Shown: positions 1 to 64,000 of the stretch, piece by piece
How the letters are laid out: each line of letters starts with the position of its first letter
Position numbering within the stretch: the first letter of the stretch is position 1
Assembly (NCBI GenBank): GCA_041394265.1
Contig: JAWKIO010000005.1
Span: forward strand, 1,575,401 to 1,639,400
Direction of reading: 5' to 3'
Source of the DNA: Acidimicrobiales bacterium
GTDB lineage: Bacteria; Actinomycetota; Acidimicrobiia; Acidimicrobiales; SZUA-35
Length of the DNA: 64,000 nucleotides
Program-made: the position numbers and the translations under genes
The notes under the pieces: model-generated
What the model was told of the DNA's origin: nothing
The model's database searches: none
What the model saw: the letters and a program-made list of their open reading frames with translations, nothing else

Positions 1-61
1 CAATCGCTGCACAAGTCAACGCCATCACGATCGAGATCCACGCGGTAATCCGCCGGTTCAT
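1..61 (-). CDS. possible 5' end of a membrane/secreted protein gene running off the left edge
   Basis: ATG at 59-61 (minus) opens MNRRITAWISIVMALTCAAI: a basic N-terminus followed by a hydrophobic stretch. Only 20 codons are visible. Confidence 0.25.
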   Translation of the reverse strand, partial: MNRRITAWISIVMALTCAAI

Positions 62-311
62 CGCAGACCACCGGGTCGGTCGCAGAAGTCTGATTCGTTG
101 GTCACGAGACCCTCCCATGATGGATCTTCGCCCGACGTGCGGGCGTGCCATTCGGCACCTGGACGAGGTCGTTCCCCTCGCCCACGAGGGGAAACGTGGA
201 AACGCTGCTGCGTGGCTCGGCCGGTCGTCCTCAGTGGGTTTGTCCCACCCGCCAGCGGGCACATCGTCGCCAGGCAGAAATCCGTCTGCGCCACCAACCG
301 AAAGGCTCCCA

Positions 312-833
312 ATGGCAGTTCCCCGTTCCGTCCTTCCGTATCCCGCCGAGAAGATCAACACCACACTCGACACGATCGAGGGTCGGCTCCCGGCGATCCC
401 CCGTCGAATGTTGCAGATCAACCGAGCCGTCGCCTCGCTTGGCTGCAGCCTCGCCACCCGAGCCGCATCGGCGCTCGGCGATTCGAGTGAAGTGGTTGCC
501 GACGCTGCGGCCACGGGCACTCGGACGGTGACCGGTCAGGCCCGATCTGTCCTCGACCGCACCATGTCCACCGCAGCCAGTGGCACGCGTGAAATCGCCG
601 GCCAGGCGAGGGCACAGACCGAACACTTCGTCGACACCGTCGAACACGAGGCGATGGAGCTCGCCGACGAGGCCGAGACGGTCGCCGACGACATGACCGA
701 GGCGTCGTTCGCGAGTTGGACCCGTGCCGACCTCTACGAACGAGCGCAGGAGCTCGACATCGAAGGCCGGTCCGGCATGAACAAGGCCCAGCTCATCGAT
801 GCTCTGATGCACGAAACCGATCCCGAGGGGTGA
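312..833 (+). CDS. hypothetical protein with C-terminal Rho-N/SAP-like domain
   Basis: ORF 117-833 trimmed to ATG 312. The C-terminus WTRADLYERAQELDIEGRSGMNKAQLIDAL resembles the Rho factor N-terminal helix-extended-helix module. The N-terminal part is Ala/Thr/Gln-rich and helical. Confidence 0.5.
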   Translation: MAVPRSVLPYPAEKINTTLDTIEGRLPAIPRRMLQINRAVASLGCSLATRAASALGDSSEVVADAAATGTRTVTGQARSVLDRTMSTAASGTREIAGQARAQTEHFVDTVEHEAMELADEAETVADDMTEASFASWTRADLYERAQELDIEGRSGMNKAQLIDALMHETDPEG

Positions 834-836
834 TCT

Positions 837-2234
837 TCACACCTTGGTGACTTCGGCAAACACGCGAGCGAGGGCCGCCCCGACCCGCCGGCGGTCCTCG
901 CTCGTCGCAAGTTCGCCGAGTTCGTCGCTCATCAGTTCGAGCTGGCGAATCAACGGACGCACATCGGCCTCGTCACCTTGACGACGATGGCAATCCTCGA
1001 TGATCGACTCCAAAACGCCGACGATCACCTCGAGCACGCGTGGATCCTGCCGGGCGTACCGGCGCACCGGCTCGAAGGCTTGCTCGACATAGTCACCTCG
1101 TCCAGGATCGGATGGTCGCAGGATCCGCCGTCGACCCGCTGCCGTCTCGATTGGCGGTAGGTCGCGCCGATAGAGCTCGGTGATGACTGCGCCGAGTCGG
1201 ACCACGATCTCGTTGGCGGTGTTCGGATCATTCACGCCGGGGGACAATGCTCGCATGGCGATGTCGTTGAGCTGGAGAATGCCGAACGAGATGTCTTGCT
1301 GCATCGTGCGCTCCTCCTCGATCCGCATCACGTCTGGAAGCGCGTCGACGATCTCATCGACGGCCTCGATCTTCCTGGGCCAGATGAACGCGATCGGCGT
1401 TCCACGGACCACGTAGGTCCCCACGGCAGCGGACAACGAGACGGTGACGCCATCGGGGATCACCCCCATCAGTCGCTCCACTTGGATCCCGGTCACCCAT
1501 CCAGTGCGCGGCGCCCACACCACCAGCGCGTCGCCTGGCGGCGAGTGGTCAGCCGGGCCTGACTCCGGCGTCGGTCGAGCGCTCGACACGCCGGGCGCAT
1601 CGACGAGCGGGACGACCGTGTCATCACTCCCGCGTTCGGGCAGCTGCTCGATGACCCGCATGGTCGCCGCCACGATGCCGTCGGCCACCGAGCCGACTCG
1701 CAGCCCCTTTGCGGTGTGATCGATCGACCCCAAGATGGCAACGAGCGAGACGACCGCCAACACGACGGCGAGCGCCACCGACACTTGAGGAAGGAAGGCG
1801 CGCTCCACTCCCTCGGGCGCCGACCGAACTTCGCGGAGGACCAACAGCGAGTAGGAGAATGTTCCGATGACCGTACCCATCACCAGTTGTTGAAACCGGT
1901 CGCCGAGGAAGTCGCGCAGCACCCGCGGTGAGAACTGGCTGGCCGCGAGCTGTACCGCAACGAGTGTGAGGGAGAACACGATCGAGGCGGCGGTGATCGT
2001 GCCGCCGGCAATGGCCGACAGAATGCTCCTCGATGAGTCGACCGTGACCTGAAACCAACCTGGCAGCGCATCGGCCGCCAGTTGCCGATCGATCTGCACC
2101 GTCAGCTGGGAGAGCGCCAGGCTGACCGAGAGCATCAGGAACGGGACGAAGAACAGGCTCTGCGTCAGTCGATTCTTCAGTGCGTCGAGGCGGAGGATGC
2201 TCGAACCTAGCTCACCCTCGACCCGAGACGGCAC
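837..2234 (-). CDS. multi-pass membrane protein, resembles DUF2254 family
   Basis: 465-aa ORF with host-like GC3. Has N-terminal TM helices (LFFVPFLMLSVSLALSQL etc.) and a soluble C-terminal half. Family name is from memory. Confidence 0.55.
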   Translation of the reverse strand: MPSRVEGELGSSILRLDALKNRLTQSLFFVPFLMLSVSLALSQLTVQIDRQLAADALPGWFQVTVDSSRSILSAIAGGTITAASIVFSLTLVAVQLAASQFSPRVLRDFLGDRFQQLVMGTVIGTFSYSLLVLREVRSAPEGVERAFLPQVSVALAVVLAVVSLVAILGSIDHTAKGLRVGSVADGIVAATMRVIEQLPERGSDDTVVPLVDAPGVSSARPTPESGPADHSPPGDALVVWAPRTGWVTGIQVERLMGVIPDGVTVSLSAAVGTYVVRGTPIAFIWPRKIEAVDEIVDALPDVMRIEEERTMQQDISFGILQLNDIAMRALSPGVNDPNTANEIVVRLGAVITELYRRDLPPIETAAGRRRILRPSDPGRGDYVEQAFEPVRRYARQDPRVLEVIVGVLESIIEDCHRRQGDEADVRPLIRQLELMSDELGELATSEDRRRVGAALARVFAEVTKV

Positions 2235-2239
2235 GAGGC

Positions 2240-2686
2240 TCAGTCCTTGGTGCCGTTGTAGGGCCCTCTCGGCAAGAGGTCGCCCAATCGGGCGCTGACG
2301 ATCTCGAGATCACCCTCTCCCGTCTTGCCATGCACGCTGTGCACCATGAGGTCCGGACCGCCCAGTTCCAGCGCGACCTGGCAACACGCGCCACACGGCA
2401 TGGTGACGTCGTCACCGGTCGGCGGCGCCCACAGCAGCAGTTCACTCGGTCGGTGGCCGGATGCAACGGTCGAGAACAACGCCGCCCGCTCGGCACACAT
2501 GGCCAATCCGAGTGAGATGTTCTCGACGACCGAACCGGTGACCACCGCGCCGGAGGTTGTTCGCACGGCGGCACCGGCGTCGAACTTGCTGTAGGGCGCA
2601 TATGCCCGATCCCGGGCGTCGGCAGCCGCCCGCCGGAGTTCTTCGATGCTGGAATTCACCGATGTCGGAGTGGCTGTCGCGGTCAT
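2240..2686 (-). CDS. cdd: cytidine deaminase
   Basis: 148 aa with zinc-ligand motifs CAERAA and PCGACCQ. Its ATG overlaps the upstream stop (ATGA at 2684-2688). Confidence 0.85.
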   Translation of the reverse strand: MTATATPTSVNSSIEELRRAAADARDRAYAPYSKFDAGAAVRTTSGAVVTGSVVENISLGLAMCAERAALFSTVASGHRPSELLLWAPPTGDDVTMPCGACCQVALELGGPDLMVHSVHGKTGEGDLEIVSARLGDLLPRGPYNGTKD

Positions 2687-3156
2687 CAGTTCGATCCTCC
2701 CACGCCGACCTTCTCGGCGGCGTCGCCAACCATGTCGACTGCATCGTGGGTCTTGTCAGCGATGGTGTGACTCACGTTCTCGAATTCGGCCCGGCCCGAC
2801 CGAGCGAGCTGTTTGGCTTCCTTCTTGGCCTTCCTCCGGGCGCGGCGCCCCAGCACGACGGCTCGGTCGGAGGCCCCGACCACGGTGGAGTCGGCGGATC
2901 GATCGGCCCGGCGGCGCTCACGACGTGACTTCTTGGCCTCGCCGAGCGCTCGCCACTCGGCCTTCTTCGCCCGCTTCTCCGCACGTCGCGCTCTCGCCGA
3001 CAGCTTCTCGGCTCGAGCCGATGCCTCGCTGCCGGCGGCCAGCGCCAGATCCCGTTCGTTCTCGGCTCTGGCCAGACGTTCCGACTTGCTGCGGAAGTTG
3101 ACGATGCCGAGCGTTGCGATCGACAGGGTCTTGCGGATGGCTCCCATGTGCGGCAC
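2686..3156 (-). CDS. hypothetical Lys/Arg/Ala-rich coiled-coil protein
   Basis: 156-aa ORF, translationally coupled to cdd. Highly basic helical repeats (ARRAEKRAKKAEWRALGEAKKSRRERRR). Confidence 0.45.
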   Translation of the reverse strand: MPHMGAIRKTLSIATLGIVNFRSKSERLARAENERDLALAAGSEASARAEKLSARARRAEKRAKKAEWRALGEAKKSRRERRRADRSADSTVVGASDRAVVLGRRARRKAKKEAKQLARSGRAEFENVSHTIADKTHDAVDMVGDAAEKVGVGGSN

Positions 3157-3391
3157 TCCTTCGTTCGTGCGAGCTTCGAGGTGGAAGCTCGATCTGGAGC
3201 CCGCCCTACCCGACGCTCGCCCCCTGAAACCTCATCGCTCGGCGGCAGGCGAAGGTGCCCAGTTGCCGTCGCGGTATGTCGTCCGACCCGCCGCGAGCGC
3301 GAGGATGCAGCTGTGACCGCTGGCGGGGTCATGAGAGGAACGAGGCGCTGCACTCAGATGGTGCGTGCGGAAGCTGCACGAGGTGGGGAAC

Positions 3392-4435
3392 ATGGAAACA
3401 CTGATCTTGACGGCGGCCGATCTCCGCCTGATGGTGGAGCGAGTCGGGCTCGACGAGCTGTTGGACCTCATGATCGCTCGTCTCCGGCAACGGTTCGCCG
3501 AGCATGATCCGGCGCTGACCGAGGTCAGAACCCGGGACGGGTTTCGCTATGACAAGCCGGCTCTCGGCTTGTTGGAGTGGATGCCGGTCCACGACGCCGG
3601 AGGGTCGGTGGTCATCAAGATGGTCGGATATCACCCGACCAACCCGGTCCAGCGATCGGTGTCGAGTGTGCTCGCAACCTCGTCGATGTGGGACACCGAA
3701 ACCGGTCATCTCGTCGCACTCGCCGATGCGACGCTGCTGACGGCGATGCGCACGGCGGCGGCCTCGGCGGTGGCAACCGACATTCTCGCCATACCTGGCT
3801 CCGTCGACGTCGGCATCGTCGGCCTCGGGGCGCAGTCGGTCGCTCAACTCCACGCCCTGAGCCGAGTCCGTGAGGTTCGGCGGGTGCTGGCGTTCGACAC
3901 CTCGACGGAGGCAGCGGCATCGTTCCCTCAACGGATCGGATTCCTCGGCGTGGAGGTCGACATCATCGGAGCGGACTCGCTCGACCGCGTCGTGACCGAC
4001 GTCGACGTGCTCGTCACCTGCACGTCGGTCGACATCGGTGCCGGTCCCGTGGTGCCCGAGGCCACCACACGCCCGTGGCTCCACGTCAACGCCGTCGGGG
4101 CCGACTTTCCCGGCAAGATCGAGCTTCCTTCGAGTCTGCTCGAGGGTGCGTTGGTCGTCCCCGACTGCGTCGAACAGTGCGTGGTGGAAGGCGAGTGCCA
4201 GGCGCTGACTACTGCCGGCATCGGCCCGGACATCACGGCGTTGGTGCAACGGGGCGAGCAGGCGCACGTCGATCGGACCCGACGAACGGTCTTCGATTCG
4301 ACCGGCTGGGCCATCGAGGACGAGGTCGCTTTGCGGCTCGCGCTCGAACTCGCCGACGCCCACGGACTGGGCCGCACCATGCAGATCGAGTGGGACTCGA
4401 CGGATCCGCTCCATCCCTACGAGGGACTTGTCTAG
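3392..4435 (+). CDS. ornithine cyclodeaminase / mu-crystallin family protein
   Basis: ORF 3365-4435. ATG 3392 is preceded by AGGTGGGG. Rossmann GLGAQS motif and overall OCD-like layout. Confidence 0.75.
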   Translation: METLILTAADLRLMVERVGLDELLDLMIARLRQRFAEHDPALTEVRTRDGFRYDKPALGLLEWMPVHDAGGSVVIKMVGYHPTNPVQRSVSSVLATSSMWDTETGHLVALADATLLTAMRTAAASAVATDILAIPGSVDVGIVGLGAQSVAQLHALSRVREVRRVLAFDTSTEAAASFPQRIGFLGVEVDIIGADSLDRVVTDVDVLVTCTSVDIGAGPVVPEATTRPWLHVNAVGADFPGKIELPSSLLEGALVVPDCVEQCVVEGECQALTTAGIGPDITALVQRGEQAHVDRTRRTVFDSTGWAIEDEVALRLALELADAHGLGRTMQIEWDSTDPLHPYEGLV

Positions 4436-4514
4436 ACCACACCGAGCACCGTCCGAGTCGTTCCGAGCTCATGCCAGTTCGACGGTGGGCCACTGCTCCG
4501 ACTAGGAGTGTGGC

Positions 4515-5624
4515 GTGACCGACCACTCGCACACCGAGATCAAGCCCGTCCGAGAGGAGCGCCGCGAACCCCGAGAGGGCGTCGAGGAAGTCGCACCCGG
4601 CATCCTTCGGGTGCAGCTTCCGATCTCGCTACCAGGCCTCGGCCACGTCAACTGCTATGCGATGGAGGACAGCCGCGGCATCACGCTCGTCGATCCGGGA
4701 CTTCCGGGCCCTCGCACCTTCCGCGAACTCCAGCGCACCCTCAAATCGGGTGGCTACCCGATCGAGCGAGTCCACACCGTCATCATCACCCACTCGCATC
4801 CCGACCACTTCGGGCAGGCGGGAACGTTCAAGCGCAAGTTCGGTGCGGAGATCATCACGCACCGTGCGTTTCGCACGTTCATGGACCCCGACGCCGAGGA
4901 GGTCGAGGCCGACGACGACCTCGAAGTCACGCAGCAAGACCTGAAGGCGCAGGTCGAATCGGTGCGGGGCATGAAGTTCGAGCAGGGCCCGTTCATGAAG
5001 CAGACACCCTGGGGAGGCGAGCCCCGGATGATGCCGCGCTCGCGACGGCTGCGCTACTGGGCGATGCGCAAGGCGGCCGGCCGCATCGTGGCAACACCGT
5101 CGCCCACTCGGCGCGTCGACGACGCCCAGGTCCTGCTCGTCGGTGGGCGGGAATGGGTCGCCGTCCACACCCCCGGCCACACCATCGATCACCTGTGTCT
5201 GTACGACCCCGATGCCCAGGTGATGATCAGCGGCGACCACGTGCTCCCCACCATCACTCCTCACATCTCGGGCCTCGGCGCCACCGTCGACCCGCTCAAC
5301 GACTTCTTCGACAGCCTCGACCGGATGAAGACCTTCGACAAGGTCACCACCGTGCTGCCCGCCCATGGGCTCGAGTTCGGCGACCTCGCGGGGCGCGCCG
5401 AGGGCATCAAACTCCACCACCACGAGCGTCTCGACAAGCTGCGTGACGCCTCCGACGAAGTCGGCCGCGGGACGGTCAACGACTACATGAAGCTGTTGTT
5501 CGCCGAGCGCTCGTGGGGTGCCATGGCCGAGAGTGAGACGTACGCCCACCTCGAGCACCTTCGCCTGACGGGCGAAGCCGAGGTGGACGACACCGGCGAG
5601 CAGCTCCGCTACTCGTTCGACTGA
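4515..5624 (+). CDS. MBL-fold metallo-hydrolase
   Basis: 369-aa ORF with a GTG start and an HxHxDH motif (ITHSHPDHFG). Its 3' end overlaps the convergent ligase gene by 16 nt. Confidence 0.8.
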   Translation: MTDHSHTEIKPVREERREPREGVEEVAPGILRVQLPISLPGLGHVNCYAMEDSRGITLVDPGLPGPRTFRELQRTLKSGGYPIERVHTVIITHSHPDHFGQAGTFKRKFGAEIITHRAFRTFMDPDAEEVEADDDLEVTQQDLKAQVESVRGMKFEQGPFMKQTPWGGEPRMMPRSRRLRYWAMRKAAGRIVATPSPTRRVDDAQVLLVGGREWVAVHTPGHTIDHLCLYDPDAQVMISGDHVLPTITPHISGLGATVDPLNDFFDSLDRMKTFDKVTTVLPAHGLEFGDLAGRAEGIKLHHHERLDKLRDASDEVGRGTVNDYMKLLFAERSWGAMAESETYAHLEHLRLTGEAEVDDTGEQLRYSFD

Positions 5625-7252
5625 GCGAGATCGTCTCGAAGCTTGAACTTCTGGATCTTGCCCGAAGGCGTGACCGGCATGGCATCGACGATCAGCAGTC
5701 GCTCGGGCAGGTAGCTCTTGGTCATCTTGTGTTCGAGCAGGAACTCGACCATCTCGTCGAACGTGAGGCTGGTGTCGGGGCGCAACGTGACCACCGCGCA
5801 GGCCCGTTCGCCCAGACGTTCGTCGGGATAGGCGACGATCGCCACCTGCGCGACCGACGGATGCCGATACATGAGGTTCTCGATCTCGACGACCGGAACG
5901 TTCTCCCCACCCCGGATGATCACGTCTTTCGAGCGCCCGGTGATCCGGATGTAGCCGGCGTCGTCGAGCCGGGCGAGGTCGCCGGTGTCGAACCAGCCGT
6001 CGTCATCGGTGTTGTTGAGATGCGGACGCTTCAGGTAGCCGCCGAAGTTCGAACACCCGCGGACGAGGAGGCGCCCGGCCTCGCCGGTCGGCACACTTGC
6101 ACCGTCGTCATCGACCACCTTCAGTTCGACGCCCGGCAGTGGACAGCCGTCGGTTTCGACGGCTCGGCTGGGCGGATCGTCGGGCAGGGTCGTGGTGACC
6201 GCGCCGTTCTCGCTCATCCCCCAGGCCGAGATGATGTTGGCTCCGAGCGACTGCTGGGCCCGCTCCACCAGCGGCCCGGGAATCGGGGCGCCGGCGCAGA
6301 GGAACGTGCGCAGTGTCGGGACGGCATGGTCGGGGGCACTGACGTATTCGGTGAGGTCGGTGAGGAACGGGGTCGACGCCATGGTGAAGGTGACACCGTG
6401 CCCGTTGATGAGTGAACTCGCCGTTGCCGCGTCCCAGACATCGAGCAGGATCGCCGGGCATTGGAGCATCACGGGCATCACGAGTCCGTACATGAACCCC
6501 GTTTGGTGGGCCATCGGAGAGGCCATGAGGACGACGTCATCGCCGCCGAGTCCGAGACGCTCGGCGTAGGGAACGATGTTGGCCGTGATCGTGTTCGAGC
6601 TGTGCATCACGCCCTTGGGCTCGCCGGTGGTGCCCGAGGTGTAGATCAGCTGGGTCACCGCATCGGGACCGGGCCGGCTGGCGTGCAGGATCTCGTTGGC
6701 GTCAGCCTCGTCCTCCCACGGCGGGCCGGAGAGCAACGCCTCGAATCCACCCGGGCCGCTGTCGCCGACGGCAATGATGTGCTGAAGGCTCGGCACCTTC
6801 GAGCGAAGGCCGTCGTACATCGCAGCGAAGTCGAGACCGCGGAACGTCGAAGGGATGATCGCCGCCTGCGCCTCACCGTGGTTGAGCATGAACTCGAGTT
6901 CGCGCTCACGGAAGATGTGCATCAGTGGGTTCATCACGGCGCCGATGCGTACACACGCCAGGTAGGAGACGGTGAACTGCCACCAGTTGGGCAGCTGCAC
7001 GGCGACGACGTCGTCGGCCCGGATCCCAAGCCGATGCAAGCCGATCGCAACGCGGTCGGCCATTGTCGCCAACTCGGCGTAGGTGAAGGTCTGATCCTCA
7101 CCCGTCTCGAACTGACGAGCACAGACCGCCAGCCGGTCGGGCCCGGCTTCGACCGCTGCGTCGAGTGCGTCGTTCGCCGTGAGGTCTCGCCAGTGGCCGG
7201 CGGCAATCATGGCCGGCCGGCGCAGCACGAGGTTGTCGGCATCGAAGTGCAT
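5609..7252 (-). CDS. aliA: AMP-dependent acyl-CoA ligase, cyclohexanecarboxylate-CoA ligase (AliA)-like
   Basis: ORF 5609-7639 trimmed to ATG 7252 (MHFDADNLV...). Contains AMP-binding motif YTSGTTGEPKG and a QLPNWWQF motif. 547 aa. Confidence 0.7.
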   Translation of the reverse strand: MHFDADNLVLRRPAMIAAGHWRDLTANDALDAAVEAGPDRLAVCARQFETGEDQTFTYAELATMADRVAIGLHRLGIRADDVVAVQLPNWWQFTVSYLACVRIGAVMNPLMHIFRERELEFMLNHGEAQAAIIPSTFRGLDFAAMYDGLRSKVPSLQHIIAVGDSGPGGFEALLSGPPWEDEADANEILHASRPGPDAVTQLIYTSGTTGEPKGVMHSSNTITANIVPYAERLGLGGDDVVLMASPMAHQTGFMYGLVMPVMLQCPAILLDVWDAATASSLINGHGVTFTMASTPFLTDLTEYVSAPDHAVPTLRTFLCAGAPIPGPLVERAQQSLGANIISAWGMSENGAVTTTLPDDPPSRAVETDGCPLPGVELKVVDDDGASVPTGEAGRLLVRGCSNFGGYLKRPHLNNTDDDGWFDTGDLARLDDAGYIRITGRSKDVIIRGGENVPVVEIENLMYRHPSVAQVAIVAYPDERLGERACAVVTLRPDTSLTFDEMVEFLLEHKMTKSYLPERLLIVDAMPVTPSGKIQKFKLRDDLAQSNE

Positions 7253-7266
7253 GGCGTGTCTCTCTT

Positions 7267-8424
7267 TCAGGCGGGGACGGCGTCTCGGCCGACCCGTTGG
7301 CGGGCGACGATGGTCTTCATGATCTGTGCGGTTCCGTCCCCGATCTGGAAGCCAAGCACATCTCGCAGCCGTTGTTCCATGACACCACGGTCGTAGCCCC
7401 CGTGGCCGAGAACGAGAAGGCATTCGTGGACGACGTCGTAGGCGAGCTTCGGCGCCCACCACTTGCACATGGCCGCCTCGGCGGTGTGCGGGAGGCCTCG
7501 ATCCGCGGCCCAGAGGGCCTGGAAGCACAGCAGGCGTGCCGCCTCGACCTGGGTGTCGAGTTCGGCAAGTCGATGCGAGACGCCCTGGAAGGCCGACAGC
7601 GGCTGGCCGAACGCGGTGCGCTCGGTCGAGTAGGTCCACGCGTCGTCGAGCGCGGCGCGGGCCACGCCAAGCACCTGGAGGCCGATCAACGCTCGGGAGA
7701 AGTCGAACCCCTGCATCACTTGGACGAAACCGCCGCCCTCGTCGCCGAGACGGTGCGAGACCGGCACCCGTACGTCATCGAAGAAGATCGAACCTCGGCC
7801 GATGGCGCGCTGGCCATGGCAGTCGAAACGGGTGGTGGTGATGCCGGGCAGGTCCATCGGTACCAACAAGGCCGTGATGCCCCGAGCACCTGGCCCTCCC
7901 GTCCTGCCGAACACGACGGCGATTTCGGCCTGATCGGCGGCCGAGATCGAGGTCTTCTCGCCATCGAGTACGTAGTGGTCGCCGTCTCGCTCCATGCGCA
8001 GTGCAAGACCCGCAGCGTCTGACCCGCCGCGGGGTTCGGTCAACCCGAGCGCGACGATGGCACGACCCGCGGTGAGTTCGACGAGCCACGGCCGGACGAT
8101 GTCGGGATCGCCGTGATCGGCGAGGATCTGTGCATTCAGCGAGCCCAACAGGTTGATGTAGGACAGCGACAGATCGGCGGCCGCAATGAGTTCGTGGATC
8201 ACGCCCGCCGCGACCTTGGTGGCACCCTGACCGCCGAACTCCTCGGGGAGCTCCGGAGCGATGAGTCCGAGTGCCCCCATTTCTTCGCTGAGCGACCGGT
8301 CGAGGACGCGAGTGGTGTCACGCTCGATGTAGCCCGGGGCCACTCGGTCCTGGGCGAACCGTTGGGTCATCTCGGCCAGGTCGAGGAGATCGCCGTCGAC
8401 GTAGGGGTTCGGCCGGAGTTTCAC
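7267..8424 (-). CDS. acyl-CoA dehydrogenase (AliB-like by context)
   Basis: ORF trimmed to GTG 8424, which overlaps the upstream stop (GTGA). 385 aa with ACAD-like N, middle and C regions. Confidence 0.75.
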   Translation of the reverse strand: MKLRPNPYVDGDLLDLAEMTQRFAQDRVAPGYIERDTTRVLDRSLSEEMGALGLIAPELPEEFGGQGATKVAAGVIHELIAAADLSLSYINLLGSLNAQILADHGDPDIVRPWLVELTAGRAIVALGLTEPRGGSDAAGLALRMERDGDHYVLDGEKTSISAADQAEIAVVFGRTGGPGARGITALLVPMDLPGITTTRFDCHGQRAIGRGSIFFDDVRVPVSHRLGDEGGGFVQVMQGFDFSRALIGLQVLGVARAALDDAWTYSTERTAFGQPLSAFQGVSHRLAELDTQVEAARLLCFQALWAADRGLPHTAEAAMCKWWAPKLAYDVVHECLLVLGHGGYDRGVMEQRLRDVLGFQIGDGTAQIMKTIVARQRVGRDAVPA

Positions 8425-9203
8425 TTGGCGAACTCCCGGAACCGGGGCGCCCGCTTCTCCTTCAGCGCGTTGACGCCCTCGCGAGACTCGTCGGTCTCGT
8501 AGTAGAGCTTGAGGGCGTACATCCCCATGCCGGCGATGCCGGCCTGATGGGCGGTGTCGAGGTTGAAGGACCGCTTGGCGATGGCAATGGCGGTCGGGCT
8601 CCGCTCGCAGATCTCCTCGGCCCACGCCTCCACCGTGGCGTCGAGCTCGTCGTCGGGAACGCAGACGTTGGCCAGTCCCATGGCCTCGGCCTCGCGACCC
8701 GAGTAGCGACGGCAGAGGTACCAGATCTCACGAGCCTTCTTCTCGCCCACCACTCGGGCCAGGAACGCCGTGCCGTAGCCGGGATCGACCGATCCCATCT
8801 TCGGCCCGACCTGTCCGAAGATCGCCGACTCGGAACAGATCGTGAGATCGCAGATCGTCGCCAGCACGTTGCCGCCGCCGATCGCATACCCCTGCACCCG
8901 AGCGATGACCGGCACCGGCACGTCGCGAATCGCCGTGTGGAGTTCCTCGACCGGCATGCCGATCGTGCCCCGACCGTCGTACTGGCCATCGTGGGTGGAC
9001 TGGTCGCCGCCGGTACAGAAGGCCCGTTCGCCGGCGCCGGCGAGCACGATCGCTCCGATCTCGGGGTCGTAGCCCGCCCGGTGGAGGGCGTTGATCAGCT
9101 CGTCGCAGGTACGGCCGCGAAAGGCGTTCATCACCTCGGGACGGTTGATCGTGATGTAGGCGACGTTGCGCCGGTACTCGACGGAGATGTCGGTGTAGTC
9201 CAT
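8421..9203 (-). CDS. badI: MenB-family crotonase, 2-ketocyclohexanecarboxyl-CoA hydrolase (BadI)-like
   Basis: ORF trimmed to ATG 9203. 260 aa with motifs AFCTGGDQS, VQGYAIGGGN and GPKMGSVDPGYG typical of MenB/BadI. Confidence 0.7.
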   Translation of the reverse strand: MDYTDISVEYRRNVAYITINRPEVMNAFRGRTCDELINALHRAGYDPEIGAIVLAGAGERAFCTGGDQSTHDGQYDGRGTIGMPVEELHTAIRDVPVPVIARVQGYAIGGGNVLATICDLTICSESAIFGQVGPKMGSVDPGYGTAFLARVVGEKKAREIWYLCRRYSGREAEAMGLANVCVPDDELDATVEAWAEEICERSPTAIAIAKRSFNLDTAHQAGIAGMGMYALKLYYETDESREGVNALKEKRAPRFREFAK

Positions 9204-9259
9204 GGTCTTCCTCGTTGCGTCTTGGTTGGGATGGGGAGTTGGGGTTGGAGCAGGGCGGC

Positions 9260-10027
9260 TCAGCCGGCCATGGTCAAGCCGCCGGAGACGCTCAACACCT
9301 GGCCGGTGACGAACGACGCCTGGTCGCTGGCGAAGTACAAGACCGCGCCGACGAGATCGTCGGGCTGGCCGAGTCGACCCATGGGAATGGAACGACGGAA
9401 CGCTTCGCGCAGCTTCTCCGGATCGTTCGCAGTATCGGTGACACTGGCCAGGAGCGCCGTATCGGTAGGACCCGGGCACACGACGTTGAACGTGATGCCG
9501 TGACGCGAGTGCTCACGAGCGAGCGTCTTGGAGAAGGCGACCAGGCCGGCTTTGCAGGCGGCGTAGACAGCCTCGCCCGACGAACCCACACGGGCCGCAT
9601 CGGACGAGACGTTGACGACCCGTCCACTCCCCCGCTCGACCATGGCCGGGAGGATCGCGTGGTGCATGTTCAACGCGCCGACGAGATTGATGTCGATCAG
9701 ACGGGCCCAGTCATCTGGCTCGGTCTTGAGGAAGGGCACGAACATGTCCCAGCCGGCGTTGTTGACCAACACGTCGATCGGCCCGAGTTCACCGGCTACA
9801 CGTTCGACCGCGGTGTCGATCGTTGCGCGGTCGGTGATGTCGCACTCCACCGCAATCGCTCGTCCACCGGCGTCGGTGATCGCGGCTGCCGTTGCCGTCG
9901 CCGGCTCGAGCGCTCGATCGAACACGGCGACCGATCCACCCTCGGCGGCGAACCCGGCGCACACGGCACTGCCGATGCCTCCGCCACCACCGGTGACCAC
10001 GATCGTGCGACCTTCGAAACGTGACAT
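9260..10027 (-). CDS. badH: SDR oxidoreductase, 2-hydroxycyclohexanecarboxyl-CoA dehydrogenase (BadH)-like
   Basis: ORF trimmed to ATG 10027. 255 aa with TGGGGGIG cofactor motif, NNAG, and YAACK catalytic motif. Confidence 0.7.
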   Translation of the reverse strand: MSRFEGRTIVVTGGGGGIGSAVCAGFAAEGGSVAVFDRALEPATATAAAITDAGGRAIAVECDITDRATIDTAVERVAGELGPIDVLVNNAGWDMFVPFLKTEPDDWARLIDINLVGALNMHHAILPAMVERGSGRVVNVSSDAARVGSSGEAVYAACKAGLVAFSKTLAREHSRHGITFNVVCPGPTDTALLASVTDTANDPEKLREAFRRSIPMGRLGQPDDLVGAVLYFASDQASFVTGQVLSVSGGLTMAG

Positions 10028-10109
10028 GTGCTTCCTCCAGTTGTGTTCGACGTCACAAACTATGACATGATATTGTCGTACCTGTAAAGCCCGATCCAAG
10101 GAGTCCGTC
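10028..10109. promoter_or_regulatory. divergent promoter/operator region between the SDR gene and MarR
   Basis: The most AT-rich stretch of the window. Contains inverted arms TTGTG(10041-10045)/CACAA(10054-10058) around GACGTC, and AAGGAG at 10098-10103 before the MarR GTG. Confidence 0.35.
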
Positions 10110-10607
10110 GTGGCAATCGACACCGATACCCCATCGTTCGAACCCAATGTGCGCTACGAGCTGGCCAACCGTCTGTTCTTTCGGCTGTACCAATGCGCCA
10201 ATATCCTGCACAAGACTGGGTCACGCGCCCTCGAGGATGAGGGCCTCACCACGCAGCGATGGGCGGTGCTCGGTGCGCTCTCCCGTTCCGGTGTTTCCAA
10301 TGGCATGGCGATCGGCGATCTCGCTCGCTATCTGAAAGTGAGCAGGCAAAGCCTCGCCGGCGTGATTGGTCGGCTCGAGAGCGACGGACTGATCGAGACC
10401 ATCGCCGACACCAACGACCGCCGCAGCCGCCTGGTGCGGATGACCGCCGAGGGGAAGGAGCGTTGGGAGACCCGAGCGCTTCCACGAATCGGCGCGTTCT
10501 ACGACGAAGCCGTTCACGGGCTGTCGACCGAGGACCTCAGTCACGCCCTGCACTATCTGGTCCGCCTCCTCGACAACATGAGCGCCATCGACGACCGCAC
10601 GGGTTGA
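10110..10607 (+). CDS. MarR family transcriptional regulator
   Basis: 165 aa with a GTG start after AAGGAG. Winged-helix MarR layout (LTTQRWAVLGAL...IGDLARYLKVSRQSLAGVIGRLESDGLI). Confidence 0.85.
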   Translation: MAIDTDTPSFEPNVRYELANRLFFRLYQCANILHKTGSRALEDEGLTTQRWAVLGALSRSGVSNGMAIGDLARYLKVSRQSLAGVIGRLESDGLIETIADTNDRRSRLVRMTAEGKERWETRALPRIGAFYDEAVHGLSTEDLSHALHYLVRLLDNMSAIDDRTG

Positions 10608-10677
10608 CCGGCCTCGCACGGCTTGCCCGACCCGGCTCGACACCGACATGATCTTCGAACCGAGTGAAGGGGAACCC

Positions 10678-11919
10678 ATGACCATCGACACCGCAGCGCC
10701 CGAATCCGTCGGCATGAGCAGCGCACGTCTCGAGCGCATCGCACCCGTGATGCAGCGCTTCGTGGACAGCGGCACCATTGCCGGCGCCACCACCCTGGTC
10801 GCCCGGAGAGGCAACGTCGTCCACTCGGCCGCCTTCGGCCACCGCGACCGCGAAGCCGGGGTCGCCATGACCGACGACACGATCTTCCGCATCTACTCGA
10901 TGACCAAACCGGTCGTGTCGACCGCGCTGATGCTGCTGCACGAGGAAGGCGCATTCCAGCTCGAACACCCGGTCGGAAGATTCCTGCCCGCCTTCATGTC
11001 GACCCCCGTCATGGCACCCGACGGGACACTGGTTCCACAGGCTCGACCCATGGAGGTTCGAGACTTGCTCACTCACACCAGCGGCCTCACCTATGACTTC
11101 ATGATCGATACACCCGTCGCTCAGATGTATCGAGACGCTCGGATCATGAACGACGCCACGCGCACGCTCGGCGACCTCGTCGACGCCCTCGCCGAGATCC
11201 CGCTGTCATCGCAGCCCGGCGCTCGGTGGCACTACAGCGTGGGGATCGACGTCGCTGCCCGCCTCATCGAGGTCCTCGCCGACCAGCCGCTTGGCGACTT
11301 CCTGCGTGAGCGATTCTTCGATCCGCTCGGCATGACCGACACCGGGTTCGGCGTGCCCGACGCCAAGCTCGACCGCCTGTCGGCCATGTACGGACTCCCC
11401 GATCTCGTCGGTCAGAACTACGACGCCATGCAGCTGGTCGAAGCGGCACTGAGCGGGTTCAACGAGCGCATCGACGTGGCGGCCACCTACCCCACCGATA
11501 CGCCCGACGTGTTCCAGCGTGGCGGCCTCGGCCTGTTCTCGACCGGCAGCGACTACCTCCGCTTCGCCACGATGCTGCTCCAGAACGGCCGCTATGGCGA
11601 CGACCAGATCCTCGGACGCAAGACGCTCGAGGTGATGCACCGCAATCATCTGCCGGCCGCCCTGCTCCCCTACGAACTCCTCGGACGCAACTCACTCGGC
11701 TACGGCTTCGGCTTGGGGTCTCGAGTGATGATCGACACCGCGGCGAGCGCCGGCACCGGTTCCGACGGCGAGTACGGCTGGGCGGGTGCGGCCAAGACCT
11801 ACTTCTTCGTCGACCCCGCCGAGGAGCTGATCGGCATCTTCATGTCGCAGTACATGACCGGAGTCGAAGGGCCCGATCGTGACTTCCGCAGCCTGGTGTA
11901 TCAAGCAGTGGTGGACTGA
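10678..11919 (+). CDS. serine hydrolase (beta-lactamase/esterase family)
   Basis: ORF 10648-11919. ATG 10678 is preceded by GAAGGGGAA. Has the SxxK motif YSMTKPV. Confidence 0.8.
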   Translation: MTIDTAAPESVGMSSARLERIAPVMQRFVDSGTIAGATTLVARRGNVVHSAAFGHRDREAGVAMTDDTIFRIYSMTKPVVSTALMLLHEEGAFQLEHPVGRFLPAFMSTPVMAPDGTLVPQARPMEVRDLLTHTSGLTYDFMIDTPVAQMYRDARIMNDATRTLGDLVDALAEIPLSSQPGARWHYSVGIDVAARLIEVLADQPLGDFLRERFFDPLGMTDTGFGVPDAKLDRLSAMYGLPDLVGQNYDAMQLVEAALSGFNERIDVAATYPTDTPDVFQRGGLGLFSTGSDYLRFATMLLQNGRYGDDQILGRKTLEVMHRNHLPAALLPYELLGRNSLGYGFGLGSRVMIDTAASAGTGSDGEYGWAGAAKTYFFVDPAEELIGIFMSQYMTGVEGPDRDFRSLVYQAVVD

Positions 11920-11928
11920 CCGACTGGC

Positions 11929-12930
11929 TCAATGCGCAGCGTCGGCCCCGTGGCCTGCGTCGCCGGGGTGCCCAGTGTCGTCAGCGTGCGTAGTGCCGGC
12001 GCCGTGTCCTGCGAACGGGAGCCGGCTGTAGACCGCGACGGCGACGGCACCCACGGCGATGCCGAGCACCGCCGAGATCGAGGTGTTCACCAACCAGGCG
12101 AGCACGCCCCCGATGCCACCGACCTCGTGCACTCGTTCCTCGAGGTGATGCACCCACTCGTAGGGACCGTGCCAACCGAGCTCGTCGGTGCCGACGAGGA
12201 TGATGTGGCCGCCGACCCACAGCATCGCAGCGGTGCCGATGGTCGACAGCCAGGCCAGCAGCACGGGCATGCCCTTCACCATCAGCAGGCCCACCCGCTT
12301 CGATGACGCCGAGTTCCGGTCGGCCAACGACAGCCCGATGTCGTCCATCTTCACGATCAGGGCCACGACGCCGTACACGATGATCGTGATCAGGAACGCC
12401 ACCACCACGAGAATGATCGCCCGGGCCAGCAAGCCCTCGTCGATGACCTCCTTCAGGGCGATCACCATGATCTCGGCGGAAAGGATCAGGTCGGTGCGCA
12501 CCGCCCCGGCGATGGTCGCGGCTTCGGCCTCAGGGCCGAGCATTGCGGCAGGCACGTCGTGATCGTGATCGTCACCCTTGAGCTTGTGATAGATCTTCTC
12601 GACGCCCTCGAAGCAGAGGTAGGTCCCACCCATCATCAAGATGATCTCGACGAGCAGCGGAGCGACGGCGCTCAGCAGGAGGGCGATCGGAAGGATGATG
12701 ATGAGCTTGTTCCGCAACGAACCGGTGGCGATCTTCTTGATGATCGGCAACTCGCGCTCGGCGGCGATGCCCTGCACGTAGGCCGGTGTGACGGCCGTGT
12801 CATCGACGACGACACCTGCCGCCTTCGCGCTGGCGCGTCCTGCGGCTGCGCCGACGTCGTCGACCGAGGCAGCGGCGAGCTTCGCCAGTGCCGCTACGTC
12901 GTCGAGCAGTCCGACGAGTCCACCTGCCAT
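11929..12930 (-). CDS. DUF808/YedI-like inner membrane protein
   Basis: 333 aa. The N-terminus MAGGLVGLLDDVAALAKLAAASVDDV and the multi-TM body match my memory of the DUF808 family. Confidence 0.65.
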   Translation of the reverse strand: MAGGLVGLLDDVAALAKLAAASVDDVGAAAGRASAKAAGVVVDDTAVTPAYVQGIAAERELPIIKKIATGSLRNKLIIILPIALLLSAVAPLLVEIILMMGGTYLCFEGVEKIYHKLKGDDHDHDVPAAMLGPEAEAATIAGAVRTDLILSAEIMVIALKEVIDEGLLARAIILVVVAFLITIIVYGVVALIVKMDDIGLSLADRNSASSKRVGLLMVKGMPVLLAWLSTIGTAAMLWVGGHIILVGTDELGWHGPYEWVHHLEERVHEVGGIGGVLAWLVNTSISAVLGIAVGAVAVAVYSRLPFAGHGAGTTHADDTGHPGDAGHGADAAH

Positions 12931-13164
12931 GTCGCTCCCTACCTGTCGATGTGCGTTCCCGGAGGTTAGGCCGAATCGGTCACGCTTCGGTGTTCCGTCG
13001 CGCCGCCTCCTCGTCGACCTTCGACGACGGGCCGAGTTGTTCGCGTGCTCGGGCCACCAGCTCGCAGACGGAAGCCGGGGCTCGGCTCAGTGAATGGCCG
13101 ATCGGCGTCGACGATCGAGCGCTGACGGCGCCGTGTCGACTGAGCGGACCGCTAGACAGGGTGC

Positions 13165-13491
13165 ATGACCGCGACCGCCGAATGCCCGATCTGCACGATG
13201 ACCGATCTGGTCGCCACCGGCGACGAATTCGAGTGTGTGACGTGTGGCCACGAGTGGCTGGGCGAACCGAGCGACGGCCTCGATGACATCCGCGATGCCA
13301 ACGGCAACTTGCTCGCCAACGGCGACGACGTCACCGTCATCAAGGACCTGAAGCTCGACGGCAAGACCGGCGGCGTCAAGGCCGGCACGAAGGTGCGCGG
13401 CATTCGGCTCGTCGAAGGCGATCACCCCATCGATGGCAAGGTCAACGGGCGAGGCATCCTCATCAAAGCCGAATTCGTCAAGAAGGCCTGA
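13165..13491 (+). CDS. yjdM: zinc-ribbon protein YjdM/PhnA
   Basis: 108 aa with an N-terminal CPIC...CVTC zinc ribbon and a C-terminal PhnA-type beta domain (VIKDLKLDGKTGGVKAGTKV...IDGKV). Confidence 0.85.
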   Translation: MTATAECPICTMTDLVATGDEFECVTCGHEWLGEPSDGLDDIRDANGNLLANGDDVTVIKDLKLDGKTGGVKAGTKVRGIRLVEGDHPIDGKVNGRGILIKAEFVKKA

Positions 13492-13591
13492 TCCGGCATC
13501 GGGGCGAGACGCAACGACTCCCAGTCGACCAAGGCGGCGCCGAGCTGCGAACCCTTCAGCGTTGATCGGCTCCTGCCGATGGTGAGAGGTC

Positions 13592-14740
13592 ATGTCCACG
13601 ATGCTGTCGCCGCCAAGACCGACCGCACCCGGCGGCGTGCAACCCCTCGGATTCGTACCCGCCCTCGATGGGGTCCGCGCGCTCGCCGTGCTGATCGTTG
13701 TCGCCTACCACGGTGATTGGTTTCGCATCCAGGGCGGTTTCATCGGCGTCGATGTCTTCTTCGTGCTCAGCGGCTTTCTCATCACCCGCCTGCTGGTCGA
13801 CGAACACGCTCGCTTCGGCGAGATCTCGCTGCGGAGCTTCTACCTCCGCCGTGCGCTACGGCTGTTCCCCGCGCTGGCCGGGCTCGTCGCGGGCGTTGCG
13901 CTGGCGGCCGCCCTCCTCGATGCGCCCGCGCTCGAGGACAACCTGACCGCACGCAGTCTGTGGGCGATCTCCTACGTGACCAATTGGCACGACGTCGTCA
14001 CGCACACACACGGCGGGCCGTTCAGCCATACCTGGTCATTGAGCGTCGAGGAACAGTTCTACATCGTCTGGCCGGTCGTGGTGATCGCGCTTCTTCGCCA
14101 CCGCGGCGTCGCCGCCGTCCGAGCGTTCGCCGGCATGGGGTACGTGGTGACGGCCGGCATGACCGCCCTCAGATTCTGGAACGGCGCCAACGGGTTCGAT
14201 CTCTACTTCGCGACGCACTCGCACGGTCTGGTGCTACTACTCGCAGGGTCGTGCCTCGGCGCCACGCCGCGCCTTCTCGAATTGGCGAGTCAACCGATGG
14301 GTCGCCGTCTGCTCGCGGTCGGAACGGCAGGAGTCGCCCTACTCGCGCTGCTACCGGATCGGTTCGGCCCGGTCCATGCAGGAGCCGGCTACCTGCCCGT
14401 CACGGTCTGTTCGCTTGCACTCGTCTCGGGGGCAACCATCGCCCGCAACACATCGCTGCTCACCTGGGGTCCGCTCCGCAGGATCGGAGCGTCATCGTAT
14501 GGCATCTACCTCTGGCATCTGCCGATGTTCACCATCGCCCCGATCGTCGCTCCGGCCGCCGACCCGAAGCTCAGAATCATCATCGGCACCGCCATCGCCA
14601 CCGTCTTGTCGCACGTGCTCATCGAGCGCCCGGCGATGCGCTTCAAGCATCGCTGGACCCGGACGGAGCAACGAACCCCGACGGAAGACGCAGAGCCACT
14701 TCGCACCGCAGCAGTGCCGGCCCACCAGCCTGAGGGCTGA
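13592..14740 (+). CDS. acyltransferase family 3 membrane protein
   Basis: 382 aa, multi-TM, with motif VDVFFVLSGFLIT near the N-terminus. Confidence 0.8.
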   Translation: MSTMLSPPRPTAPGGVQPLGFVPALDGVRALAVLIVVAYHGDWFRIQGGFIGVDVFFVLSGFLITRLLVDEHARFGEISLRSFYLRRALRLFPALAGLVAGVALAAALLDAPALEDNLTARSLWAISYVTNWHDVVTHTHGGPFSHTWSLSVEEQFYIVWPVVVIALLRHRGVAAVRAFAGMGYVVTAGMTALRFWNGANGFDLYFATHSHGLVLLLAGSCLGATPRLLELASQPMGRRLLAVGTAGVALLALLPDRFGPVHAGAGYLPVTVCSLALVSGATIARNTSLLTWGPLRRIGASSYGIYLWHLPMFTIAPIVAPAADPKLRIIIGTAIATVLSHVLIERPAMRFKHRWTRTEQRTPTEDAEPLRTAAVPAHQPEG

Positions 14741-14746
14741 GGTCGG

Positions 14747-16314
<1,568 letters not shown>

Positions 16315-16318
<4 letters not shown>

Positions 16319-17424
16319 GGCGCCAGCACCACGAGTTCGGCCTTCTGCAGGTCTTTGATCGACTCGTAGCCGAGCGTCGCCATCGACTGACGGAGCGCTC
16401 CGGCAACGTTCGCCCGACCGTCGGCGGAGACCGCCGGTCCGTTCAGCACCATCTCGAGCGGGCCGATCGGATCGACCTCGAGCAGGCGGGCCTGCGGCAG
16501 TTCGGGGTGCACAGTGGAGCGGCCCCAGTGCCATCCTCGGCCCGGCGCCTCGTCGGCCGAAGCGAGGGTGGTACCGAGCACCACGGCGTCGGCGCCACAG
16601 GCGACGGCCTTGGCGATGTCGCCACCCGAGCGGACACCGCCGTCGGCGATGACGTGCACATAGACACCGGTTTCGTCGAGGTGACGCATCCGGGCGGCAC
16701 GCACGTCGGCCAGCGCCGTCGCCAAGCCCGATCCGACGCCGGTGACCGAACTGCTCGTGGCCGAGCGGCCACCGTCGATACCGACCAGCACACCGGCGGC
16801 TCCGGTGCGCATCAGGTGCAGCGCCGCCGAGTAGCTGGCGCAGCCACCGACGACGACCGGGGTCTCGAGCTCTCGCACGAACTGTTTGAGGTTGAGGGGG
16901 GCGTCCTTGCTCGACACGTGCTCGGCCGAGATGACCGTGCCCTCGATGACGAGGAGGTCGAGCTCGGCTGACAACAGGGTCTTGGCCAGTGAGGCCACCC
17001 GCCGAGGCGATACTGCTCCTGCGGCGTAGGCGCCGGCCGCTCGGAGCTCTCGGATGCGCTGGGTGACCAGATCGGGGTCGACCGGTGCGGCATAGAGCTC
17101 ACGGAGCCGGACCAACGCAGCGTCATGGTCCATCTCGGCCAGGTCGGCGAGCAGCGAATCCGGATCGGCGTGTCGGGTCCAGACGCCCTCGAGGTCGAGC
17201 ACACCGAGACAACCCATCTTGTCGAGTGCGATGCAGGTCTCGGGACTGGTCACCGAGTCCATCGCTGCGCTCATGATGGGAAGGTCGAGGCTGTAGGCGT
17301 CGATCTGCCAGCTCAGGTCGATGAGATCGGCGTCTCGGGTTCGCTTGGACGGCAGGAGCGCCAGTTGGTCGAGGCTGAACGATCGTCGCCCCGACTTGCC
17401 CATTCCGATCTCGATATCGGCCAC
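16315..17424 (-). CDS. guaB3: GuaB3-type IMP dehydrogenase-related protein
   Basis: ORF trimmed to GTG 17424, which lies 6 nt after AAGGAG. N-terminus [16 protein letters not shown] resembles GuaB3 proteins. TIM-barrel IMPDH-like, without CBS domains. Confidence 0.75.
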
Positions 17425-17532
17425 CGAAGTCTCCTTGCACGCATCACTCGGGCGGTGGAACAGCGGTTCCGCTCTCACTTCGGCCCTCAGCGAAGCGACC
17501 AGGTTACCGGGACCAGGAGTGGCCCGGAAGCC

Positions 17533-17925
17533 TCAGTCCTTCATGAGATTCTTCAACAGTGCCTTGGCCACCTGGGCGTTCATCTCGAAAAGCGCCTGGC
17601 TGCCGGACTCGGTGATCTTGCGCACCACCGACCCACCGGTGGCGGTCTCGACAGCGTCGAGGCTCGACAGCGTGGCGTCGCGGGTGGCGTCGGTCGCCCG
17701 GTAGCCCATGGTGGTGAGCGCCTTGAAGAGATCACTCTGGGCGATCGGGCCAGGCGCCGATTTGGCGATGACGGCGAGGGCATCCTTGGTGAGCTCGGCG
17801 GACTGGGTCACGATGTCGTTGGCCGTCGTGGCATTGGTGTCGGCCCCATCGACCGAGGCCAACCAGCGCCGCACCTTCTGCACGATCTCGTCGTGGGTCT
17901 CACCTTGGAACGACAGCTCAGCCAT
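17533..17925 (-). CDS. hypothetical protein
   Basis: 130-aa ORF with host-like codon usage. No recognisable motif. Confidence 0.5.
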   Translation of the reverse strand: MAELSFQGETHDEIVQKVRRWLASVDGADTNATTANDIVTQSAELTKDALAVIAKSAPGPIAQSDLFKALTTMGYRATDATRDATLSSLDAVETATGGSVVRKITESGSQALFEMNAQVAKALLKNLMKD

Positions 17926-17960
17926 GGGCGCAGGCTAGTCGGGGTCGCTGGAACGAACCG

Positions 17961-18371
17961 TCAGTTCGACAGCGTTCGTCGCCCCTGCATCACGAGCACA
18001 ACGACAGCGAGCAGTCCGACCACCCCGGCGGCGGCCGCCAATGGTGCTCCGGGACCAGCGCCGAGGCCGCTCGACACGACGGCGATACCGGCACCGACAC
18101 TTACGATCGAAGCAGCGGCGAGGAACGCCGCGCCGACATGATGACGAGCGAGGCCCGCCATCAGCACCGCCCCAAGACACAGGACGGGCAACAGGAACCA
18201 GACCACTCGGAACGGTGTGAGCTCATCGAGGCCGAGCCGCTGCGCCGAGCGGAACATCTCATAGCTGTTCCGACTGGCCGAGCCCGACTGCACCCAAGGG
18301 AGTTGGGTGGCGAGCAGCATCGCGCCGCTCGGCACCAGGGCGGTGGAAACGGTCGCCGCGCGCTGCCTCAC
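17961..18371 (-). CDS. hypothetical membrane protein
   Basis: 136-aa ORF with 3-4 predicted TM helices (VVWFLLPVLCLGAVLMAGL, AAAGVVGLLAVVVLV). Confidence 0.5.
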   Translation of the reverse strand: MRQRAATVSTALVPSGAMLLATQLPWVQSGSASRNSYEMFRSAQRLGLDELTPFRVVWFLLPVLCLGAVLMAGLARHHVGAAFLAAASIVSVGAGIAVVSSGLGAGPGAPLAAAAGVVGLLAVVVLVMQGRRTLSN

Positions 18372-18419
18372 CCTGTCACCTCGACCACGCGGTCACCTCG
18401 ATCACCGCATTCACCTCGA

Positions 18420-19625
18420 TCACGCAGCCACGCTTCGCACGGCCGACCGCAACGCCGGCGCCAGATCACCATTGCCGACCTCGACCTCGGCGAGTCCCAG
18501 CCATCCCGCCAACTCGACGAGGTTCGTGGCCAGGGGCGTCGCGACCTCGTCCAGCTCGGCGTCGGCCTCGGCAAATGCACCCTTGACCCGCAGCACCCCG
18601 GCGGCGCGGTCGGCCTTCAGATCGACCCGCGCGACCAGATCGTCGCCGAGCAGGAACGGGAGCACGTAATAGCCGTACTGCCGTTTCGGTTCGGGAACGT
18701 AGATCTCGATCCGATAGTGGAAGTCCCACAACCGCTCGGCCCGATCCCGGAACCACACCACCGGATCGAACGGACTCAGCACCGTGGCGACATCGATGGC
18801 TCGGGGCCGTTTCGCCTCCGGGTGAAGGTACGCCGGCGCCGACCAGCCCTCGACCGTCACCGGTTCCAGGCGCCCCTCGGCAACGAGCTGCGCCAGCAGC
18901 GGCCGAGCCTCGGGCATCTTGATCCGGAAGTAGTCGGCGAGGTCGGCGGCCGTCCCGATGCCATGTGACCGAGCGCCCAGCATCAGCATCTCGGCCTGCG
19001 CTTCCTCGGTGGTCGGCGTCGGCTGGCCACTCACGTGGGCAGGGACGATCCGATGGGGCAGGTCATAGTGGGTCGTGAACTGGTGGTCACGATGGTGGAT
19101 CGAGAGGCGCCCGGTGTAGTACAGCCACTCGAGCGCGACCTTGCCCCGAGGCATCCCCCACCACGGCCCGGTGCGCGTACCAGGATCGTCGAGGGTCTTG
19201 ATCGAGCGTGGCCCGTGCCGCTCGATCTCATCGAGAATGGCGTCGAGATACTCGGGCTGGCCCTCCTCGAGTTCCCGTCCGGCGTTCCATCGGCCCCGAC
19301 CCATCTTCCATCGCAACAACGGATGGAGGTCCATCGAGGTGATCGAAGCCTCGTGAGCGACGTACTCGTGGTTCTCGCCTGAGCGCCAGATCCACCGGTC
19401 GAGTCGGTCCCGGTCGTAGGGGCCGAGTCGAGAGAACATCGGAAGGAAGTGCGACCGGGCCAGGACGTTGACCGAGTCGAGCTGGAGGATGGTCATCCGA
19501 TCGAGAGCCCGTCGAAAGTGGCGGACATCGACGGCACCTGCCGGCCGCTTGTCGGCGAAGCCCTGTGCGCCGAGGGCAATTCGGCGGGCCTGCGCTCGCG
19601 ACAATGAGCGGACGGGTGTGGTCAT
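18420..19625 (-). CDS. winged-helix DNA glycosylase YcaQ-family (DUF1006) protein
   Basis: ORF trimmed to ATG 19625 (ATGA overlap with the Nudix stop). N-terminus SLSRAQARRIALGAQGF...ILQLDSVNVLARSH is typical of the YcaQ family. Confidence 0.7.
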   Translation of the reverse strand: MTTPVRSLSRAQARRIALGAQGFADKRPAGAVDVRHFRRALDRMTILQLDSVNVLARSHFLPMFSRLGPYDRDRLDRWIWRSGENHEYVAHEASITSMDLHPLLRWKMGRGRWNAGRELEEGQPEYLDAILDEIERHGPRSIKTLDDPGTRTGPWWGMPRGKVALEWLYYTGRLSIHHRDHQFTTHYDLPHRIVPAHVSGQPTPTTEEAQAEMLMLGARSHGIGTAADLADYFRIKMPEARPLLAQLVAEGRLEPVTVEGWSAPAYLHPEAKRPRAIDVATVLSPFDPVVWFRDRAERLWDFHYRIEIYVPEPKRQYGYYVLPFLLGDDLVARVDLKADRAAGVLRVKGAFAEADAELDEVATPLATNLVELAGWLGLAEVEVGNGDLAPALRSAVRSVAA

Positions 19626-20233
19626 TCGGCCGTGACCAGGCGCAGGAGATTGTGGACCATACGGGCGGTGGCCCCCCAGAGGGTGTCGCCGACCAGCTCG
19701 AAGAAGTAGATCGCCATCTCGTTGCCGTCGCGGGTCCACAGCTCCTCGCGAAAGATGACCGGATCGGCGAGCTCGCGAAGTGAAATCCGCAGGATGCCAT
19801 CGACCTCGTTGGTCGCCGGGGTCAGCGTGGGCTCACCGTCGATCAACCCGACGAACGGGACGATGAACGACGGACTGGACACCGTGGTCAGGCGATCGAG
19901 CTCACCCACCAGTCGCACCGACGACGGCGGAAGGTCGATTTCCTCGTGGGTTTCTCGCAACGCCGTGGTGGCCAGATCGGGGTCGCCCGGCTCGAGCCGA
20001 CCACCGGGAAAGCAGACCTCACCCTTGTGCGAGCGCAGGTGCCAGGCCCGCCGGGTGAACAACAGCTCGGGCCCGTCGACGCCATCGCGGAACGGGACGA
20101 GGACCGCGGATGGCGGGCGCCCATCGACCGCTTCGACCCGCGGCCGGTGGGGACGCGAACGGGCGACGATCTCGGCGACCTCGGCGACGGATTCGGGAAG
20201 CGGTCGCCCTGCCCACGGCGCTGCCGCCCCCAA
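19622..20233 (-). CDS. Nudix hydrolase (CoA pyrophosphatase-like)
   Basis: Nudix box GGRLEPGDPDLATTALRETHEEIDL. The start is uncertain: TTG 20233 is the first plausible in-frame start downstream of the small ORF, and no strong SD precedes it. Confidence 0.7.
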   Translation of the reverse strand: MGAAAPWAGRPLPESVAEVAEIVARSRPHRPRVEAVDGRPPSAVLVPFRDGVDGPELLFTRRAWHLRSHKGEVCFPGGRLEPGDPDLATTALRETHEEIDLPPSSVRLVGELDRLTTVSSPSFIVPFVGLIDGEPTLTPATNEVDGILRISLRELADPVIFREELWTRDGNEMAIYFFELVGDTLWGATARMVHNLLRLVTAE

Positions 20234-20295
20234 GCGAGAGCCAGGGGGCCGGGGAATCTCCTGGGGGCCGCCTCGACCGGGAGGCGGCCGGAAGC

Positions 20296-20463
20296 TCAGG
20301 GCTGCTCCTCGACGGCGGCAGCGAGCGATTGCAGCAACTCCTTCATGCCACCGTTCTTCAGGTTCTTGAGGACGGTGCCGGGCGTATCGGCACCCTTTTC
20401 CCACTCCATCCAGAAGCCGAGCAGTTTGGTGGGGTCGGGCAGCGGACGTTCGATGTCGGACAC
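20296..20463 (-). CDS. small conserved-looking ORF (55 aa), not in the supplied ORF track
   Basis: GTG 20463 to TGA 20296 encodes (M)SDIERPLPDPTKLLGFWMEWEKGADTPGTVLKNLKNGGMKELLQSLAAAVEEQP. Strong host-like GC3. Sits just upstream of the Nudix gene. Confidence 0.45.
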   Translation of the reverse strand: MSDIERPLPDPTKLLGFWMEWEKGADTPGTVLKNLKNGGMKELLQSLAAAVEEQP

Positions 20464-20549
20464 CCTGCGAGGCTACCGCCGATGCCGGCCGCGTCACGTC
20501 CGGCGGCGATCGCGACGCAACTCGTGGCCGACTTCGGCCAGACTGAGGC

Positions 20550-21350
20550 ATGTCCTGGTTCGACAACTTGCGATCAGCGGTCCGGCGGGCGGCCGCTCCG
20601 ACGTTCGCCAGCGCCGGGCGCATGAGCGGCCCACCGACGTCGTCCAACGGCGCCAGCTCGATGCATCTGCGTTGGACGTTCGCCGCAGGCGCTCGGCCCC
20701 GTTGTCGAGAGGTATCGGTCGTGTTCAGGGTCGTCGAACCTCCGACCGTCCCTGCGCTCTACTTCTGGGCCCTCCAGGCGAGCTTCGGCACCGGGGGACG
20801 TAGCGTCGGCGCTGCGCACATGGGGTTGCAGCACCACCCTCGCTATCCGGGAGCGGGAGCGGTGAACTGGGGTGGCTACCGCCATGGCGGCGGTGAGTTG
20901 GCCGGATCGACCTCGGCGTTGCCTTCGACGCTCGGCAACGTGAACACACGCGACTACCCGTGGCGTGCGGGGGTGTCCTACCGCTACCGGATCGCTCCGT
21001 CCCCTGAACGAGGGTGGCGGGCGACGATCACCGATCTCGAGCGAGGTGACACCACGGTCATCCGCGACCTGTGGAGTCCCGAAGCCACCGACGAACTCAC
21101 CGACATCGTGGTGTGGAGCGAGGTGTTCGCCGATTGCGACGCGCCGAGCGTCCGGGTCGAGTGGTCACAGCCCGAGGTCGTCACCATCGGTGGATCGACG
21201 CTCACCCCGGTGGCGATGACCACCAGCTTCCAACGACACGAGGACGGCGGCTGCGCGAACACCACAGCGGCCGTCGTCGCCGGCGGTGTGGCCCAGATCA
21301 CCAACGTCGAGCGGACGGTCGCCGCCGGCGTCGCTCTGCCACTCGGTTGA
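20550..21350 (+). CDS. hypothetical protein
   Basis: 266-aa ORF with an uncertain start (later in-frame ATGs exist). The body (ALYFWALQASF...HMGLQHH...NWGGY) looks like a globular beta-rich domain. Confidence 0.5.
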   Translation: MSWFDNLRSAVRRAAAPTFASAGRMSGPPTSSNGASSMHLRWTFAAGARPRCREVSVVFRVVEPPTVPALYFWALQASFGTGGRSVGAAHMGLQHHPRYPGAGAVNWGGYRHGGGELAGSTSALPSTLGNVNTRDYPWRAGVSYRYRIAPSPERGWRATITDLERGDTTVIRDLWSPEATDELTDIVVWSEVFADCDAPSVRVEWSQPEVVTIGGSTLTPVAMTTSFQRHEDGGCANTTAAVVAGGVAQITNVERTVAAGVALPLG

Positions 21351-21367
21351 CGACGGATCGCCGAGGA

Positions 21368-22614
21368 TCACCAGCCCAGCGTGGCCGCCGACCACGCATT
21401 GGCGAAGCAACCTTTCGGATCGACCGCCTCCCGCCGGCGACGGAAGTCGCCGGCTCGCTCATAGGCCGACGCCACATCGAACGCCGATGGATGGAAGACC
21501 TTTCCCCAGTGAGGCCGAGGCGCAAAGGGGCCAAGCGCATCCTCGACGATGCCGATTGCCCGATCGACGGCGGCGGATCGCGCCGCCACGTGAAGTGGAA
21601 GGCTGCCGAGTGACGGCCGTAGGTCGGGCTCATCCACAACGCATCAGCGGCAACGGTGCGGATCTCGCTGACCAGCAACACGTCGTCGAGGGCGGGGGCG
21701 ATTCCCCGCAGCGCCTCGAGCGCAGCGGCACCGTCACGCAGGTCGACGAAGAACTCGGTCTGGATCTCCTCGCCGGCGCTGGGTTGGAAGGCGGCGCGAA
21801 AGTGGGGCAGCCGTTCGTCCCACCGGCCGGGTTGGCCGAGCTGTGCGGTGGTCGCCTCGGCTGACATCGACCGAATCGGGTGCAGCTCGACCGTGGCACG
21901 TGCGGCACCGGCGAGCGCAGTACCGGAGCGATGGTCGTGGAGCCGTGCATCGTCGGCTCGGAACTTGAGCCACACCTGCTCAGGCCGTTCGCCATACCGG
22001 GAGAAGACACTCACGCTGTAGGCCGAGTCGAACAGCGTCTCGAAGGACGTGGTCACGGTGTCCCAGGTCAGGTCGTCGTAGACGACCTGCGCCACCTCAT
22101 AGGCCGGTTCGACAGCCAACGTGACGCTCTCGACCACGCCGAGCAGACCCATGGCGACCACGCTTCCCGCCAGATCGTCGGCGGCGACGCCGACCAGTGC
22201 GCCATCGGCACGAACGACGCGTAGGCCGCGCACCGCCGTGGAAAGGTTGCCGTTGCGCGACCCTGATCCGTGGGTGCCGGTGGCGACGGCTCCCGCGACC
22301 GAGATGTGTGGCAGCGATGCCAGGTTGGCCAGCGCCAGACCATGCGGGGCCAGCGCGGCGGCGACCTCGGCGTAGGTCATGTGTGCGGCGACGGCGACCT
22401 CGTCGGATCCCTCGACATGGTGCATCCATGTGGGGAGTGCCGTCAGGTCGATGACCGTGTCGGCGTCGCCCAGTCCGTTGAAGGAATGTCGAGACCCGAT
22501 GACCCCAATACGATCCGCGGCACCGACGGCAGCCTGCAACTCGTCGACCGAGGTCGGACGACGCCAGTCGGCGGCTCGGTAGGTGTAGTTGCCAGCCCAG
22601 TTCTGCTCGCTCAC
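21368..22614 (-). pseudogene. FAD-linked oxidase (D-arabinono-1,4-lactone/alditol oxidase family) with an apparent frameshift near 21565-21580
   Basis: N-terminus MSEQNWAGNYTYRA...VIGSRHSFN. The family-typical C-terminus (AVDRAIGIVEDALGPFAPRPHWGKVF...DPKGCFAN) lies in a different frame (ORF 21368-21637), just after ...FHFTWRRD in ORF 21298-22614. Confidence 0.7.
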
Positions 22615-22651
22615 CAGGCCGACGCTACTCAGAAGTCCGACCCTTGACGCG

Positions 22652-22685
22652 ACGAACGGCCGGCCCCGGAGGACCGACCGTTCGT
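22652..22685 (-). terminator. hairpin downstream of groEL
   Basis: ACGAACGG (22652-22659) pairs with CCGTTCGT (22678-22685), about 50 nt after the groEL stop. No clear U-tract. Confidence 0.35.
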
Positions 22686-22736
22686 GTCTTCGTTCAGCGT
22701 GAGCCGAGCGATGTGTTCGTGAGCCGAAGGCTCAGA

Positions 22737-24377
<1,641 letters not shown>

Positions 24378-24385
24378 TCAGATTC

Positions 24386-24673
24386 TCACTTCACGATTGC
24401 GAGGACGTCACGGGCGGTCAGGATGAGGTAGTCGACACCCTCGAGGCTGATCTCGGTGCCTCCGTACTTGGAGTACACGACGGTGTCACCGACCGAGACC
24501 TCCATGGGGATCAGTTCGCCCGAGTCGGAGCGGCGGCCAGCGCCAACGGCGATAACCTCGCCCTGCTGGGGCTTTTCCTTGGCCGTGTCGGGGATGACAA
24601 GGCCACTGGCGGTCGTGGCCTCGGCCTCTTTGGCCTTGACGACGATGCGATCATCGAGTGGTTGCAGGTTCAT
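24386..24673 (-). CDS. groES: co-chaperonin GroES
   Basis: 95 aa, [18 protein letters not shown]...GEVIAVG. Lies 11 nt upstream of groEL. Confidence 0.97.
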
Positions 24674-24783
24674 GCAGATTCGCCTCCGTACGGCGTGATC
24701 TCGGACTGGTACCGGCGACTGATCAGATCAGGAGATTTCAGCCACCGTGTGCTCCTCGACTACTCGCCCACCTGGCGGTGGCG

Positions 24784-24810
24784 TTAGCAGTCTCGTGGCA
24801 CGAGTGCTAA
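24784..24810 (-). promoter_or_regulatory. CIRCE operator (HrcA binding site)
   Basis: TTAGCAGTC-N9-GAGTGCTAA matches the CIRCE consensus TTAGCACTC-N9-GAGTGCTAA. Lies about 110 nt upstream of the groES ATG. Confidence 0.85.
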
Positions 24811-24838
24811 CACTAGCGAAGGCGTGCGGATCCGCCAA
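24810..24838 (-). promoter_or_regulatory. candidate groESL promoter
   Basis: On the minus strand: -35 TTGGCG (24833-24838), a 17-nt spacer, and -10 TAGTGT (24810-24815) abutting CIRCE. Confidence 0.35.
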
Positions 24839-24947
24839 CCCACCTCGGCGTGGATTCCGTGAACTTCAGTCGAACGACAGAGAAAACCTGAGTACCCATC
24901 ACTCAGGTTCGATATCATCCGCCGGAGGGCACCATCGCCCAGGTCAG

Positions 24948-25418
24948 ATGCTTGGACACACGCGCTCGGCCTGCAAGACTGGCCGCTTGCACGAACACCG
25001 GGGCACCGACGAACCGAGCACGCCGGCGGCGACCATCGACTCGACCGTCGAGTTGGTCGTTGATGACAGCGAGCGGCAGCTGCTCACCCCGGTGCTGCGA
25101 CACTTCCTGGCTCGGGGCTACAACCCGCTCGACGCCGAACCGGGCGACCAGATTCGCCTCGAATCCGACGACGGCTATGTCATCGTGCGGTCCGAACTCC
25201 TCGACCAGCACCGGTCGGCGTCCGGCGAGGCGGCATCGGGCGTGGTGCTGTCGATCAGCGCGTCCAGCATCGGCTCGATCGATCTGCGTCATGCCGTCGG
25301 GCGGGCCATCACCGAGTTCGGCGGGTTGGCTGCACGTGGCGACGACCCGCTCGACGCCGACCACACCTTCCTCGATCAGCGCGGCGTTGCCCGCGCGGTC
25401 CTGCGCACCCCGCACTGA
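24948..25418 (+). CDS. hypothetical protein
   Basis: ORF 24747-25418 trimmed to ATG 24948 so that it does not run through CIRCE. Coding-like GC3. Start uncertain. Confidence 0.4.
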   Translation: MLGHTRSACKTGRLHEHRGTDEPSTPAATIDSTVELVVDDSERQLLTPVLRHFLARGYNPLDAEPGDQIRLESDDGYVIVRSELLDQHRSASGEAASGVVLSISASSIGSIDLRHAVGRAITEFGGLAARGDDPLDADHTFLDQRGVARAVLRTPH

Positions 25419-25457
25419 CCAGCACCGCCGGTCGCAGACCGCACCATCGGCCCGCGG

Positions 25458-26465
25458 CTATCGCACCGGGCGAGTTGGCAGCGCCAGGTTCGGGAGTGCG
25501 CCGTCGTCCAAGCCGGTTGGCCCGTCGTGCTGGAGGCGCCAGTGCCCGGCCGCAGCGATCATCGCCGCATTGTCGGTGCAGTAGGCCCGGTCTGGCACCA
25601 GCGCGTCGATGCCGGCATCAGCTGCGGCAGCTGCAAATCGCTCTCGCAGCAACGAGTTGGCCGCAACGCCACCGCCCAAGCACACCGCACGCGCCCCCAC
25701 CTCGACTGCGGCCCGCATGGTCTTGCTGACCAGCACGTCGACCACCGCCTCCTGGAACGCCGCTGCCACGTTGGCGTTGGTCGATTCCGGGTGTTTCCGC
25801 ACGTGGTTGACCACCGCCGTCTTCATGCCGCTGAACGAGAAGTCGAGTCCTTCGTTCATCATCCCTCGGGGGAACGTGATGGCGGTCGGATCACCCTCGC
25901 GGGCCAGGGCGTCGATCAACGGTCCCCCCGGGTAACCCAGACCGAGGTAGCGGGCCACCTTGTCGAAGGCTTCGCCGGCGGCGTCGTCGATCGTCGAACC
26001 GAGGATCTCGTAGCGTCCCGGTTCTTCGACGTGGACGATCAGGGTGTGTCCACCCGAGACGAGTAGGACGACGAGGGGCGGGACGAGGTCGGGCCGCTCG
26101 AGCGTCGTGGCGAAGAGATGGCCCTCCATGTGGTTGACACCGACATACGGCACCCCCCAGGCGAGAGCCAACGCCTTGGCCGCACTCACCCCGATCAGCA
26201 GGGCACCGATGAGTCCAGGACCATGGGTGGCCGCGACGGCGTCGATGTCGGATGGGCCCAGGCCGGCATCGGCGAGCGCCCGGGACAGCACCGGCTCGAG
26301 CAGGTCGAGATGTGCTCGACTGGCGACCTCGGGGACGACGCCCCCGAACTCGGCGTGCAGTTCGACCTGGCTCGACACCACGTTGGCGAGCACCTCGCTG
26401 CCATCGCGCACGATGGCCACGGCGGTCTCGTCACAGCTGCTCTCGATGGCCAGCATGATCGTCAT
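25458..26465 (-). CDS. tsaD: tRNA N6-adenosine threonylcarbamoyltransferase TsaD
   Basis: ORF trimmed to ATG 26465 (ATGA overlap with the rimI stop). MLAIESSCDETAVAIV, HMEGH and GGVAAN motifs. Confidence 0.95.
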   Translation of the reverse strand: MTIMLAIESSCDETAVAIVRDGSEVLANVVSSQVELHAEFGGVVPEVASRAHLDLLEPVLSRALADAGLGPSDIDAVAATHGPGLIGALLIGVSAAKALALAWGVPYVGVNHMEGHLFATTLERPDLVPPLVVLLVSGGHTLIVHVEEPGRYEILGSTIDDAAGEAFDKVARYLGLGYPGGPLIDALAREGDPTAITFPRGMMNEGLDFSFSGMKTAVVNHVRKHPESTNANVAAAFQEAVVDVLVSKTMRAAVEVGARAVCLGGGVAANSLLRERFAAAAADAGIDALVPDRAYCTDNAAMIAAAGHWRLQHDGPTGLDDGALPNLALPTRPVR

Positions 26466-26968
26466 GGCGTCTCCTTGCGATCGTCCGACACCGACATGAG
26501 GTAACCGGGGTCGTCGATGTCGTGCACCCACAGGATCGCGGCGTGTTGCCCGGGTCCGTAGTAGTCCTTGCGTTCGCCCGCCGACACCAACCCGAAGCGG
26601 TCGTAGAGTCGCAGGGCCGCAACATTGTCGGTGCGGACCTCGAGGGTGAGGTGGCGGGCACCCCGCTCGACCACGTCGGCGATCAGCTGCATCAGCAGTT
26701 GTCGGGCCAGGCCTCGACGGCGTTGCGCGGGATCGGTGGCGATGTTCATGAGGTGCGCTTCGTCGCCGACGAGCATCATCCCGCCGAATCCGACGACACG
26801 CTCACCGGCCATGGCGACCAGCCAGTGGCGTTCGGCCGGTGGCATCAACAGTTCGCCGGCGAACAGGGAGCGTGACCACGGCAACGCGCTCGACACCGAC
26901 TCGATCGCAGCCACGGTGTCGAGGTGGTCGGTCGCCAGTTCGGTGAGGACGATGGGCTCTGAGATCAT
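26462..26968 (-). CDS. rimI: ribosomal-protein-alanine N-acetyltransferase
   Basis: 168-aa GNAT protein with acetyl-CoA motif QRRGLARQLL. Sits in the conserved tsaB-rimI-tsaD position. Confidence 0.85.
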   Translation of the reverse strand: MISEPIVLTELATDHLDTVAAIESVSSALPWSRSLFAGELLMPPAERHWLVAMAGERVVGFGGMMLVGDEAHLMNIATDPAQRRRGLARQLLMQLIADVVERGARHLTLEVRTDNVAALRLYDRFGLVSAGERKDYYGPGQHAAILWVHDIDDPGYLMSVSDDRKETP

Positions 26969-27651
26969 GTGTTGTGCCGGGTCTTGATGTTGATCTGGAC
27001 GTCGGGGTCACGCAGATACATCGGAAGCACCGCCGACCCGACGACACCGGCTCGCTCGGCGGCGAGGCGGGCAATCACCACCGGCGACGGTTCGCACCCG
27101 GCAACCCGAAGGTCGCCGTAGAGATCGGTGTAGCGATCGGCGCCATCGCCGACCACCAGGTCGTCGTCGCCGATCGCGTCGACCGCATCGCCGGGTGGAC
27201 CGACGAAGGGGTCGCCGAGCGGGACAGGCCGTCCGGCGTGGTCCACGGTGAACGTTTGCTGGAACACCTCGGCCCGTCGAGCGTCGACGACGGCGGTGAC
27301 GGTCGAATCGGCGTGGGCAGCGGCGAGCGCTTCGAGGCTCGACACGCCCGTGACGAGTGTGTCGTTGGCCAGGGCGAGGGTGCGGACCGTGGCGAGCCCG
27401 ACCCGCAAACCGGTGAACCGGCCTGGTCCGACATCGACGGCGAACCGGTCGATATGGCCGAGGGTGATCGAGCGACCGGCGGCGCCGGATGCGGTCTCGA
27501 GCGCCGTGGCGATCATCGGGACGAGTTCCTCGGCATGGCGTCGGTCAGTCGCGATCTGTCGCTCCGCGAGGGTCTCGACGACGCCGTCGGTGAACTCGAC
27601 GATGGCCACGCCGACACTCGCCGTCGCCGATGTGACGGCCAGGATCAGCAC
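26965..27651 (-). CDS. tsaB: t6A complex dimerization subunit TsaB
   Basis: ORF trimmed to GTG 27651 (VLILAVTSATASVGVAI...). GPGRFTGLRVG motif. Confidence 0.85.
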   Translation of the reverse strand: MLILAVTSATASVGVAIVEFTDGVVETLAERQIATDRRHAEELVPMIATALETASGAAGRSITLGHIDRFAVDVGPGRFTGLRVGLATVRTLALANDTLVTGVSSLEALAAAHADSTVTAVVDARRAEVFQQTFTVDHAGRPVPLGDPFVGPPGDAVDAIGDDDLVVGDGADRYTDLYGDLRVAGCEPSPVVIARLAAERAGVVGSAVLPMYLRDPDVQINIKTRHNT

Positions 27652-28157
27652 GGTTCGAGCCGATCGGCGATCGCGGCCAGTGCACCGAGGCGTTGGCGCC
27701 ATGCCGCCGAGCCTGGTTCGAACCGGAGTTCCCGATCGTCGTCATCGGCACCGAGCAGCAGGCGAACCGTGAGTCGGTCGGCAGGAAGCACGGGCTCGAT
27801 CTGCTCGCCCCACTCGATGACGGTCACCCCGCGCTCCAACAACTCGGGCAGGTCGAGATCGAGGGTCTCGCCGATGTCGTCGATCCGGTAGACGTCGAGG
27901 TGGTGGAGTTCGAGGCGACCCTCGTACTGGTTCGCCAGCGTGAACGTCGGGCTGGTGATGCGCCCCTCGATGCCGAGCCCGGCACCGAGCCCCTGCGTGA
28001 AACAGGTCTTCCCCGCACCCAGGTCGCCGGCGAGCACGAGCAGATCACCATCGCGAAGCTGCGCCGCCAGTTCGGCGGCGACCTGCTTGGTCTGTGCCGG
28101 GCACGACGTGGCGACCACGATCGGCTCGGGGATCGTCGAGGGATCGGTCTCGGGCAC
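27645..28157 (-). CDS. tsaE: t6A ATPase TsaE
   Basis: P-loop GDLGAGKT and the HLDVYR motif. Start uncertain (GTG 28157 chosen; GTG 28118 is an alternative). Confidence 0.8.
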   Translation of the reverse strand: MPETDPSTIPEPIVVATSCPAQTKQVAAELAAQLRDGDLLVLAGDLGAGKTCFTQGLGAGLGIEGRITSPTFTLANQYEGRLELHHLDVYRIDDIGETLDLDLPELLERGVTVIEWGEQIEPVLPADRLTVRLLLGADDDDRELRFEPGSAAWRQRLGALAAIADRLEPC

Positions 28158-28207
28158 GGCGTCCCAGGCTACCGCCGCTGCTCCGGCGAGCCGTTGGCCA
28201 CGACCCG

Positions 28208-29104
28208 TCAGATCAGCGAGCGGATGGCGCGGGTCACGGCCTCGGTGGCCATCACTCGAAGGTGGACGGGATCGGCCTCGATCTGCCCGGTCGACGCAGC
28301 GAGGATGGCGTCGCCATCGGCGGCAGTGTGCGCCGGCACGAGCGATCGGGCGTAGCCATCGTGTCCACCTTGGGCGAGCAGGAGGCACTGTGTCTTGTCG
28401 AGTCTGGCGTTGGTGACCACCACGCCGATCGTGGTGTTGGTGCCGAGCGTCGGATCGATGTCGGGCGTAGTGGCAAGAACACGTTCGGGCGGCATCGCAC
28501 GAAGCGAGCCGTCACCGGGATCGATGTCGCCGAGTGCGTTGACGATGACGAGCGAGCTGACGATCGCGTCGCCGGCGCGCACGGTCGCCATGCCGACCCC
28601 TCCGGGTCGGGTACCCTCTCGGCCCCACCACTTCCGGTACGTGGCGCCGGCACCGCCGCCGATCCGGCCCGAGAGCACGGGTCCATCGGTGGCGGCGACC
28701 GCTGCAGCGTGCCCGGCGGCAGCGGTGGGCCGGACGCCGCTCGTTGCGACGGTCAGGTCGTAGATACTCATGCCGACGACGATCGGTACGACGCCCCCCG
28801 CCGTCGGGAAGCCGATCTCGTGTTCAGCCAGGTACTGCATCACGCCGTCGCCCGTTGCCAAGCCAAACGCCGATCCCCCTGACAACACCACCGCATCGAC
28901 GCGCTGCATCATGCGCGTCGGCTCGAGTAGCGCGAACTCGCGAGTGGCGGGCGCTCCTCCTCGCACCTCGCCCGAGGCCACTGTCCCCTCGGGAAGCAGG
29001 ACGACCGTGCAGCCGGTGTCACCTGCCGGACTGGTCCAGTGCCCAACGAGCACGCCGGGAACGTCGGTCAGCACACCCGGCCGGTCACCGTGTTCACCGG
29101 TCAT
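28208..29104 (-). CDS. P1 (DmpA/S58) family aminopeptidase
   Basis: 298 aa. LTDVPGVLVGHWT...TGCTVVL...VVLSGGSAFGL and the later NTTIGVV motif are typical of DmpA-like Ntn peptidases. Confidence 0.75.
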   Translation of the reverse strand: MTGEHGDRPGVLTDVPGVLVGHWTSPAGDTGCTVVLLPEGTVASGEVRGGAPATREFALLEPTRMMQRVDAVVLSGGSAFGLATGDGVMQYLAEHEIGFPTAGGVVPIVVGMSIYDLTVATSGVRPTAAAGHAAAVAATDGPVLSGRIGGGAGATYRKWWGREGTRPGGVGMATVRAGDAIVSSLVIVNALGDIDPGDGSLRAMPPERVLATTPDIDPTLGTNTTIGVVVTNARLDKTQCLLLAQGGHDGYARSLVPAHTAADGDAILAASTGQIEADPVHLRVMATEAVTRAIRSLI

Positions 29105-29116
29105 CAGCCGAGCGTG

Positions 29117-30241
29117 TCAGGTGTTGCCGCCCTGGTCAACATCGGCCGCATCGTCGTACCGCGGGATCTCGTGCTCACTCGACCAGCTGAGGATGGTCGA
29201 GTCCAGCGACCAGAAGCCTCGGGGACAGAGCAGATCGTCGATGAGGTACTCGAGTGCGGGGGCAAACGCCGCCCGGGCCTGTCGGGTGTAGGAGCGAGCG
29301 TCGTCGTAGGGACGCAGCTCGAAGCCGTGGGCGCTCAACTCCTCGTACAGCCCGATGAACATGCGGGGATCGCCGTCGGCACCAAACGCCTCCTCGTAGC
29401 GCCGCAGATCGCTGCCCTGTGTCGCCTCGGCGAAGATCGCCTCGGCCCGACGCAGGAACCAGAACGCGTTGCCATCGGTGGCACCCATGATGATCTGCGC
29501 GTGCAACGCCGCGTCGCACAGCAGCCCGAGCGCGGTGACCCAGTTCTGTCGCCGATCATGCGAGCGGAACAGGACCAGCAGTGGCACCGACGAGTGGGTC
29601 TCGAGAATGCCGGCCGCCCATTGCTCCCATTTCTCGAACTGGGCGTCGATCTTCTTCGGATCGGCATCCGGAGCCCAGGCCTTCACCAGCGCCGTCGGAG
29701 TGATCCGATCGGATCCTCCGGCATCGAGGGTGATCAGCTGTCGTTCACGGTCGGAGTACGCCGAGTAGAGCGTCGGCAGATAACCGACCACCAGAGCGAC
29801 GGTGATGACACCGAAGAACGCTTCGATCAGCGCACCGGCTCGCGGCACGATCCCGCCGGGCACGATCTCGCCGAATCCGACCGTGAAGTACACGACCCCG
29901 GAGTAGTACCACGAGTCGCCGAAGCCATTGGCCCCGGCGAGGCCACCCCTCGCCCACCACAGCAAGCCAAAGCCGGTCACCTGCAAGAGCGCCCAACTGG
30001 CCAGCAGCACGATCACGAGGAGGGGTCCGAACGCCGCCATTATCCGCTCACGCGCCGGCGCTTCCTCGGGCATGCGGCGGGCGACAGAGCGGAGGCCGAC
30101 GTACAGCGACCGCCCGATCAGCTTCGTCGGCCACCAGCGCGCCGGCGAGGTCGACGTGGACACAAGGGTGTTGACGAGATCGGCGACGGCAATGGCGATC
30201 AACGCCACCCCGACAACCGAAACGAGAACATCGGCCATCAT
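29117..30241 (-). CDS. ion-channel (K+ channel-like pore) membrane protein
   Basis: ORF trimmed to ATG 30241 (ATGA overlap with the upstream stop). Pore-like YFTVGFGEIVP lies between TM helices, followed by a large cytosolic C-terminal domain. Confidence 0.6.
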   Translation of the reverse strand: MMADVLVSVVGVALIAIAVADLVNTLVSTSTSPARWWPTKLIGRSLYVGLRSVARRMPEEAPARERIMAAFGPLLVIVLLASWALLQVTGFGLLWWARGGLAGANGFGDSWYYSGVVYFTVGFGEIVPGGIVPRAGALIEAFFGVITVALVVGYLPTLYSAYSDRERQLITLDAGGSDRITPTALVKAWAPDADPKKIDAQFEKWEQWAAGILETHSSVPLLVLFRSHDRRQNWVTALGLLCDAALHAQIIMGATDGNAFWFLRRAEAIFAEATQGSDLRRYEEAFGADGDPRMFIGLYEELSAHGFELRPYDDARSYTRQARAAFAPALEYLIDDLLCPRGFWSLDSTILSWSSEHEIPRYDDAADVDQGGNT

Positions 30242-31332
30242 CGGGCCAGGGCCTCGAGGCGTTGGTCGTAGATCGCGGCCATCACACCCCAGTCGTGACA
30301 GCGAACGGCGGCGACCGCCGCCGGCAGCTCCGCCCGCCATCGGTCGAGATCGCGCACGACATCAGCGAGCCGGGTACCGAAACTCCCGGGCCGATACCCG
30401 AAGGCACCGGCGGCGTCACCGAGCAAGTCGGGATAGTTGAGCGCATCCGGCACCACCGGCACACAACCCGCAGCCACGGCTTCGGCGACCCCCACCCCGA
30501 AGAAGTCATGGTGGGCACAACTCACGACGACATCGCTGCGGCACACCCAGTCTCGGTACTCCTCGACTCCGAAGGGACCTGCGGCGAGGACCCGGCGGCG
30601 ATGCCGGTCGACCACACGACGGCGCACGTCATCGTCGAGAGGCCCCGACGCCCCGGCCAGCACGAGCCGAGCATCGAGACCGACCTCGACCAGCCGGTCG
30701 ACGGCGCGAGCGAACGCCGCCGGATCCTTGTCGGGCTCCCACCGATGCGGCCAAAGCACGACCGGGCCCGTGCCATCGAAACGTTCGGCCGAGGGCGCCG
30801 CCCAGGACAGGTCGAGACCGAGCGGGAGGGTCTCGAAAGACTCGATGACCCGATCGATCGAGCGGACATGGTCGTCGTCCGGCAGCCGACGCACGAAGGC
30901 CGGCAGCTCGGCAACCACCTGCCGGCGGTGCCAGTCACTATTGAAGAACACGACATCGGCAGCGAGCCACGAGAACCAGTCGTAGAGGGCGTCGGCGTCG
31001 TTGGAAGCCACTCCCCTGGCGTTCGGGTACAGCAGCTGTGACTCGTGCTGGTACACCGCAACGGGGACGCCCTCGAGCTCGCTTCGCAACAGACCGATCA
31101 GCCGCGCCGCGTCGAGCGGGCTCGACACCAGCACGACATCGGGTCGCCCCTTGGTGGCGACATGGCGCTGGACGAGCTCGGCCAGCGGCACGGCGCCGCC
31201 GCGCAGTCGCCAGCGCCATCGATCCGCCGGCAACCCGACGATCGATACGTCGTGAACGCTCACCGCTCGATATCCCTCGGCCCACTGCGCATGGGAACCA
31301 CCGAGCCAAGGCTCGACGATCAGCAGCTTCAT
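30238..31332 (-). CDS. glycosyltransferase with DUF3524 (tRNA-queuosine mannosyltransferase-like) N-domain
   Basis: ORF trimmed to ATG 31332 (ATGA overlap). N-terminus MKLLIVEPWLGGSHAQWAEGY...LPADRWRWRLRGG resembles DUF3524. The C-terminal half is GT4-like. Confidence 0.6.
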   Translation of the reverse strand: MKLLIVEPWLGGSHAQWAEGYRAVSVHDVSIVGLPADRWRWRLRGGAVPLAELVQRHVATKGRPDVVLVSSPLDAARLIGLLRSELEGVPVAVYQHESQLLYPNARGVASNDADALYDWFSWLAADVVFFNSDWHRRQVVAELPAFVRRLPDDDHVRSIDRVIESFETLPLGLDLSWAAPSAERFDGTGPVVLWPHRWEPDKDPAAFARAVDRLVEVGLDARLVLAGASGPLDDDVRRRVVDRHRRRVLAAGPFGVEEYRDWVCRSDVVVSCAHHDFFGVGVAEAVAAGCVPVVPDALNYPDLLGDAAGAFGYRPGSFGTRLADVVRDLDRWRAELPAAVAAVRCHDWGVMAAIYDQRLEALAR

Positions 31333-32297
31333 GCGGGATGGTCCAGGAGCCCTGCCAGCACCTCGTTGACCGCCGCCGGTGCCTCCATCATCGCCTGGTG
31401 GCCGACGCCGTCGAGGACGTGCAGCGTGGATCCCGGGAAGACGTCGACCAGTTCCCGGGCGCAGCGCATCGGTGTGAGCCGGTCGAGCGACCCAACGATC
31501 ACGGCGACCTCGACCCGATCGAGATCGCTGCGCTCGGCGATCGCTGCCCGAACGTCGTGATCGAGGATCGACGGCATTGCCTGCCAATAGGTCTCGGGGT
31601 CGAGCCGATCGAAGCTCTGCGCGACCGTCTGGAGATCGAGGGTGCTGGGTCGTCGACCGAAGGTGGTCATCACCGCCAGCCGACCGGCATCGCTGTCGGG
31701 CACCGTGCCGACCACAGCGGCCACGGCTGGCCGTTGCAGGAATGCGTCGAGTCGCTCGCTCCGCAACGACGGCGACATCGGCGAGCGGATCGCCGAGTCG
31801 ACGAACACCGCACTGCTGACTCGCTGCACGGTCGAGGCGGGAGCGGTTGCCAGGAAGTGGGCGAGGACCATGCCGCCCATCGAGTGCCCGGCGATCACCG
31901 CATCATGGAGGTCCTCGCGCTCGAGCAGTTCGGCGAGGTCACCGGCATTGGCCGCGATCGTGGCCCCGTCGGTTCCGGCCGTGGATCGGCCGTGCCCACG
32001 GAGATCGATGGCCATGACCCTCGATCGGTCGGCCAGCGCGAACTGACGAGTCCACGCCTCGGCTTCGAGGGTGATGCCGTGGAGGAGGATCAGTGGTCGG
32101 CCTTCGCCAGCTTCGATCCAATGCATGGATGCGCCGTCTCGCATCACCATGGCCCGGTCGACCGCCGCTGCTGGCAGCGGCAGAGGTTCGGACGGTGCCG
32201 CCGCCAGGTCGACGCGTCGCATGACGAGTCGCTCGGCCGCCCAGCCGACCGCCGCACCGATGGCAAGCGCCGACAGACGAACGGGACCGCCGTTCAT
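31329..32297 (-). CDS. alpha/beta hydrolase
   Basis: 322 aa with an HG oxyanion motif (LILLHGI) and the nucleophile elbow GHSMGG. ATGA overlap with the alr stop. Confidence 0.8.
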   Translation of the reverse strand: MNGGPVRLSALAIGAAVGWAAERLVMRRVDLAAAPSEPLPLPAAAVDRAMVMRDGASMHWIEAGEGRPLILLHGITLEAEAWTRQFALADRSRVMAIDLRGHGRSTAGTDGATIAANAGDLAELLEREDLHDAVIAGHSMGGMVLAHFLATAPASTVQRVSSAVFVDSAIRSPMSPSLRSERLDAFLQRPAVAAVVGTVPDSDAGRLAVMTTFGRRPSTLDLQTVAQSFDRLDPETYWQAMPSILDHDVRAAIAERSDLDRVEVAVIVGSLDRLTPMRCARELVDVFPGSTLHVLDGVGHQAMMEAPAAVNEVLAGLLDHPA

Positions 32298-33403
32298 CTC
32301 GTGCCCCGGAACACTCGGTCGAGCCGTGTGCCGAACCCGCAGACGATCTCATACGGGATCGTCCCGAGCACCTCGGCCCATTCCTCGGCCGAGATCGCAT
32401 CGCCGCCCTGGGCCCCGAGGAACACCACTTCGTCGCCGACGGCGACCTCGGCGTCGCCGCAATCGACGATCACCTGATCCATGGTGATCGAACCGGCGAA
32501 TCCGTGGCGCTCGCCGTTGATCAACACCTGACCGGTGTCCCACCACGCCCGAGGCACACCATCGGCGTAGCCGATCGGAACCGTGGCGAGCGTCGAATCT
32601 CGGGTCAACGAGCGCCGGTGGCCGTAGCTGACGGCGGTGCCGGCGCGCACCCGCTTGACAAACCCCACGGTCGAAACCAATCGCATCGCCGGCCGCAACT
32701 CGACCAGGTCGTCGAGGTCAGGCCCCGGGAGGCAGCCGTAGAGACCGATGCCGCATCGCACCACATCGAGGTGGCTCCGACCGAGCGAGACCGTTGCAGC
32801 GGTGTTTGCCGCGTGGACGAGCGGTGGATCGATACCGATGGCCGACAGTTCCTCGATCACTGCGTCGAATCGGTCGAGCTGCTGGTCGTTGAGCGGATGA
32901 CCGAGTTCCTCGGAGCGGGCGAGATGGGTCCACACCGAACCGAGTTCGAGTTCGTCGGCCGCCACGATCATCTGCGCCAACTCGATCGTGTCGGCCCCGG
33001 TCGCACCGACCCGACCCATCCCGGTGTCGACCACGAGGTGCACCGTCATCACCCGGTGGTCGCCGGCGGCGGCGATGGCCAGTTCGATCCCTTCACGGCT
33101 GTAGAGCGCCGGCTCGAGATCGAGTGCGGCAACGGCTTCGAACTCCGCCGGATCAGGTTGCGAGAGAACCCAAATCGGCGCATCGATCCCCGCCTCGCGG
33201 AGCTGCCGGCCTTCGGCGACCTGAGCGACAGCGAGACGAGAGGCGCCGGCGCCGAGCGCGGTCGTTGCGACCTCGACGGCACCGTGTCCGTACCCATCGG
33301 CCTTCACGACGGCACACAGTTCGCTACCGGCAGCGAACGAGCCGAGCATCGAACAGTTCTGCGCCACGGCGTCGAGATCGATCTCGAGCCATGCCCGGCT
33401 CAC
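32294..33403 (-). CDS. alr: alanine racemase
   Basis: 369 aa with PLP-lysine motif AVVKADGYGHG. GTG start overlaps the nnr stop (GTGA). Confidence 0.93.
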   Translation of the reverse strand: MSRAWLEIDLDAVAQNCSMLGSFAAGSELCAVVKADGYGHGAVEVATTALGAGASRLAVAQVAEGRQLREAGIDAPIWVLSQPDPAEFEAVAALDLEPALYSREGIELAIAAAGDHRVMTVHLVVDTGMGRVGATGADTIELAQMIVAADELELGSVWTHLARSEELGHPLNDQQLDRFDAVIEELSAIGIDPPLVHAANTAATVSLGRSHLDVVRCGIGLYGCLPGPDLDDLVELRPAMRLVSTVGFVKRVRAGTAVSYGHRRSLTRDSTLATVPIGYADGVPRAWWDTGQVLINGERHGFAGSITMDQVIVDCGDAEVAVGDEVVFLGAQGGDAISAEEWAEVLGTIPYEIVCGFGTRLDRVFRGTR

Positions 33404-34821
33404 TGCTTCCCTCCCTCGCGTGATGGCAGCGACGACAGCACCCGAGCGACGAGCTCGGGCAGGTCACCGGCGACCAGGCCCCGTCGGTAACCCAGCGACG
33501 CTGCCCGACCGTGCAGCTCGGCGCCCACGCCGGCTGCGGCGAACGGTTCGAGACCCAGCGCGAGGCCGGCGCCGATGATGCCGCTCAACACATCGCCGCT
33601 GCCTGCCGTCGCCAACCGCTCGTCACCGGCATTCGACAACAGGACCCGACCATCGGGATGGGCGACCACGGTGACCGGACCCTTCAGGAGCACGACGCTG
33701 GCGTAGGCCTTCGCCGCCCGACGAGCCGCCTGCACGCGGTCGCTTCCTGGAGGATCGCCCATCAACCGGGCGAACTCACCGTCGTGCGGTGTCAGCACGG
33801 CCAGGGCCTGACGATCACGAAGGCAGGAGGTTCGCTCGCTGCTGCCGGCCAACCTCTCTGCACCGGTGGCGATGGCGTCGAGCGCGCCGGCATCCAAGAC
33901 GACGGGCTGATCAACGCCGCTCACCAGCGCCCGGACCTGTTCGCCGGATCGGTCGTCGGTCGTAAGGCCGGGTCCGAGCACGAAGGCCGCCACCCGGTCG
34001 GCCTGGCGGGTGACGTCCGCTGCCCAGTCGTCTCCGATGCTTCGACCGACGGCCTCGATCGGGAGATCGACGGCGGCGGCATCGAGGCCGGGAATCGAGC
34101 CAAGCACGTAGCCTGCGCCTGCTCGGGCGGCGGCCGTGGCGGCCAACCGCGGAGCGCCCGGCATCGACGGTTGCCCACCGACGACCCAGACCGCCGACTG
34201 CCACTTGTGGGCGTCGACCGCCCGGTTGGGCCACGATGCGAGGTCGTCGGGATCGAGTAGATGGATCCGAGCGTTCGAGGTGTCGAGACCGAGGTCGGCG
34301 ACCGTCACCGGTCCGGCGAGCGCCGGTCCTCGACCGAACAGCAGCCCGGGTTTGATCGCCCCGAACGTCACGGTGGCATCGGCCCGAAGCGCCGACCCCA
34401 GCACCGCCCCGGTATCGCCATCGAGGCCGCTCGGGATGTCGACCGCCAGGACGAGCGGTTGGCGGGGGCACAGCGCAGCAAGATCGGGGGCATCGAAGGG
34501 ACGACGCAGTCCGGTTCCGAACGCAGCGTCGATGACGAGCTCGCAACGGGACCACACCACCGAGGCGTCGCGCCACGTCCGGGCATCGACCACGGCGACC
34601 TTGGCTCCCCAGCGCTCGAGGATCTGTGCCCCGACTCGACCGTCGGCTCCGTTGTTTCCCGGCCCTGCCAGCACCACGATTCGGCGACCGGCAACCGATC
34701 CGAGAAGTGAGCGCGCCGCAACCGCATTCGCCCAGCCGGCGCGCCCGATCAGCGTGTCGAGATCCTCGGCGGCTGCAGCGTCGATCGCTCGCATCTCCTC
34801 CGGCGTCACGACGGGTCGCAT
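33400..34821 (-). CDS. bifunctional NAD(P)H-hydrate epimerase/ADP-dependent dehydratase
   Basis: ORF trimmed to ATG 34821 (MRPVVTPEEMRAIDAAA). YjeF-N domain plus a carbohydrate-kinase-like C-domain (GSGDVLSGIIGAGLA). Confidence 0.88.
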   Translation of the reverse strand: MRPVVTPEEMRAIDAAAAEDLDTLIGRAGWANAVAARSLLGSVAGRRIVVLAGPGNNGADGRVGAQILERWGAKVAVVDARTWRDASVVWSRCELVIDAAFGTGLRRPFDAPDLAALCPRQPLVLAVDIPSGLDGDTGAVLGSALRADATVTFGAIKPGLLFGRGPALAGPVTVADLGLDTSNARIHLLDPDDLASWPNRAVDAHKWQSAVWVVGGQPSMPGAPRLAATAAARAGAGYVLGSIPGLDAAAVDLPIEAVGRSIGDDWAADVTRQADRVAAFVLGPGLTTDDRSGEQVRALVSGVDQPVVLDAGALDAIATGAERLAGSSERTSCLRDRQALAVLTPHDGEFARLMGDPPGSDRVQAARRAAKAYASVVLLKGPVTVVAHPDGRVLLSNAGDERLATAGSGDVLSGIIGAGLALGLEPFAAAGVGAELHGRAASLGYRRGLVAGDLPELVARVLSSLPSREGGKQ

Positions 34822-34822
34822 G

Positions 34823-35431
34823 TCAGAGCATCCGATCCAAGGCGTCGCCGAGTTGGCCCGGGTCGAGGTGGACGCCGCCGACGAGCGTGAGTCCCATGAC
34901 CACGGGCTCGGAACGAGTCCACGCCAGCACCTGCCCTCGACGGTCGGGAACCTCGCTCCACCGAGTGGAGCTGAGCTGGTCGCGCACCAGGAGCGCCAGG
35001 TGGCGAGCGCCAGGGCCATCGAGGTCCTCGAGCCATGGCTGCAGCCATCGGTTCGCCGGCTGGTCGAGGCGGACCAGGGCGGCAAGGACGTCGTGGGCCG
35101 GCGGATCACCCGGTTCGAGCGCCAGGTGGGTTGCCCACCATCGGTCGAGCAGCTCTTCGACCGGTCGTCGGCGTTCGTCGGGCCACGAGGTCCACTCGTG
35201 GGACTCGAGCCGATCGAAGACCGCAACCGCGAGCTCGGGGTCGGCGCCGGGAAGGGTCACCAGCTCGAGCAGACGAGGAAGGCACTCGAGGAACTCACCA
35301 TCGTCGGCGCGCACGAGCACGGCATCGAAGGCCAACTGGGGCAGGAGCGAGTCCGGCGGCGCGAACTCGCGCCACAGCCGTTCGAGCGACGCAGCGATCA
35401 GCTGGTTCCAGCGCGGAGCATCGGCGGTCAC
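34823..35431 (-). CDS. hypothetical protein
   Basis: 202-aa ORF. GTG start overlaps the acpS stop (GTGA). Trp/Leu-rich helical protein with no recognised motif. Confidence 0.5.
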   Translation of the reverse strand: MTADAPRWNQLIAASLERLWREFAPPDSLLPQLAFDAVLVRADDGEFLECLPRLLELVTLPGADPELAVAVFDRLESHEWTSWPDERRRPVEELLDRWWATHLALEPGDPPAHDVLAALVRLDQPANRWLQPWLEDLDGPGARHLALLVRDQLSSTRWSEVPDRRGQVLAWTRSEPVVMGLTLVGGVHLDPGQLGDALDRML

Positions 35432-35886
35432 GACGCCAATCCTGCCACCACTGCGATGGCAATCGTGTCACTGTGCGACAGGGTGAGCAGCCAACCGCCG
35501 ATACCGAGCTCATTCGCCCGGATGGCGGCGCGACCGCTGACGACCAGCGACGGCGCACCCGAGGGTGCCTTCGAAACGGCCATGTCACGAAAGTCGACCC
35601 CACCGAGCCCGACCCCGAGCGCCTTCATCGTCGCCTCCTTGGCCGCGAACCGGGCGGCGAACCGCTCCGCTGGATCACGGGCGGCGAGCGCATAGCGAGA
35701 CTCGTCGTCGGTGTAGACGCGGCGAACGAAGCCGCTACGACTGACCGTGATGCGCCGGATCCGGTCGATCTCGACCACATCGACGCCGATGGAGACGACA
35801 GATCGCCCTATCAACGCTTCGAGGGCGGCAGCTTGAGTGGCTGCCGCCTCGAACCCTGCATCGGCGTCGGTCAGTTCGTGGCCCAT
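35428..35886 (-). CDS. acpS: holo-ACP synthase
   Basis: SIGVDVVEIDRI and FAAKEATMKALG motifs. Start uncertain: ATG 35886 overlaps the glmS-like stop by 16 nt, and TTG 35814 is an alternative. Confidence 0.8.
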   Translation of the reverse strand: MGHELTDADAGFEAAATQAAALEALIGRSVVSIGVDVVEIDRIRRITVSRSGFVRRVYTDDESRYALAARDPAERFAARFAAKEATMKALGVGLGGVDFRDMAVSKAPSGAPSLVVSGRAAIRANELGIGGWLLTLSHSDTIAIAVVAGLAS

Positions 35887-38800
35887 CGTGCTGCAACGGT
35901 ACTGATGGGCGCCGTGAGCAGCTCGACGGTCGGCACCGACCCGAGGAGATCCTCACGGAACGTCGGCTGCGTCTCGGTGACCACGTCGACCAGCTGGCGA
36001 TACCGCTTGTGGTAGCCCTGCAGCACCGAGCGGGCAGTACCGGCGTCGAGACCTTCGTTGACCTTCAGATGGCAGAGCGTGAGGCCGGTGGTCTCGCCGT
36101 CTTTCACCTCAGGCACGATGAGGACCGTGCGACCGTCGGAACCGACCGTGACGATCAGCTCGCGATCGGCCGCCACCCGGTGCTTGGTACCTCGCAACGA
36201 CGGATCGTCGGCCACCCGAGAGCTGAGGTTGGCGGCCAGGCCACCCTTGTCGGCAACGAAGATCTGTGCGCTGTCATCGGGGTCGCCCTCGATCCGGTAG
36301 CGGGTATACCCGGTGACCTCGTCGATCGCCGGGTCGAGGGCCGCCAACGAGCGCAGGGTGCGGTAGCTGAGGCGGTCGCGGGGGCAGCCCGTCGCGAGCA
36401 CGCCCTGGATGAGGTCGGACTGGAGCAGGGACTCGTCGGCACGCGAGATGCCGACGGTGACCGTCTTGGCCTGGTGCTTGATGGCGTCGACCGGACGAGT
36501 GAGTTCCTCGATGCCCTTGGTCAATGCCGCTGCGAGATCCTCGACGACGACACCCGGGGTGCCGACCTTGCCGAACTCCAGCTGATAGGCCTCGAGCGGG
36601 TAGGCCTGCCCGGCGAAACGGAGCAGCGTGGCGACCCGTGTGGCGGTCGAAGCCTCAAGTTGACCGTTGTAGCGCCCGTCGCGCAACAGGGTGAAGAACG
36701 AGGCTGCCTTGGGCTCCAGGTCGTTGGCGAACTGGTTGAACCACTCCTCGCCGGTCGCACCGACGAAGCCCTCGATGATGCCCCGGGCCTCGCGCAGCGG
36801 GCGGGCCGACGCATCGATCGCAAGGGCTGCCTCGTAGCCGAACAAGTGGCCGACCACCGTGGACAACACGAACGCGAGCAGCGGGTGGGTCTCGGGGACG
36901 AAGATCACGTCGAGCGCCCCGTTGAAGCGATTCTCGCCGTCGGTGGCGATGACGATCGGCGCGGCCTTGTGCGCTCGGAAGATCGCGACTTCCTTCGCGA
37001 CGTCGTCGGCGTTCGACCCGACGAGTCCGGCGGCACACACGAGGATCAACGGCTCGGACGACAGATCGATGTGCTTCTTGTCTTCGGTGATGTCGCAGGC
37101 GATGGACTTGTAGCAGAGCTCCGACAGCTTGATGCGAAGCTCGCGTGCCGCAACCGCGTTGGCGCCATTGCCGACCATTGCCCAGTAGCGGCGGCTCGGC
37201 GCGTGCCGATCGGCGGCGGCGGCGATCTCCGGACGCTTGGCGAGCGTGGCAGTCATGGCCGCCGGGAGCGCACGCAGCCCGGCCAACACCGATTGGCGCT
37301 CGGCGGCCGTTCGACCGGTCGCCTTGGTGCCGTCCGACGAACCGGCGCCCATCAGCTGCGACACACCCTCCGCCAGCAAGAAGCCGGCGGCGATCTGGGC
37401 GTAGAACGCCTTGGTGGATGCCACGCTCATCTCGACGTCGCGACCATCGGAGGTGTAGAGAACACCGTCGGACTTGTCGACCAGGTCGCTGCCACGACGG
37501 TTCACGATGGCGAGCACGATGGCGCCGCGTCCGTGCAGGAGGTCGACCGTCCGGTTCGTATCGGTCGTGGTGCCGGATTGGCTGATGGCGACGACGAGCA
37601 CATCGGACATGTCGTCGGCCAGCTGGAAGCCAGAGAGCTCGGTTGCGGTGATGGCCCGGACGGGGATGTTCATCCCCTCGAGCATCCACTCGAACGCAGA
37701 GGCGACGGCTTGGCCGGCGACGGCGGCGGTGCCCTGACCGATCACTTCGACCCGGCGGATCGAGCCGGACCGAAGGCGGGCAGCAACGGCGTCGTTCATG
37801 GTTTCATCGGGCAGACGCACGCTGAGCGTGCCGTCGGTCTCGATCAGACGGCCGCGCAGGGTCTTCGCGAACGAACCCGGCGATTCGGAGATCTCCTTGA
37901 GCAGGAAGTGAGGGGCGTCGCCTCGATCGATGTCACGGGTGGTGACCTCGGGGGTCTTCCACTCGACCTCGTCGACCGGAAGCTCGGTGCCGTCGTACGA
38001 CATGCGGCTCAGCCCGTTGCGATTACCGGCCATGGCGCCGCGGATCCGGATGATCTGCCCCTGGCTTCCCGTGGGGTTGTCGGGATCCGATGGGGTTTCG
38101 CCATCCATCCGCAGGTACAGGCTGGCGTCTTCGACGACGCCGTAGGGCTCGGAGGCGATCACGAACGCGTCTTCGGCCAGGCCGACGAACACACCCTGAC
38201 CCGAGCCACGGAGCGCGAGATGGAGGTCACCGGGCTCGGCCGTGGTCGAGATCCCGATGGCGACCGAGCCCTCGAACTGGGACACGGCCGAACGAACGGC
38301 CTCGTCGAGATCGAGTCCCTCGGCCAGACCGCGGGACACCATCGTGGGGATCACCTTGGCGTCGGTGGTGATCTCACCGGCGATCGCCAACTTCTCGAGG
38401 GCGATGAGGTCGGCGAAGTTGTCGACGTCGCCGTTGAGCGTGGCCGTGACGTAGGGAGCGTCGGTGCTTCCCACCTCGTCGGAGTTGACCGGGTGGGCAT
38501 TTGGCTCGGAGATGATGCCGACCGATGCCCAGCGGGTGTGCCCGAGCACGGTCACCTCGGCCGCCTCGTTGGCCAGCGCAGCAGCGAGCAATTCGTCGGA
38601 TGCGATACCGGCCCGCATCGCCTTGGTGTTGTCGCCAAGTTCGCCGATCTCGGCCGCCGCCTTGTAGACGAGGCTGAGGTGGCCGTCGGGGGTGCGGACG
38701 GCGCCGCTGGTGAAGAGCGGGTCGTTGGCGCGCTCGGTCATCAACGACGCGAACTGGGGATGCTCGAGGTCGAGACCGTGGTGCCGGACGAGCAGGTGAA

Positions 38801-39317
38801 GACCGGCGCTGTCGCGGCCACGTACCTCGAGCCGGTCGAGTGAGCTGAGGGCCTGTTGGATGCTCATGAACGCAGCAATGGCTGCGTCCGATGGTGAGGG
38901 GCCGGCCAGCGCAGCAACTTCGGTCGCCATGCGCAGACGGTCGCGCTCGATCGCCCAAGCACCATCCTTCGCTGCGATCAGTGCGGAGTTGATGGCCTCG
39001 AGATCGTGGTACTCGTGGCCATGGTCGAACAGGTGCTGCTCGATGGTGGCGAGACGATCGCCGATGAGGGCGATGTCGGAGGCGACGGTGGCCGCCAGAC
39101 CCTCATGCTGGAGCAGCGCTCGCAGCCCAGCCTCGCCCCGCAGCAGGTGGTCGACAGCGCCGAGTGCCTCGGCCGCCGAGGTCAGGCGGGCCGCCAGATC
39201 ATCGGCACCGGCCTCGGGAAGCGCCGACGTGGCGGCGGTGACGAGCTGCTGGATCTCGTCGGCCGCAGGGGTTGCCCGCTGGGTTCGACGACGGGCAATG
39301 GCGATGATGCCGCACAC
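35871..39317 (-). CDS. glmS: atypically long (about 1148 aa) glutamine-fructose-6-phosphate aminotransferase-like protein (Ntn GATase plus 2 SIS domains with large insertions)
   Basis: ORF 35871-39395 trimmed to GTG 39317, which precedes Cys (CGIIAI) and lies 9 nt after GAGGAGG. Class-II GATase motifs (RGRDSAG, GHTRWAS), two SIS domains (AISQSGTTTDT, ASTKAF), and a GlmS-like tail motif KTVTVG. In the syntenic glmS position next to glmM. Confidence 0.75.
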   Translation of the reverse strand: MCGIIAIARRRTQRATPAADEIQQLVTAATSALPEAGADDLAARLTSAAEALGAVDHLLRGEAGLRALLQHEGLAATVASDIALIGDRLATIEQHLFDHGHEYHDLEAINSALIAAKDGAWAIERDRLRMATEVAALAGPSPSDAAIAAFMSIQQALSSLDRLEVRGRDSAGLHLLVRHHGLDLEHPQFASLMTERANDPLFTSGAVRTPDGHLSLVYKAAAEIGELGDNTKAMRAGIASDELLAAALANEAAEVTVLGHTRWASVGIISEPNAHPVNSDEVGSTDAPYVTATLNGDVDNFADLIALEKLAIAGEITTDAKVIPTMVSRGLAEGLDLDEAVRSAVSQFEGSVAIGISTTAEPGDLHLALRGSGQGVFVGLAEDAFVIASEPYGVVEDASLYLRMDGETPSDPDNPTGSQGQIIRIRGAMAGNRNGLSRMSYDGTELPVDEVEWKTPEVTTRDIDRGDAPHFLLKEISESPGSFAKTLRGRLIETDGTLSVRLPDETMNDAVAARLRSGSIRRVEVIGQGTAAVAGQAVASAFEWMLEGMNIPVRAITATELSGFQLADDMSDVLVVAISQSGTTTDTNRTVDLLHGRGAIVLAIVNRRGSDLVDKSDGVLYTSDGRDVEMSVASTKAFYAQIAAGFLLAEGVSQLMGAGSSDGTKATGRTAAERQSVLAGLRALPAAMTATLAKRPEIAAAADRHAPSRRYWAMVGNGANAVAARELRIKLSELCYKSIACDITEDKKHIDLSSEPLILVCAAGLVGSNADDVAKEVAIFRAHKAAPIVIATDGENRFNGALDVIFVPETHPLLAFVLSTVVGHLFGYEAALAIDASARPLREARGIIEGFVGATGEEWFNQFANDLEPKAASFFTLLRDGRYNGQLEASTATRVATLLRFAGQAYPLEAYQLEFGKVGTPGVVVEDLAAALTKGIEELTRPVDAIKHQAKTVTVGISRADESLLQSDLIQGVLATGCPRDRLSYRTLRSLAALDPAIDEVTGYTRYRIEGDPDDSAQIFVADKGGLAANLSSRVADDPSLRGTKHRVAADRELIVTVGSDGRTVLIVPEVKDGETTGLTLCHLKVNEGLDAGTARSVLQGYHKRYRQLVDVVTETQPTFREDLLGSVPTVELLTAPISTVAARWATN

Positions 39318-39418
39318 AGAAATCGGCCTCCTCAATAGGGTCCGTACCCAGTATGGATCGGCTGATCTTCCCTGCCCCTGAGTCGATGTAGGCAATCGGC
39401 CTCATCGGGGCGGCGAGT

Positions 39419-40765
39419 TCATCCTCCGGTAACGAACGACTGGGTGGTTTGCACCAGTTGGGCGCAGATCCGTTCCGCAGTTGCCGCATCGAGATGTTCG
39501 ACCATGACGCGAATGAGCGGCTCGGTGCCCGATGCTCGCACCAGCACTCGACCCTGCGTTCCCAGCTCCGCCTCCGCCGCCTCGATGTGCGGCGAGAGCT
39601 TGGCGAGCAGCTCAGGGTCGCGTGCGGGGAGCCGGACGTTCTTGAGAACCTGCGGGACCGTACTCATGGCGTTCGAGGCCAGCTCGGCAAGCGACGACCC
39701 CGACCGCACGACGGCATCGGCAAGCTGGGCCGCCGCCAGTACGCCATCGCCGGTCGTGGCAAGATCCCGGCAGATCACGTGACCCGATTGCTCACCACCG
39801 AGCGAGAAGTTGCCGGCGTCGAGCTCGGCCAGCACGTAGCGGTCACCGACGCCGGTCTGGCGTACCTCGATGCCCGCCTCACGCATCGCAAGGTGGAGTC
39901 CGAGATTGCTCATGACCGTGACGACGAGGGTGTTGTGGCGCAAACGCCCGCTCGCGGCCCAATCGTTGGCGAGAATGGCCAAGATGTGGTCGCCATCGAC
40001 GATGGCGCCGGTGTGATCGACGGCGATGAGGCGATCGGCATCGCCGTCGAAGGCGAGCCCCATGTCGGCCGAGTGCTCGACGACCGCCGCCTGCAGCGCC
40101 GCCGGGCTGGTCGAGCCACGTTCGAGGTTGATGTTCAAACCATCCGGCTCGTTTCCGATCACCGTGACGTGAGCACCAAGCTCTTCGAAGACCATTGGCC
40201 CCACGATGCTCGCCGCGCCGTTCGCACCGTCGAGCACGACCCGAGCGCCGTCGAGCTTGCGCCCGCCCAGCGACTCGACGACCGAATGGACCCAGTCGTC
40301 GCATGGATCGTGCGAGGTGATCTCGCCGACTCCAGCACCGGTGGGTGCCGCCGTGGTGTTCGCACCGTCGGTGAGGATGGCGTGGAACCGGGCTTGGATG
40401 TCGGCTTCGGCCGCGTCGGACAACTTGATGCCGCCGGCGGCGAAGAGCTTGATGCCGTTGTCGGCGAAGGGATTGTGCGACGCCGAGATCATGGCGCCGG
40501 GCAACTGCCGCTCGGCGCAGACCCAGGCCACGGTGGGCGTCGGCACCACGCCCAACAACTCGACCGATGCGCCACTGGCCGCCAGCCCTGCCGCCAGCGC
40601 GGCTTCGAGCATCGGCCCCGACCGGCGGGGGTCACGGCCGATCACGAACGTGTCGCCGCCCAAAACGCCAGCGGCGGCACGGCCGAGGGCCAGTGCCACC
40701 TCTGGGGTCAGATCAGTATTGGCGACTCCACGTACCCCATCGGTACCGAACGACGGAAGCACCAT
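39419..40765 (-). CDS. glmM: phosphoglucosamine mutase
   Basis: 448 aa with FGTDGVRG and the active-site motif ISASHNPFADNG. Confidence 0.95.
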   Translation of the reverse strand: MVLPSFGTDGVRGVANTDLTPEVALALGRAAAGVLGGDTFVIGRDPRRSGPMLEAALAAGLAASGASVELLGVVPTPTVAWVCAERQLPGAMISASHNPFADNGIKLFAAGGIKLSDAAEADIQARFHAILTDGANTTAAPTGAGVGEITSHDPCDDWVHSVVESLGGRKLDGARVVLDGANGAASIVGPMVFEELGAHVTVIGNEPDGLNINLERGSTSPAALQAAVVEHSADMGLAFDGDADRLIAVDHTGAIVDGDHILAILANDWAASGRLRHNTLVVTVMSNLGLHLAMREAGIEVRQTGVGDRYVLAELDAGNFSLGGEQSGHVICRDLATTGDGVLAAAQLADAVVRSGSSLAELASNAMSTVPQVLKNVRLPARDPELLAKLSPHIEAAEAELGTQGRVLVRASGTEPLIRVMVEHLDAATAERICAQLVQTTQSFVTGG

Positions 40766-40780
40766 CGGAGCGAGCGCAGC

Positions 40781-41170
40781 TCAGCGCTTGGAGTACTGCG
40801 GCGCCTTACGGGCCTTCTTGAGGCCGTACTTCTTCGATTCCTTCTTGCGGGGATCACGGGTGAGCAGGCCTTCGGCCTTCACCGCGGTGCGGCATTCCGG
40901 GTCGAGGGAGATCAGCGCACGAGCGATGCCGAGGCGGAAGGCGCCAGCCTGACCCGAGAGACCACCACCATCGAGGGTGACGTCGATGTCGTAGGCCTCT
41001 TCGGTCTCGGTGACCCGCAGGGGCTCGGTGATGAGCCGGCGGTGCACCGCAGAGGGGAAGTAGTCATCGAACGCCCGGCCATTGGCGGTGATCGTGCCGC
41101 TACCGGCGGACACACGAACACGAGCGACAGCCTGCTTGCGCCGGCCGGTGGTCTGGATCAAAGAAGCCAT
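40781..41170 (-). CDS. rpsI: 30S ribosomal protein S9
   Basis: 129 aa, [11 protein letters not shown]... ending [12 protein letters not shown]. Confidence 0.97.
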
Positions 41171-41174
41171 GGTG

Positions 41175-41627
41175 TCACTTCACCTCTCGGCGTGCGCCGG
41201 GAATCTCGAGAACGGTCGGCGACTGGGCGCCGTGGGGGTGCTCCGGGCCTGCGTAGACCTTGAGCTTGGTGGCCATCTGGCTACCGAGCCGGTTCTTCGG
41301 CAGCATGCCGGTGATCGACTTACGGACCGTGTCGGCCGGGCGCTTGCCCAGCGACTCGGCATAGCTCAGCGAGGTGAGACCACCCGGATAGCCGGAGTGA
41401 CGGTGCACCTGCTTCTTCGACGCCTTGTCGGAGGTGAGCACGATCTTCGAAGCATTGACGACGATCACGTGATCGCCCATGTCCATGTGGGGGGCGAAGG
41501 TCGGCTTGTGCTTCCCCCGCAGGATGCGAGCGACCTCGGTGGCCATACGACCGAGGGTCATACCCTCGGCATCGACCACGAACCACTGGCGGTCGATCTC
41601 GGATTTCTTCGGTGAGTACGTCTTCAC
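41175..41627 (-). CDS. rplM: 50S ribosomal protein L13
   Basis: ORF trimmed to GTG 41627 ([20 protein letters not shown]...). Confidence 0.93.
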
Positions 41628-41699
41628 GGGGTACCTGCAGTCTTGACAGCAAAAGCCGGGCCGAAACAGCCGAAGAGCAAGCATAGGGTCGCGCGCTGC

Positions 41700-41929
41700 C
41701 CGTCCCAACCGTGCTATGTCCCTTTCGACCGACTTCGTCGATCGGGCCGCCGGCCACCCAAGTCAAACGCCCGAAACGGCGCTCCTCCGTCGCAACCGTG
41801 CAACACCTCAGCCGCTTTCGACCGACTTCGTCGATCGGGCCGCCGGCCACCCAAGTCAAACGCCCGAAACGGCGCTCCTCCGTCGCAACCGTGCAACAGC
41901 GAGCCCATTCGACCGACTTCGTCGATCGG
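41700..41929. repeat. tandem direct repeat (two identical 83-nt units with flanking partial copies, period 91-93 nt)
   Basis: Units 41723-41805 and 41816-41898 are identical by eye. A partial copy lies at 41908-41929 and a degenerate unit tail at 41700-41716. Each unit contains an 8-bp hairpin with a GAA triloop. Confidence 0.9.
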
Positions 41930-41934
41930 ATCGT

Positions 41935-42759
41935 TCAGGAGCGGGCGAACGGGTCGTCGGGATAGACGACCGACCACAGGGTGAGACCGTGGGGCGGTGC
42001 AGGAGAGACCGCAGCGTTGCGATCGCGGGCAGCCAACACGCCGAGCAGCTCGCCGGCCGACCGGCGCCCCTTGCCGACGGCCACGTGGAAACCGACGATG
42101 CTGCGGACCATCTGATGACAGAACGCCGATCCGTCGATCTCGAAGCGAAGGACACCGTCGCCGAGGTCGGTCCAATGGGCCCGGGTCACACGACGCACGA
42201 GTGACACCTCGGTGCCATCGTCGCTCTTCGGCCGGCGGCAGAACGACGCGAAGTCGTGCTCTCCGATGATCGGGTCGCAAGCCAGACGCATCGAGGCCAC
42301 GTTCAGCGGCTCGGGCACCCACCACATCGTGTCGGCGTGGAACGGGCTCGGGTGCTCGGTGTTCAGGACATAGAAGCGGTAGCTGCGTCCGGTCGCAGAG
42401 AACCGAGCGCTGAAGTCGTCGGACACCAGCCGGGCGTCTCGGCACACGACCTCCGGTTGGAGCCCCACGTTGATCACCCGAGTGATTCGCTCGGGGTCGG
42501 CTTTGGCCTCGGGAACGTCGAGAGAGAGCACCTGACCCCAGGCGTGGACGCCGGCGTCGGTACGGCCCGACATCACGATGTCGGGGTGATAGCCGAGGAA
42601 CGGACGCAGGGTGTCGGCGATCTCGCCGACGACGGTGCGGACGCCGGCATTCGGCGCCAGCCCACGGAAACGTCCGCCGTGGTAGGCGATCAGCAGCGCA
42701 ACGCGAACGAGCGGACCCTGAGGTCCGCTCGTTTCGGGAAAGAGACTCAGCGTTTCCAC
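41935..42759 (-). CDS. truA: tRNA pseudouridine(38-40) synthase
   Basis: 274 aa with LIAYHGGRFRG and the catalytic GRTDAGVHA motif. Confidence 0.92.
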   Translation of the reverse strand: METLSLFPETSGPQGPLVRVALLIAYHGGRFRGLAPNAGVRTVVGEIADTLRPFLGYHPDIVMSGRTDAGVHAWGQVLSLDVPEAKADPERITRVINVGLQPEVVCRDARLVSDDFSARFSATGRSYRFYVLNTEHPSPFHADTMWWVPEPLNVASMRLACDPIIGEHDFASFCRRPKSDDGTEVSLVRRVTRAHWTDLGDGVLRFEIDGSAFCHQMVRSIVGFHVAVGKGRRSAGELLGVLAARDRNAAVSPAPPHGLTLWSVVYPDDPFARS

Positions 42760-42795
42760 GTCGGTGAGATGGTCGCTGCCGTGACGCTAGGTCAT

Positions 42796-42814
42796 CGTCG
42801 GCGGGGCGCCGACG
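42796..42814 (-). terminator. short GC hairpin just after rplQ
   Basis: CGTCGGC-ggggc-GCCGACG (as read on the plus strand), 4 nt from the rplQ stop. No U-tract. Confidence 0.3.
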
Positions 42815-42817
42815 AGG

Positions 42818-43171
42818 TCAGACCAGCTCGATGCGCGCCATCGGCGCGTTGTCACCCGCTCGTTGACCGATCTTGAGGATCCGGGTGTAGCCCCCGGGCC
42901 GATCGGCATAACGAGGACCGACGTCGTCGAACAACTTGGTGGTCATCTCCACGTCGCCGAGGTACGACAGCACCTGACGGTAGTTGTGGAGACCACCCTT
43001 CTTCGACTTGGTGATGATGCGCTCGGCGATGGGGCGCATGGCCTTCGCCTTGGCCTCGGTGGTGACGATGCCCTCGGCGGCGACCAGCGACGCAACGAGG
43101 TTCGCCATCATCAGCTTCTGGTGTTGTGCAGAGCCGCCGAATCGGCGGGCCTTGCGGGGACGTCCTTGCAT
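42818..43171 (-). CDS. rplQ: 50S ribosomal protein L17
   Basis: 117 aa, [18 protein letters not shown]...TTEAKAK. Confidence 0.95.
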
Positions 43172-43173
43172 CG

Positions 43174-44115
43174 TCAGCTCCTGGATCCACGAAGCGACAG
43201 GCCACGCTCGTCGAGCTTGGCGATCACTTCGTCGAGGGACTTCTGGCCGAAGTTGGTGATGGCCAGCAAGTCGTCTTCGGTCTTGGTCAACAGTTCCCCG
43301 ATGCTGTTCACCTGCGCACGCTTGAGGCAGTTGCGCGGGCGCTCGGACAGGTCGAGGTCTTCGATCGGCAGATCGAGGTCGGGCGAACCCGACGCAGCGG
43401 CGGGTGCTTCGCCCAGGGTGAGGCCCTCGGGCTCGTCGCTCATCTCTTCGACCAGCTGCACCAACGAGCGCAGGGTCGCACCGGCCGAGGCCAGCGATTC
43501 ACGAGGCGAAATGGCGCCATCGGTCTCGATCTCGAGAATGAGGCGGTCGTAGTTGGTGGACTGCTCGACGCGGGTCGGCTCGACAGTGATCGAGACCCGA
43601 CGGATCGGGCTGAAGATCGCGTCGATCGGGATGACGCCGATGACGGTGTTGTTGGTCGCGCGGTCCGAACCGATCCAGCCGCGGCCACGCTCGACCACGA
43701 GATCGATCGCGATGCGACCCTTGCCGTCGAGCTTGGCGAGGTGGATGTCGCCGTTGAGCAACTCGACCTCGGGAGGGCACGCGATGTCGGCAGCCGTGAC
43801 GTCGCCGGGGCCGCGGGCATCGAGTCGCAGCGTGGCGGGCTCGTCGCTCGTGCTGGTGACGACGATGTCCTTGAGGTTCAAGATGATGTCGGTGACGTCT
43901 TCGACCACACCGGGCAGGGTGTCGAACTCGTGCAGGGCGTCATCGAACCGGACACTGGTGATGGCGGCGCCAGGAACCGAGGACAGCAGCGTGCGACGAA
44001 GCGAGTTCCCGAGCGTGTGACCGAAGCCAGGCTCGAGAGGGCCAATCGCAAAGCGACCGGTGTTCGATTCGCCGTCGTCGAGTTGCTCCACGGTGGGGCG
44101 CTGAATGATCAGCAT
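43174..44115 (-). CDS. rpoA: DNA-directed RNA polymerase subunit alpha
   Basis: ORF trimmed to ATG 44115 ([12 protein letters not shown]...), preceded by [17 protein letters not shown] motif and a C-terminal domain with RPRNCLKRA. Confidence 0.96.
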
Positions 44116-44149
44116 GGTGGGATTCCTTCCGGCCAGCTCGGGCGAGGGA

Positions 44150-44770
44150 CTACTTCGAGTACAGCTCGACGATGAGCTGCTCACGCAGCGGAACGTCGAT
44201 CTGCTCACGCAGGGGTTCGCTGTACACGGTGACCGAGGTGCCGTCGGCAGCCCGGTCGAGCCATGCGGGGGGCGTGCGATCGAGCACGTCCCGGTTCCAC
44301 TGGATGACGGCGTTCTCGCGGGTCTTCTCCTTGAACTCCACCACGTCGCCCTTGCGGACTCGGTAAGAGGGGATGTTGACACGCTTGCCGTTGACCTTGA
44401 TGTGGCCGTGGCTCACGAACTGGCGGGCCTGGGCCCGGGTCGAGCACAGCCCGGCGCGGTAGACCACGTTGTCGAGGCGGAGCTCGAGGAAGCGCAGCAT
44501 GTTCTCACCGGTGACACCGGGGCGACGCTGGGCTTCGTCATAGATCTTGCGGAACTGACGCTCGGTCAGACCGTAGGCGAAGCGGGCCTTCTGCTTCTCC
44601 TGGAGCTGGAAGAGATACTCGGTGTTGTTGTTGCCCCGGCGGCGGGTGCGACCGTGCACGCCCGGCGGATACGGCCGCTTCTCGAGTGCCTGGGCTTCAC
44701 CCCGCGTGTCGAAGATGTTGGTGCCAAGGCGGCGAGAGATGCGAGCGCGGGGCCCGGTGTAACGCGACAT
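44150..44770 (-). CDS. rpsD: 30S ribosomal protein S4
   Basis: 206 aa, MSRYTGPRARISRRLG... Confidence 0.97.
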   Translation of the reverse strand: MSRYTGPRARISRRLGTNIFDTRGEAQALEKRPYPPGVHGRTRRRGNNNTEYLFQLQEKQKARFAYGLTERQFRKIYDEAQRRPGVTGENMLRFLELRLDNVVYRAGLCSTRAQARQFVSHGHIKVNGKRVNIPSYRVRKGDVVEFKEKTRENAVIQWNRDVLDRTPPAWLDRAADGTSVTVYSEPLREQIDVPLREQLIVELYSK

Positions 44771-44773
44771 TGA

Positions 44774-45172
44774 TCAAACCCTCCGACGCTTCGGCGGCCG
44801 GCAGCCGTTGTGGGGAACCGGGGTGACGTCTTTGATGCCCGTCACTTCGATCCCGCTGTTCTGAATGGAGCGGATGGCGGTCTCGCGGCCAGAGCCCGGA
44901 CCCTTCACCTGGACGTCGACCTTGCGGACGCCGTGCTCCATGGCCCGGCGAGCGGCGGCTTCGGCGGCCATCTGGGCGGCATACGGGGTGCTCTTGCGAG
45001 ACCCCTTGAAGCCGACGTTGCCGGCCGAGGCCCACGACAGCACGTTGCCGTCCTGGTCGGTGATGGCAACGATGGTGTTGTTGAAGCTCGACTTGATGTG
45101 CGCAACGCCGTGCGAGACGTTCTTGCGCTCTTTCTTGCGAGGCCGCCGGCCTCCGGAACTTGGCTTGGCCAT
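44774..45172 (-). CDS. rpsK: 30S ribosomal protein S11
   Basis: 132 aa, ...[18 protein letters not shown]... Confidence 0.97.
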
Positions 45173-45174
45173 GT

Positions 45175-45549
45175 CTACTTTGCCTTCTTCTTGCCGGCGA
45201 CGGTGCGCTTCGGGCCCTTGCGGGTGCGGGCATTGGTCTGGGTGCGCTGACCGCGGACCGGCAGGCCCTTGCGGTGACGGATGCCCTGGTGGCTTCCGAT
45301 CTCCATCTTGCGCTTGATGTCTTGTGACACCCCGCGCCGGAGGTCACCCTCGGTCTTCACGTTGGCGTCGATGTCGGCACGGATGGCCATGACCTCGGCT
45401 TCGGTCAGGTCCTTGACCCGAGTCGTGGCGTCGACACCCGTGCGGTCGAGCACCTCGCTCGCCGTGGTGCGGCCTACGCCGAAGATGTAGGTGAGGGAGA
45501 TGCCCACCTGCTTGTCGCGTGGAATATCAACGCCGGCGATGCGTGCCAT
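45175..45549 (-). CDS. rpsM: 30S ribosomal protein S13
   Basis: 124 aa, [15 protein letters not shown]... Confidence 0.97.
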
Positions 45550-45550
45550 A

Positions 45551-45664
45551 TCAGCCTTGCCTCTGCTTGTGACGCGGGTTCTCGCAGATCACCATGACGC
45601 GTCCGCGCCGACGAATGACCTTGCAGTTCTCGCACATCTTCTTGACGCTGGGTCGTACCTTCAT
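45551..45664 (-). CDS. rpmJ: 50S ribosomal protein L36 (zinc-binding type)
   Basis: 37 aa, [37 protein letters not shown], embedded in ORF 45551-45823. ATG at 45664. Confidence 0.95.
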
Positions 45665-45743
45665 CGTGCATCCCGTGTCATGGTTGGTTACCTGGTTTTC
45701 GGATTGGCATGCCGTGTCGACGCATGGAGCGCCGCACGGGCAT

Positions 45744-45781
45744 CTCACCGCGAGTGGCGAGCGAACTCGCCGACCGGTGAG
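45744..45781 (-). terminator. compound hairpin 13 nt downstream of infA
   Basis: Outer arms CTCACCG/CGGTGAG enclose a GGCGAG/CTCGCC hairpin with a 4-nt loop. No U-tract. Confidence 0.35.
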
Positions 45782-45794
45782 TCGGAATCGGTGC

Positions 45795-46019
45795 CTACTT
45801 GTAGCGGTAGGTGATGCGTCCACGGGTGAGGTCGTAGGGCGTGAGCTCCACCTGCACCCGGTCGCCCGGAAGAATTCGGATGTAGTGCCGGCGCATCTTG
45901 CCTGAGATGTGGCCGAGCACGGTCAGACCGTTTTCGAGTTCGACCCGGAACATGGCGTTCGGGAGCGACTCGACGATGGTGCCCTCGAGGACAATCGCAT
46001 CTTCCTTGGACTTCGGCAG
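45795..46019 (-). CDS. infA: translation initiation factor IF-1
   Basis: C-terminal 74 codons of ORF 45795-46334 read (L)[30 protein letters not shown]...RGRITYRYK. The proposed start is CTG 46019, 6 nt after GAGGAGG. No ATG/GTG lies at the expected position. Confidence 0.85.
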
Positions 46020-46312
46020 GACGTTCCTCCTCGACGAGTGGACGACTCTCCGCTCGGATTCCAACCTGATGCCACTGACGCGGTACGTGCTGGAGGAACT
46101 CGGAGAGTGAGGCAACCGCAGCGACAATGAGACGCGTCGATGGCCGACCGACCATGCTAGTGGTCGGTGACCCGCGCTCCAACCCTCGTCATCGCACAGT
46201 GAGGATCGACAATGCAGCGGCGATGGCACCTGCACCGAATCTTCACCGGGTGTCCGAGCGACCTTCACGGCCATTTCGTACCGTTGGCGGAATGACACCT
46301 GTTGTAGCCCGG

Positions 46313-47164
46313 ATGGGCGCCCAAGTGTGGACACCGCGCCTCCTCGTCGTCGAGGACGAGCCGACGATCGCCGAGGCGGTGGTGTTGCGCCTGGTCAGTG
46401 AGGGTTTCGATGTGGAGTGTGTCCACGACGGACGCGTGGCGGTCGAGCGTTGCGCCGAGGTCGAGTTCGCACTGATCGTCCTCGACCTCGGGCTTCCCGG
46501 GCTCGATGGCATCGAGGTCTGCCGTCGGATCCAGGCGGAGCGGCCGACACCGGTGGTCATGCTCACGGCCCGAGACGACGAGATGGATCTCCTCGTCGGA
46601 CTCGGCGTGGGCGCCGATGACTACATCACGAAGCCGTTCTCGCCGCGTGAGCTGGTCGCCCGGGTCCGTGCGGTACTCCGCCGGGTCGAGACGGCGCAGG
46701 CAGCCGCCGTGGCCGCCCTGACCGACCCCGTCCACTCCCCCGTGCTGAGCATCGGGCGAGTGACGCTCGACCCGGCGCGTCGGCTGGCGCTCGTCGACAC
46801 CGACCCGGTCCATCTCACCCCGACCGAATTCGACCTCGTGCATCGTCTTGCCCAGGATCACGGTCGGGTGTTCACTCGCGAGGAGTTGCTCTTCGCAGTG
46901 TGGGGTTACCGCGACGGCTCAGGCGCCCGCACCGTGGATTCCCACGTGCGTTCGGTGCGCCGCAAACTGGGCGACGACGCCATTCGCACGGTGCACGGTG
47001 TGGGGTACGGCATGGGTACCGCACAGGGCGCAGCCCTGCGAACGACACAGGGCGAAGCCCTACGAACAACAGAGGGCGAAGCCCTACGAACAACAGAGGG
47101 CGAAGCCCTACGAACAACAGAGGGCGAAGCCCTGCGAACGACCGAGAGTGACGACCGGCGATGA
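46313..47164 (+). CDS. OmpR-family response regulator with repeat-containing C-terminal tail
   Basis: Receiver domain (LLVVEDE...DLGLPGLDG...TKPF) plus a winged helix (LTPTEFDLV...VHGVGYG), followed by a 5x 8-aa repeat. Start uncertain (ATG 46292 or 46313, or GTG 46325). Confidence 0.85.
47024..47143 (+). repeat. 5 x 24-nt in-frame tandem repeat
   Basis: Units start at 47024, 47048, 47072, 47096 and 47120. Units 3 and 4 are identical, unit 2 differs from them by 1 nt, and the outer units diverge at a few positions. Each contains AGGGC-GAA-GCCCT. Confidence 0.9.
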
Positions 47165-48183
47165 CGTCGCCCCTTCGGCGGTTCGTTCCACTGGCCGGCA
47201 TCAGATCGATCAAGACCAAGTGGTCGATCGTGATCGTGGCCGCGGTGGCCGTCACGGCGCTCGTCAGCCAGATCGGCCTCGAGCTCGGCTGGCCGGCGTG
47301 GCTCCGACCCCTCGTTGCCGCCTCGCTGGCGCTGGCCATGGTCCAGTTCCTCGCTCGCGGGATGACGCGCCCGCTGCGGCAGATGGCGGTGGCGGCAAAC
47401 GACATGGCCGAACGTCGACCCGTCGACCCGATCGACGTCACCGGTGCCGACGAGGTCGGGCGCTTGGCCGAGGCGTTCAACTCGATGACCACCGACCTGG
47501 CCGAGGCAGATCGTCGCCAGCGCGAGTTCATCGCCAACGCGTCACACGAGTTACGTACCCCGGTTGCTGCGCTGCGGGGAACACTCGAGAACCTCGCCGA
47601 CGGGGTCGGCCGGCCGGACGCCAAGACGATCGCGGTGCTGCTGCACCACGCCGAGCACCTTGGTGACCTCGTCACCCAACTCCTCGACCTCTCCCGGCTC
47701 GACGCACTCGATGGCATCGAGCGACCGGAACGGATTGATCTCGGCGACCTGCTTCATGATGTGGCCGGACGGACCCGACTCGTGACGCCCGACACCACGG
47801 TCGATCTGAAGACGGCGATCGATCTCCCGGTGCACGGCGACGCCGCTCGCCTCGCTCAGCTCTTCACCAACCTGCTCACGAACGCCGTGCGGTTCTCGCC
47901 CGACGGCGCGCCCGTCACGATCACGGCGTGCTCGACCAGCGATGACGACCGCCGGATCCGGGTATCGGTCTCCGACACTGGTCCGGGTATCCCCGACGAT
48001 CGAAAGGCGATGGTGTTCGAGCGCTTCTGGCAGGACGATCGTCCACCATCGGGCCAACGAGGCGGCGCCGGACTGGGACTCGCCATCGCCAAGCGGATCG
48101 TCGAGACCCACCGAGGCACGATTCAGATCACCGACCGCTCACCGGCCGGTACGACCGTGATCGTCGAACTCCCCCGGGCGTGA
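47161..48183 (+). CDS. sensor histidine kinase (2 TM, HAMP, HisKA, HATPase_c)
   Basis: ATG overlaps the regulator stop (ATGA). H-box SHELRTPVAAL, N-box LLTNAVRFSP, G-boxes DTGPGIP and GGAGLGLAIA. Confidence 0.9.
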   Translation: MTSPLRRFVPLAGIRSIKTKWSIVIVAAVAVTALVSQIGLELGWPAWLRPLVAASLALAMVQFLARGMTRPLRQMAVAANDMAERRPVDPIDVTGADEVGRLAEAFNSMTTDLAEADRRQREFIANASHELRTPVAALRGTLENLADGVGRPDAKTIAVLLHHAEHLGDLVTQLLDLSRLDALDGIERPERIDLGDLLHDVAGRTRLVTPDTTVDLKTAIDLPVHGDAARLAQLFTNLLTNAVRFSPDGAPVTITACSTSDDDRRIRVSVSDTGPGIPDDRKAMVFERFWQDDRPPSGQRGGAGLGLAIAKRIVETHRGTIQITDRSPAGTTVIVELPRA

Positions 48184-48191
48184 TGCCTGGC

Positions 48192-48280
48192 GAAGGCCGA
48201 GGCCATTGCGGTGCCGATGCGCTCAGGCCGAGGCCATCGCGGTGTCGATGCGCTCAGGCCGAGGCCATCGCGGTGTCGAT
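48192..48280. repeat. about 3 x 31-nt tandem repeat derived from the adk 3' end
   Basis: 48223-48253 repeats the first 27 nt of 48254-48284 (the adk stop plus its last codons) exactly. 48192-48222 is a slightly diverged third copy. Confidence 0.85.
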
Positions 48281-48829
48281 GGCGGCGAACAGCCGCTCGG
48301 TCACCGTGGCCTCATCGGCGAGCCCATCGACCTGGATCAGCAGACCGCGAGCGGCGAACCAGTCGAGCACCGGGCGGGTCTCCTGTTCGTAGAGCTCGAG
48401 TCGACGGGCGATGCCCTCGTCGGTGTCGTCGTCGCGACCACGGGCCTTCATGCGCTCGGTGACCTCATCGAGCGGCACGTCGAGATCGACCACACAGTGC
48501 AGGGAATCGTCGCCCAGGATCTGGACGAGCGCCTCGGCCTGGGCGACGGTGCGGGGGTAGCCATCGAGCACGAAGCCGTGCTCGGCGATGTCGTCGGCGG
48601 CGAGCCGCTCGCGCACGATGCCGTTGATGATGTCGTCGCCCACGAGATTGCCGGCGTCCATGACCGCCTTCGCCTTGAGCCCCATCTCGGTGCCTGCGGC
48701 GACGGCGCCACGCAGCATGTCGCCGGTGGAGATGTGCTGGACGCCGTACTTCTCGACCAGACGCACGCACTGCGTTCCCTTACCGGCGCCTTGGCGACCG
48801 AAGATCACCAAACGTGTGGGGCTCGACAC
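48254..48829 (-). CDS. adk: adenylate kinase
   Basis: 191 aa with P-loop GRQGAGKGTQ and the STGDMLR motif. Short-lid form. Confidence 0.95.
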   Translation of the reverse strand: MSSPTRLVIFGRQGAGKGTQCVRLVEKYGVQHISTGDMLRGAVAAGTEMGLKAKAVMDAGNLVGDDIINGIVRERLAADDIAEHGFVLDGYPRTVAQAEALVQILGDDSLHCVVDLDVPLDEVTERMKARGRDDDTDEGIARRLELYEQETRPVLDWFAARGLLIQVDGLADEATVTERLFAAIDTAMASA

Positions 48830-49004
48830 TGTTTCCTCCCAAGAGAGCGGTCCGGGCGTTCACCGCAGATGTGTTGACCAACGATCAGATCGGGCCGCGG
48901 TGTCGGTGAACTCGGGTGAGTCCGTTGGACATGGCCAGACAAGGTCTCAGATCGTGCGCCGCTTGTCCAGTCGGCAACCTTGCCCATCACGGTCCGAGCG
49001 CCGA

Positions 49005-50336
49005 CTATTTGAGGAAGCCCTCATAGTTCTGGCTGAGCAGATGCGAGTCGATCTGCTTCATGGTTTCGAGCGCAACGCCAACGGCGATCAGGATCGAGAC
49101 GCCGGAGAAACCGACCTGGGTTCCCGAGTCACCCAGGGCTCGAGACAACGCGGCCGACGGAATCAAGGCGACAACAGCGAGGAAGATCGCGCCAGGCAGC
49201 GTGATGCGATTCAGGACCTTGGCGAGGTAGCGCTCGGTCTGGGGACCAGGCCGGATGCCGGGAATGAAGCCGCCGGACTTGCGCAGCTCGTCGGCCCGTC
49301 GGATGGGGTCGAAAGCGATGGAGTTGTAGAAGTAGGCAAAGCCGACGATCAACAAACCGAACACCAACACATAGCCAATGTTGTCGGGCCGATAGAGGTT
49401 GTCGGAGACGAACCCTCGGATGTCCTGACCCCAACCATCAGCCGGCAGCACACCGACCAACAGGCTCGGCAACTGGAGCAACGATGAGGCAAAGATCACA
49501 GGAATCACGCCGGCCTGGTTGACCTTGAGCGGGATGTAGGTGTTGTTGCCGCCGTACTGACGACGACCGACCACACGCTTGGCGAAGTTGACCGGGATGC
49601 GGCGCTGGCCCTGCTCGACGAACGTGATGCCGGCGGTCAGGCCCACGAGGAGCACGAGGGCGACGATCAGTCCGAACCAGCCCTGCAGCACCTCGATCTG
49701 GAGCCCGATACCGGGAAGACCCGAGACGACCGAGGCGAAGATCATCAGCGACATGCCGTTGCCGATGCCCTTCTGCGTGATGAGCTCGCCCATCCACATC
49801 ACGATGGCGGTGCCAACGGTCATGCAGGTGACGGCGAGGACGACCTTGAACCCCCAATTGGCCTGGTTGCGTGGGAAGAGGTCGATGCCGCTGGTGCCGA
49901 AGAAGCCATCGGGGTTGCCCGAGATCAAGAAGACGAAGCTGGTGCTCTGCACGAGGGCGAGCACCATGGAGACGTAGCGGGTCCACTGCGTGATCTTGCG
50001 CTGGCCGACCGCACCCTGGGACTGCCATTCCTCGAGCTTGGGAATCGCGACCGTGAGGATCTGGATGATGATCGACGCCGTGATGTAGGGCAGGATCCCG
50101 AGCGCAAAGAACGACAGCGACCCGAGACCGCCACCGGAGAAGAGCTGCAGGTAGCCAAAGATGCCCCCGGTCGGCGAGTCGTCGCCCGAGGCATTGGCCA
50201 GCTGGGTGATGGCGTCGAGGTTCACACCCGGCGAGGGGATCTGCGCACCGAGACGGTAGAGCGCGATCATGGCGAGGGTGAACAGGATCTTGTTGCGCAA
50301 CTCTGCGGTGGCAAAGACGTGCTTCAGGGTTTTCAC
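49005..50336 (-). CDS. secY: preprotein translocase subunit SecY
   Basis: ORF trimmed to GTG 50336, 6 nt after AGGAG. Ten TM helices and typical SecY motifs (LGILPYITASII, GNGMSLMIF). Confidence 0.95.
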   Translation of the reverse strand: MKTLKHVFATAELRNKILFTLAMIALYRLGAQIPSPGVNLDAITQLANASGDDSPTGGIFGYLQLFSGGGLGSLSFFALGILPYITASIIIQILTVAIPKLEEWQSQGAVGQRKITQWTRYVSMVLALVQSTSFVFLISGNPDGFFGTSGIDLFPRNQANWGFKVVLAVTCMTVGTAIVMWMGELITQKGIGNGMSLMIFASVVSGLPGIGLQIEVLQGWFGLIVALVLLVGLTAGITFVEQGQRRIPVNFAKRVVGRRQYGGNNTYIPLKVNQAGVIPVIFASSLLQLPSLLVGVLPADGWGQDIRGFVSDNLYRPDNIGYVLVFGLLIVGFAYFYNSIAFDPIRRADELRKSGGFIPGIRPGPQTERYLAKVLNRITLPGAIFLAVVALIPSAALSRALGDSGTQVGFSGVSILIAVGVALETMKQIDSHLLSQNYEGFLK

Positions 50337-50377
50337 AGCGGGCTCCTGATGGTCGCTACCGAGACAAAATGACACAA

Positions 50378-50405
50378 ACCCCTGCCCTCGTGAGGGCAGG
50401 GGTTC
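50378..50405 (-). terminator. intrinsic terminator/attenuator between rplO and secY
   Basis: On the minus strand: a 12-bp stem AACCCCTGCCCT/AGGGCAGGGGTT with a 4-nt loop, followed by the T-rich tract TGTGTCATTTTGTCT. Confidence 0.6.
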
Positions 50406-50418
50406 GCATCGAATCGAA

Positions 50419-50904
50419 TCAGCGGTTCATGTGCTGGTTGCCCGACGACGCCGGACGCACGGCGAACGGCAGGGGCAGCTTCTCGGTCGAACCACCGGCG
50501 GCGGTGATCGCCGCCTCGGCCGACTTGGAGAAGGCGTGAGCTTTCACGGTGACCGCGGCGGAGAGTTCGCCACGGCCGAGGACCTTCACGAGGACGTCCT
50601 TGCCGATGAGACCCTTGGCGAACAGTGCGTCGGGCGTGACCTCGGTGAGGCCGGATTCGGCGATGGTGTCGAGGTTGATGGCCTGATATTCGACGCGGAA
50701 CGGGTTGTCGAAGCCGCGCAGCTTTGGCAACCGCTGCTGCAGCGGGAGCTGCCCGCCTTCGAAGCCGACCCGCACGGTATTGCGAGCCCGCTGACCCTTG
50801 CTGCCGCGGCCGGCGGTCTTGCCGCCCTTGCCGCCGATACCGCGACCGACGCGCTTGGCCCGCTTGCGCGAACCCTCGTCGGGCTGGAGATCGTGAACCT
50901 TCAT
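50419..50904 (-). CDS. rplO: 50S ribosomal protein L15
   Basis: 161 aa, [22 protein letters not shown]. Confidence 0.96.
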
Positions 50905-51086
50905 GCCGTCACCTCTTCCACGCTGACCAGGTGCGGGACACGAGCAAGCATACCGCGCAGCTCTGGGCTGTCAGCGATCGTGTTGGACTTGCCGACCCCG
51001 CGCAATCCGAGGGCTCGGAGGGTGCCCCGCTGCTTCGGCTTGGCGCCGATTGCGGAGCGAACCTGCGTGATCTTGAACTCTGCCAT
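50901..51086 (-). CDS. rpmD: 50S ribosomal protein L30
   Basis: 61 aa, [25 protein letters not shown]. Confidence 0.95.
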
Positions 51087-51658
51087 CAGTTGACCTCTAC
51101 CGCTTCACTGCGATGAGCGCGCTGTGTCTCGTTGTAGGCCTCGAGCATGCCCTTCGGCGTGAACTCCGAAGGATCGAGACCCCGCAGGCGAGCGACCTCG
51201 TCGGGGCGCTTGAGACCCTGCAGGGCGTTGATGGTGGCTCGGGCCACGTTGATCTGGTTGGCGGAACCGAGCGACTTGCACAGGATGTCGCGGATGCCGG
51301 CCTCTTCGAGGATGGCACGAGCAGCACCACCGGCGATGACGCCGGTACCGGGGGCGGCCGGCTTGAGGAGCACGCGACCAGCGCCCTGTTCTCCGAGGAT
51401 GGGATGCGTGATGGTGCCGCCGGCCATGGGCACGTCGAACATCAGCTTCCGGGCCTCTTCGGTGCCCTTCTGAATGGCGAGGGGCACTTCCTTGGCCTTG
51501 CCGTAGCCGAGACCGACTCGGCCGTTGCCGTCACCGAGCACGACGAGTGCGGTGAAGGCGAAACGGCGTCCGCCCTTGACCACCTTGGAGACTCGGTTGA
51601 TGGTGATGACTCGTGACTCACGGCCATCGCCGCGGTCGTTTCGATTGTCGTTGGCCAT
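51086..51658 (-). CDS. rpsE: 30S ribosomal protein S5
   Basis: ORF trimmed to ATG 51658. Contains [21 protein letters not shown]. Confidence 0.95.
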
Positions 51659-51668
51659 TGCGATTCTC

Positions 51669-52031
51669 CTAGAACTCGAGCCCGGCTTCGCGGGCGGCGT
51701 CGGCCACCGCTGCGACCCGGCCGTGATAGCGGTTGCCGCCACGGTCGAACACGACCGTGGTGACGCCTGCGGCCTTGGCCCGCTCACCGATCTTGGTACC
51801 AACGGCGGTGGCGGTGACCACATTGCCGGTGGTGGCGGTGCGAAGCTCGGCTTCGTAGCTGGAGGCAGCGGCGATCGTGCGGCCGACCGAGTCGTCGATC
51901 AGCTGGACGCTGATGTGACGGTTCGACCGGAACACGGCCAGACGCGGACGCTCGGTGGTACCGACGACCTTCTTGCGCACTCGGCGCTGACGCCGACTGC
52001 GGGCGGCGGCTTTGACGTTGGTCTTCGCCAT
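51669..52031 (-). CDS. rplR: 50S ribosomal protein L18
   Basis: 120 aa, ...[20 protein letters not shown]... ending AAREAGLEF. Confidence 0.96.
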
Positions 52032-52570
52032 TACTTACCTGCCTTTCCGGCCTTGCGCACGACGCGCTCGCCGGCATAGCGGACACCCTTGCCCTTGTAG
52101 GGCTCGGGCTTGCGGTAGGCCCGGATCACTGCCGCGACCTGACCCACGGCCTGCTTGTCGATACCGATGACGCCGATCTTGGTGGGCTCGGGGACATCGA
52201 AGGTGATCCCTTCGGGCGCCTGCACCTCGACCGGGTGGCTGAAGCCGAGCGCCAGCTCGATCTTGTCGGGCCCCTTGGCCGCAGCGCGGTAACCGACGCC
52301 GACGATCTCGAGGTCCTTGCGGAACCCTTCGCTCACGCCGATGACCATGTTGTTGATCAGCGATCGGTTGAGGCCGTGAAGGGCGCGGGACGAACGCTCG
52401 TCGGTGGCGCGATCGACGGTGATGGTGTCGTCATCGACCGTGACCGAGATGACGTCGGGCACGGTGTGGGTCAAGGAACCCTTCGAGCCCTTGACGGTCA
52501 CGTCCTGGCCCGACACGGTGACGTCGACGCCCTTCGGGATGGAAATGGGTGCTTTGCCAATTCGAGACAT
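52031..52570 (-). CDS. rplF: 50S ribosomal protein L6
   Basis: 179 aa, [17 protein letters not shown]... Confidence 0.96.
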
Positions 52571-52576
52571 GGCGGC

Positions 52577-52981
52577 CTACCAGACGTAGCAGAGGACCTC
52601 ACCGCCGACCTTGGCCTTGCGAGCCTCACGGTCGGTGACGAGTCCATTGCTGGTGGAGAGAACGGCGACCCCGAGTCCACCGAGGACACGCGGGATCGAA
52701 TCGGACTTCGAGTACACCCGCAGGCCCGGCTTGGACACACGCTTGATGCCAGAGATGACACGCTCGCGTTCCGGGGAGTACTTCATGTTGATGCTCAGCG
52801 TGCGGCCCACGCCCGACTCGTTGTCGGTTGCGGTGTACTCGCCGATGTAGCCCTCGCTGTAGAGGACAGCGGCCAGAGCCTCTTTGAGCTTTGACGACGG
52901 CATCGCCACCTCGTCGTGCATCGCGATGTTCGCGTTGCGGATGCGGGTGAGCATGTCGGCGATCGGATCGGTCATTGCCAT
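52577..52981 (-). CDS. rpsH: 30S ribosomal protein S8
   Basis: 134 aa, [16 protein letters not shown]... Confidence 0.96.
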
Positions 52982-52995
52982 TGTGTGCTACCTCC

Positions 52996-53181
52996 TCACC
53001 AGCTCGACTTCGTGACGCCAGGGAGCTCCCCGGCGTGTGCCATGTCTCGGAAGCAGATACGGCAGAGACCGAAGCGCCGGTAGACGGCGTGCGGGCGACC
53101 GCACTTCTGGCAACGGGTGTAGCCCCGCACCTTGAACTTCGGCTTCTTCTGCTGCTTGAGTTTGAGCGCCTTCTTTGCCAT
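52996..53181 (-). CDS. rpsN: 30S ribosomal protein S14 type Z
   Basis: 61 aa with zinc motif [20 protein letters not shown]. Confidence 0.95.
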
Positions 53182-53756
53182 TACTGGGCCTGCCCCTCGC
53201 GTCGGAACGGGAATCCGAAGGCGGTGAGAAGTGCCCGTCCTTCGTCGTCGGATGAAGCCGTCGTGACGATGGTGATGTCCATGCCACGGGTTGCGTCGAC
53301 GGTGTCGTAGTCGATCTCGGGGAACATGAGCTGCTCGTTCAAACCGAACGTGTAGTTCCCCATACCGTCGAACGAGCGGGGGTTGAGGCCGCGGAAGTCA
53401 CGGATGCGTGGAATCGACAGCGTCACGAGACGGTCGAAGAACTCCCACATCCTGTCGCCCCGAAGGGTGACCTTGGTGCCGATGGCGTTGCCCTGGCGCA
53501 GCTTGAAGCTGGCCAGCGACTTCTTCGCTCGGGTGATGACCGGCTTCTGGCCGGCGATCAGGGCGAGGTCGTTGGCGGCGTTCTCGAGGGTCTTCGAGTT
53601 GGCCAAGGCCTCCCCGACACCCATGTTGATGACGATCTTGGTCATGCGAGGGACCATCATCACGTTTGGCAGCTCGAGGTCGGCCTTGAGCTGGTCACGG
53701 ATCTCGTCGTTGTACTTCGCCTTCATGCGAGGCACCGACGTCGTGGAGGAGCTCAC
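53181..53756 (-). CDS. rplE: 50S ribosomal protein L5
   Basis: 191 aa, ...[15 protein letters not shown]... Confidence 0.96.
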
Positions 53757-54076
53757 TCGTTCACCTCCGGGATCTCCTGGCCGCTACGGCGGCAAATGCG
53801 AGTCTTGTTGCCCTCGGCGTCGATCTTGTAGCCGACGCGGGTGGGCTTGCCGTCGGCCGGGCTGATCACCGCGACGTTGGAGGCATCGAGCGGCATCGGC
53901 TTGTCGACGATGCCACCGGGCTCCTCGGCCGAGCGGGGCTTGGTGTGGCGCTTGGCGATATTGATGCCTTCGACGACGACCTTGTTGCGCTCGGGAATGG
54001 CCTGCGTGACCACGCCCTCACGCCCGCGGTCCTTGCCGGCGAGCACCTGCACGCGGTCACCCTTGCGGATCTTCAT
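53753..54076 (-). CDS. rplX: 50S ribosomal protein L24
   Basis: 107 aa, [18 protein letters not shown]. Confidence 0.96.
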
Positions 54077-54444
54077 CAGAGCACCTCCGGGGCGAGCGAA
54101 ACGATGCGCATGAACTTCTTGTCACGCAGCTCACGACCGACCGGGCCGAAGATGCGCGTGCCGCGCGGGTTGCGCTGATCGTTGATCAGCACGGCGGCGT
54201 TCTCGTCGAAGCGGATGTAGCTCCCGTCGGGGCGACGGCGCTCCTTCTTCGTGCGGACGACGACGCACTTGACGACGTCGCCCTTCTTCACGGCGGCGCC
54301 GGGGATGGCGTCCTTCACCGAGGCGACGAAGATGTCGCCGATGCCGGCATAGCGACGGCGGGATCCGCCGAGCACCTTGATGCAGAGCACCTCGCGAGCG
54401 CCGGAGTTGTCGGCGACCCGGAGTCGGGTTTCCTGCTGGATCAT
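54076..54444 (-). CDS. rplN: 50S ribosomal protein L14
   Basis: ORF trimmed to ATG 54444 ([16 protein letters not shown]). ATGA overlap with the rpsQ stop. Confidence 0.96.
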
Positions 54445-54719
54445 CGTGCACGCTCCATGATTTCGAGGAGGCGCCACCGCTTCTTCTTCGACAGCGGACG
54501 GGTCTCGACGATGCGAACCCGGTCGCCAACGTTGAGGGTGTTCTCCTCATCGTGGACGAAGAGGCGAGACGACTTCTGCACCGTCTTCGAGTACTGCGGA
54601 TGGCGGGACCGGCTGGTCACCTCGACCACGGCGGTCTTGTCCATCCCGGCCGAACGCACGAGGCCCTCACGGACCTTGCGCCGGGTGTTGCGGGGCTTGG
54701 CTTCTTGCTCAGCCATCAC
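54441..54719 (-). CDS. rpsQ: 30S ribosomal protein S17
   Basis: 92 aa, ...[10 protein letters not shown]...[23 protein letters not shown]. Confidence 0.95.
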
Positions 54720-54916
54720 GACTCCTGACCAGCGAGCTCACGGGCTCGCATTTCGGTGCGGATCCGAGCGGCCTGGCGCTTGACCTGCTTCATTCGGGCG
54801 GTGTTCTCGAGCTGACCGGTGGCCAACTGGAACCTCAGGTTGAACAGCTCGCGCTTGGCATCGGCCAGGGCGCCGTTCAACTCCTCAACGGACTGATCTC
54901 GGAGATTCTCAGGCAT
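54716..54916 (-). CDS. rpmC: 50S ribosomal protein L29
   Basis: ORF trimmed to ATG 54916 (preceded by GAGAGGA). Contains [16 protein letters not shown]. Confidence 0.93.
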
Positions 54917-55331
54917 CGAAACCGTCCTCTCGGGCAATGACACGTGCCTTGACCGGCAACTTCTGGATGGCGCGCTCCATGGCGCTACGAGCGATCGCTT
55001 CGTCGGGGAAGGACAGCTCGAAGATGACGCGGCCGGGCTTGACCACGGCCACCCATCGCTCCGGGTTGCCCTTGCCGGAACCCATGCGGGTCTCGGCCGG
55101 CTTCTCGGTGACGGGCTTGTCGGGGAACACGTTGATCCAGACCTTGCCGCCTCGGCGGATGTGGCGGGTCATCGCGATACGTGCGGCCTCGATCTGGCGG
55201 GCGGTGATCCACCCCGGCTCGAGGACCTGGATGCCGTACTCCCCGAAGGAGACCTTCGTGGCACCCTTGGCTGATCCGGTCATGCGCCCGCGGTGCTGCT
55301 TGCGGTGCTTGACCTTTCGTGGCATCAACAT
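54909..55331 (-). CDS. rplP: 50S ribosomal protein L16
   Basis: 140 aa, [17 protein letters not shown]. Confidence 0.97.
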
Positions 55332-56224
55332 CAGTCGCCGTCCTCCGGCCGGAAGTGTGGGGTTTCGGCCGACGAGTGCGAAAGCTTGGCCTCGATGGCC
55401 TCTTCCTCGGCGAGGAGTCGCTCGAACTCGGGATCGGCCTCTTTGACGAGTGGCTCGGCCTCGGCAGCGTCGTCGGGGCGAGCGGTGGCCCGGCGCCGTG
55501 ACGACACGACCTTCTTCGGCACATCGGGTGCACCGGCGGTCTCACCGACGGCCAGTGCTGCCTCGACGACGGCCTTGTCCTGGCTTGGCTTGTAGGGAAG
55601 GATGTCGCCCTTGTAGAGCCACACCTTCACACCGATGCGACCGGCGGTGGTGTGCGCCTCGCGCAGGCCGTAGTCGATGTCGGCGCGCAGGGTGTGCAGG
55701 GGCACCTGACCCTCGCGGTACCACTCGGTACGGCTCATCTCGGCGCCGCCGAGGCGGCCCGACGACTGGATCCGGATGCCCTTGGCCCCGGCCTTCATCG
55801 CGTTCTGCACGGCCCGCTTCATCGCACGGCGGAAGGCCATACGACCAACGAGCTGGTCGGCAACACCCTGAGCAATCAGGGCGGCGTCGAGCTCGGGATG
55901 CTTGATCTCGATGATGTTGAGCTTGGCCCGAGCGTTGCCGGTGATCTTGGTGAGACCCTGGCGGAGACGATCGGCCTCGGAGCCCTTGCGACCGATGACG
56001 ATGCCCGGACGAGCGGTGTGCACATCGATCTGGAGCTTGTCAGAGGTGCGCTCGACCTCGATGCGGCTGATCGCTGCGTTGGGCAGCTGTTCCATCAGGT
56101 AGGTCCGAATGGCGTGGTCCTCGTGGAGGAAGTTGCGGTACTCCGCACCATCGGCGATCCAGCGCGACTTCCATTCGGTGGTGATCCCGAGGCGGAAGCC
56201 GTACGGGTTGATCTTCTGGCCCAT
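55331..56224 (-). CDS. rpsC: 30S ribosomal protein S3 (with acidic C-terminal tail of about 70 aa)
   Basis: 297 aa, [18 protein letters not shown]... The tail is rich in Ala, Glu and Asp. Confidence 0.96.
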
Positions 56225-57024
56225 CAGGCGTCTCCCTCGGTCTCGGCAGCAGCGTCATCGTCGGTCTCGGCGGCCTGGCCGGCCGGCTTGGAGTACCCGG
56301 CTGCCTCGGCAGCCTCCTCGGTGGCGAACCACACTTCGGCGGAGGTCCGCTCGTAGTGCGGGCTGTCGGGGTTGTGGTAGATCATCGAGTCGGCATTGCC
56401 CTTGATCGGGAAGCCCTCGGGCATGATCGACGGATCGCCGTCGACCAGACCGTGGCTGCCCTCACCGTGGGGAGCATCGACGGCCGCAGTCTCCTCCACT
56501 GCAGCGTCCTCGGCAGCTGCCTCGTCGACCACCTCGTCGGCGGGGGCTTCGTCGGTTGGCTGGTCGGCGCGTGACTTGGCGACACGACGGCTCCGAGCGG
56601 CAGCGGCGTCGGCGTTCCCGCCACGACGCTCGGCCCGGTTGCGCAGACGATCGAGCTCGTCATCGTTCAGGCGGCTCACCACGATGGTGATGTGGCAGGT
56701 GCGCTTGTTGATACGACCGGCACGGCCACGAGCCCGGGGGCGGAACCGCTTGAGCGTGGGGCCCTCGTCGGCGTAGCACGCCGACACGTAGAGCTCCTCG
56801 GCCGGGATGTCGTCGTTGTGGCCTGCGTTGGCGATGGCCGAGTTCAGCACCTTCAGGATGTGCTCGGATGCGAGGCGCTCCGAGAAGGTGAGGATCTGGA
56901 TGGCCTCGCCGACGTTCTTGCCGCGGATGAGGTCGAGAACGACACGGGCCTTCGTCGCCGACATCCGCAAGTAGCGGACCTGGGCGCGAGTGCCGGGGCG
57001 CTCGTTGGTCTTCATTCCCGTCAT
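56224..57024 (-). CDS. rplV: 50S ribosomal protein L22 with C-terminal extension of about 150 aa
   Basis: 266 aa. The uL22 core runs to about HITIVVSR. It is followed by an Arg-rich linker, an acidic low-complexity region, and the module [39 protein letters not shown]. Confidence 0.93.
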
Positions 57025-57299
57025 CGGCGTCCTGACTTCTCTTGACCGGCGTGATACCGGAAGGTCCGCGTCGGCGAGAACTCGCCGAGCTTGTGGCCGA
57101 CCATCGACTCGGTGATGTACACCGGCACGTGCTTGCGTCCGTCGTGGACGGCGATGGTGTGGCCGACCATGTCGGGGATGATGGTCGAGCGGCGGGACCA
57201 GGTCTTGATCACACGCTTTTCGTTCTTGTCGTTGAGCTCGTCGACCTTCTTCAACAGATGGTCATCGACGAACGGGCCCTTCTTCAGGCTGCGCGGCAT
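57021..57299 (-). CDS. rpsS: 30S ribosomal protein S19
   Basis: 92 aa, [18 protein letters not shown]. Confidence 0.97.
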
Positions 57300-57302
57300 G
57301 GC

Positions 57303-58139
57303 TTACCTCCGTCCGCCACGAGTCCGCCTGCGGCGGATGATCTGGTCATCAGATTTCTTGCCCTTCTTACGGGTACGGCCTTCCGGCTGTCCCCAGGGGG
57401 ACACCGGGTGACGACCACCCGAGGTCTTGCCTTCGCCGCCACCGTGGGGGTGGTCGACGGGGTTCATGGCGACACCACGAGTCTGCGGGCGCTTGCCCTT
57501 CCAACGCGACCGGCCGGCCTTGCCGACCTTGATCAGCTCGAACTCGGCATTGCCGACTTCGCCGACGGTGGCGATGCAGTCGATCGACACGCGCCGCATC
57601 TCGGTGGACGGCAGACGCAGGGTGGCGGTCTCGCCCTCCTTGGCCACGAGCTGGACGCTCGTGCCGGCCGAGCGGGCCATCTTGGCGCCGGCGCCCGGCT
57701 TGAGCTCGACGTTGTGGATCGTGGTACCGACGGGGATGAAGCGCATCGGCATGGCGTTGCCCGGTCGAATGTCAGACCCGGCACCCGACTGGACCGTGGC
57801 ACCGACCTCGAGGCCCTTGGGGGCCAGGATGTAGCGCTTCTCGCCGTCGCGGTAGTGCAACAGGGCGATCCGACAGTTGCGGTTCGGGTCGTACTCGATC
57901 GAAGCAACAGTGGCCGGAATGGCGTCCTTGTTGCGACGGAAGTCGATCACCCGATAGCGGCGCTTGTGACCACCACCGCGGTGACGAGAGGTCTTGCGAC
58001 CGTAGTTGTTGCGCCCACCGGTGCCCGACTGCTTGGCCAGCAGCGACTTCTCCGGGCTCGTCCGAGTGATCTCAGAGAAGTCGGAGGTGGTCTGGAACCG
58101 GCGGCCGGGGCTGGTTGGCTTGCGTTTGCGAATGGCCAT
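57303..58139 (-). CDS. rplB: 50S ribosomal protein L2
   Basis: ORF trimmed to ATG 58139 ([15 protein letters not shown]). Confidence 0.97.
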
Positions 58140-58149
58140 CAGTCGTTCC

Positions 58150-58443
58150 TCAGCTCGCGAAGAGCTCGATCTCACCCTCGGAAAGGGTGATCACGGCTCG
58201 CTTGACATCGGACCGCTTCGACCAGCGACCCGTCCGGCGATTCCGGACGCGCTTGCCCTTGCGGTTCATGGTGTTCACGTTCTTCACCTTCACGCCGGCG
58301 AAGATGGCTTCGACGGCATCGGCGATCTCGGGCTTCGAAGCCGACTTGGCGACTTCGAAGGTGTAGGCATTGAGCGCCTCGACCTGGAGGTAGGTCTTCT
58401 CGGACACGACCGGTCGGAGAATGACGTCGTGCGGATCCTTCAT
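58150..58443 (-). CDS. rplW: 50S ribosomal protein L23
   Basis: 97 aa, ...[11 protein letters not shown]... Confidence 0.95.
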
Positions 58444-58444
58444 C

Positions 58445-59044
58445 TCAGGCCTCCTTCGCAGCGGTGGTGGGCAGCGTGGCGGTGGTGAAGACCACGTAGT
58501 CGCTCACGAGCACGTCGTAGGTGTTGAGCTGATCGGCGGCGAGCAGGTGCACCTCGGGGAGGTTGCGCATGCTCTTCCAGGCGACCTCGTCGTTGCGGTC
58601 GAGCACGACCAGCGCACGACCGGTGACGCCGAGATCGGCCAGGGCTGCCTTGGCTGCCTTGGTGCTGGGAGCATCGAAGCCCCAGTTGGCAACGACCACG
58701 ACCTTGGACTCGGCTGCGCGGTCCGACAGGGCGGACCGCAGCGCCAGGCGCTTCATCTTCTTGTTGGTGCGCTCGGAGTAGTCACGAGGGCGAGGTCCAT
58801 GGACCGTGCCGCCGCCGATCCAGATCGGTGAGCGGGTCGAGCCGGCGCGGGCACGACCGGTGCCCTTCTGCTTCCACGGCTTGGCGCCGCCACCTCGAAC
58901 CTCGGTTCGAGTCTTCGTCTTGTGCGTGCCGGCGCGCTTGGCGGCGAGCTGGGCATTCACGACCTGGTGCATCACACCGACGTTGGGTTCGACACCGAAG
59001 ATGGCGGGGTCGAGTTCGACGATCGTCTTCTCTACCGACATCAC
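58445..59044 (-). CDS. rplD: 50S ribosomal protein L4
   Basis: 199 aa, ...[19 protein letters not shown]... Confidence 0.96.
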
Positions 59045-59682
59045 GAGCTCACTTTCACCGCGTTGCGGATGATGACCGTGCCGCCGCGAGGTCCGGGAAC
59101 CGCGCCCTTGACGAGAAGCAGGTTCTGCTCGGCGTCGGACTGCACGATCTTGAGGTTCTGGGTGGTGACCCGCTCGTTACCCGAGTGGCCGGCCATCTTC
59201 ATGCCCTTGAACACACGAGATGGCGTGGCGCACTGGCCGATCGAGCCGGGCATGCGGTGCACGAGGTGCGTACCGTGCGTGGCCTTCTGGCCCGAGAAGT
59301 TGTGACGCTTCATGACACCGGTGAAGCCCTTGCCCTTGCTGGTGCCGATGGCGTCGACGACTTCGCCGGCCTCGAAGATCTCGGCGGTCAGTTCCTGACC
59401 GACCTCGAAGCTCGAGATGTCGGCGAGGCGAAGTTCGACCAGCTGGGTGCCGGCGGCGACACCGGCCTTGGCGAAGTGTCCGGCCTCGGGGCGGTTCAAT
59501 TTGTTGGCGTCTTTGTCGCCGACCGTGATCTGCACGGCGTCATACCCGTCGGTGGCGACCGTCTTGATCTGCACCACGCGACACGGGGACACCTTGATCA
59601 CGGTGACCGGGACGATGTTGTTGTTCTCGTCCCACACCTGAGTCATGCCGACTTTTTCGCCGACAATCGCTTTCTTCGTCAT
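59041..59682 (-). CDS. rplC: 50S ribosomal protein L3
   Basis: ORF 59041-59691 trimmed to ATG 59682 ([17 protein letters not shown]). Confidence 0.96.
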
Positions 59683-60043
59683 GCCTTCCACTTCCGTCAG
59701 CGGGCCTGGTTCGGGAGCGATTCCAGGCCGTTCACGTCAACGCTCCGCCAGGCGAAGCCGAGCGGAGCGAGATTTCGATTGTGCCAGCGGGTTTCCCGTG
59801 CTCCGTGGAGGGAGCGACTCGACGAGCGAGGACGCCCCAGGTGGAGCGCTGTGGGACCTGGCCGGACTTCAGTTGCCAAGTGGGGGAACCACTTGGGCCT
59901 GGCAAGGGTATCGAACCAACAACCCGCTTCCACCCTGTCCTCGACAACGTGACGAGCGACATCTGGCCGGACGCAGCGAGACCCGGGCGCTTGGCCCGGG
60001 TCTCGTCGTCAGTCGTGCTGGCCGGTCACTCGACCGGAACCCA
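59683..60043 (-). promoter_or_regulatory. 361-nt structured non-coding spacer / candidate leader of rplC-rplD
   Basis: No credible ORF. Contains several perfect GC-rich hairpins and three mutually exclusive helices 20-90 nt upstream of the rplC ATG (see findings). Confidence 0.5.
59977..60005 (-). terminator. perfect 12-bp hairpin downstream of rpsJ
   Basis: CGAGACCCGGGC-gcttg-GCCCGGGTCTCG, about 40 nt after the rpsJ stop, preceded by the smaller hairpin CCGGTC-actc-GACCGG (60022-60037). No U-tract. Confidence 0.45.
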
Positions 60044-60364
60044 CTACAGCTGCTGGATCTTGATCTCGATGTCGACACCCGCCGGCAGGTCGAGACGCTG
60101 GAGCGAGTCGACGGTCTTGGGGTTCGGCTCGAGGATGTCGATCAGACGCTTGTGGATCCGCATCTCGAAGTGCTCGCGGCTGTCTTTGTCCTTGTGCGGC
60201 GAACGGATGACACAGAACTTGTGCTTCTCAGTGGGCAGCGGGATGGGACCCCGGAACTCGGCGTTGGTACGAGCAACGGTCTCCACGATCTTCTTCGTGG
60301 ACTGATCGATCACCTCGTGGTCATAGGCCTTGAGGCGAATACGGATCTTCTGCTTGGCAGCCAT
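60044..60364 (-). CDS. rpsJ: 30S ribosomal protein S10
   Basis: 106 aa, [20 protein letters not shown]. Host-typical C-ending codons. Confidence 0.97.
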
Positions 60365-60375
60365 GGATGCAATCC

Positions 60376-61563
60376 CTACTTGATGATCTTGGTGACACGC
60401 CCGGCACCAACCGTACGCCCACCCTCACGAATCGCGAACCGCAAACCCTCATCCATCGCGATCGGATTGATCAACTCCACCGTCATCTCCGTGTTATCAC
60501 CCGGCATACACATCTCCGTACCCTCCGGCAACGTCACCGTCCCCGTGATATCCGTCGTACGGAAATAGAACTGCGGCCGATAATTCCCGAAGAACGGCTT
60601 ATGACGACCACCCTCCTCCTTCGACAACACATACACCTGCGCCTCAAAATCAGTATGCGGCGTAATCGAACCAGGCTTCGCCAACACCTGACCCCGCTGC
60701 ACCTGATCCTTCTCAATACCCCTCAACAACGCACCAACATTGTCACCAGCCTGCCCCGAATCCAACAACTTCCGGAACATCTCAACACCAGTACACGTCG
60801 TCTTCTGCGTCGGACGAATACCAACAATCTCGAGCGCATCGCCAACATTCACGACACCCTGCTCGATCTTCCCCGTCACCACCGTCCCACGACCAGTAAT
60901 CGAGAACACATCCTCAATCGGCATCAAGAACGGCTTATCCAAATCACGAGCCGGCTCCGGGATGTACTCATCCACCGCAGCCATCAACTCCATGATCTTG
61001 TCACCAGCAGCCTCGTCACCCTCCAACGCCTTCAACGCCGAAACATGCACCACCGGAACATCATCACCCGGGAACTCGTACTCAGAAAGAAGCTCACGAG
61101 CCTCCAACTCCACCAGCTCCAACAACTCCTCATCATCAACCATGTCAGCCTTGTTCAAAGCCACCACGATCGCAGGCACACCCACCTGACGAGCCAACAA
61201 CACATGCTCACGCGTCTGCGGCATCGGACCATCAGCAGCCGACACCACCAAAATCGCGCCATCCACCTGCGCCGCACCCGTAATCATGTTCTTGATGTAA
61301 TCCGCGTGACCCGGCATATCAACATGCGCGTAATGACGAGAATCCGTCTCATACTCCACATGCGACACATTGATCGTGATACCACGCTCACGCTCTTCAG
61401 GCGCCTTATCAATATTATCGAACGCCGTCGCCGTATTCCCAGCAACCCGATCCGACAACACCTTCGTAATCGCCGCCGTCAACGTCGTCTTCCCATGATC
61501 AATATGACCCATGGTCCCCACATTCACGTGAGGCTTATTACGCTCAAACTTTGCTTTTGCCAT
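60376..61563 (-). CDS. tuf: elongation factor Tu
   Basis: 395 aa, [28 protein letters not shown]... ending [14 protein letters not shown]. Actinobacterial-type protein sequence but anomalous codon usage. Confidence 0.98.
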
Positions 61564-61593
61564 TGGGGCGTGTTTCCTTTCAGATGGTTGGGG

Positions 61594-63681
61594 TCACTCG
61601 CCCCGGACTCGCTTCACGATTTCTTCTTGCACGTTGCCAGGCGTTGGCTGGTAACTATCGAACTGCATGGTGTAGCTCGCTCGACCCTGGGTCTTCGACC
61701 GCAGATCGTTCACGTAGCCGAACATCTCCGACAGCGGAACCTGGGCGGTGACGACCTTGTTGGTGCCACGGGCTTCCATCTGGCCGACTCGGCCGCGACG
61801 TGAGTTGAGGTCGCCGATCACGTCGCCCATGTAGTCCTCGGGGGTGACGACCTCGACGGCCATGATCGGCTCGAGGAGGATCGGCTGCGCCTTGCGGGCG
61901 GCCTCGCGGAACGCCATGGTGCCGGCGATCTTGAAGGCCATTTCCGAGGAGTCGACGTCGTGGAACTTGCCGTCGAGCAGGGTGACGCGCACGTCGACGG
62001 TCTGGAACCCGGCGAGGACGCCGTTGGTCATGGCCTCCTTGGCCCCGGCATCGACCGAGGGGATGTACTCACGGGGAACACGACCACCCGTGATCTTGTC
62101 GACGAATTCATAGCCACCACCGGGGCCGGTCGGCTCCAGTGCGATCTGCACCTCGGCGTACTGACCGGTACCGCCGGTCTGCTTCTTGTGGGTGTAGGTG
62201 TGGCTGTCGACCGTGCCGTTGATGGTCTCGCGGTAGGCGACCTGCGGCTTGCCGACACTGGCGTCGACCTTGAACTCGCGGAGCATGCGGTCGACCAAGA
62301 TGTCGAGGTGGAGCTCGCCCATGCCGGCGATGATGGTCTGACCGGTCTCTTCGTCGGTACGCACCGTGAAGGTCGGGTCTTCCTCGGCCAGGGCCATGAG
62401 GGCCTTGCCCATCTTCTCCTGGTCGGCCTTGGTCTTGGGCTCCACGGCCACGTGGATCACGGGATCGGGGAACTCGAGGGATTCGAGGATGATGGCGTGC
62501 GCCGGATCGGTGAGGGTGTCACCGGTGCGGACGTTCTTGACGCCGATCGCCGCCATGATGTCGCCGGTCATGGCGAACTCGCGGTCCTCCTGCTTGTTCG
62601 CGTGCATCTCGAGGAGGCGACCCATCCGCTCCTTCGAACCCGTGCGGGTGTTGAGCACCTGGCTGCCCTTCTCGAGCGTGCCGGAGTACACCCGGAAGTA
62701 GGTGAGCTTGCCGACGTTCGGCGCCGTCATGATCTTGAAGGCCAGAGCCGAGAACGGCTCCTTGTCGTCGGGAGCGCGCTCGGCGTCGTCGCCACCCTTG
62801 AGAAGGGTGCCGTGCACCGGTGGGAGATCGAGCGGTGACGGGAGGTAGTGCACCACGGCGTCGAGGAGAGGCTGGACACCCTTGTTCTTGAACGCCGAGC
62901 CGCACAGGATCGGGACGAGGATGTTGTTGATGCAGGCGTGGCGGATGCCGGCGTGCAGCTGCTCGACGGTGAGGTCCTCGTTCTCGAGGTAGGCCTCCAT
63001 CAGTTCCTCGCTGGTCGAGGCGATGGACTCGACCAGCTCGAGACGGTACTCGGCGGCCTTGTCGGCGTAGTCAGCAGGGATGTCGACGACGTCCCAGGTC
63101 GCGCCCAGATCCTCGTTGTGGTACATCAACGCCTTCATCTCGACCAGGTCGATGATGCCGGCGAAGTCGGACTCGATACCGATCGGCAGCTGGAGGATGG
63201 CGATGTCGGGGGTCAGACGTTCCTTGATGGTGTCGACCACGAAGTAGAAGTCGCCACCGGTGCGGTCGAGCTTGTTGACGAAGCACATGCGGGGAACGCC
63301 GTACTTGTCGGCCTGACGCCACACGGTCTCGGACTGTGGCTCCACGCCCGCAACACCGTCGAACACGGCGACGGCGCCGTCGAGGACGCGCAGCGAGCGC
63401 TCGACCTCGACCGTGAAGTCGACGTGGCCGGGGGTGTCGATGATGTTGATGCGGTGATCGTTCCAGAAGCAGGTGGTGGCAGCGGACGTGATGGTGATGC
63501 CACGCTCCTGTTCCTGCTCCATCCAGTCCATGGTCGCGCCACCATCGTGCACTTCACCGATCTTGTAGTTCTTGCCGGTGTAGTAGAGGATGCGCTCGGT
63601 GGTGGTGGTCTTGCCGGCATCGATGTGCGCCATGATGCCGATGTTGCGATATTTGTCGAGTGGTGTCGGTCGCGAAGACAT
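61594..63681 (-). CDS. fusA: elongation factor G
   Basis: ORF 61594-63897 trimmed to ATG 63681 ([26 protein letters not shown]). Confidence 0.97.
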
Positions 63682-63929
63682 GATGTTGGCCTCTTCGGCA
63701 GTGGTGGAGAAGGGGGAGCGTCCGGGGGCGGAGGATCCGTTACGGGCGGTCCGAGCGTTCACCCGGACGGGTGCCGAAGCGACGGATGCCTCGGCTGGTC
63801 GAACAATCGGCGGCGACGGTGTGTCGGCCCCGACGGGCCACTCGAGTCGGAGTGGGCGAGCATCGACCCCGCCCGAACGGCGCGGCGGATGCGACAACGA
63901 ACTGCTGGGTGCAGTCGCCGATAGGGCGA

Positions 63930-64000
63930 CTACCAGCGGTAGTGAGCGAAGGCCTTGTTGGACTCGGCCATCTTGTGGAGATCCTCACGCCGCTTGACGG
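63930..64000 (-). CDS. rpsG: 30S ribosomal protein S7, 3' end only (continues beyond the window)
   Basis: The minus-strand reading ends ...[21 protein letters not shown] followed by TAG at 63930-63932. Confidence 0.85.

Follow-up and report, generated by a model that had tools for sequence, protein, structure and literature searches.

Amino-sugar and cell-wall precursor synthesis is committed at the tightly regulated step catalysed by GlmS, a long-studied drug target, and in the Escherichia coli enzyme K603 is the Schiff-base lysine. Human GFAT-1 is a GlmS that inserts have made larger, and UDP-GlcNAc exerts built-in allosteric feedback on it. E. coli GlmS (609 aa; PDB 1jxa, 2j6h, 4amv; TIGR01135 / NF001484) joins an Ntn cysteine and a class-II glutaminase to two SIS subdomains, and the inserts of GFAT-1 (about 680-700 aa; PDB 6r4e, 6svq) are short loops only. 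A giant, sensor-bearing version of a core nitrogen-metabolism enzyme is known in L-GDH180 of Mycobacterium smegmatis (PDB 7jsr; PMC8175468). The 1148-aa protein described here shares the architectural core of E. coli GlmS, but has twice its length, two helical inserts and a C-terminal tail that has become internal; in contrast, GFAT has a free C-terminal tail and neither helical modules nor a C-terminal sensor-like domain. It is probably the only GlmS (EC 2.6.1.16) of its organism and represents a long-form class with extra modules, among them a sensor-like C-terminal domain that may add control.

In the window (the whole stretch of DNA analysed, 64,000 nucleotides), the gene and its immediate surroundings are arranged as follows:

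35871..39317, minus strand: long-form glmS open reading frame, 1148 codons plus stop, with full-length homologues known
39327..39333, minus strand: Shine-Dalgarno site GAGGAGG, 9 nt 5' of the GTG start
39419..40765, minus strand: glmM, upstream neighbour of the long glmS
35428..35886, minus strand: acpS, downstream neighbour, with a 16-nt overlap of the acpS start and the glmS stop

The GTG start codon (39317-39315) is followed by TGC (Cys), giving fMet-Cys, and the MCG start is kept among the long-form homologues. Both this start with its GAGGAGG (39333-39327) and the canonical glmS position between glmM and acpS had been recognised in the sequence-only reading and are borne out; glmM lies upstream across a 101-nt spacer and acpS overlaps the stop. 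The gene order is rplM-rpsI-glmM-[glmS]-acpS-nnr-alr, and in the genomes of the class canonical and long GlmS genes use this identical syntenic slot. A search of positions 35000-42500 for known RNA elements, the glmS ribozyme included, found none.

The protein is composed of the following modules, with insert borders taken from a MAFFT alignment of the long form with E. coli GlmS:

39285..39317, minus strand: fMet-Cys2 Ntn nucleophile and first beta-strand, residues 1-11; C2 is invariant and equals E. coli Cys1
38865..39284, minus strand: insert A, helical, residues 12-151 (140 aa), pLDDT about 90
38106..38864, minus strand: class-II glutaminase core, residues 152-404, with R166, R262-W263, N295-G296 and D319
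37923..38105, minus strand: linker between the domains, residues 405-465, exceeding that of E. coli by about 19 aa
37353..37922, minus strand: SIS subdomain 1, residues 466-655, with S579-Q-S-G-T-T584 and S634-T-K636
36786..37313, minus strand: SIS subdomain 2, residues 669-844, with K730, E733 (E488) and H749 (H504)
36498..36785, minus strand: insert F, helical, between SIS2 and the active-site tail, residues 845-940
36441..36497, minus strand: internalised C-tail motif RPVDAIKHQAKTVTVGISR, residues 941-959; K951 equals E. coli K603
35874..36440, minus strand: C-terminal domain of alpha/beta type, residues 960-1148, its fold predicted to be GAF/PAS-like

By the same alignment, the glutaminase core contains insert B of 34 aa (177-210) and another insert of 15 aa (234-248), a further 10 aa are inserted at 663-672, and the residues beyond SIS2 divide into a 105-aa insert before the KTVTVG tail (845-949) and a 192-aa extension after it (956-1147). 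The sequence-only reading had described a protein of about twice the usual length with class-II GATase and two SIS domains, 130-140 helical residues behind the catalytic cysteine, further insertions before SIS1 and about 300 extra residues past SIS2; this outline holds throughout, and the insert lengths agree closely with those estimated there. The domain assignment draws on Pfam matches to SIS (521-649, 62 bits) and, when the N-terminal part was scanned alone, GATase_6 (256-390), and on residues 231-833, which align with glmS models and E. coli GlmS structures through both SIS halves. In Foldseek, the whole AlphaFold2 model has GFAT-1 and GlmS as its top matches (E about 1e-22 to 1e-23), led by GFAT-1 (E about 3e-23), to which sequence similarity is confined to the isomerase half.

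Inserts A and F are helical in the model, while confidence is low at the catalytic loop (732-767) and at 948-961, and thus the position of the tail is unmodelled. Insert A is without PDB or Pfam relatives in Pfam scans of separate pieces and a PDB profile search, and for the modules in general these searches returned only chance or compositional matches (Der GTPase, designed helical bundles). Homologues of 1100-1260 aa keep all modules, and gaps in them are few even at 31% identity. Conservation peaks in the tail motif and is lowest, among the modules, in insert A, where D118 is nevertheless invariant and W121 almost invariant.

At both active sites, the catalytic residues tested are retained. 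The equivalents of E. coli C1, R26, R73, W74, N98, G99, D123, T302, S347-Q-S349, T352, S401, K403, K485, E488, H504 and K603 are all kept in 12-33 diverse long forms, C2 being invariant in 33 diverse members. In the glutaminase, R166 (R26), R262-W263 (R73-W74), N295-G296 (N98-G99) and D319 (D123) occur in all aligned long forms, and S579-T584 (S347-T352), K730, E733 and H749 are invariant in the isomerase. K951 and KTVTV are likewise invariant, but the K(S/T)VTVE protein end expected of GlmS is absent from the 1148-aa form: the K(S/T)VTV motif is internal, Gly956 replaces Glu608 and 192 residues follow, leaving no terminal Glu carboxylate. Further departures from the canonical enzyme are T76 to Ser, H77 to V/I/N/T and S303 to Ala. 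Profile scores fall far below the curated glmS cut-offs (TIGR01135, 200.9 against 418 bits; NF001484, 218.1 against 381), and a six-frame search scores the gene at 192.9 bits. We infer that the chemistry is that of canonical GlmS, and GlcN6P synthase activity is very probable.

The long form is the sole GlmS homologue in the source genome (96.6% complete). A second, normal-length GlmS was sought there, and the only other glmS-model match (L002) reads as PurF by its motifs. Single copy and glmM adjacency are shared with canonical GlmS, and across 151 genomes of the class the canonical form occurs in 84, the long form only in about 64 and both together in none; a phylum sample gives the same pattern of exclusivity. 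Elsewhere, the long form is the sole full-length GlmS homologue in the complete genome of Pseudodesulfovibrio cashew and in two MAGs, one from Competibacteraceae and one from Desulfomonile, that may be incomplete. The source genome also has NagB and a GlmU-like gene besides the adjacent glmM; NagB might in principle yield GlcN6P in reverse, which counts against the sole-GlmS argument. Replacement of the GlmS activator GlmR/YvcK by the long form was considered and rejected, as TIGR01826 occurs in the source genome, many long-form families have it, and some families of both GlmS types lack it.

At least 598 species genomes encode the long form, which is also present in Desulfobacterota, Myxococcota, Pseudomonadota and Acidobacteriota. 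The initial description of it as the GlmS of this lineage therefore gives way to a deep, multi-phylum family; common it is, while the accompanying thought that such forms might already be characterised finds no counterpart in the literature, where no paper describing a long-form GlmS was found. Long forms make up one deep clade outside the canonical Actinomycetota clade; they are 27-31% identical to canonical GlmS, and their stem measures about 2 substitutions per site. A recent in-situ origin from the neighbouring canonical GlmS of Acidimicrobiia finds no support in this tree, in which the attachment point of the long forms is uncertain and long-branch effects are possible. By the sequence phylogeny, the long form is an old, monophyletic GlmS class. 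Besides the homologues of 1100-1260 aa there is a Pseudodesulfovibrio subclade of about 940 aa that ends just past KTVTVGISR, only about 6 residues after the KTVTVG motif. Since this subclade is nested within the 1140-aa forms, the C-terminal domain has been lost there, and P. cashew, at least, has no GlmS besides the shortened protein. Loss of the domain with retention of the gene argues that it would be dispensable for catalysis and points to regulation, a role that is plausible but held with some doubt.

The C-terminal domain itself is modelled confidently (pLDDT 94.7, pTM 0.90), with a predicted topology of helix, beta1-beta2, helices, beta3-beta4-beta5 and C-terminal helices. Its PDB neighbours in Foldseek are weak (E 6e-4 to 1e-2, TM-scores 0.25-0.5), and sensor domains of the GAF, PAS or Cache type account for about 40 of the first 50; the model is thus weakly GAF/PAS-like in fold. 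The best neighbour is L-GDH180 (E 6e-4, TMq 0.50), a likeness at fold level only (14-15% identity, the match not placed within 7jsr), whose catalytic core is unrelated and whose sensor domains are N-terminal. The predicted topology also resembles that of the GAF domains of PDE5/6, NifA-like Nlh1/2, PtsP/EI-Ntr and bacteriophytochromes, at TM-scores of only 0.25-0.45. None of 79 C-terminal domains has a significant Pfam GAF/PAS match (best GAF_3, E = 0.11, in one member), and a PDB profile search with the domain gave nothing below E = 0.67. As a stand-alone protein the domain was not recovered: the best 120 short matches are fragments of long GlmS, and the two examined on long contigs come from long-read MAGs in which frameshifts have split the gene. 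Across Acidimicrobiia, R24, G47, Y51, G70, K89, R107 and R149 (A3 numbering) are conserved, and these Arg/Lys and Gly positions are compatible with a putative anionic-ligand pocket.

An artefact, whether genes fused by sequencing or assembly error, as had been allowed for in the sequence-only reading, or a wrong start codon, is practically negligible: the same architecture and length (1100-1260 aa) recur across hundreds of assemblies made independently, complete genomes among them, in the at least 598 species, matches run without internal stops and the MCG start is conserved. Error-prone long-read MAGs show the reverse artefact, a long glmS split into three ORFs. Between the two possibilities raised at the outset, a genuine GlmS with regulatory or oligomerisation modules is favoured over a neofunctionalised amidotransferase-isomerase, because the catalytic residues tested are invariant, the protein is the only homologue, the two forms are mutually exclusive and the gene sits in the canonical slot. 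An enzyme that used a different ketose phosphate or made a different amino sugar, such as one for exopolysaccharide, instead of housekeeping GlcN6P would accommodate the strong divergence (identity and stem length as above), the scores under the glmS family cut-offs and the position of the P. cashew gene beside manC and exosortase/EPS genes. However, that gene is also linked to glmM, as is the present one, the sugar-phosphate residues are invariant, no other GlmS exists in the source genome or the three other-phylum genomes checked, and exclusivity is strict in the 151 genomes. Since the source organism and P. cashew encode GlmM, they need GlcN6P. Neofunctionalisation is highly improbable.

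The purpose of the extra modules in a genuine GlmS is a separate matter. Dimerisation is frequent among GAF and PAS domains. The modules could be purely architectural, serving oligomerisation or docking to GlmM, GlmU or cell-wall synthesis complexes, with the GAF/PAS-like domain serving dimerisation or protein binding and sensing no ligand; generic helical bundles without identifiable homologues make up inserts A and F, the extra N- and C-terminal domains of L-GDH180 make its oligomer interfaces (PMC8175468), and the C-terminal domain can be lost without loss of the gene. Nevertheless, the conserved Arg/Lys and Gly positions fit an anionic-ligand pocket, and the placement of the domain immediately behind the mobile tail suggests that it is coupled to catalysis, so that a purely architectural role is unlikely, although the architectural and sensor readings can coexist.

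For a GlmS carrying four extra modules on a canonical core, the following mechanism is proposed. Cys2 would hydrolyse glutamine, the ammonia would pass the Trp263 gate to the isomerase site, and Lys951 (as Schiff base), Glu733 and His749 would convert fructose-6-P to GlcN6P. The helical modules (12-151 and 845-940) are probably a structural or oligomerisation scaffold. The active-site tail, a free C-terminus in ordinary GlmS, is here tethered on both sides, by module F and the sensor-like domain, and the latter may control tail closure over the sugar site, providing built-in allosteric control by a small molecule; candidate ligands are UDP-GlcNAc, GlcN6P, glutamine/2-oxoglutarate or a cyclic nucleotide. 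In its widest form, the proposal is a second, ancient GlcN6P synthase class that took the place of canonical GlmS in parts of four or more phyla, with a fused GAF/PAS-like domain that detects a metabolite and shifts the internal tail so as to gate catalysis, a conjecture put forward as possible and more tentatively than the regulatory role as such.

An entire GlmS class with doubled length, an internal catalytic tail and a sensor-like domain has apparently gone unstudied, even though abundant environmental lineages (marine and freshwater Acidimicrobiia, Microthrixaceae, Ilumatobacteraceae, Desulfomonile, Pseudodesulfovibrio and Competibacteraceae) have no other GlmS. The class escapes the curated glmS HMMs and PGAP names it generically ('SIS domain-containing protein'), and thus metabolic reconstructions of these lineages can wrongly call GlmS absent. 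The long form provides a natural system for C-tail and ammonia-channel control and may reveal novel feedback on UDP-GlcNAc synthesis. If the proposal is true, it would be a protein-level feedback device in the role that is filled elsewhere by the glmS ribozyme, GlmY/GlmZ-RapZ, GlmR or EIIA-Ntr.

The long glmS, which encodes a GlmS-like protein of about twice the ordinary length, is a real open reading frame of the window:

35871-39317, minus strand: long glmS, 1148 aa

The start codon is GTG at 39317; a Cys codon comes next, and GAGGAGG lies 9 nt before it. Since homologues begin with MCG, and use of an in-frame TTG further upstream would bury the Cys, GTG is the right start, and the fMet-Cys terminus and Shine-Dalgarno sequence proposed in the sequence-only reading are borne out. 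Its placement of the gene between glmM and acpS also holds: glmM ends 101 nt upstream and acpS overlaps the stop by 16 nt. The order rplM-rpsI-glmM-long glmS-acpS-nnr-alr recurs at about 80 long-form loci, and the canonical (ordinary-length, E. coli-type) GlmS of Acidimicrobiia occupies the same slot. No glmS ribozyme was found upstream in an RNA-element search of 35000-42500. Between acpS and nnr lies a 202-aa ORF (34823-35431, minus strand) with homologues detectable, among the fetched loci, only in the closest relatives (L003-L006); at most other long-form loci acpS directly adjoins nnr. Between truA and rplM, identical peptide strings recur in ORFs of both strands (41700-41930; for example, ...WVAGGPIDEVGRK... 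twice), reflecting a perfect tandem DNA duplication.

The description of the protein as GlmS-like, with class-II amidotransferase motifs and SIS, agrees with the profile searches. Pfam reports one SIS domain (residues 521-649) and, in a scan restricted to the N-terminal part, GATase_6 (256-390); the NCBIfam glmS models align over residues 243-834 (201-218 bits against cut-offs of 381-418), and in the PDB E. coli GlmS and human GFAT-1 come out as the best relatives. In an alignment of E. coli K-12 glmS, six canonical Acidimicrobiia GlmS and twelve diverse long forms, the glutaminase residues Cys1, Arg26, Arg73, Trp74, His86, Asn98, Gly99 and Asp123 (E. coli numbering) are kept, as are the isomerase residues Thr302, Ser347-Gln-Ser349, Thr352, Ser401, Lys403, Lys485, Glu488, His504 and Lys603. 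Compared with E. coli GlmS, the long forms carry Ser in place of Thr76, V/I/N/T in place of His77 and Ala in place of Ser303 (an Ala shared by some canonical sequences), and they lack the terminal Glu608. Judging by this conservation, their chemistry would be that of canonical GlmS.

The same comparison with E. coli GlmS delimits the extra modules.

Extra modules of the long form, from alignment with E. coli GlmS
Residues 12-151: insert A, 140 aa
Residues 177-210: insert B, 34 aa
Residues 234-248: small insert, 15 aa
Within residues 405-465: linker extension, about 19 aa
Residues 663-672: small insert, 10 aa
Residues 845-949: insert F, 105 aa
Residues 956-1147: C-terminal domain, 192 aa

The 130-140 helical residues anticipated after the catalytic Cys correspond to insert A, the further insertions before SIS1 to insert B, residues 234-248 and the linker extension, and the roughly 100 and 200 residues before and after the tail motif to insert F and the C-terminal domain. 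In the whole-protein AlphaFold2 model (mean pLDDT 79.8, pTM 0.72), inserts A and F are helical with high confidence and the C-terminal part forms a compact alpha/beta domain, with low confidence at the catalytic loop (732-767) and the tail (948-961); as a whole, the model is similar to structures of GFAT-1 and GlmS (E about 1e-22 to 1e-23). Every module is retained, with few gaps, in members as distant as 31% identity. Conservation is highest in the tail motif RPVDAIKHQAKTVTVGISR (97% in close relatives, 85-89% in distant ones) and lowest in insert A, for which a PDB profile search returned designed helical bundles only.

Of the two readings first offered, a GlmS with large extra modules or a neofunctionalised amidotransferase-isomerase, the former is supported by the kept catalytic residues, the shared slot, the status as sole homologue and the exclusion of canonical GlmS. 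A glmS-model search of the window's genome (5.7 Mb, 96.6% complete) found no canonical glmS, the only other match being a gene with PurF motifs. Among 151 genomes of the class, 84 carry canonical GlmS, of about 610 aa and scoring over 440 bits, about 64 carry the long form alone, with open frames of 1100-1290 aa that score 195-235 bits, and none carries both; the phylum sample shows the same mutual exclusivity. The window's genome also has NagB and a GlmU-like gene, the best candidate (G000:C5:463575-464615) scoring 193.6 bits against a cut-off of 366.85 and covering only model positions 2-344 of 452, so that GlmU, too, may be divergent there. Replacement of GlmR/YvcK by the long form was rejected, as TIGR01826 matches the window's genome and most other families, many long-form ones among them, and has no match in some families of both types; the match is absent from all 25 sampled genomes of f2 and f3, two long-form families of the class sample that belong to the same taxonomic order as the window's organism.

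The possibility that long GlmS forms are common and already characterised holds in its first half: they occur in at least 598 species genomes, while a literature search found no published description of the architecture, and automatic database names are GlmS or 'SIS domain-containing protein'. The best 80 of these genomes are Acidimicrobiia (including Aquihabitans, Ferrithrix, Iamia, IMCC26207, Microthrixaceae and Ilumatobacteraceae); named members outside Actinomycetota include Thermoanaerobaculia, Desulfomonile/Desulfomonilaceae, Polyangiaceae, Magnetospirillum, Competibacteraceae and Pseudodesulfovibrio. Representatives at 50% identity, searched exhaustively, gave 947 clusters at E < 1e-30, with full-length forms as low as about 31-35% identity. 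In the complete Pseudodesulfovibrio cashew genome, and in a Competibacteraceae and a Desulfomonile MAG, the long form is the sole full-length GlmS homologue. In the maximum-likelihood tree, long forms make one clade (SH-aLRT 100) with a stem branch of about 2 substitutions per site; this clade falls outside the canonical Actinomycetota sequences, among which are four of the six canonical Acidimicrobiia. The topology speaks for an old class and against recent elaboration within the local lineage.

Folded alone (79 sequences), the C-terminal domain reaches pLDDT 94.7 and pTM 0.90. Foldseek against the PDB gives weak but consistent matches (E 6e-4 to 1e-2, TM 0.25-0.5) to M. smegmatis large glutamate dehydrogenase (7jsr), which bears ACT-like and PAS-type sensor domains (PMC8175468), to GAF domains of PDE5/6, NifA-like activators, PtsP and bacteriophytochromes, and to PAS/Cache sensor domains. 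Since searches of Pfam and the PDB found no sequence-level relatives, the modelled domain is described as having a GAF/PAS-like fold, without being assigned to either family. It was not seen as a stand-alone protein: the best 120 short matches are fragments of the long form, and the two inspected on long contigs are frameshift-split genes. On two ENA long-read MAG contigs (L130, L131) gene calling breaks the long glmS up into two or three ORFs (for example, 424 + 410 + 198 aa), which looks like frameshift errors of assembly and creates spurious stand-alone proteins in databases. An isolated 73-codon frame matching C-domain profile positions 122-191 (G034:C19:142634-142843) lies in a genome that has the full gene on another contig.

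A natural deletion bears on the role of this domain. Pseudodesulfovibrio proteins of about 940 aa keep inserts A and F and end three residues after KTVTVGISR; as they make up a single clade within the 1140-aa forms (support 99-100), the domain was lost there. The shortened form is still the sole GlmS, at least in P. cashew, so the domain would be dispensable for the predicted catalysis, which fits an accessory, probably regulatory, role. In P. cashew (CP046400.1, 731238-746063), genes for a GAF histidine kinase and a sigma-54 response regulator, a glmM-like PGM/PMM gene and manC come before the 941-aa GlmS, and exosortase EpsH/EpsI, polysaccharide deacetylase and glycosyltransferases come after it, so the neighbourhood is of exopolysaccharide type.

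In the long glmS the tail-coding sequence is internal (36441-36497). In other bacteria it forms the 3' end of glmS and is the region recognised in attTn7 targeting (PMC2918618); a Tn7-type insertion positioned with reference to this region would be expected to land inside the long glmS ORF.

The position of the tail suggests how regulation might work. E. coli structures have the free C-terminal tail of ordinary GlmS ordering over the sugar site, carrying the Schiff-base Lys and helping to seal the ammonia channel. The long-form tail, in contrast, is anchored at both ends, to helical module F and to the sensor-like domain, and binding of a putative ligand or a conformational change in the latter could control tail closure. 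A serious rival is that the modules are purely architectural, which is compatible with tail control. The long form, common in nature, is an apparently uncharacterised variant of a known enzyme.

Follow-up and report, generated by a model that had tools for sequence, protein, structure and literature searches.

The 361 nt that separate rpsJ from rplC in this member of the Acidimicrobiales appear, on balance, to comprise an operon boundary and, behind it, a regulatory 5' leader, most likely an operator that is bound by a ribosomal protein encoded in the same operon. The secondary structure of the leader is conserved, and its covariation is strong; beyond this, we infer protein binding, the identity of the ligand, and translational repression. 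The leader is a candidate for a new ribosomal protein leader outside Rfam. In what follows, the window is the whole stretch of 64,000 nt of DNA that was analyzed, and its relevant features are listed in Table 1.

Table 1. Features in and around the rpsJ-rplC spacer, in window positions
Feature	Positions	Strand	Description
fusA	61594-63897	minus	
tuf	60376-61563	minus	
rpsJ (uS10)	60044-60364	minus	Last gene of the str-type unit; stop TAG at 60044-60046; identified by ORF and translation
rpsJ-rplC spacer	59683-60043	minus	361 nt
T1 hairpin	60022-60037	minus	6 bp, CCGGTC/GACCGG; starts 6 nt past the rpsJ stop
T2 hairpin	59977-60005	minus	Perfect GC-rich stem of 12-13 bp; terminator-like, without a U-tract here
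Promoter-like site	59905-59933	minus	-35 GTGGAA at 59928-59933, 17-nt spacer, -10 TACCCT at 59905-59910
P1	59876-59896	minus	8-bp hairpin CCAAGTGG/CCACTTGG at the 5' end of the leader
Leader core	59728-59878	minus	151 nt; match to covariance model R1
J1/2			CAACUGAAGU; class consensus CAAYYGAMGU
P2	59784-59865	minus	5 bp, CCGGC (59861-59865)/GCUGG (59784-59788); encloses P3
P3	59790-59858	minus	GGUCC ... GG-AA-ACC, with a conserved AA bulge
Conserved single strand	59770-59783	minus	CACAAUCGAAAUCU; class consensus GCACAAYCGA
P4 hairpin	59741-59769	minus	CGCUCCGC (59762-59769; DNA CGCTCCGC)/GCGGAGCG (59741-59748), inner GGC/GCC
Tail	59728-59740	minus	UUGACGUGAACGG; consensus UUSRCGUGA(A)
P5 hairpin	59703-59729	minus	GGCCUGG (59723-59729)/CCAGGCC (59703-59709)
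Pre-start region	59683-59702	minus	CGCUGACGG and the purine-rich ribosome-binding region GGAAGUGGAAGG, immediately upstream of the rplC ATG
rplC (uL3)	59041-59682	minus	First gene of its unit; ATG at 59682

A probable operon boundary after rpsJ

The minus strand carries, in this order, fusA, tuf, rpsJ, the spacer, rplC, rplD, rplW, rplB, rpsS, and rplV, with 11 nt between tuf and rpsJ and with neighboring genes from rplC through rplV either overlapping or separated by at most 10 nt. Forty relatives belonging to the same genus, family, or order were compared, of which 30 loci served for the layout of rpsJ and rplC. The distance from rpsJ to rplC was 200 to 570 nt in 16 of these loci, and in the remaining 14, rplC lay 1.4 to 11.7 kb from rpsJ or on a different contig, with unrelated genes intervening. 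Most relatives had no more than about 20 nt between tuf and rpsJ, and one had about 285 nt. In most of 30 relatives, strong hairpins comparable to T2 were found no more than about 70 nt behind the rpsJ stop, independent of the next gene; they were plain stems of 10 to 19 bp in most genomes of the same family and less clear in more distant genomes, and several relatives had a short U-run behind the hairpin. Because the tuf-rpsJ gap is short in most relatives and a strong hairpin follows rpsJ in them, the grouping of rpsJ with tuf and the str genes is supported, with rplC and its followers forming a separate unit, and the gap is probably an old operon boundary. The first-pass annotation of this DNA had already remarked on the 361-nt spacer and the 11-nt gap and had suggested that rpsJ is wired to the str genes, as the relatives bear out; all of the helices, open reading frames (ORFs), and distances that it listed were found in place when the sequence was rechecked.

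The str-type unit, which in the window comprises fusA-tuf-rpsJ, would be transcribed only as far as the hairpins after rpsJ. A scan with a terminator consensus detected no intrinsic terminator on the minus strand, and, since T2 has no U-tract in this genome, termination at this point is something that we infer, and read-through from rpsJ is possible. The only Rfam match, to ftsZ-DE (25 bits), covered both of the post-rpsJ hairpins and was dismissed as noise. The comparison of relatives also yielded two observations on the rpsJ side. At least 12 relatives had rpsJ only 58 to 533 nt from a contig start, which means that their assemblies break inside tuf. At one locus (L101 in genome G052, family f32), the 470 nt before the conserved rpsJ core encode a Lys/Ala/Pro-rich repeat (AKAPAKA...), apparently in frame, which suggests a uS10 protein with a long basic N-terminal extension.

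The spacer as a whole was predicted to fold more stably than all 100 of its dinucleotide shuffles (z = -3.7), and comparison with relatives shows that selection acts on the greater part of it, which makes the folding more than chance. The spacer can be divided into the end of one operon, with its two hairpins, a promoter-like site, and a leader of about 215 nt that reaches up to the rplC start. The first-pass annotation saw no credible ORF in it, and this assessment stands: the two minus-strand ORFs of 76 codons (59732-59962) and 78 codons (59697-59933) had no Pfam match, and their frames are disrupted by indels of 2 nt and 17 nt among relatives of the same genus. The repeated CGCUCC/GGAGCG motif in the spacer is real and corresponds to P4 together with genus-specific P4-like hairpins in the P3 insert.

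The promoter-like site recurred as GTGGAA-N17-TAnnnT in 15 family relatives and, in other orders, as TTGGAC or TTGGCG, N17-19, and TAnnnT; in the relatives, it is located about 20 to 80 nt upstream of the conserved leader core. From the positions of the -35 and -10 hexamers, transcription would be predicted to start near 59898. Together with the conserved structured leader, the promoter-like site fits the earlier proposal that rplC and the genes downstream of it have a long leader of their own. Close to the predicted 5' end of the transcript, the sequence CCAGGCC at 59896-59902 exactly matches the P5 3' strand and could compete for the P5 5' strand at 59723-59729; it is not kept in the closest relatives.

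Structure and covariation of the leader

The first-pass annotation had named an alignment of the spacer across relatives and a covariation analysis as ways of checking its proposal. We aligned 24 diverse sequences, derived a structure by RNAalifold and inspection, and built from this alignment the covariance model R1, which has 110 positions and 18 base pairs. For the covariation test, 60 distinct sequences were aligned to R1. At the paired positions, 95.7% of the cells held standard pairs, compared with 83.5% after column shuffles and 35 to 47% when the partners were slid by 1 to 3 columns. Changes on both sides were seen in 14 of the 18 pairs, and none of 500 shuffles matched any of the observed covariation measures. 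This alignment was fitted to R1 and so favors the structure, and the same compensatory changes were already present in an earlier MAFFT alignment. The G-U pairs were consistent with the rplC strand only. When all column pairs were scanned for long-range pairs or pseudoknots, none were found beyond P2, P3, and P4.

From 5' to 3', the core consists of J1/2 (CAACUGAAGU), P2, P3 with a genus-specific insert, GCACAAUCGA, P4, and UUGACGUGAACGG, and the minimum free energy fold of the 151-nt core alone recovers P2, P3, and P4. In the place of P1, the relatives have hairpins with other sequences, as judged by eye only. All five pairs of P2 had changed on both sides among the 60 distinct sequences, with variants such as UCGUG/CACGA, CCACA/UGUGG, and CCUCC/GGAGG. 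P3 has the class consensus GG-YC ... GR-AA-CC with a variable cap, and C-G to U-A changes were seen at two of its positions. Members of this genus have a 56-nt insert as the cap, and it contains a P4-like hairpin, GCUCC-CUCCAC-GGAGC (59800-59815). The columns of the single strand that follows P2 were nearly invariant in both alignments A1 and A2. P4 was paired in 96.6% of the cells and showed double changes in five of its eight pairs, for example, GCUCUC/GAGAGC in L052.

Each of the 22 family leaders with the GUGAA..CUGACG flanks contained P5, which was 12 to 82 nt long and was bordered by the invariant GUGAAnGG and CC-CKCUGACG. A K-turn or a loop-E motif in the flanks GUGAA/CUGAC was considered and rejected, since the needed pairings do not fit. 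The first-pass annotation had described three mutually exclusive helices in this part of the leader. All three exist as sequences, but P4 and P5 can form at the same time and are conserved together, and the helix that would compete with them (59714-59719/59741-59746, GGAGCG/CGCTCC) was not upheld, as CGCTCC occurs in the P5 loop in just 3 of the 22 family relatives.

The 3' end of the 16S rRNA of this genome reads ..CACCUCCUUUCU. Seven of eight pairs can form between the CUCCAC loop of the P4-like hairpin at 59800-59815 and GUGGAAGG (59684-59691), which immediately precedes the rplC ATG, and this complementarity could make an anti-RBS contact at the level of the genus. A second copy of CUCCAC is found at 59841-59846.

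Distribution of the leader and its link to rplC

A search of the 5.7-Mb genome with R1 returned a single match (89.8 bits, E = 3e-19). Across the Acidimicrobiia, one full match per genome was found in 62 of the 151 genomes sampled, with one genome having an additional partial match at a contig end. In genomes of other Actinomycetota classes (a 151-genome sample of the phylum), R1 found nothing credible; the lone weak match outside the class scored 26.9 bits and had no ribosomal protein gene nearby. The motif was located within 200 nt upstream of rplC in 30 of 30 relatives from the same genus, family, and order, and it stayed with rplC even where rpsJ was up to 11.7 kb away or on a different contig. 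Likewise, rplC was downstream of R1 in all 29 class-level loci. An exact degenerate pattern was scanned over 185,579 species, with one genome each, and gave at least 120 matches. Among the 80 matches listed, rplC was the next gene in 79, and the one exception was cut by a contig end. The labels of these 80 were mostly Acidimicrobiia, Acidimicrobiales, Microthrixaceae, Iamiaceae, and unclassified Actinomycetota or actinobacteria; one was labeled just "bacterium," and three belonged to oddly labeled MAG contigs with an Acidimicrobiia-like uL3. These three leader-carrying contigs (L103, L125, and L172, labeled Verrucomicrobiales, Bifidobacteriaceae, and Burkholderiales) encode uL3 proteins that are 55 to 65% identical to that of the window, and they are probably mis-binned or mislabeled.

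The distance from the end of the R1 core to the rplC start was 9 to 100 nt in the class-level set. The pattern match, which ends 4 nt before the end of the R1 core, was 13 to 98 nt from the rplC start at the 79 listed loci and no more than 20 nt from it at 16 of them. Many lineages have a purine-rich ribosome-binding site directly adjoining the conserved tail, and in others the two are 40 to 100 nt apart.

In the Acidimicrobiia families that have no leader, rpsJ and rplC were contiguous in all five genomes tested, one from each of five families, and at least one such family instead carries, between tuf and rpsJ, a terminator with a U-tract. The leader thus accompanies a move of the operon boundary from the upstream side of rpsJ to its downstream side. 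No homology was seen between the leader and the tuf-rpsJ spacers of the leader-less families. One of these spacers (L099 in G049, family f27) is 366 nt long and GC rich and has a TATGCT -10-like site; it may be a different, canonical S10-type leader, and it has no similarity to the rplC leader. At another leader-less locus (L098 in G047, family f25), the 330 nt before rplC contain a repeat of the rpsJ end and the rplC start. The repeat unit, GTGGAAGTAGAGATCAAGCTATGACGA plus about 75 nt with a G6/C7 hairpin, is tandemly repeated twice, producing a spacer of about 200 nt in a junction that is otherwise contiguous, and this may represent either the gap at an early stage or an artifact of assembly.

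Proposed function and alternatives

Autoregulation by a ribosomal protein, which the first-pass annotation had raised as one possibility, would be the best reading of the leader. The RNA folds into P1, a P2-P3 stack with the AA bulge, the single strand GCACAAYCGA, P4, and the tail UUSRCGUGA, which in many lineages adjoins the purine-rich ribosome-binding site; in the family of this genome, the P5 clamp hairpin stands between them. A ribosomal protein encoded by the operon and present in excess over free 23S rRNA would bind this fold, the loading of the 30S subunit at rplC would then be blocked, and the repression would be passed along the operon through the tight coupling of the downstream genes. 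A translational operator fits best because no terminator separates the core from rplC, the tail adjoins the ribosome-binding site in many lineages, and the downstream genes are tightly coupled. In the lineages where 40 to 100 nt lie between the core and the start codon, simple occlusion of the ribosome-binding site could not be the whole story.

The ligand candidates are uL4, by precedent, and uL3, by position. Gene order cannot separate the two, since rplD followed rplC in every locus that had both (HSP ends no more than about 220 nt apart). Mimicry of the rRNA site is common in ribosomal protein leaders and is not obligatory. When the leader was compared with the 23S rRNA of its own genome by BLAST-short, local alignment against 200 shuffles, and motif scans, similarity was at chance level, and R1, run with filters off on the rRNA locus (23S and part of 16S), scored at most 5.3 bits. 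A resemblance of AAGUCCGG..CACAAUCGAAA in the leader to 23S H19-H20 (GAAAGUCCGG..ACACGAAAC) was discarded, as 69 of 200 shuffles equaled it; it is further undercut by the P2 strand, which varies freely in relatives. With no similarity to 23S rRNA above chance, the usual argument from rRNA mimicry is absent here; a permuted or purely three-dimensional mimic is possible. A ligand of another type would also be in keeping with how strongly the single-stranded stretches are conserved. We give a small but appreciable chance to a less expected outcome, in which the leader is the first uL3-sensing operator, or a class-specific RNA that controls elongation or expression of the entire S10-spc-alpha string through a ligand new to ribosomal protein control (for example, as a processive antiterminator or a small-molecule sensor), and not an L4 operator of the E. 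coli type.

The alternative helices had been called attenuator-like in the first-pass annotation, and the leader might act on transcription elongation, either as an attenuator of the L4/NusA type or as a processive antitermination RNA for the S10-spc-alpha string. It does head a long and tightly packed string of genes, its P4 and P5 are GC-rich hairpins, and the E. coli S10 leader works partly through attenuation (PMC3616713). However, no terminator was found between the core and rplC, and no hairpin with a U-tract was seen there in any lineage inspected, merely 9 to 20 nt lead from the core to the start codon in many lineages, and the putative alternative helix is not conserved, so that a terminator/antiterminator switch is not borne out and an action on elongation in general seems unlikely. 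The 5'-terminal position of P1 and the compact, GC-rich structure would also be compatible with an element of mRNA stability or processing, such as a protective 5' stem-loop or an RNase site, which would set the ratio of rpsJ to the L3 cluster without any feedback ligand. We regard this as distinctly improbable, given that about 40 nearly invariant unpaired nucleotides, which stabilizer hairpins do not need, are kept across the class.

Riboswitch classes normally govern several metabolic or transport genes, whereas this leader is present as one full copy per genome and solely before rplC. A riboswitch, or a sensor of some nonribosomal factor (a small molecule or an alarmone) that tunes ribosomal protein output, is therefore very doubtful, even though the highly conserved junction nucleotides, the several stems, and the failure to find rRNA mimicry all point in its direction. 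Finally, it is scarcely credible that the gap encodes a separate small RNA or contains a small ORF that is translated. Open frames of 76 to 78 codons do exist, but, besides their lack of a Pfam match and their disruption by indels within the genus, the conservation tracks base pairs and not codons, and there is no terminator ahead of rplC. The unrecognized free-standing small RNA suggested by the first-pass annotation is unlikely, since no terminator lies between the core and rplC and since the core ends 9 to 20 nt before the start codon in other lineages.

Relation to known systems

An rps10 gene linked to str genes, with tufA and rps10 cotranscribed and the L3 cluster separate, occurs in cyanobacteria, in cyanelles and plastids, and in archaea. 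The window resembles these systems in that rpsJ stands right after tuf and is severed from rplC; in contrast to them, the arrangement here originated within a single actinobacterial class, where it is coupled to a structured leader dedicated to rplC. The E. coli S10 operon is controlled by uL4 through its leader (PMC3616713, PMC10931766), and the likeness to this L4-interacting RNA (Zengel and Lindahl; PMC3616713, PMC10931766) consists of the expected feedback by a protein of the operon. However, the E. coli leader precedes rpsJ, has five hairpins (HA to HE) that end in the U-tract terminator HE, uses NusA, and is limited to some Gammaproteobacteria, whereas the Acidimicrobiia leader stands before rplC and lacks a terminator, and no sequence or structure common to the two was detected. 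An "L4" leader candidate has been described ahead of rplC-rplD-rplW-rplB in Archaeoglobi (Eckert and Weinberg 2020, PMC7247131); it is similar in being directly upstream of the same four genes, and its ligand was assigned by precedent alone. That candidate is archaeal, though, and the Rfam 15 models had no match to the window or to four diverse Acidimicrobiia leaders.

The Rfam scan, another check named in the first-pass annotation, returned no relevant family, neither in the window (E ≤ 10) nor in the four diverse Acidimicrobiia leaders (E ≤ 1). Such a leader is also absent from a survey of ribosomal protein leaders (PMC7247131), from a study of the distribution of E. coli leaders (PMC3616713), and from a survey of noncoding RNAs in 50 genomes (PMC11109978). 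A full-text literature search that combined Acidimicrobiia with rplC or leader found nothing.

To our knowledge, feedback control of the largest ribosomal protein operon is understood in a few Gammaproteobacteria only, and we know of no regulator of the rplC-rplD string in Actinomycetota. As an RNA, the leader is clearly delimited (about 110 nt) and its covariation is excellent, and its clear on/off phylogenetic pattern coincides with the shift of the operon boundary. It offers a handle on which ribosomal protein binds and on RNA recognition without obvious rRNA mimicry, as well as on the question of why the junction between rpsJ and rplC became a landing place for accessory genes in Acidimicrobiia. 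It is also a handle for annotating ribosomal loci in Acidimicrobiia MAGs from soil, sludge, sea water, and sponges.

Follow-up and report, generated by a model that had tools for sequence, protein, structure and literature searches.

The str-operon tuf gene and its codon usage

The window analyzed here, a 64-kb stretch of an Acidimicrobiales genome, carries a tuf gene between fusA and rpsJ of the str operon (Table 1). The TIGR00485 match of its product spans residues 1 to 395 and exceeds the curated cutoff of 522 bits, which places the protein within EF-Tu. Homologues carry the GTP_EFTU, D2, and D3 domains (PF00009, PF03144, and PF03143), and the protein is 100% identical to the EF-Tu of an Acidimicrobiales MAG (5.08-Mb contig). 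The true start of fusA is probably near 63675. The 11-nt tuf-rpsJ spacer is too short to hold a terminator, which makes cotranscription of tuf and rpsJ probable, and the 11-nt and 30-nt spacers imply that the tuf transcript is shared with neighbors of normal composition. The promoter scan gave no promoter-like site on the minus strand of the fusA-tuf spacer, and Rfam, tRNA, promoter, and terminator scans of the 64-kb window returned nothing relevant.

Table 1. Features at the tuf locus, in positions of the window
Feature	Position	Strand	Remarks
fusA (EF-G)	61594..63897	minus	Host codon usage: C3 0.55, G3 0.31, T3 0.09
fusA-tuf spacer, 30 nt	61564..61593	minus	A+C-rich (13 C, 4 G); ribosome-binding site GAAAGGAAA
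tuf (EF-Tu) CDS, str-operon copy	60376..61563	minus	ORF; 395 aa + stop; TIGR00485 733 bits
tuf body, codons 1-386	60406..61563	minus	C-depleted, G+T-enriched; C3 about 0.10
tuf 3' tail, last 9 sense codons + stop	60376..60405	minus	Host-type C-ending codons
tuf-rpsJ spacer, 11 nt	60365..60375	minus	Too short for a terminator
rpsJ (S10)	60044..60364	minus	Near-normal usage: C3 0.41-0.45, G3 0.39-0.40
Antisense ORF, 478 codons	60367..61803	plus	By-product of composition, not a gene; no NCBIfam match

Slow evolution and codon adaptation normally make the EF-Tu gene a textbook case, but in this neighborhood no gene is less well adapted than tuf. The coordinates and counts that an initial annotation of this DNA gave for tuf all hold when the ORF list and codon table are recomputed. 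TTG supplies 23 of 27 Leu codons, ACG 25 of 30 Thr codons, GAT 24 of 28 Asp codons, and CAT 9 of 11 His codons, and the same trend is seen for AAT (9/12 Asn), GGT (25/37 Gly), and CGT (15/21 Arg). The 396 third positions comprise 4 A, 43 C, 214 G, and 135 T (C3 0.11, G3 0.54, T3 0.34); the mean C3 of the other 56 genes in the window is 0.47 (sd 0.06), and relative to these genes tuf lies at z = -5.6 for C3 and +6.7 for T3. We also ran the codon adaptation check that the annotation had proposed, with r-protein genes, fusA, and groEL as reference: at 0.39, tuf is the lowest of 57 genes (mean, 0.59). It lacks the preferred codons of r-protein genes and thus does not look like a translationally optimized, highly expressed gene.

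The composition of tuf is likewise atypical relative to the host. Its GC content is 0.55 against 0.62 to 0.69 in the flanks, and the reported plus-strand excess of C over G is borne out by a GC skew of about -0.4 that is confined to tuf; on the coding strand, the gene-wide skew is 0.37, and it reaches 0.59 in other lineages. The reported avoidance of C applies overall but is uneven, as TTC (10/12 Phe) and ATC (12/24 Ile) are retained. The long antisense ORF exists as described and occupies the exact reverse-complement codon frame of tuf. It is free of stops because sense A-ending codons are nearly absent from tuf (A3 about 0.01), and having no family match it is rejected as a real gene and regarded as a frame artifact.

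The strongest G-over-C and keto-over-amino segment of the whole window (minus strand) is 60396-61527, within the tuf ORF. The sharply bounded island that had been proposed is therefore real, but it corresponds to the translated tuf body and not to all of 60365-61593, since the last nine sense codons are host-type (the tail reads GCC GGG CGT GTC ACC AAG ATC ATC AAG TAG) and the 30-nt leader is C-rich. No conserved hairpin is evident in this tail. Leaders, 3' flanks, fusA, and rpsJ are unskewed or skewed in the opposite direction.

A lineage trait specific to tuf

The nearest relatives were found by exact-protein look-up and are not among the matches listed in the GTDB and metagenome scans. In the closest one, from another assembly (L001/L002; tuf DNA 95% identical), C3 is 0.12 in both tuf copies and 0.43 to 0.60 in 18 neighboring genes. 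Gene order, spacers, and codon pattern are those of the window, and EF-G and S10 are 94 to 98% identical. Tuf depletion is seen in all close relatives examined, and other Acidimicrobiia lineages display tuf C3 values of 0.36, 0.26, 0.22, 0.18, 0.14, 0.08, and 0.01, with normal usage of fusA, rpsG, rpsJ, and rplC in every lineage whose tuf is depleted. Depletion begins at the start codon, is about even across the first 90% of the gene (0.16 to 0.29 of normal), and is gone in the last 5 to 20 codons before the stop in 16 of 16 depleted sequences. TTC and ATC are the last C-ending codons to be lost along this series, and the tuf with the strongest depletion (C3 0.01) still stands out as an island in its own 62 to 64% GC genome.

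According to the initial annotation, a pattern shared both by relatives and by other highly expressed genes would speak for a lineage trait rather than a transfer. The relatives do share it; the other highly expressed genes do not. We conclude that the C-poor tuf is an inherited lineage trait, specific to tuf, and neither an import nor an assembly error. Among the explanations offered at the outset, a gene-specific mutational or selective regime is the one that the data show. Hypermutation of tuf is rejected: synonymous divergence (dS) between the window and its close relative is 0.22 for tuf and 0.28 to 0.78 for 10 neighbors, about half the neighbors' value, so tuf is not hypermutating. A literature search for tuf codon-usage or GC-skew anomalies in Actinobacteria found no published description. 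As tuf serves as a phylogenetic and barcoding marker, depleted sequences will mislead nucleotide-level trees.

The trait reaches the protein in the extreme lineage (L083/L032), where the whole tuf gene contains 138 C against 530 G. Its EF-Tu has gained Val (66; normal, about 40), Gly (50; 36), and Arg (32; 21) and has lost Lys (9; normal, about 20), Ile (15; 24), and Thr (23; 33), with no such composition shift in the EF-G of these genomes. When codon positions 1 and 2 are counted at sites with 80% or higher conservation across 19 other lineages, we observe 22 A/C-to-G/T changes against 1 in reverse; control lineages are balanced. A>G and C>T dominate, so that A is lost besides C, and transversions contribute four A>T and two C>G changes. 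The pressure on tuf is thus compositional and not codon-adaptive. In related lineages of this kind, tuf has lost essentially all C-ending codons and EF-Tu has changed about a tenth of its amino acid composition, with operon neighbors untouched.

Two tuf copies evolving in concert in relatives

Acidimicrobiia tuf copies are co-oriented direct repeats, 22 to 119 kb apart. One lies in the str operon after fusA, as does the window copy (fusA-tuf-rpsJ), and the other, in relatives, in the order tRNA-Tyr, tRNA-Thr(GGT), tRNA-Met, tuf, tRNA-Trp, secE, nusG. In four genomes, a single contig carries both copies, which are co-oriented and 0 to 8 nt different (L001/L002, L083/L084, L085/L086, and L087/L088). 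The distance from the window to its nearest relative is about 5%, so paralogues are closer than orthologues. In three of the pairs, exact identity ends 8 to 18 nt upstream of the ATG and 2 to 48 nt downstream of the stop. The second copy of the L001/L002 genome lies downstream of tRNA-Thr/tRNA-Met and upstream of secE-nusG. Gene conversion, which the annotation had considered, does not hold as a foreign import; it does describe how the relatives' second tuf copy is kept identical.

The four genomes with a second copy on the same contig are that of the 98%-identical relative and three others with a depleted tuf. Three further loci (L031, L099, and L101) have a depleted tuf in the secE-nusG context, with the upstream tRNA genes confirmed for L031 and L101 (L099 begins at a contig end), and two EF-Tu protein accessions per assembly are found for L100 and “Ca. 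Microthrix” (L113). All strongly depleted genomes that could be checked carry two near-identical co-oriented copies, and three normal-usage genomes have a single EF-Tu place each (on a 3.67-Mb contig, a 715-kb contig, and a complete 3.57-Mb chromosome), in a copy-number sample that is small and phylogenetically nonindependent.

Some observations weigh against a conversion-based reading. Two copies are not sufficient, as a two-copy lineage (L097/L178/L181) has a C3 of 0.42 to 0.44; a gene in the tRNA/secE context (L105) has a C3 of 0.55; and only one place was found for the exact protein of L007 (C3 0.36), which may be a single-copy genome with partial depletion. At the few sites that differ between copies, the str copy is more depleted than the tRNA-linked copy at 11 and less so at 4, too small a number to establish a polarity between the two copies. 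The L178/L181 copies differ at 10 sites within a 100-nt patch, and the loci compared include no donor for the divergent patch of L181 (best match, 86%).

A proposed strand-specific bias linked to conversion

The best reading, which we hold tentatively, is a strand-specific pressure that favors G and T in the gene-conversion unit and is probably a form of biased gene conversion. The window tuf would be the str-operon copy from an Acidimicrobiales lineage with a duplicated tuf, and the second copy of this genome would sit beyond the right end of the window. In relatives, conversion keeps both copies identical over almost exactly the ORF. The coding strand of this unit of roughly 1.2 kb has been driven from C toward G+T, and extreme lineages have lost A as well; the push begins at the 5' edge of the unit and halts 5 to 20 codons before the stop. 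Since the unique flanking genes keep the C-rich usage of the host, a sharp island appears between fusA and rpsJ. We infer that the pressure is linked to conversion itself, and we propose a strand-specific bias in donor choice, whose presumed direction comes from reasoning about recombination intermediates. Duplicated tuf genes evolve through conversion that stays within the limits of the gene (PMC5485169). Start codon and 5' edge of the conversion unit coincide in the window clade, so translation-linked explanations fit that boundary equally.

A possible route leads through actinobacterial NucS/EndoMS repair, which would recognize G-T, G-G, and T-T mismatches only. These mismatches, and not A-C, are the preferred substrates of NucS, which at 90% identity reduces homeologous recombination about 10-fold (PMC8228993); the enzyme occurs in Ilumatobacter coccineus, class Acidimicrobiia (PMC5290159). 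If the strand that invades during ectopic recombination between tuf copies is, as we assume, usually the coding one, which is the nascent leading strand, a heteroduplex pairing an invader G or T with a partner from a C/A allele would be recognized and aborted, and the reciprocal mismatches, of A and C only, would pass. Conversion would thereby run preferentially from the G/T-richer copy, and G/T alleles would end up in both copies, with codon-level selection slowing the change for Phe and Ile. A point in favor of this route is the absence of skew in E. coli tufB, a duplicated, tRNA-linked gene subject to MutSL repair. The full combination of NucS specificity, coding-strand invasion, and a G/T-rich preferred donor nevertheless seems to us rather doubtful.

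A conversion-linked bias would mean that translational selection and protein constraint can yield to concerted evolution, that composition-based calls of transfer or chimerism can mislead at duplicated genes, and that the mismatch specificity of a repair system can leave a strand-specific signature. A NucS-based drive in particular would be a previously undescribed intragenomic drive that ratchets a duplicated unit to G+T against codon adaptation, prevails, in extreme lineages, over the purifying selection that acts on a protein among the most conserved known, and gives the repair system of a clade a new way to shape gene composition.

Alternative explanations

The main rival is selection against cytidines in the tuf mRNA, acting through RNase E or Rho, with conversion merely keeping the copies alike; we consider it unlikely on balance, yet a serious contender. 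In an RNase E version, the C-poor body would be a long-lived segment excised at the C-rich spacers from fusA-tuf-rpsJ and tRNA-tuf transcripts by an actinobacterial RNase E that cuts immediately 5' of C, yielding more EF-Tu than operon neighbors. In a Rho version, Rho would load on C-rich, G-poor naked RNA, and a G-rich, C-poor tuf would escape premature termination when translation lags. The avoided base is indeed C on the RNA-sense strand, synonymous sites of tuf are more constrained than those of its neighbors, and the spacers are C-rich. Both enzymes also have fitting precedents: more than 90% of mapped mycobacterial RNase E sites are cut 5' of C, and this enzyme limits the decay of about 89% of mRNAs (PMC10641625); Salmonella tufB is regulated via Rho-dependent termination inside the gene (PMC6735719). 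The Rho version would further exempt the near-stop tail, because loading there terminates only downstream, and the RNase E version accords with an E. coli enzyme that has no C preference and a tufB without skew.

However, single-tuf Actinobacteria (including Nocardia, Gordonia, and single-copy Acidimicrobiia) have a C3 of 0.54 to 0.59, and Nocardia and Gordonia are relatives of the species in which the RNase E preference was shown. The A loss and protein shift of the extreme lineage are irrelevant to an enzyme keyed on C and, given diminishing returns, hard to credit to Rho evasion. About 140 to 200 C remain at codon positions 1 and 2, and the last codons to go, TTC and ATC, contain the UC dinucleotides that Rho binds. 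The C-rich unstructured leader and C-rich tail would themselves be targets, and at the few sites where the copies differ, it is the str copy, not the tRNA-linked copy, that is more depleted. Selection at the RNA level, if true, would offer a natural experiment on the control that cytidine content exerts over mRNA decay or Rho termination in Actinomycetota. With either cause, tuf provides a testable system with many lineages at different stages (C3 0.44 to 0.01). Minimized mRNA structure was considered separately and is weak: local folding energy is just 15 to 30% weaker than in normal tuf genes, rpsJ is less structured than tuf, and the real tuf is no less structured than its synonymous-codon permutations (-29.9 versus -28.5; sd 0.8).

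Transcription-associated mutation, in which deamination (C to T and A to G) acts on the non-template strand of the gene with the heaviest transcription, is improbable. A keto excess on the coding strand is its classical signature, and A>G and C>T do dominate in the extreme lineage. But it should affect the whole transcription unit, whereas the skew is confined between the start codon and a point short of the stop codon, the leaders, 3' flanks, and cotranscribed fusA and rpsJ are unaffected or oppositely skewed, and neither promoter nor terminator isolates tuf. In addition, early-stage lineages gain G3 and not T3, and transversions contribute too.

Horizontal replacement has a similarly small chance of being correct. 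A foreign C-poor allele would have replaced the resident gene by recombination within the conserved ORF, sparing the host 3' end, before reaching the second copy. In its favor, the compositional anomaly stays within the ORF and the 3' end is host-like, and the 100-nt patch between the L178/L181 copies could be read in the same way, although it has no close source among the loci compared. In rough neighbor-joining trees of EF-Tu and EF-G, the phylogenetic check that had been suggested, sister pairs (L032+L006 and L012+L016) are congruent, but the window clade is placed differently. In both trees, depleted and normal lineages are intermingled, and at this resolution neither incongruence nor patchy presence points to transfer. 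No donor is known, even the tuf with C3 0.01 being an island in its own genome; the window EF-Tu is equally distant (84% amino acid identity) from depleted and normal lineages; and amelioration would not hold dS at half the neighbors' value. The window has no tRNA gene, and mobility genes, flanking repeats, or a tRNA-adjacent insertion were not found. On the equal distances, rough tree congruence, and low dS, recent transfer is rejected, and the suggested replacement from a foreign donor finds no support in an EF-Tu that is native to Acidimicrobiia and has no foreign phylogenetic signal.

Translational selection for a special codon set felt only by the most abundant protein is very improbable. 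Only the translated region is affected, bacteria often have GGT and CGT as optimal codons, and Phe and Ile codons resist change; however, GAT, CAT, and AAT are read through wobble by the same G34 tRNAs as GAC, CAC, and AAC, the preference runs the other way in r-protein genes, fusA, and groEL, amino acid replacements toward G/T-rich codons go beyond tRNA choice, and the last 5 to 20 codons are exempt. An assembly or binning chimera, which the annotation had raised, has practically no chance of being right: chimeras are to be expected where composition changes sharply at a highly conserved gene, but identical architecture and pattern recur in several independent long-read assemblies (contigs of 1.3 to 3.5 Mb), and the flanks are 94 to 98% identical in protein to the nearest relative.

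Comparison with known systems

The tufA and tufB genes of Salmonella and E. coli reportedly evolve in concert by gene conversion (Abdulkarim and Hughes, 1996). The Acidimicrobiia arrangement resembles theirs in having two near-identical tuf genes with identity bounded by the gene, one ending the str operon and the other after tRNA genes including tRNA-Thr and before secE-nusG-rplKAJL-rpoBC (Paulsson et al., 2017, PMC5485169; Brandis et al., 2019, PMC6735719). It differs in its co-oriented direct repeats and in the extreme coding-strand G+T excess reaching the protein; E. coli tufB has an ordinary composition (C3 0.32, G3 0.24, GC skew 0.03).

GC-biased gene conversion, described for bacteria and eukaryotes, is a nonadaptive drive that acts where heteroduplex forms and can fix slightly deleterious changes. 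The proposed conversion-linked drive would similarly shift base composition wherever heteroduplex arises, but GC-biased conversion favors G and C equally on both strands, whereas tuf loses C and gains T in a strand-specific, keto-versus-amino manner. Replication and transcription likewise produce strand skews, with a G+T excess on leading or non-template strands. The tuf skew has the same sign and lies on the strand where a co-oriented, highly expressed gene should have it, yet it is far larger, is restricted to one ORF, and is absent from cotranscribed neighbors. Enterococcal tufB, said to be horizontally acquired (Ke et al., 2000), is a further case of a tuf sequence mismatched with the rest of its genome; unlike there, the Acidimicrobiia protein is native and the trait is common to both copies and whole clades. 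Finally, a milder tuf-specific G3 excess occurs outside the group, in a betaproteobacterium (L054) and in Chloracidobacterium aggregatum (L158), which should use MutSL and for which another or more general cause is needed.

A strand-skewed island confined to tuf

We observe that the EF-Tu gene of the window, located in the str operon between fusA and rpsJ, differs in composition from its surroundings. GC content is 0.52 to 0.58 within tuf versus 0.62 to 0.69 around it, and a window scan finds a plus-strand GC skew of about -0.4 only there, bearing out the low-GC, C-over-G island described in the initial annotation. Third positions comprise 4 A, 43 C, 214 G, and 135 T, and the codon table agrees with all earlier hand counts (e.g., TTG 23/27, ACG 25/30, GAT 24/28). 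The 56 other genes of the window have a fraction of codons ending in C (C3) of 0.47 ± 0.06 and in T (T3) of 0.12 ± 0.03, which corresponds to z-scores of -5.6 and +6.7 for tuf, respectively. With ribosomal protein genes, fusA, and groEL as the reference set, the adaptation index of tuf is 0.39, the lowest of 57 genes, with fusA (0.71) and groEL (0.79) among the top values; tuf does run against host-preferred codons, as had been claimed. TTC and ATC codons are retained, the final nine sense codons include host-type C-ending ones, and the 30-nt leader is C-rich. The encoded protein is 100% identical to that of an Acidimicrobiales MAG on a 5.08 Mb contig.

Coordinates of tuf-associated features in the window and in comparison loci (L numbers)
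Feature	Locus	Position	Strand	Description
tuf (EF-Tu, 395 aa)	window	60376-61563	minus	ORF; TIGR00485, 733 bits
Top-scoring G-over-C segment of the window	window	60396-61527	minus	within tuf ORF
tuf leader	window	61564-61593		A+C-rich
fusA ORF as listed, 767 aa	window	61594-63897	minus	EF-G model match begins at residue 75
Antisense ORF, 478 codons	window	60367-61803	plus	exactly the reverse-complement codon frame of tuf; extends 240 nt into fusA end
rpsJ	window	60044-60364
rpsJ	L002	7200-7520
tuf flank	L001	5948-6000		A+C-rich
tuf 3' flanks	L083/L084, L085/L086	downstream of 6191		A+C-rich
tuf, str copy	L178	4001-5185
tuf, tRNA-linked copy	L181	3-1187
tuf (Chloracidobacterium aggregatum, Acidobacteriota)	L158	3501-4688		G3 0.67, C3 0.18, GC3 0.86, gene GC 0.63
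tuf (betaproteobacterium)	L054	3938-5191		C3 0.26, G3 0.61 vs about 0.40 and 0.40 in neighbors

The stop-free antisense ORF reported earlier exists, yet is explained by frame and composition, remaining open because only about 0.01 of sense tuf codons end in A; a protein-family search gave it no family match. The true fusA start probably lies near 63675, with the upstream extension being open frame and not coding. A scan of the window found no promoter-like or terminator-like site setting tuf apart. In rpsJ of the window, L002, and L032, C3 is 0.41 to 0.45 and G3 0.39 to 0.42, against about 0.52 and 0.32 in other ribosomal protein genes; this slight shift may be noise, the gene being small.

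A recurrent, graded trait of Acidimicrobiia

Comparison loci came from three sources: species-representative genomes, metagenomes, and look-ups of exact proteins. Among the matches listed, tuf-specific C3 loss forms a recurrent graded series in Acidimicrobiia, from 0.44 (L097) through 0.36 and 0.26 (Microthrixaceae L007 and L003), 0.22 and 0.18 (Ilumatobacteraceae L016 and L012), 0.19 (L100), 0.14 (L006 and L085), 0.11 (window), 0.09 (L113, “Ca. Microthrix”), and 0.08 (L031 and L087) to 0.01 (L032 and L083/L084), with just two or three of 396 codons ending in C in L083 and L084. Neighbors (fusA, rpsG, rpsJ, rplC, or others) are normal in every depleted case, which favors the gene-specific mutational or selective regime among the options first proposed. 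C3 is 0.49 to 0.62 in tuf of the Acidimicrobiia L004, L008, L011, L018, L019, L048, L090, and L093 and of all other sampled high-GC Actinomycetota. Early-stage genes mainly exchange C3 for G3 and CTS for TTG; the T3 increase comes later, with a flip of two-fold codons.

Normal and depleted lineages are intermingled in EF-Tu and EF-G trees, both rough. The EF-G tree groups the window clade with normal L004, L048, and L011, and both trees recover the sister pairs L032 plus L006 and L012 plus L016. Among the matches listed, window EF-Tu is 84% identical to depleted and normal relatives alike. C depletion is therefore ancient or has repeatedly arisen, and is maintained. Replacement by a C-poor tuf from a foreign donor, an earlier proposal, is improbable, being contradicted by the phylogeny and having no known donor. 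An assembly chimera, also raised initially, is ruled out by the same pattern in several separate assemblies.

Duplication and gene conversion

A close relative from another assembly (1.3 Mb contig) carries two tuf genes. Its str copy, L002, shares the order rpsL-rpsG-fusA-tuf-rpsJ and the short spacers with the window, and the other, L001, follows tRNA-Thr(GGT) and tRNA-Met and precedes an ECF sigma factor gene, tRNA-Trp, secE, nusG, and rplKAJL-rpoB. Each has a C3 of 0.12 and differs by about 5% from window tuf; between the two there are 8 differences in 1188 nt, and all 18 neighboring genes have a C3 of 0.43 to 0.60. Synonymous divergence between window and relative is 0.22 for tuf versus 0.28 to 0.78 for ten neighbors, and tuf synonymous sites are therefore more tightly held.

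Two copies are present in every strongly depleted genome examined, a small and phylogenetically non-independent sample. The pairs L001/L002, L083/L084, L085/L086, and L087/L088 each lie co-oriented on one contig, 22 to 119 kb apart, and differ internally by 8, 6, 0, and 0 nt. In the latter three, exact identity ends 8 to 18 nt 5' of ATG and 2 to 48 nt 3' of the stop; the L001/L002 flanks diverge a few nucleotides from the ORF. Depleted copies also occur in secE-nusG context in L031, L099, and L101, with upstream tRNA genes confirmed for L031 and L101 (L099 begins at a contig end), and L100 and L113 each have two protein accessions per assembly. Three normal-usage genomes, represented by contigs of 3.67 Mb and 715 kb and by the complete “Ca. 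Poriferisocius” chromosome (3.57 Mb), each showed a single EF-Tu-encoding place. The association is imperfect: both copies of the L097 lineage have a C3 of 0.42 to 0.44, L105 has the tRNA/secE context yet a tuf C3 of 0.55, only one place was seen for L007, and E. coli tufB lacks skew despite its converting partner.

The two-copy, near-normal pair L178/L181 is identical save for a 100-nt patch (tuf nt 438 to 537) with 10 synonymous differences, the str copy having G or T versus C in the tRNA-linked copy at 8; none of the loci compared offered a source for the patch. In addition, 90%-identity clusters with Ilumatobacter and Microthrixaceae EF-Tu (L012, L007) also hold short L33 and S10 proteins. 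The L33 fragments in Ilumatobacter clusters point to tuf-rpmG adjacency, and the mixed clusters likely stem from gene calls that fuse or overlap where tuf meets rpmG or rpsJ, and could misdirect automated annotation.

Boundaries of the depletion

Depletion sets in at the start codon, is near-even across the first nine tenths of tuf (0.16 to 0.29 of normal C3), and is absent from the last 5 to 20 codons in 16 of 16 depleted sequences. AAA is the terminal Lys codon in 6 of these 16 versus 0 of 13 normal genes, and L006 has 7 A-ending codons among its last 20 versus 4 across the 371-codon body. In several lineages (among L006, L032, L083, L085, L087, L103, and L113) the 3' tail goes beyond host-like composition: A-ending codons, nearly missing elsewhere in the gene, cluster there, an A+C skew opposite to that of the body. 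Leaders and 3' flanks are A+C-rich and not C-poor, e.g., ccccaaccatctgaaaggaaacacgcccca in the window and ccctcaacaaaccaaaacaaaaaag past the stop in L083, in sharp contrast with the G+T-rich ORF, and lie partly inside the block common to both copies.

The fusA-tuf spacer is 150 to 180 nt in the normal-usage L019 group (L090, L093, and L019; a single tuf place was seen in the first two), enough to accommodate a tuf promoter, and mostly 15 to 80 nt in depleted two-copy lineages (window, L002, L084, and L087 compared). The link to depletion is loose, with normal L004, L011, and L048 also short-spaced.

Nature and origin of the pressure

The extreme L083/L032 tuf contains 138 C and 530 G. Its EF-Tu gains Val (66 versus about 40), Gly (50 versus 36), Arg (32 versus 21), and Leu, and loses Lys, Ile, Thr, Asn, and Met, a shift that EF-G from these genomes does not show. 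Where a site has at least 80% conservation across 19 further lineages, codon positions 1 and 2 of this lineage carry 12 A>G, 4 C>T, 4 A>T, and 2 C>G changes versus one G>A, with control lineages balanced. The force is therefore compositional, driving the coding strand from A/C to G/T at all codon positions, and is strong enough to shift a highly constrained protein. This excludes tRNA-level codon selection, which we rate as very improbable, and saturating adaptive explanations fit poorly.

We tentatively favor a strand-specific, G/T-ward pressure tied to the conversion unit, the roughly 1.2-kb stretch kept identical between copies. Confinement to this unit would explain the sharp island within an operon, the 5' onset at the homology edge, the link to duplication, the range of intensities among lineages, the amino acid drift, and the low synonymous divergence. 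It also covers E. coli tufB, which has the tRNA/secE context and a converting partner but, unlike the Acidimicrobiia, no skew.

A doubtful candidate mechanism is strand-asymmetric biased conversion based on NucS. Actinobacterial NucS/EndoMS recognizes G-T, G-G, and T-T but not A-C mismatches and suppresses recombination between nonidentical sequences (PMC8228993); among Acidimicrobiia, it is present in at least Ilumatobacter (PMC5290159). If it is usually the coding (nascent leading) strand that invades with its 3' end, copies differing by A/C versus G/T would yield a recognized mismatch only with G or T on the invader, so that the G/T-richer copy would resist overwriting and serve as donor. 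The invading 3' end must itself be homologous, and the last tens of nucleotides would seldom enter such heteroduplex, matching the exempt tail.

The main rival, possible though not probable, is selection against C in tuf mRNA through RNase E or Rho. In mycobacteria, RNase E cleaves on the 5' side of C and governs most mRNA decay (PMC10641625), and Salmonella tufB is controlled by intragenic Rho termination (PMC6735719). Such selection accounts for C as the avoided base and, in its Rho version, for the exempt tail, but leaves unexplained the normal usage of single-copy Actinomycetota tuf, the loss of A, the protein drift, the C-rich leaders, and TTC and ATC as the final codons to change. For depleted tuf, folding predictions indicate just a modest weakening of local RNA structure, and window tuf shows no reduction relative to its own synonymous permutations. 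Transcription-associated deamination is improbable, since the skew boundaries do not fit.

Relation to known tuf pairs and other phyla

The locus is of the familiar tufA/tufB type, with copies evolving in concert, as demonstrated in the relatives and presumed for the window genome. The new element is a G+T enrichment that is extreme, strand-specific, and restricted to the ORF; a literature search on tuf codon usage and GC skew in Actinobacteria found no description of it. Beta- and Gammaproteobacteria usually have both tufA and tufB, and among them L054, L055, and L043 have a tuf-specific surplus of G3 relative to C3 that is milder and is absent from E. coli tufB. Most neighbors in the L158 str/S10 operon have a GC3 of 0.43 to 0.6 with flanking DNA at 0.52 GC, making tuf a G3-rich, GC-rich island. 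The milder G3 excess of L054 and L158 suggests a broader tendency. Several NCBI accessions for the L158 EF-Tu may reflect two copies. Finally, tuf is also G3-rich in L151, L144, and L130, whose EF-Tu termini resemble those of L158, with lower G3 in neighboring ORFs of L151 and L144.
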